A stretch of 64,000 nucleotides of DNA. It comes from Eledone cirrhosa (Eukaryota). The DNA is taken from assembly GCA_964016885.1 (NCBI GenBank), contig OZ024750.1:50840001-50904000 (forward strand), given 5' to 3'. Shown in pieces: positions 1 to 64,000 of this stretch (its first letter is position 1; each line of letters starts with the position of its first letter). The notes under the pieces are model-generated. The model was not told the origin of the DNA. It ran no database searches and saw only the letters and a program-made list of their open reading frames with translations. Both the position numbers and the translations under genes were made by a program.

Positions 1-699
1 ATCATTTTACAGGTTCTGAATCCATCCGCCCAAACCGGGGTTTCTTCCCTTGTAGGGTAAACACGTGGGGTAATCATTCCAACATCACTACTGCTAGCAA
101 CCCTCTCGCCGACTGGGAACAAAATACCTGTTGACGAAATGGCAGCCTTGTTCGATCATTATACCAAAAGCTTACAATGAATGCAGGCAGTGTAATTGAT
201 TTAGATTTCACAGAAACCTCCCACTGGATTATACCTTCAATTTCCAGGAGGTCCAGGTAAATTCTTTTGTTATACTTGTTTAGCTTGCTTCGCCTTTTGG
301 GCTCCGGTGCCTGATAGCTTCATGACAGCCGTTTTCAGGTTGTTTGGCCTCTATAACGTATGTTAATTTCTCTGGTCTTCTTTTAGTCCATTGAACGCTT
401 GCCGCATATCTCGAAACTTGCGTTTCGCTTTGTTTTTGACCACAGACGAAATACGATCTCGCTGAAATTATTTTTGTGTATTGTAGGATAACGATAAATC
501 GTTAAAGATAATCCGATAAGAGTCTATGAAAACTACTTATTATGGACAGTTTAAGCGTACGGTGCTGTGTGACTCAACAAGATGTTTACGTTGGTGACGA
601 TTTTATGACTTCACTTGTATTCCTATGTAAATATATCTTGGAGTAATAAAAAGGTGAAGAATAACATGGTTGACAGTACAAACAAGGAAATTTATTTAC

Positions 700-806
700 A
701 GTCTTGCAATTGTTTCCACGATAGATTTGACTATAAATTGCTAAATACTGGAGACAGTATAACTCAATTTACAATACATCTAAATTCAGTCATTTCATCA
801 GAGTCT
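700..806 (-). ncRNA. Degenerate type I hammerhead ribozyme (3' pLTR copy)
   Basis: Minus strand reads agact-CTGATGA-long stem II-GAAAC-AATT-GCA-agact. The cleavage triplet is mutated to GCA and stem I has a mismatch. Confidence 0.6.
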
Positions 807-1480
807 ATTAAGAAATATAAAATATATGCGTAACGGTAAACTTAAAAATTCAAATTGCTACATCAATAATAGTATTAATGATAAATATATAAAGGAAGGG
901 GGACAGATGGAAATGAGAGAGAAAGAAAGAAAATTACGAAAGAAGGAACTAAGATAGTTTTAAATGTATAACCGGCAAAAGTTACGAAATCAAACTATCA
1001 CATCAAAACAAATATAATTTTAATAATAATAAAGATATATATAGAAAGGGGGAAGGGGGGCATATAGCATAGGCAAAGAGTAAGGATAAGTAAGGAAGAT
1101 GAGAAAGAAATAGAGTAAGATTAAGAGGGATGAGGGAGCAGAGGAAGATAGAAATTAATCGTGAATATGGGGATATGAAGAAGAGAGAAAAGAAAATAGA
1201 CATACGGACGAATATACATTACTATGTAAAATAGCTAGTTTGAGATGTATTATATTATAGGATAAAATTATCGGGATAAAGTATGTTTAAGTGGAGAAAT
1301 ACAAAGACAAATGGTGTATATATATAAGATAATAAATGATGTAAATACAAATAAAAATAAAAATAATGATGTTAATACAAATGTGTTTAAGTTATTCTTA
1401 CGTAAATATGAAGCTTGTGATAATTTGATACCGTAATAAGTGCTAAAATTATGAAAAGGAATAAGGAGTAGAAAATGGAG

Positions 1481-1816
1481 TTAAGTTTGTCTAAAGTTCG
1501 GGAACTTCGATGCTGATTTATGCCGGCAAAAGATAGTTTGCTCAATTCTGCTGTTAAGAAGGGTTTTACTAAAATTAAGAATTTGGAAGAGTTCCATATT
1601 ACAGAGCCTACAATGGGACATACCAGTTTGATAGACTTTAGCAGATGACAGTATTTTCCAGCTGATCTCGTATTTAATGCCTGCATTCTTGAGTTGACAT
1701 ATTTTATTGGCAAGAGTTGTTGTATTTGATTGATTCTTATTAATCCTAGAATGTCTGTGCACGTACCACCGTTTTTTTAAAACACCAGCTGTGGAACCAA
1801 TGTAATACCATGCCAA
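1481..1816 (-). pseudogene. PLE GIY-YIG endonuclease C-terminal fragment
   Basis: WYYIGST...KKRWYVH...CRLCNMEL...LLNSRIE..FCRH matches ORF 5893-7083. Frameshifted upstream pieces (FNPMFNSSIKT..FFKLVDKHFP) lie near 2200-2290. Confidence 0.85.
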
Positions 1817-2553
1817 GCTACCTGAGTTGATAGTACACGCGTATACTACGTTTTTCTCAAGGTTTAGTAGAAGGTTTAGTAGAAGGCAATTGTCGGGTAA
1901 GTGGCAATTGCATAGAAATGTTTCCTAAGCGCCGGTTCTACTATATGATTTTGAAGATTGTTATGTATGGGCTGCGAATTAGGTTTGTTGGTGTATTGTG
2001 ATGTTGTTCTTTGGCGTGTATTTGGTTGCGATGATGTAATATGTGTGTGTTCTGTATTTTCTGATATGGAACTTATCTGGGGGCTACATTGATTATGAAT
2101 TCTTATGTAGTTAATTTTGTGAATGTGTGATTCTATGTTGGTAGCAGTGGAGTATGATAGTTTGATAGTTTTTCTATTAACGATTTTACGATATTTATGC
2201 TTTTAGGGAAGTGTTTGTCAACTAATTTAAAGAAAGTGAGAGGCAGCTTAGTTTTAATAGAGGAGTTAAACATTGGATTAAAACATAAGTAGTTTCTATT
2301 TCTGTAACTCCTATGTCCGCTAGTGATATTAGTGTTAGCATTTTGTTTCTTTAAATTAGGTATATGCTGCCTATTTATGCGTTTAGACCTAGGTTTGTTG
2401 ATTCTATGTTTGTGGGATGTATTGTTAAAATTAAGTGTGTTGTTATTTCTTTTTTTTTTTGTTATTAAGTGTGTTGTTATTTTTTGTTTTTTATTGATGT
2501 AGTAATTTGAATTTTTAAGTTTACCGTTACGTATATATTTTATATTTCTTAAT

Positions 2554-2660
2554 AGTCTCTGATGAAATGATTTAACATAGATGTATTGTAAATTGAGTTA
2601 TACTGTCTCGAGTATTTAGCAATTTATAGACAATTCTATCATGGAAACAATTGTAAGACT
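2554..2660 (+). ncRNA. Type I hammerhead ribozyme with ~78-nt stem II insertion
   Basis: AGTCT-CTGATGA(2559-2565)-extended hairpin-GAAAC(2644)-AATT-GTA-AGACT. Stem I is perfect and stem III is the palindrome ACAATTGT. Confidence 0.8.
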
Positions 2661-2719
2661 GTAAATAAATTTCATTGTTTGTACTGTCAATCATGTTATA
2701 TATATATATATATATATAC

Positions 2720-2850
2720 AGGAGAGAATGCAGATTATGTTCCGAGGAGATCTTAGAAATTACTTAATCTAAGGACGATTTATTGAATAAAAGACAGGAA
2801 CTGATTATAGCTTGCAATCACCGTATACGAAAAGCATTTAAGTTCTATAA
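2720..2850 (+). pseudogene. Extreme C-terminus of another PLE ORF
   Basis: Manual translation RRECRLCSEEILEIT*SKDDLLNKRQELIIACNHR resembles RRPCNLCSEETLQMLFSTDQLLNKKDELVTACKHR at 28578-28750. Confidence 0.7.
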
Positions 2851-3442
2851 AGCTAATTAAACATTCTAAATAGCAACTCACTATAGTTCTATGTGATGTA
2901 CCATTTGTTAGTATCCCCTTCCCCTAATTATACGCCTTCCTGTTTATGTTTTCATTTTTTAACCTTTTAATGTTTTAGCTTCCATAGATTCATGCGTTAC
3001 TGACCAAGGGCAGCAAGGTACATAACCACCTGTAATAGCATTGGTATACATATATCTATGTATGTATGATAAGAGAATATATATATATATATGTGTATGT
3101 ATATATGTGTGTATATGCGTGTGTGCATGTATATGTGTATGTACATGTATGTGTGTGTACATGTATATATGTACGTATAAATGTGTATATATATATGTAT
3201 GTATGTTTGTGTGCGTGTATGTATATATCAATGTATGCGTATGTATGTTTCCAATGAAATATCAATGCATCTATCTATATATGTGCATATATGTACTTTT
3301 GTGATCTAAGAAAATTATGCGTTTTGACTAAATGTCAACATGCATTTATCTGAGTACTATTTTATATTTTATGATGCATCATACGATATATTATACTATA
3401 TACAATGTACCAGAATGCACTATATTATATTACATTATACTA

Positions 3443-3630
3443 TGTGGATTGGCAGTATTGGTAGAGGGTCGTACGCCATACTTTGACGTATTGAGTTACG
3501 GCTCTTGCCATTCTGAGTTCAAATCCCGCCAAGGTTAACTTTGCCTTTCATCCTTACGGGGTCGATACAATAAAGTACCAGTAATGCACTGGGTTATTGC
3601 TGGCCTTGTGCCTAACGTAGAAACAATTAT
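3443..3630 (+). mobile_element. tRNA-derived SINE (octopus OK-like family)
   Basis: TGGCAGTATTGG A-box-like, GAGTTCAAATCC B-box, then CTTTGCCTTTCATCC...GGGGTCGAT...AAGTACCAG. Many copies in the window. Confidence 0.85.
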
Positions 3631-4084
3631 ATTATATGATTATATGATAATATTTTATTATCTTATTATAATTTTTATCTTTTAATATACTATCCTTCCT
3701 AGTTATGACCATTAATTTACCTATATTTATCATATTTATCTCTGTATATTTTATATTTACTTATTTATATTCACCTAAAAATTCCATACAATACAACTCA
3801 ACATTTAATTTTTAGATTCCTTTTTAAACTTCTCTCCACCATCTATATTCCACTATCAATATAACAATCCTTTTCTCAATAGGCTCTTTATATTAATTCT
3901 ATTTTTAACACCATTCAACCATTCCTTTCAAAGGGTCATGACCTCAACTAAAGTGAGTTATATTTCATCTTAACATCATATGGCAAAAATAACCATTTGA
4001 TTGGTTTGTTCTTCAGCTACCTCCAAATAAGGTCATAGAACTCAATTTACTATTGATTTTGAATAACATTTTCATTGCTTTTGG

Positions 4085-4180
4085 CAACGGCTGATGATAT
4101 ACAGGTAGGTAAATATATTCCTTATTTGATATTTTGTAACTAACCCTACATAGATCGACAACGAAATATGCGTACGATGT
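4085..4180 (+). ncRNA. Degenerate hammerhead-like motif with long stem II
   Basis: caacgg-CTGATGA(4091-4097)...~65 nt...GAAA-TATGCG-TA-cgatg. Stems are imperfect. Confidence 0.4.
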
Positions 4181-4267
4181 ATTATTATCACCTAGACATG
4201 TTCGTAAAGCAGTGAAGTATATTTCTAATTACTTGAATTTTTATTTCATTGTTTTAACTTATATACC

Positions 4268-5145
<878 letters not shown>

Positions 5146-5305
5146 AAATTTCAGGTTATCAATAATGTAGTGATAATATATCGTTACGTTAGAGATGAAC
5201 AGCGTACGTGCAGGTTTGCTCAACGAGTATAAATTATATTCCGGAGAAATGTAGAAAGGATGAATATAAAATGAAAGTGCTTTTGTTAAAAAAGGAATTT
5301 ATTAG

Positions 5306-5425
5306 GTATTGACATATGTTTCTGTAACAGACCGAATACCTATGTATCGCTGCTTGCGTAATCATATAATGTTAGCAAGTATTCGATAGCAAATGTATAA
5401 TCAGTTGTCACTTCTTCAGAGATTT
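5306..5425 (-). ncRNA. Hammerhead ribozyme with ~90-nt stem II, degenerate stem I; 3' end of the adjacent PLE
   Basis: Minus strand reads CTGAAGA-a-GTGACA...TGTTAC-a-GAAAC-ATAT-GTC, with palindrome ACATATGT. Confidence 0.65.
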
Positions 5426-5892
5426 TGGATAAACTGGATAAAATCAGAAAAATTGAAGTATTTATATTAGTAAAAGAGGAAGGAACAGAGGGGATAGAAT
5501 ATGACAGATGGTAAAATAATTTACTGCTAAACAAGTATATAATGGGTTTTTAATGAGAATACCATGAGTAAATCTAAATAAGAATTTTGGGGGTGCCGAT
5601 TTTAATCTCTACTTGACCAACTGGACAGTGGACAGGGCTGGTCATTTGGTGCAGTAGTATTAATCATAAAGTGTCAATTGGGGAAGGGGGAGATTTCGAT
5701 TGCTACTAAATAACATCAATGCTAGTGGTCAGCTGGTATTTGCTCTAGGGAATTGAATCAAAAAATCAGAAATCTCATTTTATCTATAGCAGTTTGTATT
5801 AAAAGGTAAATAATAGAAGAGTTGATAGAATTAAGACTAATAAAGAATGTTCATATCTATTTTGACAATCAAACGGGGATAGAGACAGGTGT

Positions 5893-7083
5893 TCAATCCT
5901 GGTAGTATTTATAATATGAAAATGTAGATTTTAAGCGATGGTTACAGTATAACGATCGCTCTATTCTGTTATTTAATAAAATGTTTTTGGATTTCATAAT
6001 ACAAAATAATTCTACATTACATAATCTACAAAATTCCTGTCCATTGGAATATGGGGGGGCAGTCGCTATTATATCCCATTTTAGGTGAAATTGTTGGTTA
6101 TTTTCACGCAGCTGCCAAGCCTTGTCTGCGAGTGTTGTTACATAACGCTGGTTTTCATGTTTTATCGAATAACGATGTCTATAAAGGCGTGATTTAAAGG
6201 AGGTGGCTGTAGATCCCACATAGTACCACTTCTGTCTATCCGATTCGATAGTACATTTGTATACGATGTTGCGTTCAAGACACTGGTTGTTCAACGGACA
6301 CATTCCTGGTTGGACACAGTTGTAATTACAATTTTGCGTTGTTGTATTGCCATGGATGGGTTGATGAGGTTGCTTATGTAGAACAGGATGTTGTTTGTTG
6401 TTTTGTGATGTTATAGCTAATGTTTTACGTGTATTGTTATGTCTTGGAAGGCGTTTATACAACCGTTTTGCGTTAAGCATTTTTATATGTTGTTCAATAT
6501 TAGGGGCGGTTGAATATGAAAGTCGGATGGTGTTAGGGTTTAAGATTTTATTATATTTATGTGATGTTGGAAAGTGTTTTCTAACTAATCGAAAGAATTT
6601 TGAGGGTAGATTGGTTTTAATAGATTTGTTATAGACCGGGTTGTACCAGATATACTCCTTACATCGCCTTCTGTTTGGTGGTGTGCGACTATTATTGTGT
6701 CTATTGCGGTAGTGTATGTATGGTGGTGATTCTGTGCTATTTCTACTCCTATGTGATTTATTTTGGGTGTTTTGGTGATCATTGACTATATACTCTATAT
6801 TATCTAGGTGACCGGCTTTCCTAAGTGCATCATCATAATACTCGGCATGTTCTTTGAAGGTTTGTTGGTTGGACGATAGGCGGGAGATTCTAAGAGAAAC
6901 ATTTCTAGGGATGGATTTAATTATAGAGAGTGGATGGTTAGAACTCGTATTTACATATTTAAGGTTCACATTTAGTTTATGGAACGGTTTAATCGTATCT
7001 GTATTGAGATTGAAAGTAACATCAAGGAAATTGACCTCTTTGAGGTTATATTCAAATGTAAGCTTGTGTTTGTAAACAAACAT
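5893..7083 (-). pseudogene. 5'-truncated PLE ORF: RT C-terminus/thumb, linker and GIY-YIG endonuclease
   Basis: VNFLDVTFNL, YVNTSSNHP, IWYNPVYN, CPLNNQCLERNIVYKCTI..YYVGST..RLYRH, CRLCNVEL. The RT catalytic core is missing. Confidence 0.9.
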
Positions 7084-7397
7084 TCCGTATTAAACCGTAG
7101 TGTCTAGCAACCATCGCTGCTCGTTTGTTCAACACTGACAAAGGAACGCTGTACTAGTTTCAAGCTTATTAGCTATCGTCAGCAACGTATACCTTCCTGC
7201 CAGATTGTTGAACGTATATACTTACCTTATGCATATTAATATATATTACCTTATGCATATATATATGTGTGCATGCATGTATATATATATACATACTACT
7301 GTACGTCTGTATACATATATGTATATAGGTGTACATACTTATATTTAAGTAACAGCCGTACTAAGAGTGGGAAATGAAATTAAGTTTCATTTCTTCC

Positions 7398-7400
<3 letters not shown>
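7065..7400 (-). mobile_element. Short non-coding repeat carrying a minimal hammerhead (other copies at 50690-51120 and partially 43310-43520)
   Basis: Similarity among three copies, flanked by (TA)n. Confidence 0.7.
7146..7188 (-). ncRNA. Minimal type I hammerhead ribozyme
   Basis: ACGTTG-CTGACGA-tAGCT aata AGCTt-GAAA-CTAG-TA-CAGCGT: 6-bp stem I, 4-bp stem II, palindrome ACTAGT, GUA site. Confidence 0.85.
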
Positions 7401-7476
<76 letters not shown>

Positions 7477-7674
7477 ATATATATATATATATATATAATG
7501 GTGGGGTTTTAAATAAAAGCGTAGATGAAACATTCAAGCATTAACTGTATATTTTTTTCTATAAATGTAAGTAGTAAAACTTATTGAAGAGAAAAGTAGC
7601 AATGGCTTCTTAATTCCAGCTATTCCTTCATCAGGCAGCCATATAAGGCAGTAATTGCAATTTTGAGAGTTTTT

Positions 7675-8755
<1,081 letters not shown>

Positions 8756-9031
8756 GATGGGAGTGTATTGTTTTCTAAAGTATTTTAGATAAATCTTTGG
8801 AGGACGTATCTATAAATGCTAGAAAGTCGTGTCAATACCGTTCAGAAAATCAACTTTGATATTCAGTCAACGCTCTCTGCATGAAATAAAGTAAATAAGA
8901 TTGTTCGGAGCTGGTATCAATACACAGCTTTGTTACCTAACTTTAAACAATATTTTAGGCTTTTTATTTTCTGGCTTTAGTAATGCGTGTGTCTTGCATT
9001 GAGTGTACTTACGTCGATTGTATCGACCCCC

Positions 9032-9200
9032 GGTAGAAGGTCGGACGCCATGCTTTGACGTATAGAGTTACGGCCCTTGCCATTCTGAGTTCAAATCCTG
9101 CCGAGGTTAACTTTGCCTTTCATCCTTATGGGGTCGATAAAATAAAGTACCAGTAATCTACTGGGTAATTGCTGGCCTTGTGCCAAAAGTAGAAACAATT
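9032..9200 (+). mobile_element. OK-like SINE, slightly 5'-truncated
   Basis: Same family as 3443-3630. Confidence 0.85.
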
Positions 9201-9229
9201 ACTTATTTCGATCTCTACACTGCTCAAGG

Positions 9230-9560
9230 ACACAAAATATCACCGGAGATCGATATCATGAGCTTATGTCTATGAATCGAATTGCCTAACTATACACTAA
9301 TGGGTACCCTAAAAAGACGATCACCATAGGTTGACGGAAAAGTCTCGGTCGCGGCAGCACATTATCTCGAATTAACAAGTAAGAACTTCTGTAGAGTATT
9401 AACAAGAGGAAGCATAGGAGTCAGGGCAGACCAATCAAGGCCTGGCAGAAATCTTGGCAAAAATGGGCCTGGCCTGGGTGTAGGAACTTGAAACGAGTTG
9501 CGACCATGCTGGGAGAAATTATCTCGTCATCCAGTGTTCAACAGCGAACAGGAAGAACTA
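9230..9560 (+). mobile_element. Decayed 3' end of an RTE-like LINE
   Basis: Frameshifted peptides RSQGRP..W, LAKMGLAW and LVIQCSTANRKN* resemble RTE C-termini. Confidence 0.45.
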
Positions 9561-10125
9561 ACTAGAGAAACAACGATCTTGGGGGCATTTGACGAACAAT
9601 TTTATCATTCCTGTTTTGGTTTGTTTTTAAGTTAAATTATATATTATTAAGATAATATTCTCGTTTTTTTCAGATGTGTCCTTTAAACATATTAGCTTGA
9701 GGTCAAATGATAAATGTCGTTTTTCAATGCATTTTTGAAAATCATATATTTTTCATATTTTGTTCAACATATTCTTTCTATTCATGAACTAAAAGAAAGG
9801 AGATTAAAAACGTTTTATTTCAAACATCTTGAATTCTCTTCCTGTACCTCTTATCAAAATAAATGTTTACAAAATGCATTGTTATGGTCTCTTAAAAGTA
9901 TTTCTATAAACCGTGTGTGTGTGTGTGTGTGTGTATGTGTGTGTGTGTCTGTGTGTGTCTGTGTGTGTGTGTATGTGTGTGCGTGTGTGCGTGTGTGTTA
10001 TCTTGCGTGGGCATGTATGTATGTACATACGCACATACACAAACACGCAGTTATACACACATCTCTCTCTCTTTAAATATATATTTGAGAGATAGATAGG
10101 TAGATAGGTAGATAGATAGATAGAT

Positions 10126-13100
10126 TTCTTTATTAGCCACAAGGGCGCACAAGAAAAGGGGACAAAACAAAGACATGCCGGGGATTTTACATGAAATCGA
10201 GTAAAAAATATAAAACAAACAATTATAACAATCGAAATCCCCAATAGGGGGAAGGCGCCACGAATGGGTAGTTTAATACCCCGTCGATAGAACAACCCTC
10301 AACTCCAGGAACGTGTTGTGCAAGTGCTCCTTTCCTCCTTTTGCTCTTTCTCACTCGGGCCATTTTCGCTTCATTCACCCACCTTTCAGTAAATTTACTG
10401 GGGTGCAGTGCGTCCCTCTCCATTCTGATTCTTGGCCAAAATCTTTAACTGTATGTTGAGCAGAGTTATGGGCCTGACATTTTTTATTTCGTGCCCCTTG
10501 TTATCGTCTTTCCTGATCAGCGTTACTACGCCTCTGCCTGCAGAACTGGGAATTCTCCCGTTCTGCTGCCAATTGCAGTAGACGTCTTCCAGGACGCCAG
10601 AGAACAAGCCCGGCATGCCTATGTAAAACTCATAGGATAGACCATCTAGACCGGGTGATTTGCGTTTCCCGCAGCGACCCAGAGCGTCCCGTATCTCAGT
10701 GGCTATGATCGGTCTTTCGCAGAACTCAGCGTCCATGCTCGAGAGACGCGGCACGCCGTCGAGGTATGAACCAAAGAACATTGCCCCGTTCGGTGCACCG
10801 TCGTTCTGCTCAAACAGTCACGCAAAGTGACGCTGAAAGGCCGCGCACATCTGCCTGGGGTCAAGTAGCACGCGTTCGTTTTGGTCTTTCAAAGACCGAA
10901 TCGTGGACTTGTTGCCACTTTTCGCTTCCGCCACTCGGAGCCAGCTAACAGCTTTTGCTCCCTCGTTTCTTAGAGCACGCGATTTACTTCTGACCACGCA
11001 GCCTTCGAGTTTCGCGTCGAAGAACAGTGCCGTTCTCTATGCTAGCACTCTAGCTGCCTAAGCGCCTCTTCTATCTTGGCTACTAGTTCTGTTTCTGATT
11101 TATTTTTCTCTAAAGCTAATTTTCTGCTAAATCCTATCAATTCTACTCTAATTGCTCTCTTGAGAGAGTACCACCATCTATTGTTGACGATGGCTCCCGT
11201 TAACTCTTGCTTAACCAATCTACGTATCCGTTCACTGTAGGCTTTTCGTGCCGGCAACGACACGTTCAGCTTCCAGTATCCGGGTCCGTGTCTATGTATT
11301 CTATCACCGTTGACTATGCAGACGACTAGTTTGTGATCTGAATAGGCAACCATGTGCATTTGTGGACAGCTTAACACCTTCTAGTCCTTTTCTCTAATGA
11401 AAAACCTATCTAGATACGATCTAGATGTCCCGCTGCTTTGCCTACGTCCACTGTGGTGCAGTCGGGAAAAATAGTCGATATCTATAGGCCAGTTGGAATT
11501 GGCAGATTAGATTTTTGAGGCTGTTGCACACCCCTCTACTAGCACGTGCTCTCACATAGTCCCATCGTGCATCTAGGATACCATTACAGTCCCCCACTAA
11601 AAGCAAGGAGCTTTTAGTTGGGGATAAGACTCTAGACGCTGAAAGAAGTCTGGCCGCGTTTGTGATTGCCCAGTCGGGATATAAACGGCCACCAGTCTGA
11701 AGGCTCCACCTCCAATACTGTTCACGTCTAGGACTGCCAGGTGTACTTGCTGTACTTCGAGATCCATGTTTTTCCGAAACATGACAGTCACTCCCCCTTC
11801 ACCTCCCGGTTGACAGATAGATGCGTAAATCTCAAAGTCATTCATGGTGGAGGTTACTTGTTGCCTGTTGTGGATCCTGGACTAGGTGATGGCTATTACA
11901 TCGATACCGTTTGACCTAAGATCGTTTAAAGTTGGTCCTGTTTCCAGGGCATCCCTAGGCCACGCACATTCAAGCTTCCAACTCGTAAGTCAGCCATGTT
12001 GGTGGAGAAGAGTTGGCGAAAAGGACAAAAAGGTGCACTTACCTTTTCGATTCCTGGAGGTCGGGTTGTTCAATCTCCATTTAAGTTCTGTTGGGGGTGT
12101 TGAGTGGGGTGGGGAAACATTTCAACAGGACACGATTTATTGGTTTTAGGCAGAGCTTGCCAACGTCCTGTGAAAACTGTTCTTTCATTTTCTGATAGGT
12201 TTCTATTGAAATCCTTATTAGTTTTAAGTGTGGCTGAGAGTCTGCTTTTACGAAAGTTTTGCCCTCAGTTTCCACTTTGGGGTCCTGTGAGATGACCTCC
12301 ATCAGATTTTGGTTGTTGGTGTTGATGTATGTATATTGTGGTTTTTGTTTTGGTTGTTGTGTTTTAGTTTGTTGTTCGTCTGTGAGTTTTCTTTTTTGTG
12401 TTTGGGGTGGTGTTGGTGTTTGTTTTGTTGGTAAGGGAGGTTTGGTTGTGGTGTTGTTTGTGTTGTTTGTGTCTGTGGTTGTGTGTTGGTGTTGGTGATT
12501 GGAGTTTTGGGGGTTTTGTGGTATCTCTTTTCTTTGTTTTTTTTATTTCCAAGGCTCTTTTTCTTCTTCTTCTTCTTCTTCTTCTTCTTCTTCTTCTTCT
12601 TCTTCTTCTTCTTCTTCTTCTTCTTCTTCTTCTTCTTCTTCTTCACTTAAAGAAGGAGAAGCAGCCTCATCTGTTGGTGAATAATCATCATCAGGAGTGT
12701 GAGGTAGGGGTATGGTGTGTCGTGATGGTGTTTTCGTGTGTGTGTTTGTCGTAGTGTTGAATTGAGTGGGGTGGGGTGAGGCTGTGTTCTTCAGGAGTGC
12801 TGTCTGTGTTTTTTCTGTTGTTTGTTTGTTTGGGTGTGTTTGCTTGTTTTGTGTGTTGTTCTTGTTGTGGTGGTGGTGGTGGTGGTGGTGATTGTTTTGG
12901 TGTTGGTTTTGGTAAAAGTACGTTTTTTTTAATTTGTTTGTAAAGGGTAGGAGGCTTTTATGTTTGATGTGCTTGCACATCGAAAACAGTGTGGGTCTCC
13001 GCCTTCAGTTACAATGTTAATGTAGTTTTAGTTGTCGACCAGCACTCTTTCGAGGATTTTGGAAATTATTTCTGGTTTCATTTGTATCAGAATTTCCAAA

Positions 13101-13990
13101 TTTGTCCCTGCCTACCTTTGTCTGGTCGACTTCCTGACCGAAAGAATTGTGGCTCTATGATCCATGCTAAGATCCACCAAATGTTGATGTTTGGTGGTAT
13201 GTTATTTATTTTAATTTTTTGTGTTCTTTTTCCCATGTAACTAGGGAAAAAGGTGTGTGTTTTTGTGATGACTGGTGTAACAGAATGCTTTTGTGCGAGG
13301 TCCTCGCTTTTAAAAAGTACCGAATTACTTCCATATAGTCTGGCCCTCTGCATAAAATCAATGACAGGCAGAGCCTCTTTCAAGGTGGTTTCAATTTCCC
13401 CTTGACCGAGGAATACCCGCTTTTTTATTTTATGTGAGACAGTTCTGAAGATTACCGTTCTTCGAACTGTTCCTTATTTAATTTCCAAGGGTGAGTTTAT
13501 TTGAAACCCACCCTTTTCTTCAAATGTTATAAATTGTACCGCATCAGACAACATCTGTGTTCAATTGCTGATGTCCAATTCTTTATATTCCTTTTTTTTT
13601 TTTTGTTACATTCTGTACGAATGTTGTTTTTTCAGTTTTGTTGTTGTTGTTGTTGGTTTTTTCGTGTGTAGTCGTGTTAATTGTTTCAATTTCTGCATTT
13701 TCTGTATTTTTCGGTGTCTGTTGTGGGCTGTTATATTCATCTGTTGTTGTGTAAATATCCATTTATTTACGAAACGAAGTGTTGTTGTTTGTCTCCATAT
13801 ATACTTCTATGGAAATAGAGGGAGATATAACGCTTATATCCGACTCTTTCCCTCTCTTCTCGCCTTCTAGCGTTCTCTGTAAGTCATACATTGTTGAAGA
13901 TAGGAACATTTTAAAATTTCTCAATCATTATGTAAATTAAATTTTCGCCCCACTCGGGCAAAAACTGAGATTGCCACTCAGCTGACTATT
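10126..13990 (-). mobile_element. Decayed, internally deleted Tx1/L1-like LINE (ORF1, APE endonuclease, start of RT, 3' end)
   Basis: ORF1 piece SYMGKRTQKIKINNIPPNINIWW (13087-13383). APE motifs FRLVAVYIP, SDHKLV, GPGYWKLNVS (11042-11930). RT N-terminus KSPGLDGLSYEFY..RPITLLN..KILAK (10395-10781) joined directly to the 3' end. (TATC)n tail at 10087-10125. Confidence 0.85.
12561..12644. repeat. (CTT)n microsatellite inside LINE ORF1 (poly-Glu on the minus strand)
   Basis: Direct reading. Confidence 0.9.
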
Positions 13991-14099
13991 CAGCCTGGGA
14001 GTTAATCTATCAAACAATATAAATTTTCACACAATAAATTCTGTTTTTGTACAGAACATTTTACAAAAACTTACCAACGATCTATCGCACGTCCGCTCG

Positions 14100-14282
<183 letters not shown>

Positions 14283-14289
14283 TACATTG

Positions 14290-17200
14290 TTGTTGTCGTG
14301 TTTCCCTACCTCAGTCTATTTGCCTCTCTGTCATTTTCTTTCTCTTAATTTCCAGTATATTTTTGACCGGCCACCTTCCTGGTGGCAAGGTTGTAAAAGA
14401 AAAGAAATTGTCATACCTTGAATCGCAAGAATGTTTTGCAAATTTTGAAGGTGCCAGCTATCGCAGTCATTTGTAGACTATGAATTAGGGAGCTGCGCTC
14501 TTTGTCCGCAAATCCAAGTTCAGTTATACATTAGTCCAAGCAGGTTGGTATATAATCCGTAGCTCCAATAATGATGGTTATGAATCTAAAGGTGTATCTT
14601 GGATACTGGATTTGTAAACTCCTCATCAATGGTCCGTAGATATCCTCCTTCTCCTGTATTTTTCTGACAACGTTTATATCAAGTGGGCAGCTGATCTCCA
14701 CAACAGAACACGTTTTCAATGTGTGGTCCCAAACAACAACATCAGGCTGGTTGTGCTTTAATTTGGTGGCAGTTTTTATTTTTAGGTTCCACCAGTATTC
14801 TTAGTGTCATCTTTCTCAATATATTCTTCCTCGTTTGTTTTCAATTTTGTTTTCCGAAGTGCGTTCCAGATGGTTCTAGCTATCACATCGTGTCTCATGG
14901 GGAGGTAGTAGGGAGATGACATTCTTTCGCAGCTGGCAACAATGTGGCTCACAACTTCGATCTTTGTATTACATAGCCTACATTTATTGTCAGCTGCTGG
15001 CCCTCCTCTTTTGTGCAGCAGATATTTGGTAGGGAGTTCTTGTTCCTGTATTGCATAGAGATATCCTTCAAGGTGTGATGTCATAAACTTGTCGGAACTC
15101 CATGCCAGGCTTTTTGAGTGGTTTATCCCCTCTATGGTCTGTCTTTTACGTCTCAAGTATCTGTGCACAACTTCTTCTGTGAATTGGTCAATATTTTCAT
15201 CTTGTTTGAACATTGAATAGGATCTTCCGATTTCTCTGAGTGAGAGATTTATATCAGGCTTTATTCTATATCTCTCCTCTAGATCAGTGGCTATCCTAAT
15301 GATATTTCTTTCTTCGTGCTCATAAACCTGGGCAAGATGGTTGCCAACCTTTTTCCTCTGTTGAAGATGTTGCTTCAGTGTTATTATCCGGGTCTCATAT
15401 GATGTTAATATGGATTTTAGACCCCGGCCACCTTCCTTGCGTGAGAAGTATAGCCTATCCACATCACAATTGATGTTAAAGTTCCCAGTAACACTGAGAA
15501 GTTTGCGAGTTCTAACATCCATCTCACTTAGTTCTTGCAATGACCAGTTCAGCAGGCCAAATGTTGGCGTTAGAATTGGCACAGCATAAGTCTTGTGGGC
15601 AATGTACTTGTACGCGGACAGTTCCGATGACCATATTGTCTTTACTCTTCTGAGGTATTCAGTTCTGTTTCTCTCCTTATTTATGGGTCCATCATATCTG
15701 ACATTCTCATCCTGTCCAAGATATCTGTAGTTGTCACTTGACTGTAGAGGTTGTATTGTCAGCCCGTTCATCTCTAGATTTCTAGAGGAGGGCACAGCTC
15801 TTCCAAGATTTACTGCCAAATATGTACACTTAGACTCACCAAATTTCATTTTGATGTCTGTTGAAAATTGTGTAATGAGGTCCAATTGTTTCTTGATGTC
15901 ATTGATATTTGGCCCATACAACGTCAGGTCATCAACAAAGAAAAGATGGGAGATTCTTCTGGACCCACTTCTTTGTCCACCTTGTTTCCTGAATAGGTAA
16001 TATAATGGATTTAGTGAGAGAACGAAGAGTAGCACTGACAAGCTATCACCCTGAAAGATGCCCTTCTGGTAATGTATCTTATCAGTCTTAACTTTCACCT
16101 TCTCACCTCTAAGGATCAAATTGGTGTACCAGTTCTTGGTCAGACGTTCAACAGCAGCTACCTGTGGTTGTGGGACTTTGGCTAACTGTAAAGTCTTAAC
16201 AATCCACCCATGAGGTACACTATCAAATGCTTTTTGATAGTCCAGCCACACCACAGTCATGTTTCTGCGATTCTTTGTTGTTTTTTCTTGAATCATTTTA
16301 TTAGTTAGTAGGTGACTATGCAACCCCACACCTCCCTCTTTCCACCAGTTTGCTCAGGTGTTATGATGTTGTTGGTAGCACAGTGATCCTGTAAGAACAG
16401 GTTAAGGTACCCAGTATATAATTTATACATGATGTGTTGGCAGGTTATTGAGCGGTAAATTTAGCAAGGGTGGTTTTGGCTATTTTGGGGGAATGAGGAG
16501 AGTATTGGCAGTTGATAACCATCTGGGCAGTTCTTGTGTGCGTTTAATGGTTTCTGTAAACAGCTGTATGAGATCTTGCCGATAGAATGTGAAATTCTTC
16601 AACCAGTATACTGTAATGAGGTCTGGGCCTGGTGATTTCCTATTCGACATTTTCTGTAGAATTGTTTCTAGTATTGACCCATCTATGTCTTATTATTTTG
16701 TCTGGACATGTTGGCAGTAGTCCTGTTCCAGTTCTTTTAGCCATTTAGTTTGTCTGTTGAATCCGTCATCCGTTTCCCATACAGATCTCCAGTAGCGTTC
16801 AACCTGTTCTTTTGAAGGGGTGTCATTTACAGTGATTGAGCTTTTGCCACCGAAGCTGCGATAAACTGATTTAGGATCTCTGGCAAACAATCTATTTAGC
16901 ACTTGTCGTTTATGTGCTGTTGACTTATATTTTAGTATTTCTGTTGTAGCTGTGAGTTGTTGTTTCAACTGGTGTAATTTGGAGTTTAAAGTTTAAAATT
17001 TTCTATCTCCAAATCGTCTCTCCAATATTTTGTTTACGTCTTCCTGGTGTCGTGTAAAGTTGCTCTCTATGTTGCATTGCATAATGACTGCGATTTGTGA
17101 GATACTTCGTCGTCTCAAGGACAACAATTTGCTTTTTAAATTTCGCATCCACGTTCGTTCAGGCTTTTTGTTCGTATCTTCTTTGCGTGACTTTAGATGT

Positions 17201-17919
17201 TTTTTATATGATAGCAATGTGACAGCTGAAACATATAACAAAATGTTAAGCATTTCAAATGTCGTTTCTACACCTTTAGATCGTATAGCCTTCAGATAAT
17301 TGTCAGCTATTTCGTTCACCGCTTCCAATTCCAATTTAGTGGGTTCTTTACTGATTCTAGTGTGGTATGGTCTGTCACTCACATTAAGGCTGTGTATCTC
17401 TTGAAACATATCATCCCATATCACTTGTAGGGTGTCCACAAGTTTTTGGTGTTCTGTTTGTACAGTAGAGTTATGAATTTCAGCCTCGTTGTTGATGTGG
17501 TGACAATTACTACTAGAGTTAGCTGACCATTCTCGCTGTTCTTCAGTGGAAGTGAGATGGATTTCAGCAAAATTGTTGGTGAGCTGGTCACTGTTAGATT
17601 TAGCTGGACATTCTCTTTGTCTGTCAGTGGAGGTGGGGTGGTTGTCTACAAGGGCTGTATTTGTAGTATCACTCAATTCCGTTAGATGTATCAATTTACA
17701 TCTAATGATACATTTTGTCTGTTCATTTAAATACTTTGGAGAAAAGTCTAATTCTGGGTGTTTGGAGTTCCATAAAGTTTTTAACCTTTGCATAAAACCG
17801 AACTTTTGGGGTTCAGATTGTTTGTATGCTTCAAGTAATTCTTTGTTAAGCTCGTAGCTCCACTGTATACAACAGTTGTAGTTGCGATTTGATCGAAGGA
17901 GACTTGTACGTTTTGCCAT
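14290..17919 (-). mobile_element. Near full-length, frameshifted R4/Dong-like non-LTR retrotransposon (RT + restriction-like endonuclease)
   Basis: Collinear ORFs 16993-17919, 16693-16968, 14782-16329 and 14531-14719. RT motifs WLDYQKAFDSVPH, GIFQGDSLS, HLFFVDDL. Zn finger CRLC..HIVASC, then RHD, then the PD..E-type RLE segment (PDVVVWD..VVEISCP). Confidence 0.9.
14782..16329 (-). pseudogene. Reverse transcriptase and CCHC finger of the R4/Dong-like element
   Basis: 515-aa ORF with non-LTR RT motifs, frameshifted at both ends. Confidence 0.9.
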
Positions 17920-18659
17920 GATGAGTTCGTCTATTGACTAATATGTTGTATTTATTTTTCAAAATAGTCGATGATCTTCTTTAAAAGTTTCGACAAAGTT
18001 CTGTCAGAATCAAATTTAACGTTATTCACAACTTGGGTAATATTTCTTTTCAGTTAGATTCTAATTCTACAACTGTGTTTTAAACGTTGTTTTTGAATCG
18101 TTTGAATCGAGATAAAAACAAACAAAAAGAAAACCGTTACTTAGTATATTTCTTTATGAATGTAATATAATATAACAACGCTGTATTTATATGTTAAAGT
18201 TTATGTATCATTCATATAAATATGTCTACAACACATTCAAACACTTATGTTTTTGTTTCTGAATCGAAAATGTTACTTGCATATTTCTTTACATATTTCT
18301 TTACATATTTCTTTACAAATGTAATATAACAACGTTGCTTTATATGTTAAAGTGTATGTAGCGTTCATATATTAAAAGTGTATGTATCGTTCATATAAAT
18401 AGGTGTTTTACAACACACTTACAGTTCAAACACTTATGTAGAATTATTGTATGTAATCTTACCGCGTAATGTAGCTCAACTTTTTCCATTATATGGTATG
18501 TTTCCTTCATGTAAGCCGTAATTACACACGTCCGATTATCGGACACTGACAATAACGGACGCCATTGTATGTATATATATATGTATGTATATATATATAT
18601 CATCATCATCATCATCGTTTAACGTCCACTTTCCACGCTGATGGGACTGGCTGATGGGA

Positions 18660-19430
18660 CTGGCTGATTAGGTGTTTGAGGCTTTTGCACCCCGCACTCC
18701 TATCAGCTACTCCCACCCAATCCCAGCGTGCGTCTAAGATGCCGTTCTAGTCTCCGCTAACACTAGAGGGTGAGATGTACCCAGAAAATGTTCCAGGCGA
18801 CTAAAGAAGTCCGGCCGTCCGGCCCCAGTAGACGCCCAGCAGTCTAAAGGCACCACCTTCACTACTGCTCACATCTAGGACCACCATCTTACCGTCCGGG
18901 TCCCGGAAGGTCGACCTTACCTTGAGTTCCAGACCTTTCCTAAACAGCACTGCCACCCCACCTCCCATTCCCGGCCTGCTAACAGATGCCAAGATCTGAT
19001 AGTCGTGGAAAATGGGGGCTAATGCGCGCGTGTCGGAAATCCTGGTCTCGCTGACGGCAATCACATCCATTTCCAGAGACCTGAGGTCGTTGAGCAGGCG
19101 ACCCTGCTTCAGAGAGGAAAGGTTTACCTACCTCCCGGTGTCTTGTGACGGTCGGGTGGTTCGATCTCCATGGTTGGTTGGATTTCGTTTGGGAACCCCT
19201 TTAAAAGTCTTGATGTGGGTTTCACGTTCGTGGTTCCCACGTCTTGAGGAAAGCTCTCTCGAATTTCTTTGAATTGAGCGAAATTCGCACCCGAAGCAAA
19301 TCTTCTGGCACGCAAAATGTATTCATTTCAAAGATACCCACCTCTGTTTGGATGTCCTCCCTTTGTGCTAAGAGGGCCATCATTTTATCGTTGGCCATTC
19401 TGACAAGCACGAAGTTTTTAATGTTTTGTT
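18660..19430 (-). mobile_element. Tx1/L1-like fragment: ORF1 end and APE endonuclease N-terminus
   Basis: MDVIAVSETRI..GGGVAVLFRKG..GGAFRLLGVY. ESFPQDVG matches EQFSQDVG at 12081-12302. Confidence 0.8.
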
Positions 19431-19599
19431 GGTGTGGTTTTATTTGTTTGCATTATTATTATACCAGTAATGCACTGGTTATTTGCTGGCCTTTTCCCTA
19501 AAGTAAAAACAATTATTATTACTGGACGCACATGTATTAAGACGTACAAGTCTGCGGGGGAAAAGGTTCGTAACTTTAAGCTGTTTTAAAGTATCAATT

Positions 19600-19815
19600 T
19601 GTGTATTTTCTTGTCGTTAACGAAGCATAAGGTTCCAAAGAAGGGAGACCTCTCATTATTCGGGCTTTAAGCCTGAATATTCAGATTTATTTTTAAAAGC
19701 TTCGAAAAAATCGCTTCCCCACCCCCCAAAATATGAAATTTTCGAGCTTGAAACGATAAACAGCGTTGAGGTCAAAAGTTCAAACTTAGCCACTGTAGAT
19801 CTCACCACAACTACA

Positions 19816-19853
<38 letters not shown>

Positions 19854-21430
19854 AGACATGCCTATTGACCATTCAACTGAAAGTGAAGGCAAAACACAAA
19901 AGTTACCATCAAAACCGCTCCCTTCTGTGATAGTAGCAGTATCATCTCTAAACGACATCACCACCACCACCAGCGCCACCACCATCACCACCACAACAAC
20001 AAAGCAGAACAACAACGACAATAACACCGACAGCTGCAATATAAACACGGATGGCGGTGGCAACAGCAACAACAAACAAAACAACAACAACAGCAAGAAC
20101 GACAACACCAGCAACAAGAGCAACAGAGGCACTAACTTTGCAGCGGCAGCAGCGAAAACAAAGCGCTTATTGGTTATTGAATGTTGATATTAGCAATAAA
20201 GACGAACAGTTGGTCCAGACGTGGAGGCTAATTAAACGGGAGAAGTCCTGGGCAAACCTGACCATCCCGAACGGGGCAATAGCGGCCATGCAAAGGTGGA
20301 CGATGTACTTTCGATGCATTTCAGTGCAGACACGCAAAGTGGAACTTGCCAGCCAAGCAGAGTTCGAGGCTGCTTTGAAGTGCATCGGAAGTGACATAGA
20401 GTATAAAGCTAGGGCCAAGCAGTTCGGTACCATCTCGGTACTCTTCAAAACCGAGGCCCTTGCTATTAAGCTCGCGGTGACCCCTGCAGAACGGAACGCA
20501 TTATCATGCACCCGTCCTACATGGGCAAACGGACAGTAAAGGTCCGCATTCCCAGGATCCCACCAGGAATGAACATTTGGTGGCTCCTGGGATGCGTAAT
20601 TGAGGAGGGGACAGACACTACCCTCCTGAATATCAAGAGGACAGAGAGAGAAGACTGGTCCGGAATGGATTTGGAGATTTTTCTCCAAATGAAACCAGAG
20701 GACATCAACATCATACCGGATTTCCCCGCCTGCAGGACGGGACAACAATCCAATTAATCGCTGAGGGATGAAGGCCGCACTGCTTCGTCTGCGGGGAACT
20801 AACGCATCTGAAAGCCTTCTGCCCTCCGCTCAAAAATGCAGGGGGTCGCAAACCTCCTTTGTTTACCAACACCAATGTCAGCACGGAAAGCTGCACCACC
20901 ACCACCACCAACAAAACAACACCAACAATGACACGGTTAACCCCACCAACATCAAAAACAGTCGGACGACCACCAGCACTGAAACCAATCCAAGGGGAAA
21001 ACGAGGAAAGCTCCCCCACTCCCCCTACCTCTCCAATTATACACATAGACAAAACAATAAATTCACACACAGACACAGATACACTCACAGCCACAGACCC
21101 TTTGTCTTCCAGCAGTAGAGATGAAGGAAAACCCAAAAGTCCCAAAAAACAAGAGAACATTCACCAAAAAATCCCCAACAAAACACAAAAACATACACAA
21201 CAAAAAATAAAGACACCACTAACGCAATCACTTCCCCAATAACATCAACACCAACATCAACATCAACACCACCCCCACAATCCCCGAAACGCAAACAACC
21301 TAAACAAACACAAGAAGAAATAAACACACAGATACCTGAAATTGCAGACACCACACCTACAACAAACACAGAGATACCCGAAACAACACCACCAAAACCA
21401 CCACCACTGCAGTCACCAAAACGCCTATAC
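19600..21430 (+). mobile_element. Tx1/L1-like ORF1 (frameshifted) with CCHC zinc knuckle
   Basis: PSYMGKRTVKVRIPRIPPGMNIWW is homologous to 13087-13383. CFVCGELTHLKAFC (Cx2Cx4Hx4C) near 20781-20822. Thr/Asn/Pro low-complexity tracts. Confidence 0.8.
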
Positions 21431-22235
21431 ATAATAGCACGTAAACGTATACATTCTCACATAAGTGTATGTGCGTCTACATGGAAATACGAACACACAC
21501 ATATATAAAATATATACAGTATTTCTTCTCCCAATCAGCATAACCAACCATACAAAAAATCATTTAAACGAGGCTATAAGTTGAAAATATACTTATGAAG
21601 AAATAATAGATAAATAAATTATACCTTTTTATCCGCGATTCACACCATAGAAAATGTACCTAGTATTTCTGATAGCCTGTAAAAAGTGATTAGAAATATA
21701 GCTAACCATACATAATTATGTACAAAATCAAAGTTACAGAAAAAATGTACAAATACCAATATCATCAAAGTATATCTCTATCCCCCAGAGGTTTCATTCT
21801 CTTTTTGGATATATCCGATCTTGGATAAATCAACGAGTTTGGAAATCATCAGGAGATAAACTCAGTTGGACAAAGATATTTCTTAAAAGATCCCCGTCAG
21901 AAACGAATTCAAAATGGCTAAGAATTGGAAGACGTAAGGGAGACGCGCTCGAAAAGCCACTCCAGCTCGCGGGGTTCAAACCTGCAGCTGGCCAGCTCAG
22001 CGCCCATGGTGGTGAGTAGGGAGGTAGCCCTGGGGCCGAGGACAGCAGAAGTCTCCACTGCCAGCATGTTCAGTAATTGTCGTTGACTTTAAGTTTCTCT
22101 CTTCCAGTTGCTCACACATTCTTTGGTATATTGTTTCCCGCTTTTTTTTGCTGTTTTTCTCTCTCTCCTTTCCTCCTTTTCCCTTCTGTTATGCTATATT
22201 TTCTTTCTCTCCTTCTTTTCCCAATAACTTACCTT

Positions 22236-22343
22236 AGTTATTGAAAGCACTGGGGCGAGATATCTTGTCTTTAATGCGTAGAAATATCCAAGACCCCCAG
22301 CAGACAGTTGATGAAGGAAAGCTTTCTCCCGTTCATGCTTTCT

Positions 22344-22346
<3 letters not shown>
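22236..22346 (+). ncRNA. Structured repeat with covarying stems and hammerhead-core-like segments (other copies on the minus strand at 40904-41020 and 41450-41566)
   Basis: Three-copy alignment by eye; see finding. Confidence 0.5.
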
Positions 22347-22381
<35 letters not shown>

Positions 22382-22642
22382 TTGCGAGGTTTTTTTATAT
22401 GAAATCGTGTGTCGAAACAGATATTGTTATATTTGGGGAGGGTCATATTTGCGTAATATTGCCAGAATTAATAACAGAACACACTCACTGTTTGGTTGGT
22501 TTTCGCTTCTCGCTGTCTTTTATATATATATATCTGCGATCTAACTTACTCGGTCCTCAATGTTGCCATTGACTGACCGGCGGTCAAAAATAATACAGAT
22601 ACAATATAGACACAAACACATATATATAGTTTACATAATTTA

Positions 22643-22680
22643 CATAAATCTTTCGTTGCACATCTGCAACATCGTCAGTG
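22643..22680 (-). ncRNA. Minimal hammerhead motif in the pLTR (identical copy at 26779-26816)
   Basis: ca-CTGACGA-t-GTTGCA gatg TGCAAC-GAAA-GATT-TA-tg. Stem II is strong, stem I only 2 bp. Confidence 0.6.
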
Positions 22681-22948
22681 GTGTTATATTCATTGTTCCT
22701 CCTGTTGTGTTGTATGTCTACGCCATTTTTTTTTTGTTCAGTCTGTCTATATATTTATTTATTTATTTGCTTGTTTGTTTATCTTATTTTATTCTGTCTT
22801 CTTTGCGCATGCGTTTGCGTGCGTGTATAGTGTTATGTGTGATGTGTGACTAGTGTGTATAGTGTTGTGTCTGCTGGGTGACTAGTGTGTGTTTATGTGC
22901 TTGTGTATGTATTTATTTATCTTATTTTATTTAATTTTATTTACTTAT

Positions 22949-25123
22949 TTATACTTCTCTTAGGTCAGTGTTGTTTGTTTGGGTGTTGTTGTTGTTCCAC
23001 TCATTCTTTCTGTTTAGCTTTGGTCTTCTAATTTCTATTTCACTGGCCTCTCTGATTTGCCTATCTGCTGGGTCATTCCTATGTTTAGATATTATTCTAA
23101 TTTCTATGTTGTCTATGTTACCGTCATGTTGTTGTCTAGCATGTTCGTATAGTACTGACCCGTTTTTTCGTCCTTTTAGTTCCCCCCAGTGTTGGTCTAT
23201 CCTTTCACCTATGCTACGAGCTGTCTCACCTATGTATGTTGTTGTCATGTTTCTGCAAGTACCCTCTGTACATCTTATGCTATAGACTACGTTTCTAGTT
23301 TTACAGTTTATCCGGGGGTTCACCTTACATATGATACATTTCCTATTGGTACAGTGGGTTTTCTTAAAAGGGTAGGTTTTGCTGATCAGGGATTTTATGG
23401 TGGTTCCTGGCTTTTCTACCACCTTTATTTTTAAGTGGGTTTTTCTCAGGGCCTTTCTACACTGGTTAGCTAATTTCCCTCCAGGGGTGGCGTCCACAAA
23501 CATGACACTCTGATATCTCTGGTTGTCGTACCATGATGTGGCCTTCCCTATCTTATGTCTAGCCCTATCTAAGCTATTCCATGATTTGCTCCTGTATAGT
23601 GGGCAAATTCCTTTCATGTCCAGTTCTATGAGGGTCTTATACTTTTCCATGGCTCCTTCGTATACTCTGACTCTGTCTCTTTGGTTGTAGCCAGAGAACT
23701 GCATGCGGTTGATGAAGTGTTGGATGTGTCCTTCCATTTCTGTTGGGTCGCACATGCTGGACACATTCTTCATCACTCGTACCAAATCTGCGATCAGAAT
23801 ATTAAACTTAGCACTACTGGACATTGCTGAGTTTTTGAGTATCAGATATTTGGAGGCCATGGGCTTAGCATAGTGTGAGTGGAGAATTTGGGCTCTCTCG
23901 TCTATAGTGTTAATCCAGAGTTCTGTGTCTAATACAGGTAGTCTATTGTTAGGGTGTTTGGAAGGGAAGTCTATAGTTACAGTTATACTCTGGTGTATGG
24001 AATTAGCTATCTGCTGGATGCTTTCCATCGTGCTACGTTCTAAATCAAACTTGTTAGTGCTCTCTAGTGGGGGTGTTCTTATAACTATATTGATATCGTC
24101 TACATAACGAGAGTACATGATGAGGTCTATGGAGCTTTCATTAAGGAGATCTTTAAGTCTCCTTTCCCACCATACCATGAAAAGGTTGGCAACATCACCA
24201 GCTATGCTGATGCCGATGGCTGCTCCCTCATTTTGGGTGTAGATTTTCTCATTGAACTTAAATATGTGGCCCTTTAGGGTAGTTTTGATACTAGCCCCTA
24301 TTGCATGTGCGACCATTTTTCTTACCTGATCAGTGTTTTGGGGGGTCCGTATAGCTTTGGTCCACCCAATCCACCTTCCTATGGGAGTCTTTTTAGCCAT
24401 TGAGGTTATGGTGGGGGGTCTACCTCTTATAGGTCTACTAGGGCAGAAACATCTAAGGTCATGGCTGTCTATGTAGTCAGTGTCGTAGGTAAGTCTAAGT
24501 AGGAGGCCCAGTTCGTCTGTGTCGACGTCGCAGAACTCCACCTCACTCTCAATGATCATCTCCACACATCTTTTCACAGCAAAATCAATGTTAATGGATG
24601 GGTACAGTGACACCACATCCATGCTGCCTATTATGCAGTTGGATAGGCTCCTGTTTTTGTTGCACTCACTGATTCTGCTGAGGAGGTCCTCTGTACTTTC
24701 ACATACATCTGGGGACATCTTCATTATGGGGCGTATAACCATTGAGAGGAAGTAGGAGATCCTGTAGTTGCTAGCTATATTAGCTCCGCATACGGGTCTT
24801 GTTGGTGGTCCTGTTGTCGGGTCGTCGACTGTCTTGTGGTCTTTGCGGAGCCCATACAAGGGTGGTATGCCATTGTTAGACGCCTGGATGTTGTTGGCAG
24901 TGCGTCTGCTTGGCTTTAGGATGTCAGTCCACATCATCATGTGAGCGTTGAGGATTTTTTCTCTCCCATCGTGTGTTAGTTGTGCAACTTCGCTCGTGTT
25001 GGTGATGTGGGGTTGCATTGCCTCGATGTAGTTCGGCATGCTATCTATTGACATCCTACCAGACTTATCTGTGGGTAGACACACTACCTCACCATCCCTT
25101 GTGCGCTGCTTGAGGCTAACCAA
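22949..25123 (-). CDS. PLE reverse transcriptase + C-terminal GIY-YIG endonuclease (724 aa open; N-terminus separated by frameshifts)
   Basis: PTDKSG, LYGLRKDHK, SMDVVSLYPSI, GAAIG..VANLFM, RYVDDI, LPVLD, Cys-rich linker CTNRKCIIC, NVVYSIRC..YIGETARSIGERIDQH. Confidence 0.9.
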   Translation of the reverse strand: MVSLKQRTRDGEVVCLPTDKSGRMSIDSMPNYIEAMQPHITNTSEVAQLTHDGREKILNAHMMMWTDILKPSRRTANNIQASNNGIPPLYGLRKDHKTVDDPTTGPPTRPVCGANIASNYRISYFLSMVIRPIMKMSPDVCESTEDLLSRISECNKNRSLSNCIIGSMDVVSLYPSINIDFAVKRCVEMIIESEVEFCDVDTDELGLLLRLTYDTDYIDSHDLRCFCPSRPIRGRPPTITSMAKKTPIGRWIGWTKAIRTPQNTDQVRKMVAHAIGASIKTTLKGHIFKFNEKIYTQNEGAAIGISIAGDVANLFMVWWERRLKDLLNESSIDLIMYSRYVDDINIVIRTPPLESTNKFDLERSTMESIQQIANSIHQSITVTIDFPSKHPNNRLPVLDTELWINTIDERAQILHSHYAKPMASKYLILKNSAMSSSAKFNILIADLVRVMKNVSSMCDPTEMEGHIQHFINRMQFSGYNQRDRVRVYEGAMEKYKTLIELDMKGICPLYRSKSWNSLDRARHKIGKATSWYDNQRYQSVMFVDATPGGKLANQCRKALRKTHLKIKVVEKPGTTIKSLISKTYPFKKTHCTNRKCIICKVNPRINCKTRNVVYSIRCTEGTCRNMTTTYIGETARSIGERIDQHWGELKGRKNGSVLYEHARQQHDGNIDNIEIRIISKHRNDPADRQIREASEIEIRRPKLNRKNEWNNNNTQTNNTDLREV

Positions 25124-25346
25124 GCCTTCTACAGGTTTTATCCCAAGTTGTTGGGCTCTGGTCTGCTCTGTCTCATAGTGTACCTGTCTACTACTTGTCT
25201 AATCTTATTTCTAGCTATGGTGAACTGTGCCTCCGTCTCGTCATCTATTTGCTGTGGTATGCAAACTCTTTTATTAAAGGGTAACCTCGTAGGATAGATA
25301 TTACCCATCTTATATGTTTTGTCAGCTGGGTTGAAAAATAGTTTCT

Positions 25347-26582
25347 CTAAGGGGTTGTCGTTATTTCTATCGTCATAGTTATGTGTGTGTTGCTATTATT
25401 GTTATCATGGTGGTTGTTGTTGTTTCTATCATTAGCATTAATATTATTATTGTTATGATTGCTAGATGTATTGTTGTTTACTTCACCGTTATTGTTGTTG
25501 TTGTTACTGCTATTTCTACCATTGTGGTTGTTACTATTATTATGTTTCTTGTTTTTGTTGATGTTGCTACATGTACTATTTCCATTATTACCACTGTGGT
25601 TATTGTTGTTGTTGTTGTTCGTATTGTTACCGTTATTACTACTGTGGTCACTGTTGCTGTGTCTGTGGTTAACGTTTCTATTATTATTATTATTGTGGTT
25701 GTTGTTGTTCTGTCTATCGCTAGTATTATTACCATTATCACTATTTCTCACTTTCCTGCCATTGTTATGGTTATGGCTGTTATTTCTATACCCAGAGTTA
25801 TTGTTTATATTACTACTACCGTTATTATTGTTGTTGTTGTTTACCTTTGCATTCCAACGTATTTTTGTGAAACACTTTTCCAGCTCCGTTTTGCATTCCA
25901 TAGGGTTAATCTTTTTGTAGATGGCAAATTTTGGTGGTAACTTTAGGATTTGTTGTTCTTGTTCACTGATTAAAGTGTTCCCATAGATATTTACTGTGTG
26001 GTCATTGGTAAATTCTTCCGGTAGTTTTACATCACTCATACGGATGTTGTCGATGTTATCTGGGTATTTTTGAGAATATTCGATTTTCCTTTCTTGTAGT
26101 TTTTTCTTATTCATCCATTCTAATTTCTTCTTGAAATGCCTACAGCATTCGTTTTGAGCATATTTCGTTTCGCGTCGGATGACGCTCATGAAGTCATCTC
26201 TCTCGTTTGCTGTGATGAGATTTCGGATTTCCTTACCGTTGATGCGTTTTTGTCTGTAGAGTGCGTTGACTTTTGTGTATGTTGTTCTTTTCATATTAAC
26301 TGTTATTGTGTGTTTTAGCCGTTCAGCTTGTGTTTTGTTCAATAATAAATTATTTACTTGTTTTGATATGTTTGTTGTGTATGTTTTGGAGGAAACACAG
26401 TGTTTTAAGAAGCGGATTTGTTCTGTTGTTATTGTAGTTTTTATATAACAGAAAACAGTGTCTTTCAATAACCTTTCAGCTTGGCACAAGCTAATGCCAT
26501 AGCGGCGATGAATTAGTTTTGCGAGGTTTTTTATATGAAATCGTGTGTCGAAACAGATATTGTTATATTTGGGGAGGGTCAT
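25347..26582 (-). CDS. N-terminal part of the PLE ORF with a long Asn-rich insertion
   Basis: The ATG lies inside the pLTR. Contains ILKLPPKFA. An AAC/AAT-rich tract spans about 25385-25842. Coding continues out of frame (RLPFNKRVCIP) toward 25123. Confidence 0.75.
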   Translation of the reverse strand: MTLPKYNNICFDTRFHIKNLAKLIHRRYGISLCQAERLLKDTVFCYIKTTITTEQIRFLKHCVSSKTYTTNISKQVNNLLLNKTQAERLKHTITVNMKRTTYTKVNALYRQKRINGKEIRNLITANERDDFMSVIRRETKYAQNECCRHFKKKLEWMNKKKLQERKIEYSQKYPDNIDNIRMSDVKLPEEFTNDHTVNIYGNTLISEQEQQILKLPPKFAIYKKINPMECKTELEKCFTKIRWNAKVNNNNNNNGSSNINNNSGYRNNSHNHNNGRKVRNSDNGNNTSDRQNNNNHNNNNNRNVNHRHSNSDHSSNNGNNTNNNNNNNHSGNNGNSTCSNINKNKKHNNSNNHNGRNSSNNNNNNGEVNNNTSSNHNNNNINANDRNNNNHHDNNNSNTHITMTIEITTTP

Positions 26583-26951
26583 ATTTGCGTAATATTGCCA
26601 GAATTAATAACAGAACACACTCACTGTTTGGTTGGTTTTCGCTTCTCGCTGTCTTTTATATATATATATCTGCGATCTAACTTACTCGGTCCTCAATGTT
26701 GCCATTGACTGACCGGCGGTCAAAAATAATACAGATACAATATAGACACAAACACATATATATAGTTTACATAATTTACATAAATCTTTCGTTGCACATC
26801 TGCAACATCGTCAGTGGTGTTATATTCATTGTTCCTCCTGTTGTGTTGTATGTCTACGCCATTTTTTTTTTTGTTCAAAACCAACCAAACAGTGAGTGTG
26901 TTCTGTTATTAATTCTGGCAATATTACGCAAATATGACCCTCCCCAAATAT

Positions 26952-27027
<76 letters not shown>

Positions 27028-27118
27028 CGAATGAAAAGTGGTAAGGAACCAGGTGGACCATAACGCACCAAAGTACTCAATACTTAGGGTAGTAGAGTGG
27101 GTAATAGGAGTAAGTAAG

Positions 27119-27217
27119 ACCCCGACGGCTGAGCTCAAGCCGTTTCGACGGCTAATTAATTCTGTACTGAATGAAAAATCAGTTCTGGTATTTAAATAGC
27201 CGAACTTGTCAAGGGGC
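27119..27217 (-). ncRNA. Type I hammerhead, U3:A8 core variant
   Basis: GCCCC-TTGACAA-gttCGGCTA...TAGCCGtc-GAAA-CGGCT tgagctc AGCCG-TC-GGGGT. Confidence 0.75.
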
Positions 27218-27549
27218 AATTCCATATATGGTCAAAGAGATAATCACCAGGATTGGTCATCCCACAAGGTAGTAGTAATTCTGCGATGGCAAGTTGGTGG
27301 GGGAGGTAGCCAAACCTGCCAGTAGGAGAAAAGGGGAGAGGGGGCGGAGTAGACCCATTCATGCGTTGGTGGTGCCAGCTACAGCTGGGTGTGAGGTCAA
27401 AGAGGACGCCGGGGAGGGGGAGGGGGAGGAGGTCAAAACGGTAAGTAGAACGATGAAAATGTAAAACTGTAAAAGGTACTGAGGGAGAAAAGAAATATAA
27501 GCAGAATCTGGTTACTAAGACTTCATTCTCTCGCTATTGCTAGGCTGCA

Positions 27550-27990
27550 GAAATACATAAATAAGTAAATAAGAAATACATAAATAATATTCCACATAAG
27601 TGAATAAGAAATACAAAAATAATATTCCACATAAGTAAATAAGAAATACATAAAGAATATTCCACATAAGTAAATAAGAAATACATGAATAATATTCCAC
27701 ATAAGTGAATAAGAAATACAAAAATAATATTCCACATAAGTAAATAAGAAATACATAAAGAATATTCCACATAAGTAAATAAGAAATACATGAATAATAT
27801 TCCACATAAGTGAATAAGAAATACAAAAATAATATTCCACATAAGTAAATAATAAATACATAAAGAATATTCCACATAAGTAAATAAGAAATACGTAAAT
27901 AATATTCCACATAAGTAAATAAGAAATACATAAGTAATATTCCACATAAGTAAATAAGAAATACGTAAATAATATTCCACAAGAAATACA
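27550..27990. repeat. 35-bp minisatellite (~12 units) with a 3-unit higher-order pattern
   Basis: Unit AAGAAATACATAAATAATATTCCACATAAGTAAAT; variants recur every 105 bp. Confidence 0.9.
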
Positions 27991-28039
27991 TAAATGAGTA
28001 AATAAACAAATAAGTGAGTAAAAGGATGGATAGATAGAT

Positions 28040-28070
<31 letters not shown>

Positions 28071-28964
28071 TAATGTAGAATAAAAAGAATAAGAAAACAA
28101 ATGATAATGATAGAAAAAAAACCTAGGTGTGACGGAGATAACGGGACCCTTATGCTGGGTATAAGTGCGTGTATCGTACGGTGACGGGTCAACAGAGGGG
28201 GGGTCGGAACACTGCAGAGACCACCACGAAAAACATAAATAAATAACGGTTTCTACCCCAAACACCGGGCCAGCAACCACCCAGTGCAAGAAAGTAGACT
28301 AGTACGAGAATATAATTCAGGGTCCCGCAAAAAAATACTGGTGCTAACTCTAAGGGTACCGCCACGAAACAAAATGTCTTATACAAGCTACAAGAAAAGT
28401 CGTACGAATTAAAAATAAAGAACGGAAAATTAATACAGGAAAAAGGGAGAAAAGGGAAACAGGGAAAAAGAAGCAAGAGATACTGGATCGATAAAAAAAA
28501 GTGTAAAAGAAGATCTTACGTCTCCATAGGCAGGCAGGGGTTACCCATTACAAAATAGGCAAGTGAGGTGTTATAGGCTACCCCCCCGGGTCATTATGGG
28601 GTTTGAGGGCGAGGTAAGTCCTACGTAATCGGTGTTTACATGCAGTAACCAGTTCATCTTTCTTGTTAAGGAGTTGGTCCGTCGAAAACAGCATTTGTAA
28701 TGTTTCCTCCGAGCATAAATTGCACGGACGGCGTCCTCCCGTGTAGGAGTTGGCTCTGGACAGTAATTTCCAAGTGAGATCATAGTTGATGTTGTTGTCC
28801 TTGAGGTCCCATATGTGGCCCGAAAGTGTAGTGGCGTGACGCCGGGCCGGGTTTCGGAAAGTATGTCTGTGTTGGTATAGCCGGGTCTTGAAGTCGCATG
28901 CGGTCAATCCTATAAAGGATGGATTGACCGCATGGTGATTATCTCTTTGACCATATATGGAATT

Positions 28965-29059
28965 GCCCCTTGACAAGTTCGGCTATTTAAATACCAGAAC
29001 TAATTTTTCATTCAGTACAGAATTAGCCGTCGAAACGGCTTGAGCTCAGCCGTCGGGGT
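28965..29059 (+). ncRNA. Type I hammerhead, U3:A8 core variant (inverted pLTR copy)
   Basis: TTGACAA at 28970-28976, GAAA at 29032, GUC at 29052-29054. All three stems pair. Confidence 0.75.
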
Positions 29060-29090
29060 CTTACTTACTCCTATATATATATATATATAT

Positions 29091-30036
29091 ATATAAATGA
29101 AAGGTATAGAAAATATTGTAGCAAAAAGCCAACAGTATTCCATAATATATAATGACTATAGCGTCAAAATGGGAAAAATAGTTAATATAAGATGTGGGGA
29201 GAATAATTCAAACTCAACTCAAAAAGAATCAGGATATATATATTCATCCAACAGAATTTATTGAAATCCAGGGAAAAATCAATAGAGCCTTAACTCATGA
29301 TAAAATAAAGTTTAAAATACTCATCCTTCAATTTGGAAAAAACTTAAAATGCTCTGTATAGTCTTGAAGACTATTTCACGAAAATTTTCAATGGAGATGG
29401 TCACGGTTGGAATTCGATCCTCAGCAGAGCTCAACTCGATAACCAAAGTTTCAACTGATTAATATGCCAAAAAGGGAATTAAAAGCAGGCTAGTTCACCA
29501 TCATGCGTGATTATGAAAAATAAAACGCACATGTGGAAAGACAGGGCTGGTGACGTCAGAATGAGACGAATGTTTGTTTACAAGAAATAACAGTCAAAAA
29601 CATTCCGAAAAAAAACCTCTACAATAAGGAGTTCAGCAAAAAGCAATATTATCGCGGTTTTTTTATTAAAAAAATACCGGGATTAGTCACAAATAATTTA
29701 AGCACTATAGGAAAGGAATCCGAGAATAAATATATAAATGAAAGGTATAGAAAATATTGTAGCAAAGAGCCAACAGTATTCCATAATATATAATGACTAT
29801 AGCATCAAAATGGGAAAAATAGTTAATATAAGATGTGGGGAAATAATTCAAACTCAACTCAAAAAGAATCAGAATATAGATTTATCCAACAGAATTTAGT
29901 GAAATCCAGGGAAAAATCAATAGAGCCTTAACTCATGATAAAATAAAGTTTAAAATACTCATCCTTCAATTTGGAAAACACTTCAAATGCTCTGTATAGT
30001 CTTGAAGACTATTTCACGAAAACTTTCAGTGGAGAT
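29091..30036 (-). mobile_element. Non-coding partial-tandem element (640-bp period, ~307-bp direct repeats) with a hammerhead; retrozyme-like or non-autonomous PLE
   Basis: 29091-29398 is repeated at 29731-30036. No ORF. (TA)n on both sides. Confidence 0.7.
29351..29430 (-). ncRNA. Type I hammerhead with a stable stem III
   Basis: GCTCTG-CTGAGGA-tCGAA...TTCGt-GAAA-TAGTCT tca AGACTA-TA-CAGAGC. Confidence 0.85.
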
Positions 30037-30085
30037 ATATATATATAAAATTAGAATTGGTGCTCTGAAATAGCGATATATATAT

Positions 30086-30319
30086 GAATGTATATATAGT
30101 GTATTTTGCAATACACTGTATGATTAATTAAAAGCATTTCGAAGACTTACGCTATTGTTTTAGAGTAGTGACAGTCTCACTTACTTTAATTTTCAGCTAA
30201 AATTTGCTGAAAACTTAAAGTAATTGAGACTGTCACTACTCTAAAACAATAGCGTAAGGTCTTCGAAATGCTTTTAATTAAGCATACAGTGTATTGCAAA
30301 ATACACTATATATACATTC
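30086..30319. repeat. Near-perfect foldback (~112-bp arms, 8-nt spacer)
   Basis: 30086-30197 is the reverse complement of 30206-30319 with few differences. Confidence 0.9.
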
Positions 30320-30346
30320 TGCAAACTCGACTGTCACCACATATCA

Positions 30347-30385
30347 TGAACCTGAAGATTGCGAAAGCATGAAAGTACTTGTTCA
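30347..30385 (+). ncRNA. Minimal type I hammerhead
   Basis: TGAAC-CTGAAGA-tTGC GAAA GCAt-GAAA-GTAC-TT-GTTCA, with a GNRA loop II and palindrome AGTACT. Confidence 0.8.
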
Positions 30386-30549
30386 ATTAACACTTAGAAT
30401 TTAATATTCTATCATACTATTCCATTATAATATCATTATATATATTTTAAAGGATTGTAAATAAAACGAGTAAATCAGACAAAGTTGGAATTCCTCTTAT
30501 TAATATAATCTTCTATACACAATCATACACACCCGTGTATATTTACCTA

Positions 30550-30559
30550 TCCATATCTA

Positions 30560-30646
<87 letters not shown>

Positions 30647-30723
30647 GTATATATGTATATATATTTATATATATGTATATATGTATATTTATATGTATAT
30701 ATATGTATATATATATGTATATA

Positions 30724-30800
<77 letters not shown>

Positions 30801-30883
30801 ATATATGTGTATATATGTATATATATTTATATATATGTATATATGTATATTTATATGTATATATATATATGTATATATATATG

Positions 30884-30923
<40 letters not shown>

Positions 30924-30960
30924 CTTGTGTGTGTGTGTGTATATATGTATATATATATAC
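30550..30960. repeat. Compound (TA)n/(TG)n microsatellite
   Basis: Direct reading. Confidence 0.95.
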
Positions 30961-31003
30961 AATGATATTAAATAAATGGAAACTATATTTATAAAACCAT
31001 ATT

Positions 31004-31064
31004 TATTCTATTATATATATTTCAAGTGTACCAAAATTTTGGTACGCTATCATCAAATAAAATA
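31004..31064 (-). ncRNA. Type I hammerhead (C3->U) in a short repeat related to 63235-63345
   Basis: TATTTTAT-TTGATGA-..GTACCAAA/TTTGGTAC..-GAAA-TATATA-TA-ATAGAATA. Confidence 0.7.
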
Positions 31065-31252
31065 CGAAGTGTGTTTTATAAATGTTGACATAACCAAGAA
31101 GAGTATACCTTAACGGTTCAAGTTATCCCATTTATTTAATATCATTGTATATTATACTCCAGAAAAAACCGTTGAGTGCTCTGAATCACTTATAAATATT
31201 TATATTTGTTGAATTACCAACAAATTGAATATCCCTTCTGCTTATATATATA

Positions 31253-31612
31253 CTAGCTGACCTACCCAGCTTCGCCCGGGTAAACAGATGATAAGAGAAG
31301 ACAGGTAAAAGAGAAAATGACTGTATCGGATGTTTGTCTGGTTACAGTATGAGGCTAGTCCGTGGTGTATGTGTGATACAAAAAAACAGTAAAAGAAATC
31401 TTCCAGATATACCAGATTCTTCGTTGTACCTTTTGTGCATAGTATATGAACAATTCTAGGTGCTCCCACCTAGAATAGTGACCTCTAGGAGGTGGTTCAT
31501 CTTCTGCCTGACTGTAAAACGTGTATCACTGTATAGACGTGGTTGTATAACGTTTCTCAAAAGGATGATGGAAGTTCCAATGTTGTATATTATATGTAGA
31601 TATAGATATAGA
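31253..31612 (-). mobile_element. Short non-autonomous Helitron
   Basis: Minus strand begins A|TCTATATC and ends with hairpin TACCCGG..CTGGGTA then CTAG|T. Confidence 0.7.
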
Positions 31613-31810
31613 TAATTAATATAAAAGATGTCCGTCAATGTAAAAAAGGTCCCTATTTACTTGAAACAGTTTATACAAATGCCAAATTAATATGGATATG
31701 GATAACATGCTTATCTGTAAGTGGTCAGGTATAATAATAAAACAACAAATTATATGACAAACATTTATTCAGTAATTTCCAGGCTCTTAGCCACTGAGTA
31801 ATAGACAGTC

Positions 31811-32201
31811 AATTAAAAATTACACCAAAAATGTATCACTTAGATGGTGCAATAGATCATAAAGAGGTTGGGAGAGGATAGCAAGGGTTGTGTAAGGGCA
31901 TTACTCAGCATGATCAGAAACAATCAGAAAATATAAGAAAATAAGAAAAAAAATAAGAAAAAAGTACAAAATTACAGCCGGGCTTTTTGTTCATTAATTG
32001 TTTTGTATTTTTGTATTTATCTCTTTTCTTATCCCTGTATTTTTGTACGTTTTCATTATTTTTTTTGTTATTTTCTCATATTTTCTGATTGTTTCTGCTC
32101 ATGCTGAGTAATACCCTCACTCATCCCTTGCTACCCTCTCCCAACCTCTTTATCATCTATTGCACCATCTAAGTGATACATTTTTGGTGTAATTTTTAAT
32201 T
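31811..32201. repeat. Inverted repeat (~165-bp arms) followed by a degenerate hammerhead near 32356-32412
   Basis: 31811-31977 pairs with 32035-32201. Downstream CTGAAGA-tTCC..GGAt-GAAAC-agt-GTA. Confidence 0.75.
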
Positions 32202-32558
32202 TTTTATTTTTAAGACATTTTATGACATTATGTGCATCATATATTATGTCTTTTTCCATATAACGCTAGACTTGGGAACCCCCCCCCCCCTGCTGGTCAT
32301 TTAACCTTGTTCTGGTGACGCAGTTCGATGGAGCATGCAACTACTGATATACTCATGTTTATAGGCTCTGAAGATTCCTGCCGCGGTATATGGATGAAAC
32401 AGTGTAATAAAACAATGTATTTCTAAGCACTCTTTGGTCATTCCTATAACTATAACGGCTCTGTAGTATAATAGTTATCCTACATTGAGCTAAAGCCGCA
32501 CTGTCATACCAAGGGCAATATATCTACATGTGTAGGCATATTGATATATTTGTCAGCG

Positions 32559-32627
<69 letters not shown>

Positions 32628-34750
32628 AGAGAGAGAATATAGCTTTGTTTATTAAGCGCGGAGATTTGAAAAATAGATAGTATATAGGCTTACGCCGTAT
32701 TTTGGCCTATTAATAAGGGATTTTTTTAAATCTTCAGAATGGATAAAAGGGATATCCTGGACGTACATTTTTGGTTTGCCGGACCAATGTGTTACTTGTC
32801 AAACGCCTAAACGTTTAGTGGCGAAAAGCAATGTGCTTCAATATTGGTACCTCCATTTAGACTAAATTAGATCGAAATATTTTGAATAAAAACTTTATTA
32901 TTATTAGTTGAGGGTCGGTGGACTAGCAAACTCTTTACAAAGTGGGCAAAAACCTTCGCATCTATGGCTCTTATATACTTCAATTTCAATCTCACCGAAG
33001 TCAACTTCGCTTTTCCATTGCCCATTCAGTCGACCGTCCTCTCCTCCAAAACTAATGGCTATGTCTCTAAATTAGAAACCAATATTTGAGAGAAAATGAG
33101 TTGCCATTCTTAGCAGATTAAATTTGTTCGAAGTGGCTTCTTCTTTGGCTCATGCAATGTGCTGGTGATTGTTGTATGTGTTGAAGGAAACCAAATGGTA
33201 TCTCAATAGGGTCGATCGTATGAGCCTACATTTACCTACAATTATTTACAAACGTTGACACTTCTCCATCGACTAATTAATGAAACTAAACACCTCACTC
33301 AGTTGGCTCATTAAGTAATTATCGTTGAACAGTTTTGATTGACATAATACAATAAAACAATATATCAGTCAAAGAAAATCTATTTATGTGTTACCATGAA
33401 GAATCCCATGTATTATTCATAATTTTAGACTTGATGAATAATTTAGCCGTTATATCGGAAACACATTGGAAACTTCAGACTTAAGTGCAGATGGACATAA
33501 ACTTAATTATGTGTATAAATTAATATTGACTTGTAGCATAGTTTTTAAGTGCCACAAAAACTTTCTTTATGGAAAGAAATGTAAGTTGAATAACACCACA
33601 GACTATCAACCTCGTCTTTACATATTAAAAGAAAAGAGAATTTTGGTGGTCGACGGATCGAAATAGAATCATAATGTTTTCATTGGTCTTTACATTGTTG
33701 TAACTATTTGACAATTGTAACTAAAACATGAACAATATGAACTAATGAACTTTCCTCAAGAACGCAACAGCCCAGCCAACCAAGGAAAACGAACCAACCA
33801 CCTTATGATCGAGAGTTTAACGCCTAACCATGAGGCTGCCGTTTTTCAGGAAGATGTTATAGTGTTTAAAGATTATATATTCACTATGTGTTATCTCTTA
33901 TTTCCCTCATGCGTCCTATTCCTTGAACCATTGGACTTCAACAGACCACCCAACAAGTATTATCTATATACTAAAGCTAGTAACGATATATAATAACCGG
34001 CCGCTTTATCTCCTCCATGTGACCGCGTATCTTCACCGATTTTATCCACTCTTTTGAAATGTTATGTCATGTTTCCAGGAGGCTTTCTAAAAACACCCTT
34101 CTTAACAAACACACTTCATGGGTTGGCTCGATTAATCAACGATAGTCCGACACTGCCCAGATGTACAAACACGTATAAACAAACCTCTTACACAAAGAGA
34201 GAACAAGACAATGAAAAACAATTTTTTAGGAGGAAACCCTAAAACATTATTTAAAAAAATAAAAATACAAACGAAGGACACAGACCTCCATGGTCATTGG
34301 GCGTTGAGATGGGATTTGGCAGTTTCGACCCCTACCAACGATACCGCTGGTCCATTTGGGGTCACAGCGTCTGACATAAGCCAAACGCTGTCCAGTGGAG
34401 TAAGAGACAAGAAACAAAACATTAATTCATAGAAATTAAGCTGCAATATACACCTGGAATCTATACCTCGACCCCACCCATGCTCGTGGACCTATGCGCG
34501 GCCACCCCAGGTTCTTAACCTCTTTTTTCAAAATTCCGTTGTTCCTACCTTCTCTCTCGCTTCCTCTCTCTCTCCCTCTCTCTTTATATCTATCTCCCTC
34601 TCTCTCTCTCCCTAATCTCTCCATTTCCTGAAGAAGGACCTGTGCACGACACGATAAAACCCCAATTTACTTGTTCCTCAGCGTAAAACTAAGACTTTGT
34701 GTTATTGCATCTGTGTATTTGTCTTGACTATTCTTGAACTTTATGTATAT

Positions 34751-34854
<104 letters not shown>

Positions 34855-35012
34855 TGAGAGAGAGAGAGTAAGAGAGAGAGAGGTGGGGTGGCTACCCTGT
34901 GCACGAAAATGAGGTTTACAACATATGGTAGTCCAGTAATATATTAAATATATAATATTCTCTACTTTGGTAGTGGGCACACTTTCCTCATGTTTGTAAA
35001 TTGATGCATCCG

Positions 35013-35090
<78 letters not shown>

Positions 35091-35093
<3 letters not shown>

Positions 35094-35580
35094 GTATTTC
35101 CACAACAGTTAGTTCACCAAACCATGAACAAATGATTCACCTTATGCGGATCTTCAGCTTGGTCTGAATGAAGTTGTACGGAAAAGAGAAAAAAAAAAAC
35201 GTACGAATACGCATGCGCAAAAACGGTCACTTCTCCTGAGGGAGGTAATCCCACGATCGACCGTGGTGAGGGAGATATCTGTAGATGTCCGGAATTATTT
35301 ATTCAAGTTATTCAGAATATTATAGATTATTGATGTTAGTCAATCTGGAGATTTGTAATTATCAAGAATCTAATATTCTGAATAACTCGAATAATTTATT
35401 CTGGACATCCACAGTTATCTCCCTAACAATCGCCCAGGAGAAGTGATCGTTTCTGCGCATGCGTATCCGTACGGTTGTTTTTCCTTTTCCCTACAACTTC
35501 ATTTATACCGAGCTGAAGATCCGAATGAGGTGAAACAATTGTTCTCAGTATGGTGAACTAACTGTTGTGGAACTACTTAT
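35091..35580. repeat. Diverged foldback (~230-bp arms), each arm with a hammerhead motif
   Basis: 35091-35334 is the reverse complement of 35361-35580 at moderate identity. Confidence 0.85.
35505..35551 (+). ncRNA. Minimal type I hammerhead
   Basis: ATACcGAG-CTGAAGA-tCC gaatga GGt-GAAAC-AATT-GTT-CTCaGTAT. Confidence 0.7.
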
Positions 35581-35631
35581 ACCATGGACTCATTGCTCTA
35601 CTACTACGGATATAACCCTACAGTGTTATAC

Positions 35632-35695
<64 letters not shown>

Positions 35696-35698
35696 ATG

Positions 35699-35742
<44 letters not shown>

Positions 35743-35851
35743 AATGTGTGTGTGTGTGTATGCAAATAGAAAACAAAAACAACAAAGCAAGCAACACAGT
35801 ACAATGAAGAAATATATTAGGAAGCACAATGAAGAGATATAGTAGGAAAAT

Positions 35852-35890
35852 CGTCTTTAAATTTCGGACATTGTCCTTCATCAGAAGGCA
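35852..35890 (-). ncRNA. Ultra-minimal hammerhead, essentially without stem III
   Basis: TGCCTT-CTGATGA-a-GGAC aat GTCC-GAAA-TT-TA-AAGACG. Confidence 0.6.
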
Positions 35891-37840
35891 GAATGAGAAA
35901 TAAAAGATGGAATCTAAAGATAAAAAGTGAGAAGAAAACAATTTTGTTTTGTAGAAAAAGTACGTTTATTATAGTTACGAGTATTATAGCTACCGGTATT
36001 ATAGTTAAGACTATTATTGTTATGTATTGCACACACAAATTTACGCATTAATAGTCAAACAAAGTTTCTTCTACATGAACACAATGAACCACTTAATCAG
36101 GGGACCGAACTCATGATTTTACAATCGAGAGATAAACCCTTTAAACAATGCGCTTTCACAGCTAGTATCTATGGAAAACATCTTCGAAATTTTAAATCAT
36201 ATTTTACATTTGCAAATATAATTATAATGGTTTTTAATTTAGGCACGACGCCAGCAATTCCTGGAGAAGCCAAGTCAGTTATATTGAACAAAGCGCTCCA
36301 CCTGTTTTGTTTTCTTTTTGTACTTTCTTGTATTTGTTTGTACTTTTTGTGAAATATTAACAAGTTAATATTCTATTTCTTTCCTATCTATATTTTAAAC
36401 TCATTGACTAGATCGAGTGTTGATGATGAATATGTAGCAAATTTGGAATGGGTGGGTTTGTAATCAGAACGTAACATATGAGAACAAATATCGCAAAGTT
36501 TCGTGCGACGCGCAAACGGCTCAGCCAATCCACCGCCCTATTTGTACGTAAATCATCAGTGAGCACGTTCTACTGTATGTATTAATCGAGAAAATCTGGA
36601 CTTTTCAAGCAAAATCTAAAAAAAATGAATAAATATCGATAATCTAAATTTTATTCTGGAAATTCATTCTTTAATGGAACAGTTACTTTTCCATAAAATT
36701 CGGCGTATAAACCCTCACTGTCAATTTTTATTTACATTCCGACTATCGTATTCACATTTATGTTGCGTATTAGAGCGTATTGATGCGAGTTTGTGAACCT
36801 AGAAGAAATTCTGAGACAGTATCGCTTCGAAGATGTTTATACGTTGCGTTTCTGTGAAGCATGAGACTCTTCAGATAATTCGCTCTTTTAATGAACGACA
36901 ATATTTCGTTCCATCTCATCAACATTCCTATTCACTGACTCGAGACTGTCAAACAGTTTTATTTTCAAATGGTGATATATAAGGTCACAATTTTTATGGT
37001 GTTGTCAAATGCTTAAACAGTTTCTGATCGATATGGTTGATATTCAGTTTGAACAACTTCAAGGCTAATTCTCCGTTAAATATAATGTGAGCAAAGATTG
37101 TTTACAAATATACATGATGTAATGACTTTTTGTACAAATAATACATGATTATGTTTATTTATTGTAGTTTTAATGCAAAGATAAATGTCAGATTTGGAAT
37201 AGACTAATAGGTGAATGCCTGGTGTCAGCCATATAGAATGTTGTGTCGATGAAATGGAGATTCATTCAATCAATCAAAATTTTCATTGGTTAACAAACAA
37301 CAAATTAGTCAGCATATATGTACAGAAACAGTCAGTACAGTATCGCAAAATGTATAGAAGTAATGAACATACACTGTTTGCTGAATTGAAGGGTGTTAAT
37401 ATTATGGTGGCAAATTGGCAGAGTCATTAGAACGTCGGATAGACTGCTTTGCACTTTTCGGTTCGGTCTTCTGCTCCCTATGTTCAAATCCCTTGCCTTT
37501 CATCGAGTCAAGGTCCATACAAAAGGTACCAGCCTCGTACTGGGGTCGATTTCTTCCTCTATATCTCTTTGTCGCTACTACTCTTCCACACCGTATACTT
37601 CTCTGAAGAAAATCTACTGTATTCAGAACAGAAGAGGCGATGGGCTCCACCAAGTAACCAAAAATGCCCTAGATACGGCGTGTGTCAATTCGGCGCCCGT
37701 GTCAATCCCTCGGGAGTTATCAGACTATACATACAATATAGTAAAATATATTGACTAACGAGACACTTTCCTCGACCGAAAACAAGATTCCTTTATAATC
37801 ATATCTATATATGCCATTTCACGTGAAATCTGTAATAAAA

Positions 37841-37904
<64 letters not shown>

Positions 37905-37956
37905 TGCGCGTGTGTGTGTGTGCCTGCGTGTGTGTGTATGTGTGTGTATATATATA

Positions 37957-38832
37957 GGAAAATGTTTAACCTCGACCGACGGCAGAGCTCAAGCCGTTTC
38001 GACGGCTATTTCTGAACTAAATTAGAATTTTTAGCGTGGTAAATAGCCGAACTTTTCAAGGGGTAATTCCTTATATGGGAAGATTGTAGTTGTCAAAAGG
38101 ATTGGTCAAAATTTATTGTAAACACAATTAAATCTTTCATGGTGGTGGGTGGGTGGTAGGATGGCTGAACTTGCCTCGAGAACAATGAGGGAGTGGGTGG
38201 AGCCGGTCAAGCGTTGAAAGTGAGTTATATACAACAAATTCTAAGGAGTGTATATGAAATTAGGCTAGGTAGAAAGCAGGCGAAAAAGAAATTAAAAGGT
38301 TAATAAATTGAGATTAAAAGAAAAAAATAATTTGAAAAAATTAAATAGTAGAAAATAATAAAAAATCTCTCGAGTCTAAAGCAGCTGCTATATTTTTAGC
38401 TGGTATTGCGTTTTCGGCCAATACTATATATAATTTACTGGGGTGGGTGACTGAGGCTACAAAAGTCCGATGGGCTGCCTCAGGGTAGGCGAAAGAGGAG
38501 AAAGGAAAAGGAAGAGGAGAGGGAGTGGAAGGAAGTGATTAGAAGAGAGAAAAGGAAAAAGAAAAGAAGTACATCTACCTATGTATGCTGGGGTTTCCCC
38601 TATTTTGTTCGGCAAGTGGGTAAAAGAGGGATGTTGCAGCCATTGTCTACCCACCCTGGTCATGAGGGGGTTTGAGGGCGAGGTAAGTGCTACGCAATCG
38701 GTGTTTACATGCAGTTACATGTTCGTCTTTTTGTTTAGGAGGTGACCCTTCGTAAACAGCATTTGTATTTTTTCCTCCGAACATAAGTTATACGGACGGC
38801 GTCCTCCCGTATAGGAGTTAGCCCTCAGGAGT
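37957..38832 (-). mobile_element. 3' fragment of a PLE related to 27027-29072, with a U3:A8 hammerhead at 37976-38063
   Basis: 38660-38830 is similar to 28590-28770. Core reads TTGAAAA with the same stems II and III. Confidence 0.8.
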
Positions 38833-39063
38833 TAGGGATCCATACAGACATATGTATGAAACACCTACTCAAATTACACTGTGAATATTTCAATCTGTAT
38901 TAGAGTGGCCTCAATATCCATGTTAAAGCATTATATATGTATTTAATGATTATTCCATGCATCTCTACACGAAATATTTATTATCAGAGCCAATCCATTA
39001 TAAATTTATCTATTTTTATAATTTTATAAAAGGTAAATTTTTTTAATACGTGATATTTATTCA

Positions 39064-40339
39064 AGCTGGATACAACATGTATAGTAAAATGTCGGGTTAA
39101 GATATAACCTCATATCGATAGAAGAGTGGGAGATAAAGGAAGAAAGAGAGACTACAACATGAGATGAGAAATGTGAGAGTTATAGAGAGAAAGAAGGGAA
39201 GAGGAGAGAAGAAGACAAAAGCGGAAGCGAAAACGATGGACAGGGCATATGGACAAATACGGAAAAAGGATAAAAATATAGAGAAAGTAAACTAACAAGA
39301 AAAAGAACTTTAGCGTAATATGAATCATCAGCTTCCATCAAGACTAACATAGTTTCTCGCGGGAAAGAGGAAGCACTATGTATAGACGTCTTGCCCACGC
39401 AACAGGACTTACATTTCTGTTGTTCTAACGCTGGAATAGGGGAACAAGCGAGCAGTGAGTCACGTCCACGCCAAGCCGTCGTCGGCAAGAAAATAGGCTG
39501 TTTGGTATTCTGAAGGGAACAGCCGCATCAGTGGGCGATAAGAAAGCGGAAGGAACAGTAGCAACACTGGCAATAGCCCGAGAGGCAATAGCGGGAGAAA
39601 AAGAAATAGATAGAGAGGGGAAAACAGAAAGAGAGACAAAATAGTTCGATAAAGATATAAAGAGTTACCTGTCTCTGGCACCGTATCGGTTTCGATTTAG
39701 AAAGCCAACATCGCTTAAATTATGTATGCAAAAGGTAATTGTAAATGTTTGAACTGATGAGGGTATATGAATATTTATAATATTAGAGTATTCAAAGCGC
39801 GAGTGTTAGCCGTATACTACTGGATATTATATGTATAGTAAAAAGGGCGGTGGATTGGCAGTATCAGTAGAGGGTCGGACGGCATGCTTTCCAGCATAGT
39901 TACGTCCCTTTATGATCTGAGTTCAAATCCCGGGGTCGATAAAATAAAGTACCAGTAATGCACTGGGTTATTGCAGGCCTTGTGCCTAAAGTAGAAACAA
40001 TTATATGTATAGTAAAAATTTGGGTTAAGATATAACCTCATATCAAAAGGAGTGTGGGGAGAGAGGAAGAGAAACTGTTAGTTTTGATGGAAGCTGATGA
40101 TTCATATGGTGCTAAAGAACTTTCTCTTGTTAGTTTACTTTTTCCATCTTTTTATCCCTTTTTCCTATTTCTCCATAAGTCCTAGTCCATCGTTTACCTT
40201 TCCACTTTTCTCTTCTCCTCTTCACATCGTTCTCTCTATAATCCTCACATTTCTCATCTCATGCGCTAAACTCTCTTTCTTCCTTTCTCTCCCACATTCC
40301 CTTAACCCAACTTTTTACTATATATTTAGTACCCAGCTG
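39064..40339. repeat. Diverged inverted repeat (39064-39358, 40069-40339) around a pLTR-like segment with a hammerhead remnant at 39748-39796
   Basis: Arms align by eye. TTTGAA-CTGATGA...GTA-TTCAAA retains stem I but lacks GAAA. Confidence 0.65.
39845..39999 (+). mobile_element. OK-like SINE with internal deletion and 19-bp TSD
   Basis: ATTATATGTATAGTAAAAA at 39826-39844 and 40000-40018. Confidence 0.9.
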
Positions 40340-40432
40340 TTTACGTCTACCTTTCCCCCACTCTTAAGCGTGAACCTAATAGTAACACTTTGTACTGCAC
40401 TTTTCGTTATTCTTTTTGTTTTTTGTTGCAAC

Positions 40433-40903
<471 letters not shown>

Positions 40904-40905
<2 letters not shown>

Positions 40906-41566
40906 AAATAAGAGGAAAGCACAAACGGCGGATATTTCCCATCATTAGTTGTCTGCTGGAGATCACGGACATTTCTACACATGAAAGACAATATGTCCAG
41001 ATCCAGTGCGTCAATAACTATATGAAGTTATGGGGGGGGGGGGGGGAGATAAATATAACAGAAGGTAAAAAAGGTAGAAATAAAGAAAAATAGATACCGA
41101 AGAGGGAAACATGAAAAGCACATGTATGTAAGCAAAGGAAGAGAGAGTAAAGCAAGTCAAAATCACCAACTGGACTTAAGAGCAAGGCTGTTTCGACGGT
41201 GAATCAGAGAGCGAAGAAAACAGGTCTGACCTCCGAAAGAGTTGGTGAAAAAGTGGCACTGACGAGAGAAAAAGCGGAAGCAGCAGGGTAGCTAGCAGAG
41301 AGAGTGAGGTAGGGAGGGAGGGAAAGAAAGGGAAAGAGTTAATAGCAACAAAGCACATAGAGAGAAAGAGAGAACACGTCACAGCAAAAAGTTAATAAAA
41401 TATTTTGGAAGAAACAGGGGTCTCTGTCTTTGCTGGATAAAGTGTATTTAGAAATAAGAGGAAAGCACAAGCGGCTGATATTTCCCATCATCAATTGTCT
41501 GCCAGAGATCACGAACATTTCTACGCTTTAAAGACAATATGTCTAGCTCCAGTGTGTCAATAACTA
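40904..41566 (-). mobile_element. Partial-tandem non-coding element (~546-bp period) bounded by the structured repeat
   Basis: 40904-41020 is repeated at 41450-41566. Confidence 0.65.
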
Positions 41567-41965
41567 CAGGAGGTTTCACACATGCACACACACACACACA
41601 CACACACACATGCACAAAATATATACACATACACACACATACATACACACACACACGCACATATATACATATATATATATCTCCCGTTAGACCTGTACCG
41701 AATTCCTTCCTTGCTCAAATTCCAACCAGGTTTGATGGTCTTTATTCTCTCTCGTTCACTATTTCACCGAACTTATATTCATGGAAATTTGGGACTCACT
41801 TTTCGTTGCTTCACCATCTTTGTTTGTTTACACTCTCGTTGTCCCCTTTATTTACGTGTCCCAACGACTTTTTTTAGCCGTTGCTCGCACCAACCGGTGG
41901 TATATGGTATTTAAAGCGAAGTATACCTGTGATGGTTGGAAGACCACTGATGAAGGACCACTTTA

Positions 41966-42032
<67 letters not shown>

Positions 42033-42859
42033 GAAAAGAAGCAGGAAGTTTCGTCTACACATGAAAAAAAAATTGATTGCGTATCGACATCTGACAGAGA
42101 GGATTGGTTCAAGGTAACCTATAGGAGTTATTGAAACGACTCCAGTATCGATCTGCTCGTCAGACAGGTGATATGACAAAAAAAAATAATGTTGTTGTAG
42201 TATGTGGGCTGAGACGATATATATATACGCATCAGCCCTATTTTGTGAGTGTGTCGGCGTATGTGTGAATTGAGGTTTTATTGGTGGGGCAGCAATGCGA
42301 GTTTGTATACACAAATATTCGCGTGCGTGTTTGCGCGAGTGCGCGATCCTTTAAGGATTCGAATGTATATATGTGCGCGTGTGGGTGTGTTTTGGAATGT
42401 GTTTTGGTCAGTCAAAGACTTTTTTTGGTGTAGACAGGAAGCCAAAAGTAGGGTGACCCTATTGGCGGGGTGTGTGGGGGGTGTCACGCTAGGACGATCC
42501 GGTGCCAGATCATCGTATCATTAAAGACAGTTCAAGTTTTTGTAAAAGAATGAAACAAATTTTATAAAGGGGAATTAATGGAATTGGTAATAGACGAGCA
42601 TAGCCTTAAGGAATACCACGGAATACACAGCCAGATATAGATCTAACACACATGAAATTCATTTAACACTCGTCTCCTACATATAACTCTTTATATGTAT
42701 CTATACACCATCTCTTAACTATTACTGTTGTTATTATTTCTGCTATATATATGTACGTTTGTGTGTGTCGGTGCCAGCGGTGTGTCCACCAGCCCGCGTC
42801 TCCATATAGATGCAGGTGTATGTCTGTTCATACGTGTATATGGGCACGCACACACACAC

Positions 42860-43306
<447 letters not shown>

Positions 43307-43756
43307 AATGGAAAAAATGAAACGAAATTTCATTTCATTTCTCACTCTTAATACGGCTGTTACTTAATTATAAATATGTATACGTACATACATATATGTA
43401 TACAGATGTACAGTAGTATGTATATATATATATATACATACATGCACACATATATATATGTACGTATGGGTTTACCGAGCATTTATTATAATGCTCGGTG
43501 TGTTTGTAAACAAACATCCCGAATTATACACACACGCTCTCATATATATACAGTATATATATATATATATACTGTATATATATATGAGAGTGTGTGTGTA
43601 TATATGTGTGGATCTAAGTATATGTGCGTATGTAAATATATGCACTGATGTGCGTACGTGCGTTGTTGTGTATGTGTGTATGTATGGATATAAACGTGTC
43701 TGTGAGCGTCTCTAAATCTATGCCTGCCTGTCCCTGTCTATCAAATTTCTATATCT

Positions 43757-44343
43757 TACGTCCCTTTACGATCTGAGTTCAAATCCCGGCGAGGTTAACT
43801 TTGCCTTTCATTCTTACGGGGTCGATAAAATAAAGTACCAGTAATTATACTGGGTAATTGCTGGCCTTGTGCCAAAAGTATAAACAATTATTATCATTGT
43901 GGATTGGCAGTATCGGTAGAGGGTCGGACGCCATGCTTTTACGCATAGAGTTAAGGCCCTTGCCATTCTGAGTTCAAATCCCGCCGAGTTTAATTTTGCC
44001 TTTCATGCTTACGAGGTCTATACAATAAAGTACCAGTAATTCACTGGGTAATTCCTGGCCTTGTGCTAAAAGTAGAAACAATTATTATCAGTATTACTTC
44101 CTATCAATATTATCCACACCCTACGGCTGTGGATTGGCAGTATCGATAGAGGGTCGGACGCCATGCTTTGCAGCATAGAGTTACGGCCCTTTATGATCTG
44201 ATTTCAAATCCCGACGAGTTTAAATTTGCCTTTCATCCTTACAGGGTCGATAAAATAAATTACCAGTTACGCACTGGGGTCCATTTAATCGACTTTCCCC
44301 TCCCCAAATATTGCTGGCCTTTGCCTATATAAGAAACAATATT
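43757..44343 (+). mobile_element. Three head-to-tail OK-like SINE copies
   Basis: 43757-43890, 43898-44085, 44125-44340. The last is flanked by a CAATATTATCCACACCC duplication. Confidence 0.9.
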
Positions 44344-46509
44344 ATCCACACCCCCGACCAGCCAATTCTATTCACTCCGATACACTACAAAGCATTCGAT
44401 CCGACGTTCTAACGACTCTGCCAATTCGCCGCCAATAGAGAGCAAGTAGATGGAACAAATGCTGGAAAAACGTTTAATCCAACATTCTAATGACTATATA
44501 TGTACATATGTGTGCGTGTGTTTGTATGTGCACGTGACTATAATTATGTGTGTGTTTGTGTGTAGGATACATCATCATTTAACCCATAGACTAGTTTTAC
44601 ATAGGTACCCAAGTAGGTAGTATTGGGATGTAGTGGATAGGAAGTACTGTTAAGAGCTGAAATTATAATTATGGACATACGACTATATATATATCTACAG
44701 ATCCTACTTATGTTGTAAATCACTTGAAGGCCGCTTGTATCCATTCGTATATCTGCGCTGAAACGATATTTACTTCCGTCACAGTGAATGGTGTTATCTT
44801 GAACATTTATACATCATTTTCATTTTGAGGATAAAATAGTTTTTAGTCAAAGAAAGACGTGTCTCAAGATAACAAGGTAATTTTCTTTGTGAAAACATAT
44901 CAACATTATTTCAAAACATAAACACAATTTCAAAGAGAACGACGTAACATTACACACAAATACATAAAAAATTGAATGATTGGCGAAGACAAGGCCATCG
45001 ACCTTTTTAAGCTAGAACGGATATAAACAGAGATGTCTGAAAGATAGCGGAATTATTTTCAACAGAAGAAAGAACAGACGAGTTAAATGTCGAAAGAGGA
45101 CAGAAAATAAAACAGAGGATGGCAACGCCGGGACATTGTTAGAAGCGACAAAGCCGACATAATAAAATAGTTGCCGGACATGACGATCGAAAGCGAACAG
45201 TATATCATTATTGTTTCTAATGATAATTATAAGTTTTAAGCTTGTGTCTGATTTAGAACATAACATCGCTGATTTATGTAGCATATGTGTAAGTGTCGTG
45301 AGATGCGTAACTAACTCGATCAGATGAGAATATCGACATTGTTTTCTATTTTATTTCATCTTTTTTTTTTTTGTTTTCTTCTTCAAGGTAATCCGAATGA
45401 ATGAAGTGAATCGAAAGCGAACGACTTTAATATTCAGATAAAATACAAGAAAAATAAAGTACGGTGATCGATAAAGACACTGAAGATAACTAAAGATGAA
45501 AAATAATTTTAAAATAACGCTAGTTATGCTATTGAACATATTGGTAATTATTACGATAATAATGATAAAAATGACTTTTAGTAATAGAAAATATTCGAAA
45601 AAGATAGGAGGGTGGGCGGATATGGAAGAGAAAGAGAATGACCATAAGGAAAGTGATATGGATAAAATGTCTACGGTTAGAATAATAGGAGAGATTACAA
45701 GAGACGTGATGATGTAAAGCTCGTATACCATGCATTACACAACAATTGAAGGGAGATAACGACATTGACGTCCAAGATAACAAAAACAAAACAGAGACAG
45801 TTTATAACAATTTGTCTAAAGCTAATTATAATATTTATGGTTCCTATTATAGACTCTTGCAATGATAATACTGATGATGAGTACTAAAACAAAATACATT
45901 TTACAGGAGAGGAGAATATGAGACAAATCTCTTTACTGGGCACATTCCCAGATTGAGATCGCTGTAAGCTATTGAAAACAACAATGATATAGCTGTTAGC
46001 TAAATCGCTACAATATTAAGGGGATTCTCGTATTAAAGAGCTCTATAGTGGATGATAGCGGTGAAATTAATTTAGGAGGAATGCTGCTAACTATATTCAA
46101 AATCTATGGCTGGGTGACAAAAGTGTTTATTGAAATAGCTGAGCTGCTCATTAGGTTTATATAAAGGTTTCTGTGTGTTGTTTTCTAAATTCTGTGGGAC
46201 ATCTAAGGAGTGAATAATTCTGCGATGAGTATGTACATTTACTTTTAGTGGTGAATTAAAGATGTAGCCGTGGATAGCTGATTACCATGATATAAGTCAA
46301 TGCTGGGGTCCACAAACTTATGTTTACTACAGGTGTGTATAAATAAACCGTCATGATGGTATACGGGAAATATGCATGCAAGCTCTCTCCTTTTCATTCA
46401 GGCTAATTCTCAGCAGAAAAACGATGAGGTTCTTGTGGAAATGATTATTTATAGAAAATACACTAGCATACGTTGCCAAGACTAACAATGACAGGCTAGT
46501 GCTGTAGAA

Positions 46510-46888
46510 TTCATTCCTACTTTATTCATCATTCCTACTTTATTCATCATTCCTACTTTATTCATCATTCCTACTTTATTCATCATTCCTAATTTATTCA
46601 TCATTCCTACTTTATTCATCATTCCTACTTTATTCATCATTCCTACTTTATTCATCATTCCTAATTTATTCATCATTCCTACTTTATTCATCATTCCTAC
46701 TTTATTCATCATTCCTACTTCATTCATCATTCCTACTTTATTCATCATTCCTACTTTATTCATCATTCCTACTTTATTCATCATTCCTACTTTATTCATC
46801 ATTCCTAATTTATTCATCATTCCTACTTCATTCATCATTCCTACTTTATTCATCATTCCTACTTTATTCATCATTCCTACTTTATTCA
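46510..46888. repeat. 18-bp minisatellite, ~21 units
   Basis: Unit TTCATCATTCCTACTTTA. Confidence 0.95.
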
Positions 46889-46995
46889 TAACATCATCAC
46901 CGAGAATCAGAATATCGCATGTAAAACTATTCATAGATATTTTGTATAGACAAATCCTGAAATAGACGCCTAAACCTGGATCTCTTTAGCTCCTA

Positions 46996-47940
46996 CTAGC
47001 AGTAAAGCCCGGCGTTGCTCGGGGTCGCTCAGTAGCTGTGTTAAAGTTACAATGTTAAGTTTCTTTCTTGGCTTAAAAACTGTAGTGTCTACTGTGCAGA
47101 CTTGCATGTGGTGTTTTTGATTAATATTCCCTCAACCAACAATATGCCTTATGAAGTTAAGAAAACATAACGATAACCCGAATGTTATAACAAAAGAGGA
47201 TGCTGGGGATAGAAACTGCACTGGTTATTTATTAACAAAGATCGAAAATGTAAACACTGCAACGCAGAGAAAAACATTAGCGTAACCAAATTATCAGTTA
47301 TGTCTGTCTGCACGCCTATATCACCTCTCTGCACGACTGTCTGTCTGCACGCCTATATCACCTCTCTGCACGACTGTCTGTCTGCACGCCTATATCACCT
47401 CTCTGCACGACTGTTTGTCTGCACGCGTATATCACCTCTCTGCACGACTGTCTGTCTGCACGACTGTCTGTCTGCACGACTGTCTGTCTGCACGACTGTC
47501 TGTCTGCACGCCTAACGACGAAATATTTGCTTGTTTTACGTAGTCTTTAAATAGACTTGTTTTCAAGTAAAAATATTGTTTTAAAATGCTTTTAAATGGA
47601 AATGAAGCAAAACGGAAGCTTAGTGTTCGAACTGATGAATTTTGCAGGTCAATATTTTGCTGGCTCGACAACTGTTAAAGCCAGCGTAATTTTTTACGTA
47701 AGACGCTCAATGTAAACAGAACAAAGGGAAATAACTGATAACTTACGCTCAAAAATCGATACATTATATTCGATTTCGTCACATAGGGTGGGTCAATTTG
47801 AAATATTTTTTTCCGATGTCTTCGCTAGGGCTCAATGTACAAGTATAGCAATTTCGGTGCAATTCCGTGAGAGATTCTAAGAGGAGATGTGTGCCAAAAA
47901 TCGATAGACAGACAGACAACCACAGTTTTATATATATAGA
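46996..47940 (-). mobile_element. Non-autonomous Helitron with an internal 32-bp tandem repeat (47300-47512)
   Basis: Minus strand A|TCTATATATATAAAACTG ... CCCGAGC aac GCCGGG ctttactg CTAG|T. AT target, no TSD. Confidence 0.85.
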
Positions 47941-47955
47941 TTATGGTTAACCAAG

Positions 47956-48139
47956 GGCGGTGGATTGGCAGTATCGGTAGAGGGTCGGACGCCATGCTTT
48001 CCAGCATAGTTACGTCCCTTTACGATCTGAGTTCAAATCCCGCCGAGGTTGACTTTGCCTTTCATCCTTACGGGGTCGATAAAATAAAGTACCAGTAATG
48101 CACTGGGTAATTGCTAGCCTTGTGCCTAAAGTAGAAACA
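47956..48139 (+). mobile_element. Full-length OK-like SINE with 16-bp TSD
   Basis: ATTATGGTTAACCAAG at 47940-47955 and 48140-48155. Confidence 0.92.
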
Positions 48140-48343
48140 ATTATGGTTAACCAAGTTGTATTTAGCTAACATACAGATATGTTTAAAAATGATAAATTTT
48201 CATATTGGTAAACGACAATCTCTAGGAGAAAAGTGTTTTCAATTACTAATCGTTCTCGTTATATCGGAGGAATAGGCTGAAGATTTGAACCTTCAAGTAT
48301 ACGATTCAAAAGGTGGAGCGAATACGCTAAATATTATTAGATA

Positions 48344-50194
<1,851 letters not shown>

Positions 50195-50379
50195 TTACGT
50201 ACTTTACTTACTATTGTTGTTCTATCAGTCCACCAATCTAATAGTAATAAATGATTTATACAATAAAAACTCCTAGCAGTAAAGACTTACGCACACACAC
50301 TCACATTATGTATATGGTATATGCATGTAAGTACACATACACACATGTAAATATATATATATATAAAAGTCTAAAGACT

Positions 50380-50597
50380 CTCTTAAGCCAGAAGGCTCAT
50401 TTGGCCGGTGCTTATCCCGGTTTCATGGTGTGAAGCGACTGAGAGTACAATAATCCCCCTAGACAGGACGCCAGTCCATCGCAGGGTTAAACCTCCAGCT
50501 TTTGCTGGTACTCATTTTCAGCTGAGTAAACTCGAGCAACGTGAAATGAAGTGTTTTGCTCAAGAACACAACACACAACCCAGGAATCGAACCCACG
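50380..50597 (-). mobile_element. Second tRNA-derived SINE family (fragments also near 52390-52460 and 59290-59430)
   Basis: Minus strand GGTTCGATTCC B-box followed by GTGTTGTGTTCTTGAGCAAAACACTT. Confidence 0.7.
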
Positions 50598-50818
50598 ACA
50601 TTATGTCTGTATACATATATGTATGTACGTATACATACTTATATTTAAGTATCAGCCGTACTAAGAGTGAGAAATGAAATTTCATTTTTTCCATTTAACG
50701 TTTTCGGTACGCCCGGCCGACTAACTCACCCGATATGCAAATTAGGCTGCTCAGCCGTTAATATGAATAAGGAAAGTATATACTTTCAAACGTTCAATCG
50801 ACTAACAGGAAGGTATAC

Positions 50819-50857
50819 GGTGCTGATGACAGCTATTAAGCTAGAAACTAGTTCATC
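50819..50857 (+). ncRNA. Minimal type I hammerhead (same family as 7146-7188)
   Basis: GGTG-CTGATGA-cAGCT atta AGCTa-GAAA-CTAG-TT-CATC. Confidence 0.75.
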
Positions 50858-51140
50858 ATTCCTTTGTCAGTGTTGAAGAAAAAAGCAACGATGGTTGCCG
50901 AACACTGTACGGCTTAATTCGGGCTGTTTGTTTACAAACAAACCGAACATTATAATGAATGTTAGGTAAACCCATACGTACATATATATATATGTGTGCA
51001 TGTATTTATGTATATACATACTACTGTACATCTGTATACATATGTGTATGTACGTATACATACATATATTTAAGTAACAGCCGTACTAAGAGTGAGAATT
51101 GAAATATCATTTTTTCCATTTATATATATATATATATATA

Positions 51141-51417
51141 ATATAAGATCAAAAGATGGTTAAAGGAGTTCCATATATTTTATTATGCGCATTTCAAAAA
51201 CAAACATCATCATGCAATAATATTTGTGTTTTCATCAGATAAAACATATGATATGTTGATTTAAAACTGCACTATCCACAAGTGCTTTCCAGCCCTCATA
51301 TCATGCTCTCCTGTTTTATCCGACGAAAACACAAATATTATTGCATGATGATGTTTGTTTTTGAAATGCGCACAACAAAATACATGGAACTCCCTTAACC
51401 ATCCTTTGATCCTATAT

Positions 51418-51463
<46 letters not shown>

Positions 51464-52163
51464 ACGTCAAGATGTATATATATATGCATGTACATCTACA
51501 AATTCATACAAATGTGTATGTGTGCATAAATATATATATACATACACATATATATATATACAGACACATATATATATACACACAAACACATATATATACA
51601 CACAAACATATATACACAACAAATTCACAATCGTAAAACTGTCAAAAATTAGTTTCACTTTTGAGACCGCCCGTCTTGACGTATGCCTATATATATATAT
51701 ATATATGTAGGAGGTGAGTTTTATTGTAGTACAATAAAGCAATGCAGATATCGGATAAGAAGCACTCTACAGTTTGTGGGACTGGAGTATGCATAATATA
51801 AGATAAAAAGATGGCCAAAGGAGCTCCATATACTTTACTATGCGCATCTCAAAAACAAACATCATCAAGCAATAATATTTGTGTTTTCGTCGGATAAAAC
51901 AGGAGAGCATGATATGAGGGCTAGAAAGCACTTGTGGATAGTGCAGTTTTAAATCAACATATCATATGTTTTATCTGATGAAAACACAAATATTATTGCA
52001 TGATGATGTTTGTTTTTGAAATGCGCATAATAAAATATATGGAACTCCTTTAACCATCTTTTGATCTTATATTATGCATACTCCAGTCCCACAAACTGTA
52101 GAGTGCTTCTTATCCGATATCTGCATTGCTTTATTGTACTACAATAAAACTCACCTCCTACAT
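51141..52163. mobile_element. Nested palindrome: two oppositely oriented foldback units (51141-51417, 51706-52163) with four hammerhead copies
   Basis: Intact copies at 51176-51246 (-) and 51967-52037 (+): TGTTTTAT-CTGATGA-stem II-GAAA-TGCGCA-TA-ATAAAATA. The inner copies are mutated. Confidence 0.85.
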
Positions 52164-52186
52164 ATATATATATATATATATATATA

Positions 52187-52372
52187 TAGGAACAAGTGAG
52201 ACCCCGACGGCTGAGCTCAAGCCGTTTCGACGGCTGATTCTGAATTAGCCGTCGAAACGGCTTGAGCTCAGCCGTCGGGGTCTTACTTGTTCCTATTACC
52301 CACTCTACTACCCTAAGTATTGAGTACTTTGGTGCGTTATGGTCCACCTTGTTCCTTACCACTTTTCCTTCG
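52187..52372 (+). repeat. Solo foldback of the 3' part of the U3:A8-family pLTR
   Basis: 52187-52240 is inverted against 52242-52295; the remainder matches the reverse complement of 27027-27110. Confidence 0.8.
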
Positions 52373-53077
52373 TTATATATATATAGTAATTGTGAGTTCG
52401 ATTCCTGGACCAGGCGATGCGTTATGTCCTTGAGCAAGACACTTTATTTCACGTTGCTCCTTCTACCTGAAGTTGCGACCGATAGATAGTATTAGCAATT
52501 GGAAAGACCAACGGAAACATTGTTTCCTCGGTCCGATTTGACGAAAAGCGATCGCCTTTAAAAATATGTATGTAAGAATATTCTCGAAACAGCGAGATAT
52601 ACATATATGTGTATGCGTATACGTATATACAAAGTATCTGTCAGACGAAGAGCGTCTAGCTATGTATCTATGTAAGGACCTTGACGCCACCAATACATCC
52701 ACCACATAACCACAAACGCCGCGATCATAGACAACGGCACCACTACCACACCCCCACACACACGCCAACCCGTCTACTGACAATCCACTAACCTCATACC
52801 ACAGCCCATCCCACTAAATAACCATAACCATCACCATATCATCACATCCACCCCCACATACTCTACACGCCAAGGCCAACCCACCACCACCACACCACAG
52901 CCCATCCCATCCACCGACCGTCACCAGCATCTCACCATCACACCCACCCCATATACACTACAGGCCAGTACATCGCCTTGATCCTTCCCACCAATCAAAA
53001 CAACTCATTTTGTCAAACCCTTGAAACTCTGACTTTACCACATAGCATGTATTTCATTTTCTTATAGCATTTTAAGC

Positions 53078-53164
53078 GGGTCCGTCGAGTTGCCGATTAT
53101 TGAGTCGGGTAGGATCGATATAGATCGAACCTTGAGCTGATCAGTGGCGAAACGCGCGTCACCT
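53078..53164 (+). ncRNA. Degenerate hammerhead with long stem II
   Basis: GGGT-CCGTCGA-gttgccgat...atcagtggc-GAAAC-GCGC-GTC-ACCT; two core mutations. Confidence 0.5.
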
Positions 53165-53315
53165 ATCAATAAATGCCATGAAGGAATAATCAATCGTCCT
53201 TTTTATCCTTTCTATATATTACACTCTGTATAGCTCTACACCTCATCACAGAAGTGAACCTGATCATCGAGTGGTCTCCCGGGTGAACCTGCAGTAACTC
53301 CTAGTTACACCCCCT

Positions 53316-53404
<89 letters not shown>

Positions 53405-55675
53405 GAAACATTGTTGTCCCTGATCAAGAGGAAGCGAGAGTACATAGGAATTTATAGAAAAATAAGAAGACTCATTGCCAGAACACCTGGTGTCAATGAC
53501 AAAGATGGACAAAAGTGTATCTGATGACAGAGATCAGCGACTTGTAGGCGGCAGATAGACAATCCACAAGGTGGATGACAAGCAGACGAAATATAGAAAC
53601 GAATGAGAGATAAGTTTTCTCATTTTTTTATGGATTGAAATATACTCTCACTTCGTCTCTATCAGAGATAACAATGTTTTTTCCTTGAACTTTAACATAG
53701 CTATGATTAGCTTTCTATTTATGACAGACACCACTGCTTGAGGTCCACTATCCCATTATCTTCTTTTCTTTGTCCTTTTATCTCTCCTTTTTGTTTCATC
53801 ATACACACATCATACCAACAGAAAGATTTATTTTTTCTGTTACACGATCCGGTATTTTAAAACAGTACTCGTAATTAAGTCGGGCGAAACATTTTGCTGG
53901 TTTGAGAGCTGGTGAGGGTGAATATGTGTCTTGCACGTCGCCTTCCTTCATTTCCTTTGTCCAGGCAATTACATGCGCCAACACATTTCTCTTTGTCCTC
54001 CTGATGAATTGCCTCTCTGCCGACCACAGGTCGCTGGTCTCTGTCTTCTCAGGCATTTCGCCCATCGCATTGGCTGTTTTAACAGCTGTCCCAGTGATGA
54101 GTTTTCTCATTTCTCTATGAATTCAAATATATATATATATATATGTGTGCGCACGCGTATGTGTGTTGTGTGGGGGTTGCGCGTGCGTGTATATATATAT
54201 ATATATATAAATATATATAAATATATATATAAATAAATATATAAATATATAAATATATATATAAATATATATATATACACACATATATAACCATATTTAT
54301 TTTTAAGACAGTGTATGAATAGACAATAAAACAATCATTATATATATTAGATTATTGAATAAATGTTGTGAGGAAGAGAAATAGTTTAGAGTCTAGTAAA
54401 CGTACCTAAAGAATAAGATATATATTTAAAACAATAAAATGTGAATAGCCATTTCAGATGCAGACGATAACCACTTAGATTAAATTAAATGACAGCTTAA
54501 GTAAAATCTGAAAGCATTTTCAATTTAGAAAAATATTATTCGTAAATCGAATTATTTAGCGTGTCATCGACGGCCGTCCCTTCAGCCATTGCCGACACTA
54601 AACTGTAATTGTACTTACCATTTATTACCACATGTATCACATAATGGGTATAACTACTTTACTAAAGATTCTCACTATTTACGAAAATCCAATTAGAAAT
54701 GTTCTTCTTCCGGCCAATTCTCGTTTTTGAAACAATGAAGGAAATATATTCAATTTGGTATCACAAGTATATAGTTATGAATAAATGAATAAATCAATAC
54801 GTTGAATATGGCTATCACCATTGTCTATACTCCAAACTATATCTGAAAAGATACTTGAATCTGATGAAAAATAAAAACAAAATAAGAAGACACAAAGATA
54901 GGTTTCTGTTCAAGTTTGGAAGTGTGAAGTTTGGAAGTTGGAAGATCGATCTATGCATGTTAACATCTCAAATACATTTCTGTACCACTAGTTTCTATGA
55001 TGTCGTTTGATCTGCTTCAAATAAGACAGGAACGACTCTGAAATTACATTCTGCTGCTTTACAAAGGTTATGACCCAGTGCAAGGAGGTGTCCGGTGTAT
55101 TCTGACGAAGGAATTTCCAAGACTGGAAATAACGTGACTATAATACTCTTCGGCTTCAGTTGAACCTGCTGCACACTAGTGGTAACAGCAACTAACCGTC
55201 GAAGACAAGAAACGAAATTCAGTGAGATAGAGAATTATTTCCAATAAAAAACAAAGGAAAAAGGGTCTTAATACTTCTACAAAAACTCTCTTATTGTTTC
55301 GAAACATTCGCAACATTTTGTTGAGGATATATATGAAATTAAAATGAATATATATAGGTTTCAGCAAAACAACAGGAGGCCGGGCAGGTGATGTTCCTGT
55401 AAAGATTTATTGCTGCAAAAACACTATATATATTTCAATGACCTGGTTACGTAAGATCATGACGATATCATCAGGTTCAGATGCATAATTAATTAATCAA
55501 TAATATTTTATTGGGGGACTCCCTGCAATCTAGGTCTTTCAGGTATCTATATTTGAAGTTCTAGTTAAATTTTAATTAGTTACCTATCTAACTATGTGTG
55601 CTTACATTCTTTACAAATTATTCCCTGTGATTGTTCCATGTATTTATTTTATATATATACATGTCAATCCATTTC

Positions 55676-55733
<58 letters not shown>

Positions 55734-55811
55734 CGAAAGATTAATATGGTTCTGGAGTTATTAATATTATTCAAAATATTAATAAATGAAGACGTTCCCA
55801 TAATCAAAATA

Positions 55812-55879
55812 TATGTTTTATTATATATATTTCGGAGGCACTGTGCAGTTTTTCAGTACGTCTTCATCAGATAAAATAT
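55812..55879 (-). ncRNA. Type I hammerhead in a ~190-bp insert between (TA)n tracts
   Basis: TATTTTAT-CTGATGA-..GTACTG...CAGTGC..-GAAA-TATATA-TA-ATAAAACA. Confidence 0.75.
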
Positions 55880-55932
55880 ATGAATTGATGTATGACATAC
55901 ATCAACTGTCTTGATGGTTCAATTCCAGTATT

Positions 55933-56029
<97 letters not shown>

Positions 56030-56175
56030 AAATAAACTTCAAATATAAATACCTAAAATGTATCTATATTTGAAGTTCTAGTTAAACTTTAATTAGTTAC
56101 CTACCTAGCTATGTGTGCTTACATTCTTTACAAATTAGTCCCTGTGTGTTCCATGTATTTATTATATATATACAA

Positions 56176-56234
<59 letters not shown>

Positions 56235-56347
56235 AATCTATTTGTAGTTGATATGTAATGCTCGGATCTATTCATTAGAACCTTTGAGCTTATTCTACAG
56301 TGGATATGGTGCATGTCTCTCAGATATGACAACCCTTAATTTAATTT

Positions 56348-56405
<58 letters not shown>

Positions 56406-56455
56406 TGTATATACAAAGCATTAAAATGATAACATTTTAGCTTAGAACATTTATT

Positions 56456-56502
56456 TGCTGACAATTGTTTCTTCCAGATGGAAGTCTGATATCATCGGAG
56501 CA
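56456..56502 (-). ncRNA. Type I hammerhead (U4->C mutation)
   Basis: TGCT-CCGATGA-stem II-GAAAC-AATT-GTC-AGCA. Confidence 0.65.
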
Positions 56503-58175
56503 TAGAGAATGTCGAAACATCTAACTAAAATCCTAATCATTTAGAACATTTAGGGTACATAATTGATGTTAGTGTCATAGGTAACATGTGGAGAGTCAGT
56601 AGTTAAACAGATGTTCTGCTTGAAAGAACACAATTACATGCAACACTGGTTGGAAGTGTAAGATGTATAAGCGAAAAGCACAAGCAAAAAAATACAGGCA
56701 AAAAAAAAAAAAAAAGTTTCAAGCAAGGAAAATTGGTGTACAATGCAGGAGTCAATACATTCAATAAGGCATGTATGAGGAAAGAGTTATAATGCAGTTG
56801 AAATAAACATATTTTGTGTGGGGTGTTAAAGCTTATTATAATTGTTATAAATGTTCAAGATAGTGTGCAATTTGTTAGAGAGGCATGTGTTGATAATGCT
56901 GGTATTTGTTATGCATTACACCTTACATTACACCTCCCGTTGTATTGTAATGCCTACGCCATTTTTATTTATTTATTTATTTAATTATTCTTGTCTCCGT
57001 CTCTGCACATGCGTTTACGTGTGTGTTTTCTGTTTGCTGTGTGTATTCGAGTCTGAGTCTATGTGTATTTGTATTCTATCTTTGTTCGCTAGTGTGTGTT
57101 TATGTGTGTTTTGTTGTTATTGTTCATGTGTATATTTATTTATTTATTCATATTTATCATAGGTCAGTATTATGTGTTTGTGTATGGTTGTTGTTATTCC
57201 ATTCAGTTTTTCTCTTCAAGTTTGGCTTTCTTAGTTCTATTTCAGTTGCTTATCTGATTTGTCTCCCTGTTGAGTCATTTCTATGTTTAAATATTATTTT
57301 AATTTCTATGTTTTCTATATTACCAGCATGTCTTTGTCTGGCGTGTTCATGTAGCACCCAACCGTCTTTTTGTTCGTTTAGTTTCCCCCAGTTTTGGTCT
57401 ATTCTTTCTCCTATGCTTCGAGCTGTCTCGCCTATGAATGTCGTTGTCATGTTTTGCTAGTACCCTCCGTATATCTCATGCTATATACTACATTTCTAAT
57501 TTTACAATGTATTTCAGGATTTATTCTACATATAACACATTTCTTATTCGTACAGTGACTTTGCTGATCAGGTATTTTATGGTGGTTCCTGGCTTTTCTA
57601 CCACTTTAATCTTTAGATGGGTGTTTCTTAGGGCCTGTCTAAATTGGTTAGCTAATTTTCCACCAAGGATAGCATCCACGAATATGACACTCTGGTTTTC
57701 CCTATCTTATGTTTAGTCCTATCTATGCTATTCCATGATTTGCTCTTGTACAATGGGCAAAGTCCTTTCATGTCCAGTTCTATGAGGGTCTTATACTTCT
57801 CCGTTGCTCCTTTGTATACTCTGATTCTGTCTCTTTGGTTATAACCAGAGAACTGCATGCGGTTGATGAAATGTTGAATGTGTCTTTCCATTTGTGTTGG
57901 GTCGCACATGCGGGACACGTTCTTCACCACTCGTACCAAATCTGCGATCAGAATATTAAACTTCGCACTATTGGACATTGTTGAGTTTCTGAGTATAATG
58001 TATTTGAAGGGCATGGGTGTAGCATAATATGAGTGGAGAATTTGGGTTTTCTCGATATATGATATCTCCCGAATGAAATAGTTCTAGTCCTGTAGAAGCC
58101 ATTTCTATATTATATATATATGCAATATTATGTGTACATACATATATAATATTATATATACATACACACAGACAC

Positions 58176-58235
<60 letters not shown>

Positions 58236-58455
58236 CGTTTCTGAATTTGTTTAGCAAGATTCTTTATCTGAAATCGTGTGTTGAAACCGATATTGTTATA
58301 CTTTGGGAGGGTCATGTTGCCAATAAGAAACACACGCACCAGTTGCTTTCACTTCAATTTATTATATATTTATAAATTTATAAATTTACAAAGTTACAAA
58401 CTTATAAATTTCTGGTTGGTTGGTTGGTTCCACAACCAGATAGTTGTTTATATAT

Positions 58456-58500
58456 AGTCATAGTCCTTTCGTCACACACTATGTGACCTCTTCAGTGACT
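58456..58500 (-). ncRNA. Minimal type I hammerhead in the pLTR
   Basis: AGTCA-CTGAAGA-g-GTCACA tagtg TGTGAC-GAAA-GGAC-TA-TGACT. Confidence 0.8.
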
Positions 58501-58692
58501 GGGGATTCCTTTCTTTGTTTCTGTGCCTTTCCCTTCTTCTATCCTACGCCATTTTGTTTCTGTGTGTGTGTTGTGTGCTCAGTTTGCGCGTGCGCCACAT
58601 CCGGGTGTCTGTGTGTGTTTGTGTTCATTTATCTATTTGTTTATTTATTTATTTATTTATTGTTGGTTGGTTGTTTGACCCTCCCAAAGTAT

Positions 58693-58731
<39 letters not shown>

Positions 58732-59776
58732 GAGAACATTAGCACCTTCGGAAATACAAGATAGAGAAGTATGCTTTACAGCTGTGAGGTATGTAATTAC
58801 AATAGGAAACTACTGATGAAATTAAAGTTATGAACCATTTCGACTTATATTTGTAAATATACTTCTATAATAAAGCTAATTTGAACTAGTAATTTCGACT
58901 TTAGTTACCACGGGGGAAAAAAACTAATCAAATTGAATATAACAACAGATAATACAGTAAAACGTGTAATTAGGTTTGTTAAGATCTATGTAATGGTAGA
59001 AACTAGAAAATAAAGTCTGCTGATAAGAACTAAAAATATACAAATTAGAAACAGCTTTCTATTGTTATTGCAATAAAACGCGTTGATGTTTCTTGTCTTA
59101 ATATTATGATGTGGAACTGCGTCGGTTGCAACGATGTATGTTACAGTTGTATAAACAATAGAACAGTCAACTTGTGAAATGCATGTGAAAGCGTAGGGAC
59201 ATTTTATAGACACGTGTATCCTTGACATAGTTATCAGGCAGATTCAACATGACACAGTGTATGATAAGGCTGACGCATATATTTACAGGTACAACTCATT
59301 TTTTCGAGTGGTATTGACTGAAGAAATGTGAGATAAAGTGTCCTGTCCAAGGACGCATCGCCTCACTCGCTCTAGGAACCAAACTTACAACGTCGTGACA
59401 TGCACTGAATACCATAACTAATAAACCACGCGCCTTTATCTTATTTAGAAGATATTCCTAATAATTTACAGCCAAAAATGAATAGCTAATATTTTTCAAG
59501 ATTCTATATTTACTATTTTATTCCTAATTCGTTATCTTCTGTTGTGGATATAAATCTCGTTTTGGGTACAATGACTTCTTTGACAAGGATAGAAGTAAAA
59601 TATGCCGGAGTCGTGGGGACGCTGTCCAGACATACAGCGTGTCCTGACCATTTTAAACCAGAGTTGGACCAAATACCAAGGCATTATTAGTCCGACGCCC
59701 TAACAACTCTGCCATCACGTGGCCACAATACTGGAAGATTCAGAAGAAGAAAACTATACATATTTAGTAAAATAAT

Positions 59777-59990
59777 AATTTCTACTATAGGCAAAAGGCC
59801 AGTAATTTGGAGAGAGAGGAAAGTCGATTGAATTCACCCTAGTGCCTTACTGGCACTTGTTTTTGTCAACCCCGTAAGGATAAAAGGCAAAGCTAATCTC
59901 GGCGAGATTTAAACGCAGACGTAAAGGGCCGTGAATCTATGTCACAAAGCATACTGTCCGACGCTCTACCGATACTGCCAATCCACCGTA
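59777..59990 (-). mobile_element. OK-like SINE (diverged), with further fragments at 59650-59720 and 60000-60200
   Basis: Reverse complement of the SINE family seen elsewhere in the window. Confidence 0.8.
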
Positions 59991-60319
59991 ACATAATGTT
60001 GGCCAGAATCGATAGAGCGTGAGATTAACTGCCTCAATATTTGTTTAGGCTCAATTCCCGCCAAGCTAAACCTTGCGGGATCGATAAATAAGATACCAGG
60101 GAATGTTAAAGAGGTTGGAATGGATACTAAGTTTAGGCTGTTTGTCTTCTGAGTTCAAATTCAGTTTCCTTCTGTCAATTGTTGCGATAAAAGAATATGA
60201 CCAATGGAAGAACCTACGGAAACATAGTGTTCTCCTTGATCTCATCAGACGAGCAATTCCTTTATTTTATTTTCCTTTATTTCCTTTACTGTTTGTTGGC
60301 ACTCTTTACTATCAATTGC

Positions 60320-60669
60320 CATCCAATCTCCTCTCAATGAGAGTGCAAAACCTATCCTGGAAACGACATCCCACCTTGTCTAAAATCTATGGCAAACTGC
60401 CTCGTGCCTCTGCCCTTCTAAAATCCCGGAGAGCTCAATTTGCTGGCCACTGTCACGGTGCCAGCAATGAAATCATATCCGCTCTCTTGCTCTGGAACCC
60501 TGACTCCAGCCTGACTAGGAGTAGGAAGCTGTCATTCCCTGACGTTATCTCTAGGGATACAGGAATCAGTAGACAGGACCTGGGGGCAGTGATGGGGGAC
60601 AGGGAATTCTGGGGCATGAGGGTGAGATCCATCATCTCGACAGTAGTCGACGAATGATGATGATGATGA
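60320..60669 (+). mobile_element. 3' end of an RTE-like LINE with (TGA)n tail
   Basis: MRVQNLSWKRHPT..RRAQFAGHC..LLLWNP..MGDREFW followed by (TGA)n. Confidence 0.75.
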
Positions 60670-62075
60670 CTATCAACTACTTGTGTGTGTGTGTGGGGGG
60701 GGTAGTTAAATTCTCTCTTATTCCTCGTGATATAAAATGTATTCGAATGTTTGAACAAATTATTTGAATTTTTGCTTAGATGATTCAATTTTCACTATAT
60801 ATATATGTGTGTGTGTGTGTGTCTACATGTATGTATACGCATATATACTTGTGTATGTATGTGTGTATATATGTAAATTATTTAGTCATATATTCAGAAA
60901 TATTCAATATCGTTTTTTACATTAAATGTTCATAGTAAATAATTTTAGTAACATGCAATTTACTTAATCTTAATAAATTCATAATTTTATCATTTTATAA
61001 TTTGATAATTATATGCTTCTATAATTTTATAGCTATAGAATGTTATTATTTCCTAATTAATCTATTTTACATTATTATTGGATACAATTATTGAACTGTT
61101 ATTCTTCCACCAGACGATTCCATGGGTTATTTTGATACGTATACTAAAGGGGAAATTATTGCAGTAAGTTGACGAAGATAAATATTGTCTCGCTATACTC
61201 TGGTTTAACGCATTCGTGAATCTTTCCTTTAGGACCATGATGTGATATCTATCGTTTTCCAAACGTTAAATTGTTGCTTTCTATCTTTCTCTTCCGTGTG
61301 GCCTCTCTGGAAAACATACGGTTTAGTGTTTTCAATTCATTTTGATCCCAAAGTTTTATGTATTTGCTTATTTATTTTTGTAGATGTCTGGGATCGATGA
61401 GTGTCAATGATTCTGTAAAGGAGACGACGTTTTAAAAGGTTTGAGGTCCATCGTATTGCCTGGAACACCCACACACCGAACGTTCTACGAATTATAAGGT
61501 ATGGTCCAAAGATAATTTAAATCACAGTTGTAATGCACACCTTCTGTGAGGACACCTGGCGGTATTAGGTTCACAATCCTAAAGGCATGAGTTGGATTCC
61601 CAGCAGCAGATTGTGCTATTAAAATACACACTTTTTATACATTACCCCAGACCACTCAACTGGCAAAGATTTGTTGTACACGTGATTAAAAAGGCTAACC
61701 TGTCCATACAATGTGTCATGCTGATATCACAGGCAATTACTTTACGTGTACACGTGTCTCTCGAATGCGGAGCCACTTATATATAAATTTCATAATCAGG
61801 ACCAACACCCGATGAAACTGTAAACATCCTCATGCCATACATGAATAGAAGAAAGAGGTTACGGCTCACTTTCCCGAAACGGGGGCTGAGGTGTGTAGGA
61901 ACTCTACTGAAATATTGGGAAAGGAAGGGAATGTCCCTTTTTTAACTCAATACAATTGAATTACATAGCGTTCTGATTGATATGCTCAATATTAAATACA
62001 TACTTAGGATATTAGCAGATATATGTTTTCCATACACATACGCATACATAGTCAAACAAACACACACACACAAAT

Positions 62076-62108
<33 letters not shown>

Positions 62109-62423
62109 CTAATGTATTGAGCACCTTACTCACACACACACACACACACAAACATATATATATATATATACATATAATGTGTGAGAAAAACCACAAACCC
62201 TCCATCTCAACTCTACTTTTGAAAAGCAGAAGACCTGCGAAACCGGTAAAGGAACCAAATAAATACATTTAAATAAAGAAGACTCCAGTTGCATTTTCCA
62301 TTTCATCTATTTTCCTTAAACTTTCACTTGTGTAGGACACCTCGTTTGTTTTCATTTTGTAAAAATACCTCACTTTCTAAAACATATAATATATATATAA
62401 ATATAATATGTAAATTTAATATG

Positions 62424-62480
<57 letters not shown>

Positions 62481-62486
62481 GTAACA

Positions 62487-63181
62487 TTCACTTAATTGTT
62501 GCGAACGAAACAAATTTAAAATGTGTCCGGGTATCACAGCTATTGCCAATATAGGTTTGTTTTTATTGATTTATTATTTTAAATCGAGACAGGCAAACCG
62601 TATTATTCTAATTAGTATTTTTCAACCTAGCTAACTTGGTCATTTGCAATGCGAACACATGTATACTTGTATCAGTGTTTATCCCTCTCATATATTCATT
62701 TGTATTACACGGCTCGGAAATATTCCTTTCTTTGAGCTATTTAATTGTAAAAGACTATTTTTTGTTTATAACTCTATATATAATATTCTCGGCTCCATAC
62801 ATAGAGTCCCATAAAACCGGCTGCTATTTTTAGCGGCAGGAGAATGGGATGAGTTAGGCGCTGTGACACATGTGCGTTCAACAACACATTTCTCTCAGTC
62901 TTCTTAAGTATTTTGAAGTGAAACCTACCAATTTCTGGATACCCGCAGAAGAGCACAAGAATAGGAATGTTCACTTAATTGTTGCGAAACAAATTTAAAA
63001 TTTGTCGGGATATCACGGCTATTGCCAATATAGGTTTGTTTTTATTGTTTTATTATTTTAAATCGAGACAGGCAAACCGTGTTATTTTAATTAGTATTTT
63101 TCAACCTAGCTAAGATGGTCATTTGCAATGCGAACACATGTATACTTGTATCAGTGTTCATCCCTATCATATACTTATTTG

Positions 63182-63184
<3 letters not shown>
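62487..63184. repeat. Partial-tandem non-coding element (~484-bp period, ~215-bp direct repeats) between (TA)n tracts
   Basis: 62487-62704 is repeated at 62969-63184. Confidence 0.8.
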
Positions 63185-63237
<53 letters not shown>

Positions 63238-63275
63238 ATATTAACAAATGGAAACTATATTTATAAAACCATATT

Positions 63276-63341
63276 TATTACATTATACATATTTCAAGGG
63301 CCACCAAGGCAAACTATCGTGCGCTTTCATCAGATAAAATA
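63276..63341 (-). ncRNA. Type I hammerhead (same family as 31004-31064)
   Basis: TATTTTAT-CTGATGA-aag..ctt-GAAA-TATGTA-TA-ATGTAATA. Confidence 0.7.
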
Positions 63342-63587
63342 TAATATAGGTTAGTTTTATAAATAAATATTTTCATACCCTGAAAAAATACAACCATTCG
63401 TGTTGGAAACTCCTGGATATATAAATATTATGCATATCCGCAGTTGAAAAAGTATATAATGCTGAAACCGGTACCTTTAGTAAATGCGGAAATATCCACT
63501 TTATAAATAAATAAATGTTTTAATATTACACTGAAAGAATCTCTTCAGCATTTTCTACTGAAAAAATCTTCTTCTTTTCTACTATTT

Positions 63588-63694
<107 letters not shown>

Positions 63695-64000
63695 GTGTGG
63701 TGTGGTGTGTGTGTGTGTGTATGTGTGTGTGTGTATTACATATTAAATTTAAGTGAAAGATACTATATGGGTGTATAAGCAAGACAGAGAAAATTAAGTT
63801 GGTTTCACTTATATAGATTTATTATTACCAAGATTTCGTTTATGGGAGAAGCAAATTATTGAAATAAATGTTGGAAGAATCCACAAAACTCTTCAGGGAT
63901 GTAATTCTTCAAGACTAAGGCTATAGTGATCATGAAACTATACATACAGTTTCATTGCCGAGGCAACATGCTGTCCTATCAAATGTTGACCTATTATTTT

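What the first reader, a model, noticed from the sequence alone, without database searches (positions are those of the whole stretch)
51141..52163. Palindrome of palindromes whose inner arms carry a strand-specific T->C (A->G) signature: possible fossilised ADAR editing
Seen: the two outer arms are exact reverse complements over 106 bp. Inner arm 51312-51417 differs from them at 8 sites, all T->C. Inner arm 51796-51901 differs at 10 sites: 6 T->C, 2 A->G (the same two core positions altered in the other inner arm) and 2 transversions. The changes destroy the inner hammerhead cores (CTGATGA->CCGACGA). Established: ADAR converts A to I in long dsRNA, reverse transcription fixes I as G, and coleoid cephalopods edit heavily. 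Inference: a minus-strand hairpin transcript was hyper-edited and then retrotransposed, possibly in two rounds. Alternative: systematic long-read base-calling error in foldback DNA.
Basis: partly seen in the sequence, partly recalled or inferred. Interest (0 to 1): 0.8.

Follow-up and report, generated by a model that had tools for sequence, protein, structure and literature searches.

The report
RNA edits fossilised in retrotransposon DNA
A Penelope-type jumping-gene insertion carries 19 same-strand A-to-G changes, likely made by the RNA-editing enzyme ADAR on a folded transcript that was then likely copied back into DNA; eight other places in this genome show the same scar, one with its likely source copy still unedited on another chromosome.

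Summary
Observation confirmed. The four arms are terminal-repeat (pLTR) ends of a Penelope-like retrotransposon (12,029 exact core matches). Against an unedited sister locus on C2 the window has 19 distinct T>C changes on + (13 in spacer, arm B and TA run; 6 in arm C). Six reappear mirrored in the inverted half, so they likely predate the inversion. A genome-wide test found clusters: 10 of 44 copies with one chosen A>G carry two or more others; 0 of 60 in a G>A control. Eight other loci have 7-57 one-class changes. Their unpaired tails are clean, and A after G is avoided (11 of 59 changed vs 230 of 408, p 4e-8). One 2-kb edited block on C1 has an unedited paralog on C3 (159 T>C of 184 substitutions), and its changes track inverted partners present only beside that paralog. 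Best reading (0.88): ADAR hyper-edited RNA, reverse transcribed into heritable DNA. The window's own variant bases were not seen in public runs (contigs drop rare variants), so an artefact is not formally closed (0.05). I found no paper reporting this for cellular retroelements; the precedent is ADAR-edited retroviral sequence.

The parts
51141..51246 (-). Arm A: pLTR terminal arm, element sense on minus, no tail; unedited end of the main copy
   Evidence: ends without tail as
51247..51311 (+). Spacer M1 (pLTR part upstream of the hammerhead motif) with 5 T>C: 51285, 51289, 51290, 51295, 51306
51312..51417 (+). Arm B with 7 T>C against the sister locus (51321, 51324, 51373, 51376, 51394, 51404, 51412); 51383 is the family's common letter
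51418..51458 (.). (TA)n run with one T>C at 51428
51459..51687 (.). 229-nt MITE-like passenger with 14-nt terminal inverted repeats; 1 difference from the C2 sister, no T>C
51688..51705 (.). (TA)n run
51706..51795 (-). Tail E (optional 90-nt extension), subfamily type, unedited; predicted not to join the long duplex
51796..51868 (-). Left part of arm C: subfamily arm, 6 A>G on minus (51815, 51816, 51824, 51833, 51838, 51848), one C>A (51805)
51869..51888 (.). Inferred in-register junction between the minus-sense main copy and the plus-sense inverted copy
   Evidence: polarity of changes and subfamily letter switch across this interval, (inference)
51889..51966 (+). Right end of C plus spacer M2: 6 A>G on + that mirror 6 T>C of B and M1
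51967..52072 (+). Arm D, unedited; hammerhead-like motif 51969-52035 (6-bp helix I, CUGAUGA, helix II, GAAA, palindromic UGCGCA, UA)
   Evidence: motif read by eye, no Rfam match
52073..52162 (+). Tail F, exact reverse complement of E; end of the insertion, followed by (TA)n

Best explanation
This is one insertion of a Penelope-like retrotransposon terminal repeat whose template RNA was likely hyper-edited by ADAR and then likely reverse transcribed, so that A-to-I edits would be fixed as A-to-G in genomic DNA. Shown: the arms belong to a PLE family; 19 distinct changes are all A>G on the minus strand; 6 are mirrored in the inverted half; an unedited sister of the MITE-plus-foldback block exists on C2. 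Inferred: (1) a source locus carried spacer-arm-tail of one subfamily, then (TA)n, the MITE, (TA)n and an older foldback (rc-arm, rc-spacer, arm); (2) its transcript paired spacer+arm with rc-arm+rc-spacer, about 170 bp, leaving the last arm and the tail free; (3) ADAR edited both sides of that duplex; (4) PLE reverse transcriptase made a long copy (A, M1, B, MITE, E, left C) and a short inverted copy (F, D, M2, right end of C) from the same or a sibling RNA, and the two joined in register inside arm C at a (TA)n target. The same route recurs elsewhere in the genome, at a rough lower bound of 1 in 1,000 arms.
For: Family: 12,029 exact cores in inverted pairs 0.1-5 kb apart; long copies hold 775- and 821-aa ORFs with YRDDG and a YFGST..RLYNH endonuclease-like motif. 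Sister: C2:304678943-304679621, unedited. Fold: with a sense spacer upstream, M1 pairs M2 (64 of 65 nt) and B pairs C (104 of 106) while A, E stay out; the present whole structure would instead pair A-B and C-D, which does not match the changes. Clustering: 10 of 44 hits with 87A>G carry 2 or more further A>G (6 of 44 carry 4 or more), window included; 4 of 34 for T>C, 3 of them partner arms of loci; 0 of 60 for G>A/C>T. One-class totals at 8 other loci: 47, 30, 57, 26, 29, 7, 12 and 19+11 mirrored; unpartnered tails unchanged at C1:284.01, C2:22.68, C2:239.48, C2:149.11. 5' neighbour: U 83 of 112, A 122 of 198, C 25 of 98, G 11 of 59 changed, p 4.4e-8; G depletion upstream is the shared ADAR motif (PMC5625713, passages). 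Parent-copy pair: the junction motif hits only C1:284011768 and C3:318629767; 2,071 columns, 159 T>C of 184 substitutions; foldback 56 of 88 T changed, unpaired LINE stretch 1 of 98; changed LINE pieces match inverted partners at C3:318632804-318633103, outside the copied block. C6:77.06 has 9 arm changes mirrored in both arms and 8 spacer changes with no inverted partner in the locus. A 308-nt contig of run X1 (depth 3.56) starts 30 nt before the first changed site and shows the C2:239.48 pattern.
Against: No exact contig or read covered the window's own variant-only bins (51286-51307, 51374-51417, 51814-51835) in 4 of 4 runs laid; the tool warns that holes prove nothing. Window alone: 5' G avoidance not significant (0 of 6 vs 16 of 51, p 0.17). 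No 3' preference (0.48-0.55), while PMC5625713 reports A downstream for invertebrates. The MITE is predicted 178 of 229 nt paired yet unchanged. The direct source locus of the window (step 1) is not in the assembly; C2 differs in its last arm and tail. Site 51290 is changed in M1 but not in M2. A more distant partner at the C3 parent (89% alike) covers an unchanged stretch. 62 of the 159 T>C lie in a TA run where register is uncertain, and 11 C>T occur. The X1 contig has 10 differences where C2:239.48 gives 11, and X1's library type is not on record. No RNA data were laid.
Confidence: 0.88

Rival explanations
1. Sequencing or assembly artefact: base-calling error in the second arm of inverted duplicates (inner arms are second arms in both read directions), or consensus overwritten by RNA-derived reads.
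For: Nanopore accuracy falls after inverted-duplicate junctions (PMC7229812, first quarter of text and passages; it names no substitution class). The window's variant words were not found in X1, X2, X3, X21. Platform of the assembly unknown.
Against: Most of 122 sampled arms carry no private change; inner arms are free of such clusters in other double foldbacks (L004 and L082; L207). At C1:284.01, C2:22.68 and C2:239.48 both arms change on one strand, including the arm read first. At C6:77.06, 8 changes have no local partner. The C1 block exists as a separate locus with its own junctions and follows pairing at the C3 parent. A contig of run X1 carries a hyper-edited arm.
Confidence: 0.05
2. 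Real genomic changes, but made during reverse transcription: an error-prone PLE/LINE RT episode or deamination of the DNA strand in the RNA:DNA hybrid.
For: Changes lie on one strand of retrotransposed pieces; ADAR can deaminate dA in model heteroduplexes (PMC12925331, passage).
Against: Changes stop at unpaired tails and unpaired LINE stretches and avoid 5' G; RT error or hybrid deamination should not follow RNA-RNA pairing.
Confidence: 0.04
3. In-place change: an edited transcript of this very locus served as repair template, or arm-to-arm conversion spread a few ordinary mutations.
For: The direct source locus is missing; the shared 6 changes could be conversion between M1/B and M2/C.
Against: A transcript of the present structure pairs A-B and C-D, predicting changes in A and D, which are clean. 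The C1/C3 pair shows copy to a new chromosome. Conversion gives no one-class spectrum.
Confidence: 0.03

Closest known systems
ADAR-type A-to-G hypermutation of retroviruses (Rous-associated virus, avian leukosis virus; PMC12925331, passages)
   Same: Dense A-to-G in an inverted-repeat region of an RNA that is reverse transcribed.
   Different: Here a cellular non-viral retroelement, in an assembled chromosome, at many loci, with host flanks and an unedited parent locus.
APOBEC-edited LTR retrotransposons fixed in vertebrate genomes (PMC4866542, PMC2873906; passages)
   Same: Strand-biased one-class hypermutation of retroelement copies read from genome sequence.
   Different: A>G not G>A; RNA-level and pairing-dependent; that screen covered LTR elements, selected G-to-A, and found 19 invertebrate genomes at noise level.
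ADAR hyper-editing of repeat RNA in metazoans (PMC5625713, passages)
   Same: Clusters in self-pairing repeats; G depleted upstream.
   Different: Known from RNA reads against an unedited genome; here the marks are in the DNA. No downstream-A preference seen.
Penelope-like elements with inverted pLTRs, optional tail and hammerheads (PMC8557442, PMC3846280, PMC11167929, PMC4209133; passages)
   Same: 5'-truncated inverted copies, optional tail from two RT start sites, microsatellite targets, passenger capture, palindromic helix III motif.
   Different: Tail is about 90 nt rather than 30-40; template carries editing marks; clade not determined here.

Membership tests
Penelope-like element | Single ORF with PLE-type RT and GIY-YIG endonuclease in full copies | tested here: inconclusive
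   775- and 821-aa ORFs with YRDDG and YFGST..RLYNH; Pfam gave 0 families; 25 homologs at 31-42%, 15 with PF26215 precomputed. Motif reading is from my own knowledge; no tree built.
Penelope-like element | Inverted, variably 5'-truncated pLTR copy and optional tail at either end | tested here: met
   matches PMC8557442 and PMC11167929 passages
Penelope-like element | Hammerhead motif in the pLTR | tested here: inconclusive
   Core motifs, 6-bp helix I and palindromic helix III by eye at 51969-52035; no Rfam hammerhead at gathering or E up to 10; MFE gives only helix II; cleavage untested
Penelope-like element | Microsatellite target | tested here: met
   (TA)n on both sides here and in copies printed
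ADAR hyper-edited RNA | Clusters of A>G on one strand only | tested here: met
ADAR hyper-edited RNA | Confined to double-stranded parts | tested here: met
   exception: MITE predicted paired but unchanged
ADAR hyper-edited RNA | G depleted 5' of the edited A | tested here: met
   pooled 9 loci p 4.4e-8; window alone p 0.17; sites recur across loci, so they are not fully independent
ADAR hyper-edited RNA | Edited RNA reads against unedited source DNA; dependence on ADAR | not testable with these tools
   No RNA holder on record; ADAR gene not searched
Retrotransposed copy | Unedited source locus elsewhere | tested here: inconclusive
   Met for C1:284.01 (parent C3:318.63); for the window only a sister of part of the block (C2)
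Retrotransposed copy | Target-site duplication | not testable with these tools
   Insertion lies in (TA)n; no empty allele held
APOBEC-edited retroelement | G>A on the sense strand | tested here: not met
Non-LTR retrozyme | Head-to-tail tandem hammerhead monomers | tested here: not met
   Copies here are inverted, and long ones hold an ORF; definition from bioRxiv 10.64898/2026.07.22.740005 abstract

The most novel reading that the evidence does not exclude
In this octopus-like genome, germline RNA hyper-editing is repeatedly written back into heritable DNA by Penelope and other reverse transcriptases: edited foldbacks, passenger DNA and (UA)n tracts are fixed as A>G, giving a datable fossil record of ADAR activity and a direct mutational route from (TA)n to TATG/(TG)n microsatellites (element Z: TG over CA in 8 of 8 downstream runs, 125 vs 1).
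Probability: 0.55. Interest if true: 0.9.

Novelty: new variant of a known kind. Interest (0 to 1): 0.8.

Why it matters
RNA editing is treated as leaving the genome untouched. Parent-copy pairs like C3:318.63 and C1:284.01 give single-molecule snapshots of ADAR activity in cells that contribute to the germline, in a lineage known (recalled) for extreme editing. They make testable whether ADAR is active in the cephalopod germline, whether editing disables retroelements (hammerhead cores and GAAA motifs are hit), how PLE makes its inverted copy (shared edits mark shared templates), and whether editing feeds microsatellite evolution. They also warn that A>G clusters in assemblies can confuse RNA-editing calls.

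Tried and rejected
Rfam: no match at gathering over the window; 82 matches at E up to 10 in 51100-52400, none a hammerhead, all below gathering. Pfam on the PLE ORFs: 0 families and on 2 homologs. Sequencing runs: no RNA holder listed. Laying 4 runs at 90% was swamped by family depth; at 100% no cover at variant-only bins in X1, X2, X3, X21, which is no evidence of absence. X4 (another sample, type not on record) also holds T>C-rich arm contigs, not interpretable. CpG decay read backwards (C ancestral) rejected: family majority is T. MITE reading of the whole palindrome rejected: ends match PLE copies with ORFs. Similarity searches with edited queries found no sibling sharing the edits (40 candidates scored each). 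Mismatch searches missed heavily edited copies; degenerate motifs found them. Many multi-change hits are older subfamilies, not clusters, and were left out; for C3:162.26 old-subfamily columns were skipped. The T>C search planned as a null turned out to be the partner strand; the G>A search replaced it. Element Z gave no match to PLE or LINE proteins and stays unclassified. TA runs after PLE tails show no strand bias (27 more TG, 27 more CA, 33 ties of 87).

Full report
Observation. The region also holds two 65-nt spacers that are reverse complements but for one site, and two identical 90-nt tails E and F.

What the arms are. The genome (3.0 Gb, window on C10) has 12,029 exact matches to a 26-nt core, many as inverted pairs 0.1-5 kb apart. 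Long pairs enclose ORFs of 821 and 775 aa with YRDDG and YFGST..RLYNH motifs; Pfam names nothing; 25 homologs include an Argonauta hians protein. The layout, an inverted truncated terminal repeat with an optional tail in (TA)n, is that of Penelope-like elements (PMC8557442, PMC3846280, PMC11167929; passages read). A hammerhead-like motif with palindromic helix III (compare PMC4209133, passages) is read by eye only. A cadherin-repeat ORF of protocadherin type near another locus and the Argonauta homolog suggest an octopus-like animal; this is inference.

Which changes are private. Of 122 arms from 83 loci most have none; six columns are subfamily variants. The middle 246 nt match one other locus at about 100%, on C2, where the same MITE and the same foldback junction stand unedited. 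Against it, 51247-51458 shows 13 substitutions, all T>C; arm C has 6 further T>C; and 6 A>G in right C and M2 mirror 6 of the 13. That gives 19 distinct changes, all A>G on minus. Expected under family background: 0.18 and 0.05; P about 2e-18 and 1e-11. The core change occurs at 3 places genome-wide and the spacer pattern only here.

Model for the window (inferred). The ends are canonical: arm without tail at left, arm plus tail at right. The polarity of changes and the subfamily letters switch between 51868 and 51889. I read this as a long minus-sense copy joined in register to a short plus-sense inverted copy of the same template, which explains the mirrored changes. Folding minus 51141-51966, a proxy for a source RNA with a sense spacer upstream, pairs M1 with M2 and B with C and leaves A and E out; without that spacer B pairs A; the whole present structure pairs A-B, C-D and E-F. 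Only the first matches where changes lie. Loose ends: the source locus is not in the assembly, A/D/E/F are of another subfamily than C2 so an earlier step is needed, 51290 is not mirrored, and the MITE folds but is unchanged.

Family-wide test. Mismatch searches gave 43 and 123 hits (100 of the 123 listed); among loci fetched from them, C6:77.06 had 9 arm A>G mirrored in both arms and 10 spacer A>G, 8 without a local partner, sharing sites 54, 64, 86, 87 with arm C. A motif forcing 87A>G with other A free gave 44 hits: 10 with 2 or more further A>G (window included), 2 with one, 32 with none. Forcing 84T>C gave 34 hits, 4 clustered, 3 of them the partner arms of loci. Forcing 52G>A gave 60 hits, 10 with one further change and 0 with two, subfamily column 42 set aside. 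Eight loci besides the window were tallied: C1:284.01 47 T>C, C2:22.68 30, C2:239.48 57, C2:149.11 7, C18:9.46 12, C3:162.26 26 A>G, C1:120.06 29 A>G, C6:77.06 19 T>C plus 11 mirrored A>G, with 0-6 other changes each. Two weaker loci (C10:16.38, C28:98.17) were not tallied. Unpartnered tails are clean, while at C1:120.06 two tails that pair are changed in the paired part. Changed fraction by 5' neighbour: U 0.74, A 0.62, C 0.26, G 0.19 (p 4.4e-8); no 3' preference; window alone not significant. These loci were picked for being edited and share sites, so the p value is indicative.

Parent and copy. The foldback junction of C1:284.01 occurs at one other place, C3:318629767. C3:318628276-318630336 aligns to C1:284011223-284013289 over 2,071 columns: 159 T>C of 184 substitutions, 11 of the other 25 in the last bin where the alignment overruns the junction. 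The foldback has 56 of 88 T changed, an unpaired LINE stretch 1 of 98; changed LINE pieces coincide with inverted partners 93-97% alike at C3:318632804-318633103, outside the copied block. Near the copy the only long partner is 79% alike, about 12 kb off, and covers changed and unchanged parts alike. In 3 of 5 one-strand foldback loci the edited tract lies just 5' of the same 640-nt element Z, on Z's sense strand, against 8 of 153 overlapping 3-kb loci not picked for clusters; Z was not found in the 20 kb around the parent, so I infer a template jump in (UA)n.

Are the bases real? No RNA holder was listed. At 100% likeness no piece covered the window's variant-only bins in 4 of 4 runs; the tool states that contigs drop rare variants. 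At 90%, run X1 holds a 308-nt contig, depth 3.56, starting at 51785, 30 nt before the first changed site, with T>C at 51831, 51836, 51839. Among fetched loci only C2:239.48 has these three together with agreement at 51833-51835 and 51838 (11 differences against the contig's 10). X1's type is not on record; 1.4 billion letters of contigs suggest whole-genome DNA, possibly the assembly's own sample. Nanopore second-arm error (PMC7229812) does not explain changes in first-read arms, unpartnered spacers, or clean double foldbacks.

What is known. ADAR-type A-to-G in retroviral inverted repeats is on record (PMC12925331, passages); APOBEC G-to-A fossils are known for vertebrate LTR elements, with invertebrates at noise level (PMC4866542, PMC2873906; passages); hyper-editing of palindromic repeats is known from RNA (PMC5625713, passages). 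Eight searches aimed at genomic fixation of ADAR edits in cellular retroelements or in cephalopods (listings and abstract starts seen) showed no such report; the library lacks most subscription journals, and I read no supplements (bioRxiv ones are closed). Three unchecked notes of this scan describe like cases in other genomes; they are not independent support. The retrozyme preprint was seen as abstract and outline only.

Verdict. Real pattern, best explained as ADAR hyper-editing fixed by retrotransposition (0.88); new variant of a known kind; interest 0.8.

Noticed in passing
window 4462-4876 (+); L291:5218-5842; L293:3191-3784; L301:370-955: Unclassified 640-nt element Z with a fixed 3' end and variable 5' start; (TA)n runs 3' of it carry TG rather than CA in 8 of 8 runs (125 vs 1), and upstream runs also look TATG-rich. 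Possibly edited (UA)n written back. The window copy's downstream run also has TACG units.
   Followed up: partly
L305:5949-8351 (-), G000 C2 about 239.476 Mb: 801-aa ORF with 5 cadherin domains and a protocadherin-type first domain, a few kb from the hyper-edited C2:239.48 tract.
   Followed up: partly
window 52186-52296: A second foldback of another repeat family, abutting the insertion; related pieces at 27015-27157, 29018-29099 and 37947-38019.
   Followed up: no
window 50595-50697 and 51020-51122: Direct repeat, 90% alike, end of another repeat family also at 7239-7426 and 43281-43526.
   Followed up: no
window 5920-7065 (-): Remnant of a related PLE ORF, 33% identical to the family protein.
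   Followed up: no
L290:677-3793 and 5598-8723 (-): Two long LINE ORFs (endonuclease, RT, PHD finger) flank the hyper-edited C2:22.68 foldback on the edited strand.
   Followed up: partly
L201, L190, L169: Copies with 3-5 sense A>G, several mirrored in both arms: likely light editing.
   Followed up: no
window 51459-51687: The MITE-like passenger belongs to a large family with 14-nt terminal inverted repeats (187 matches from 40 scored candidates).
   Followed up: partly
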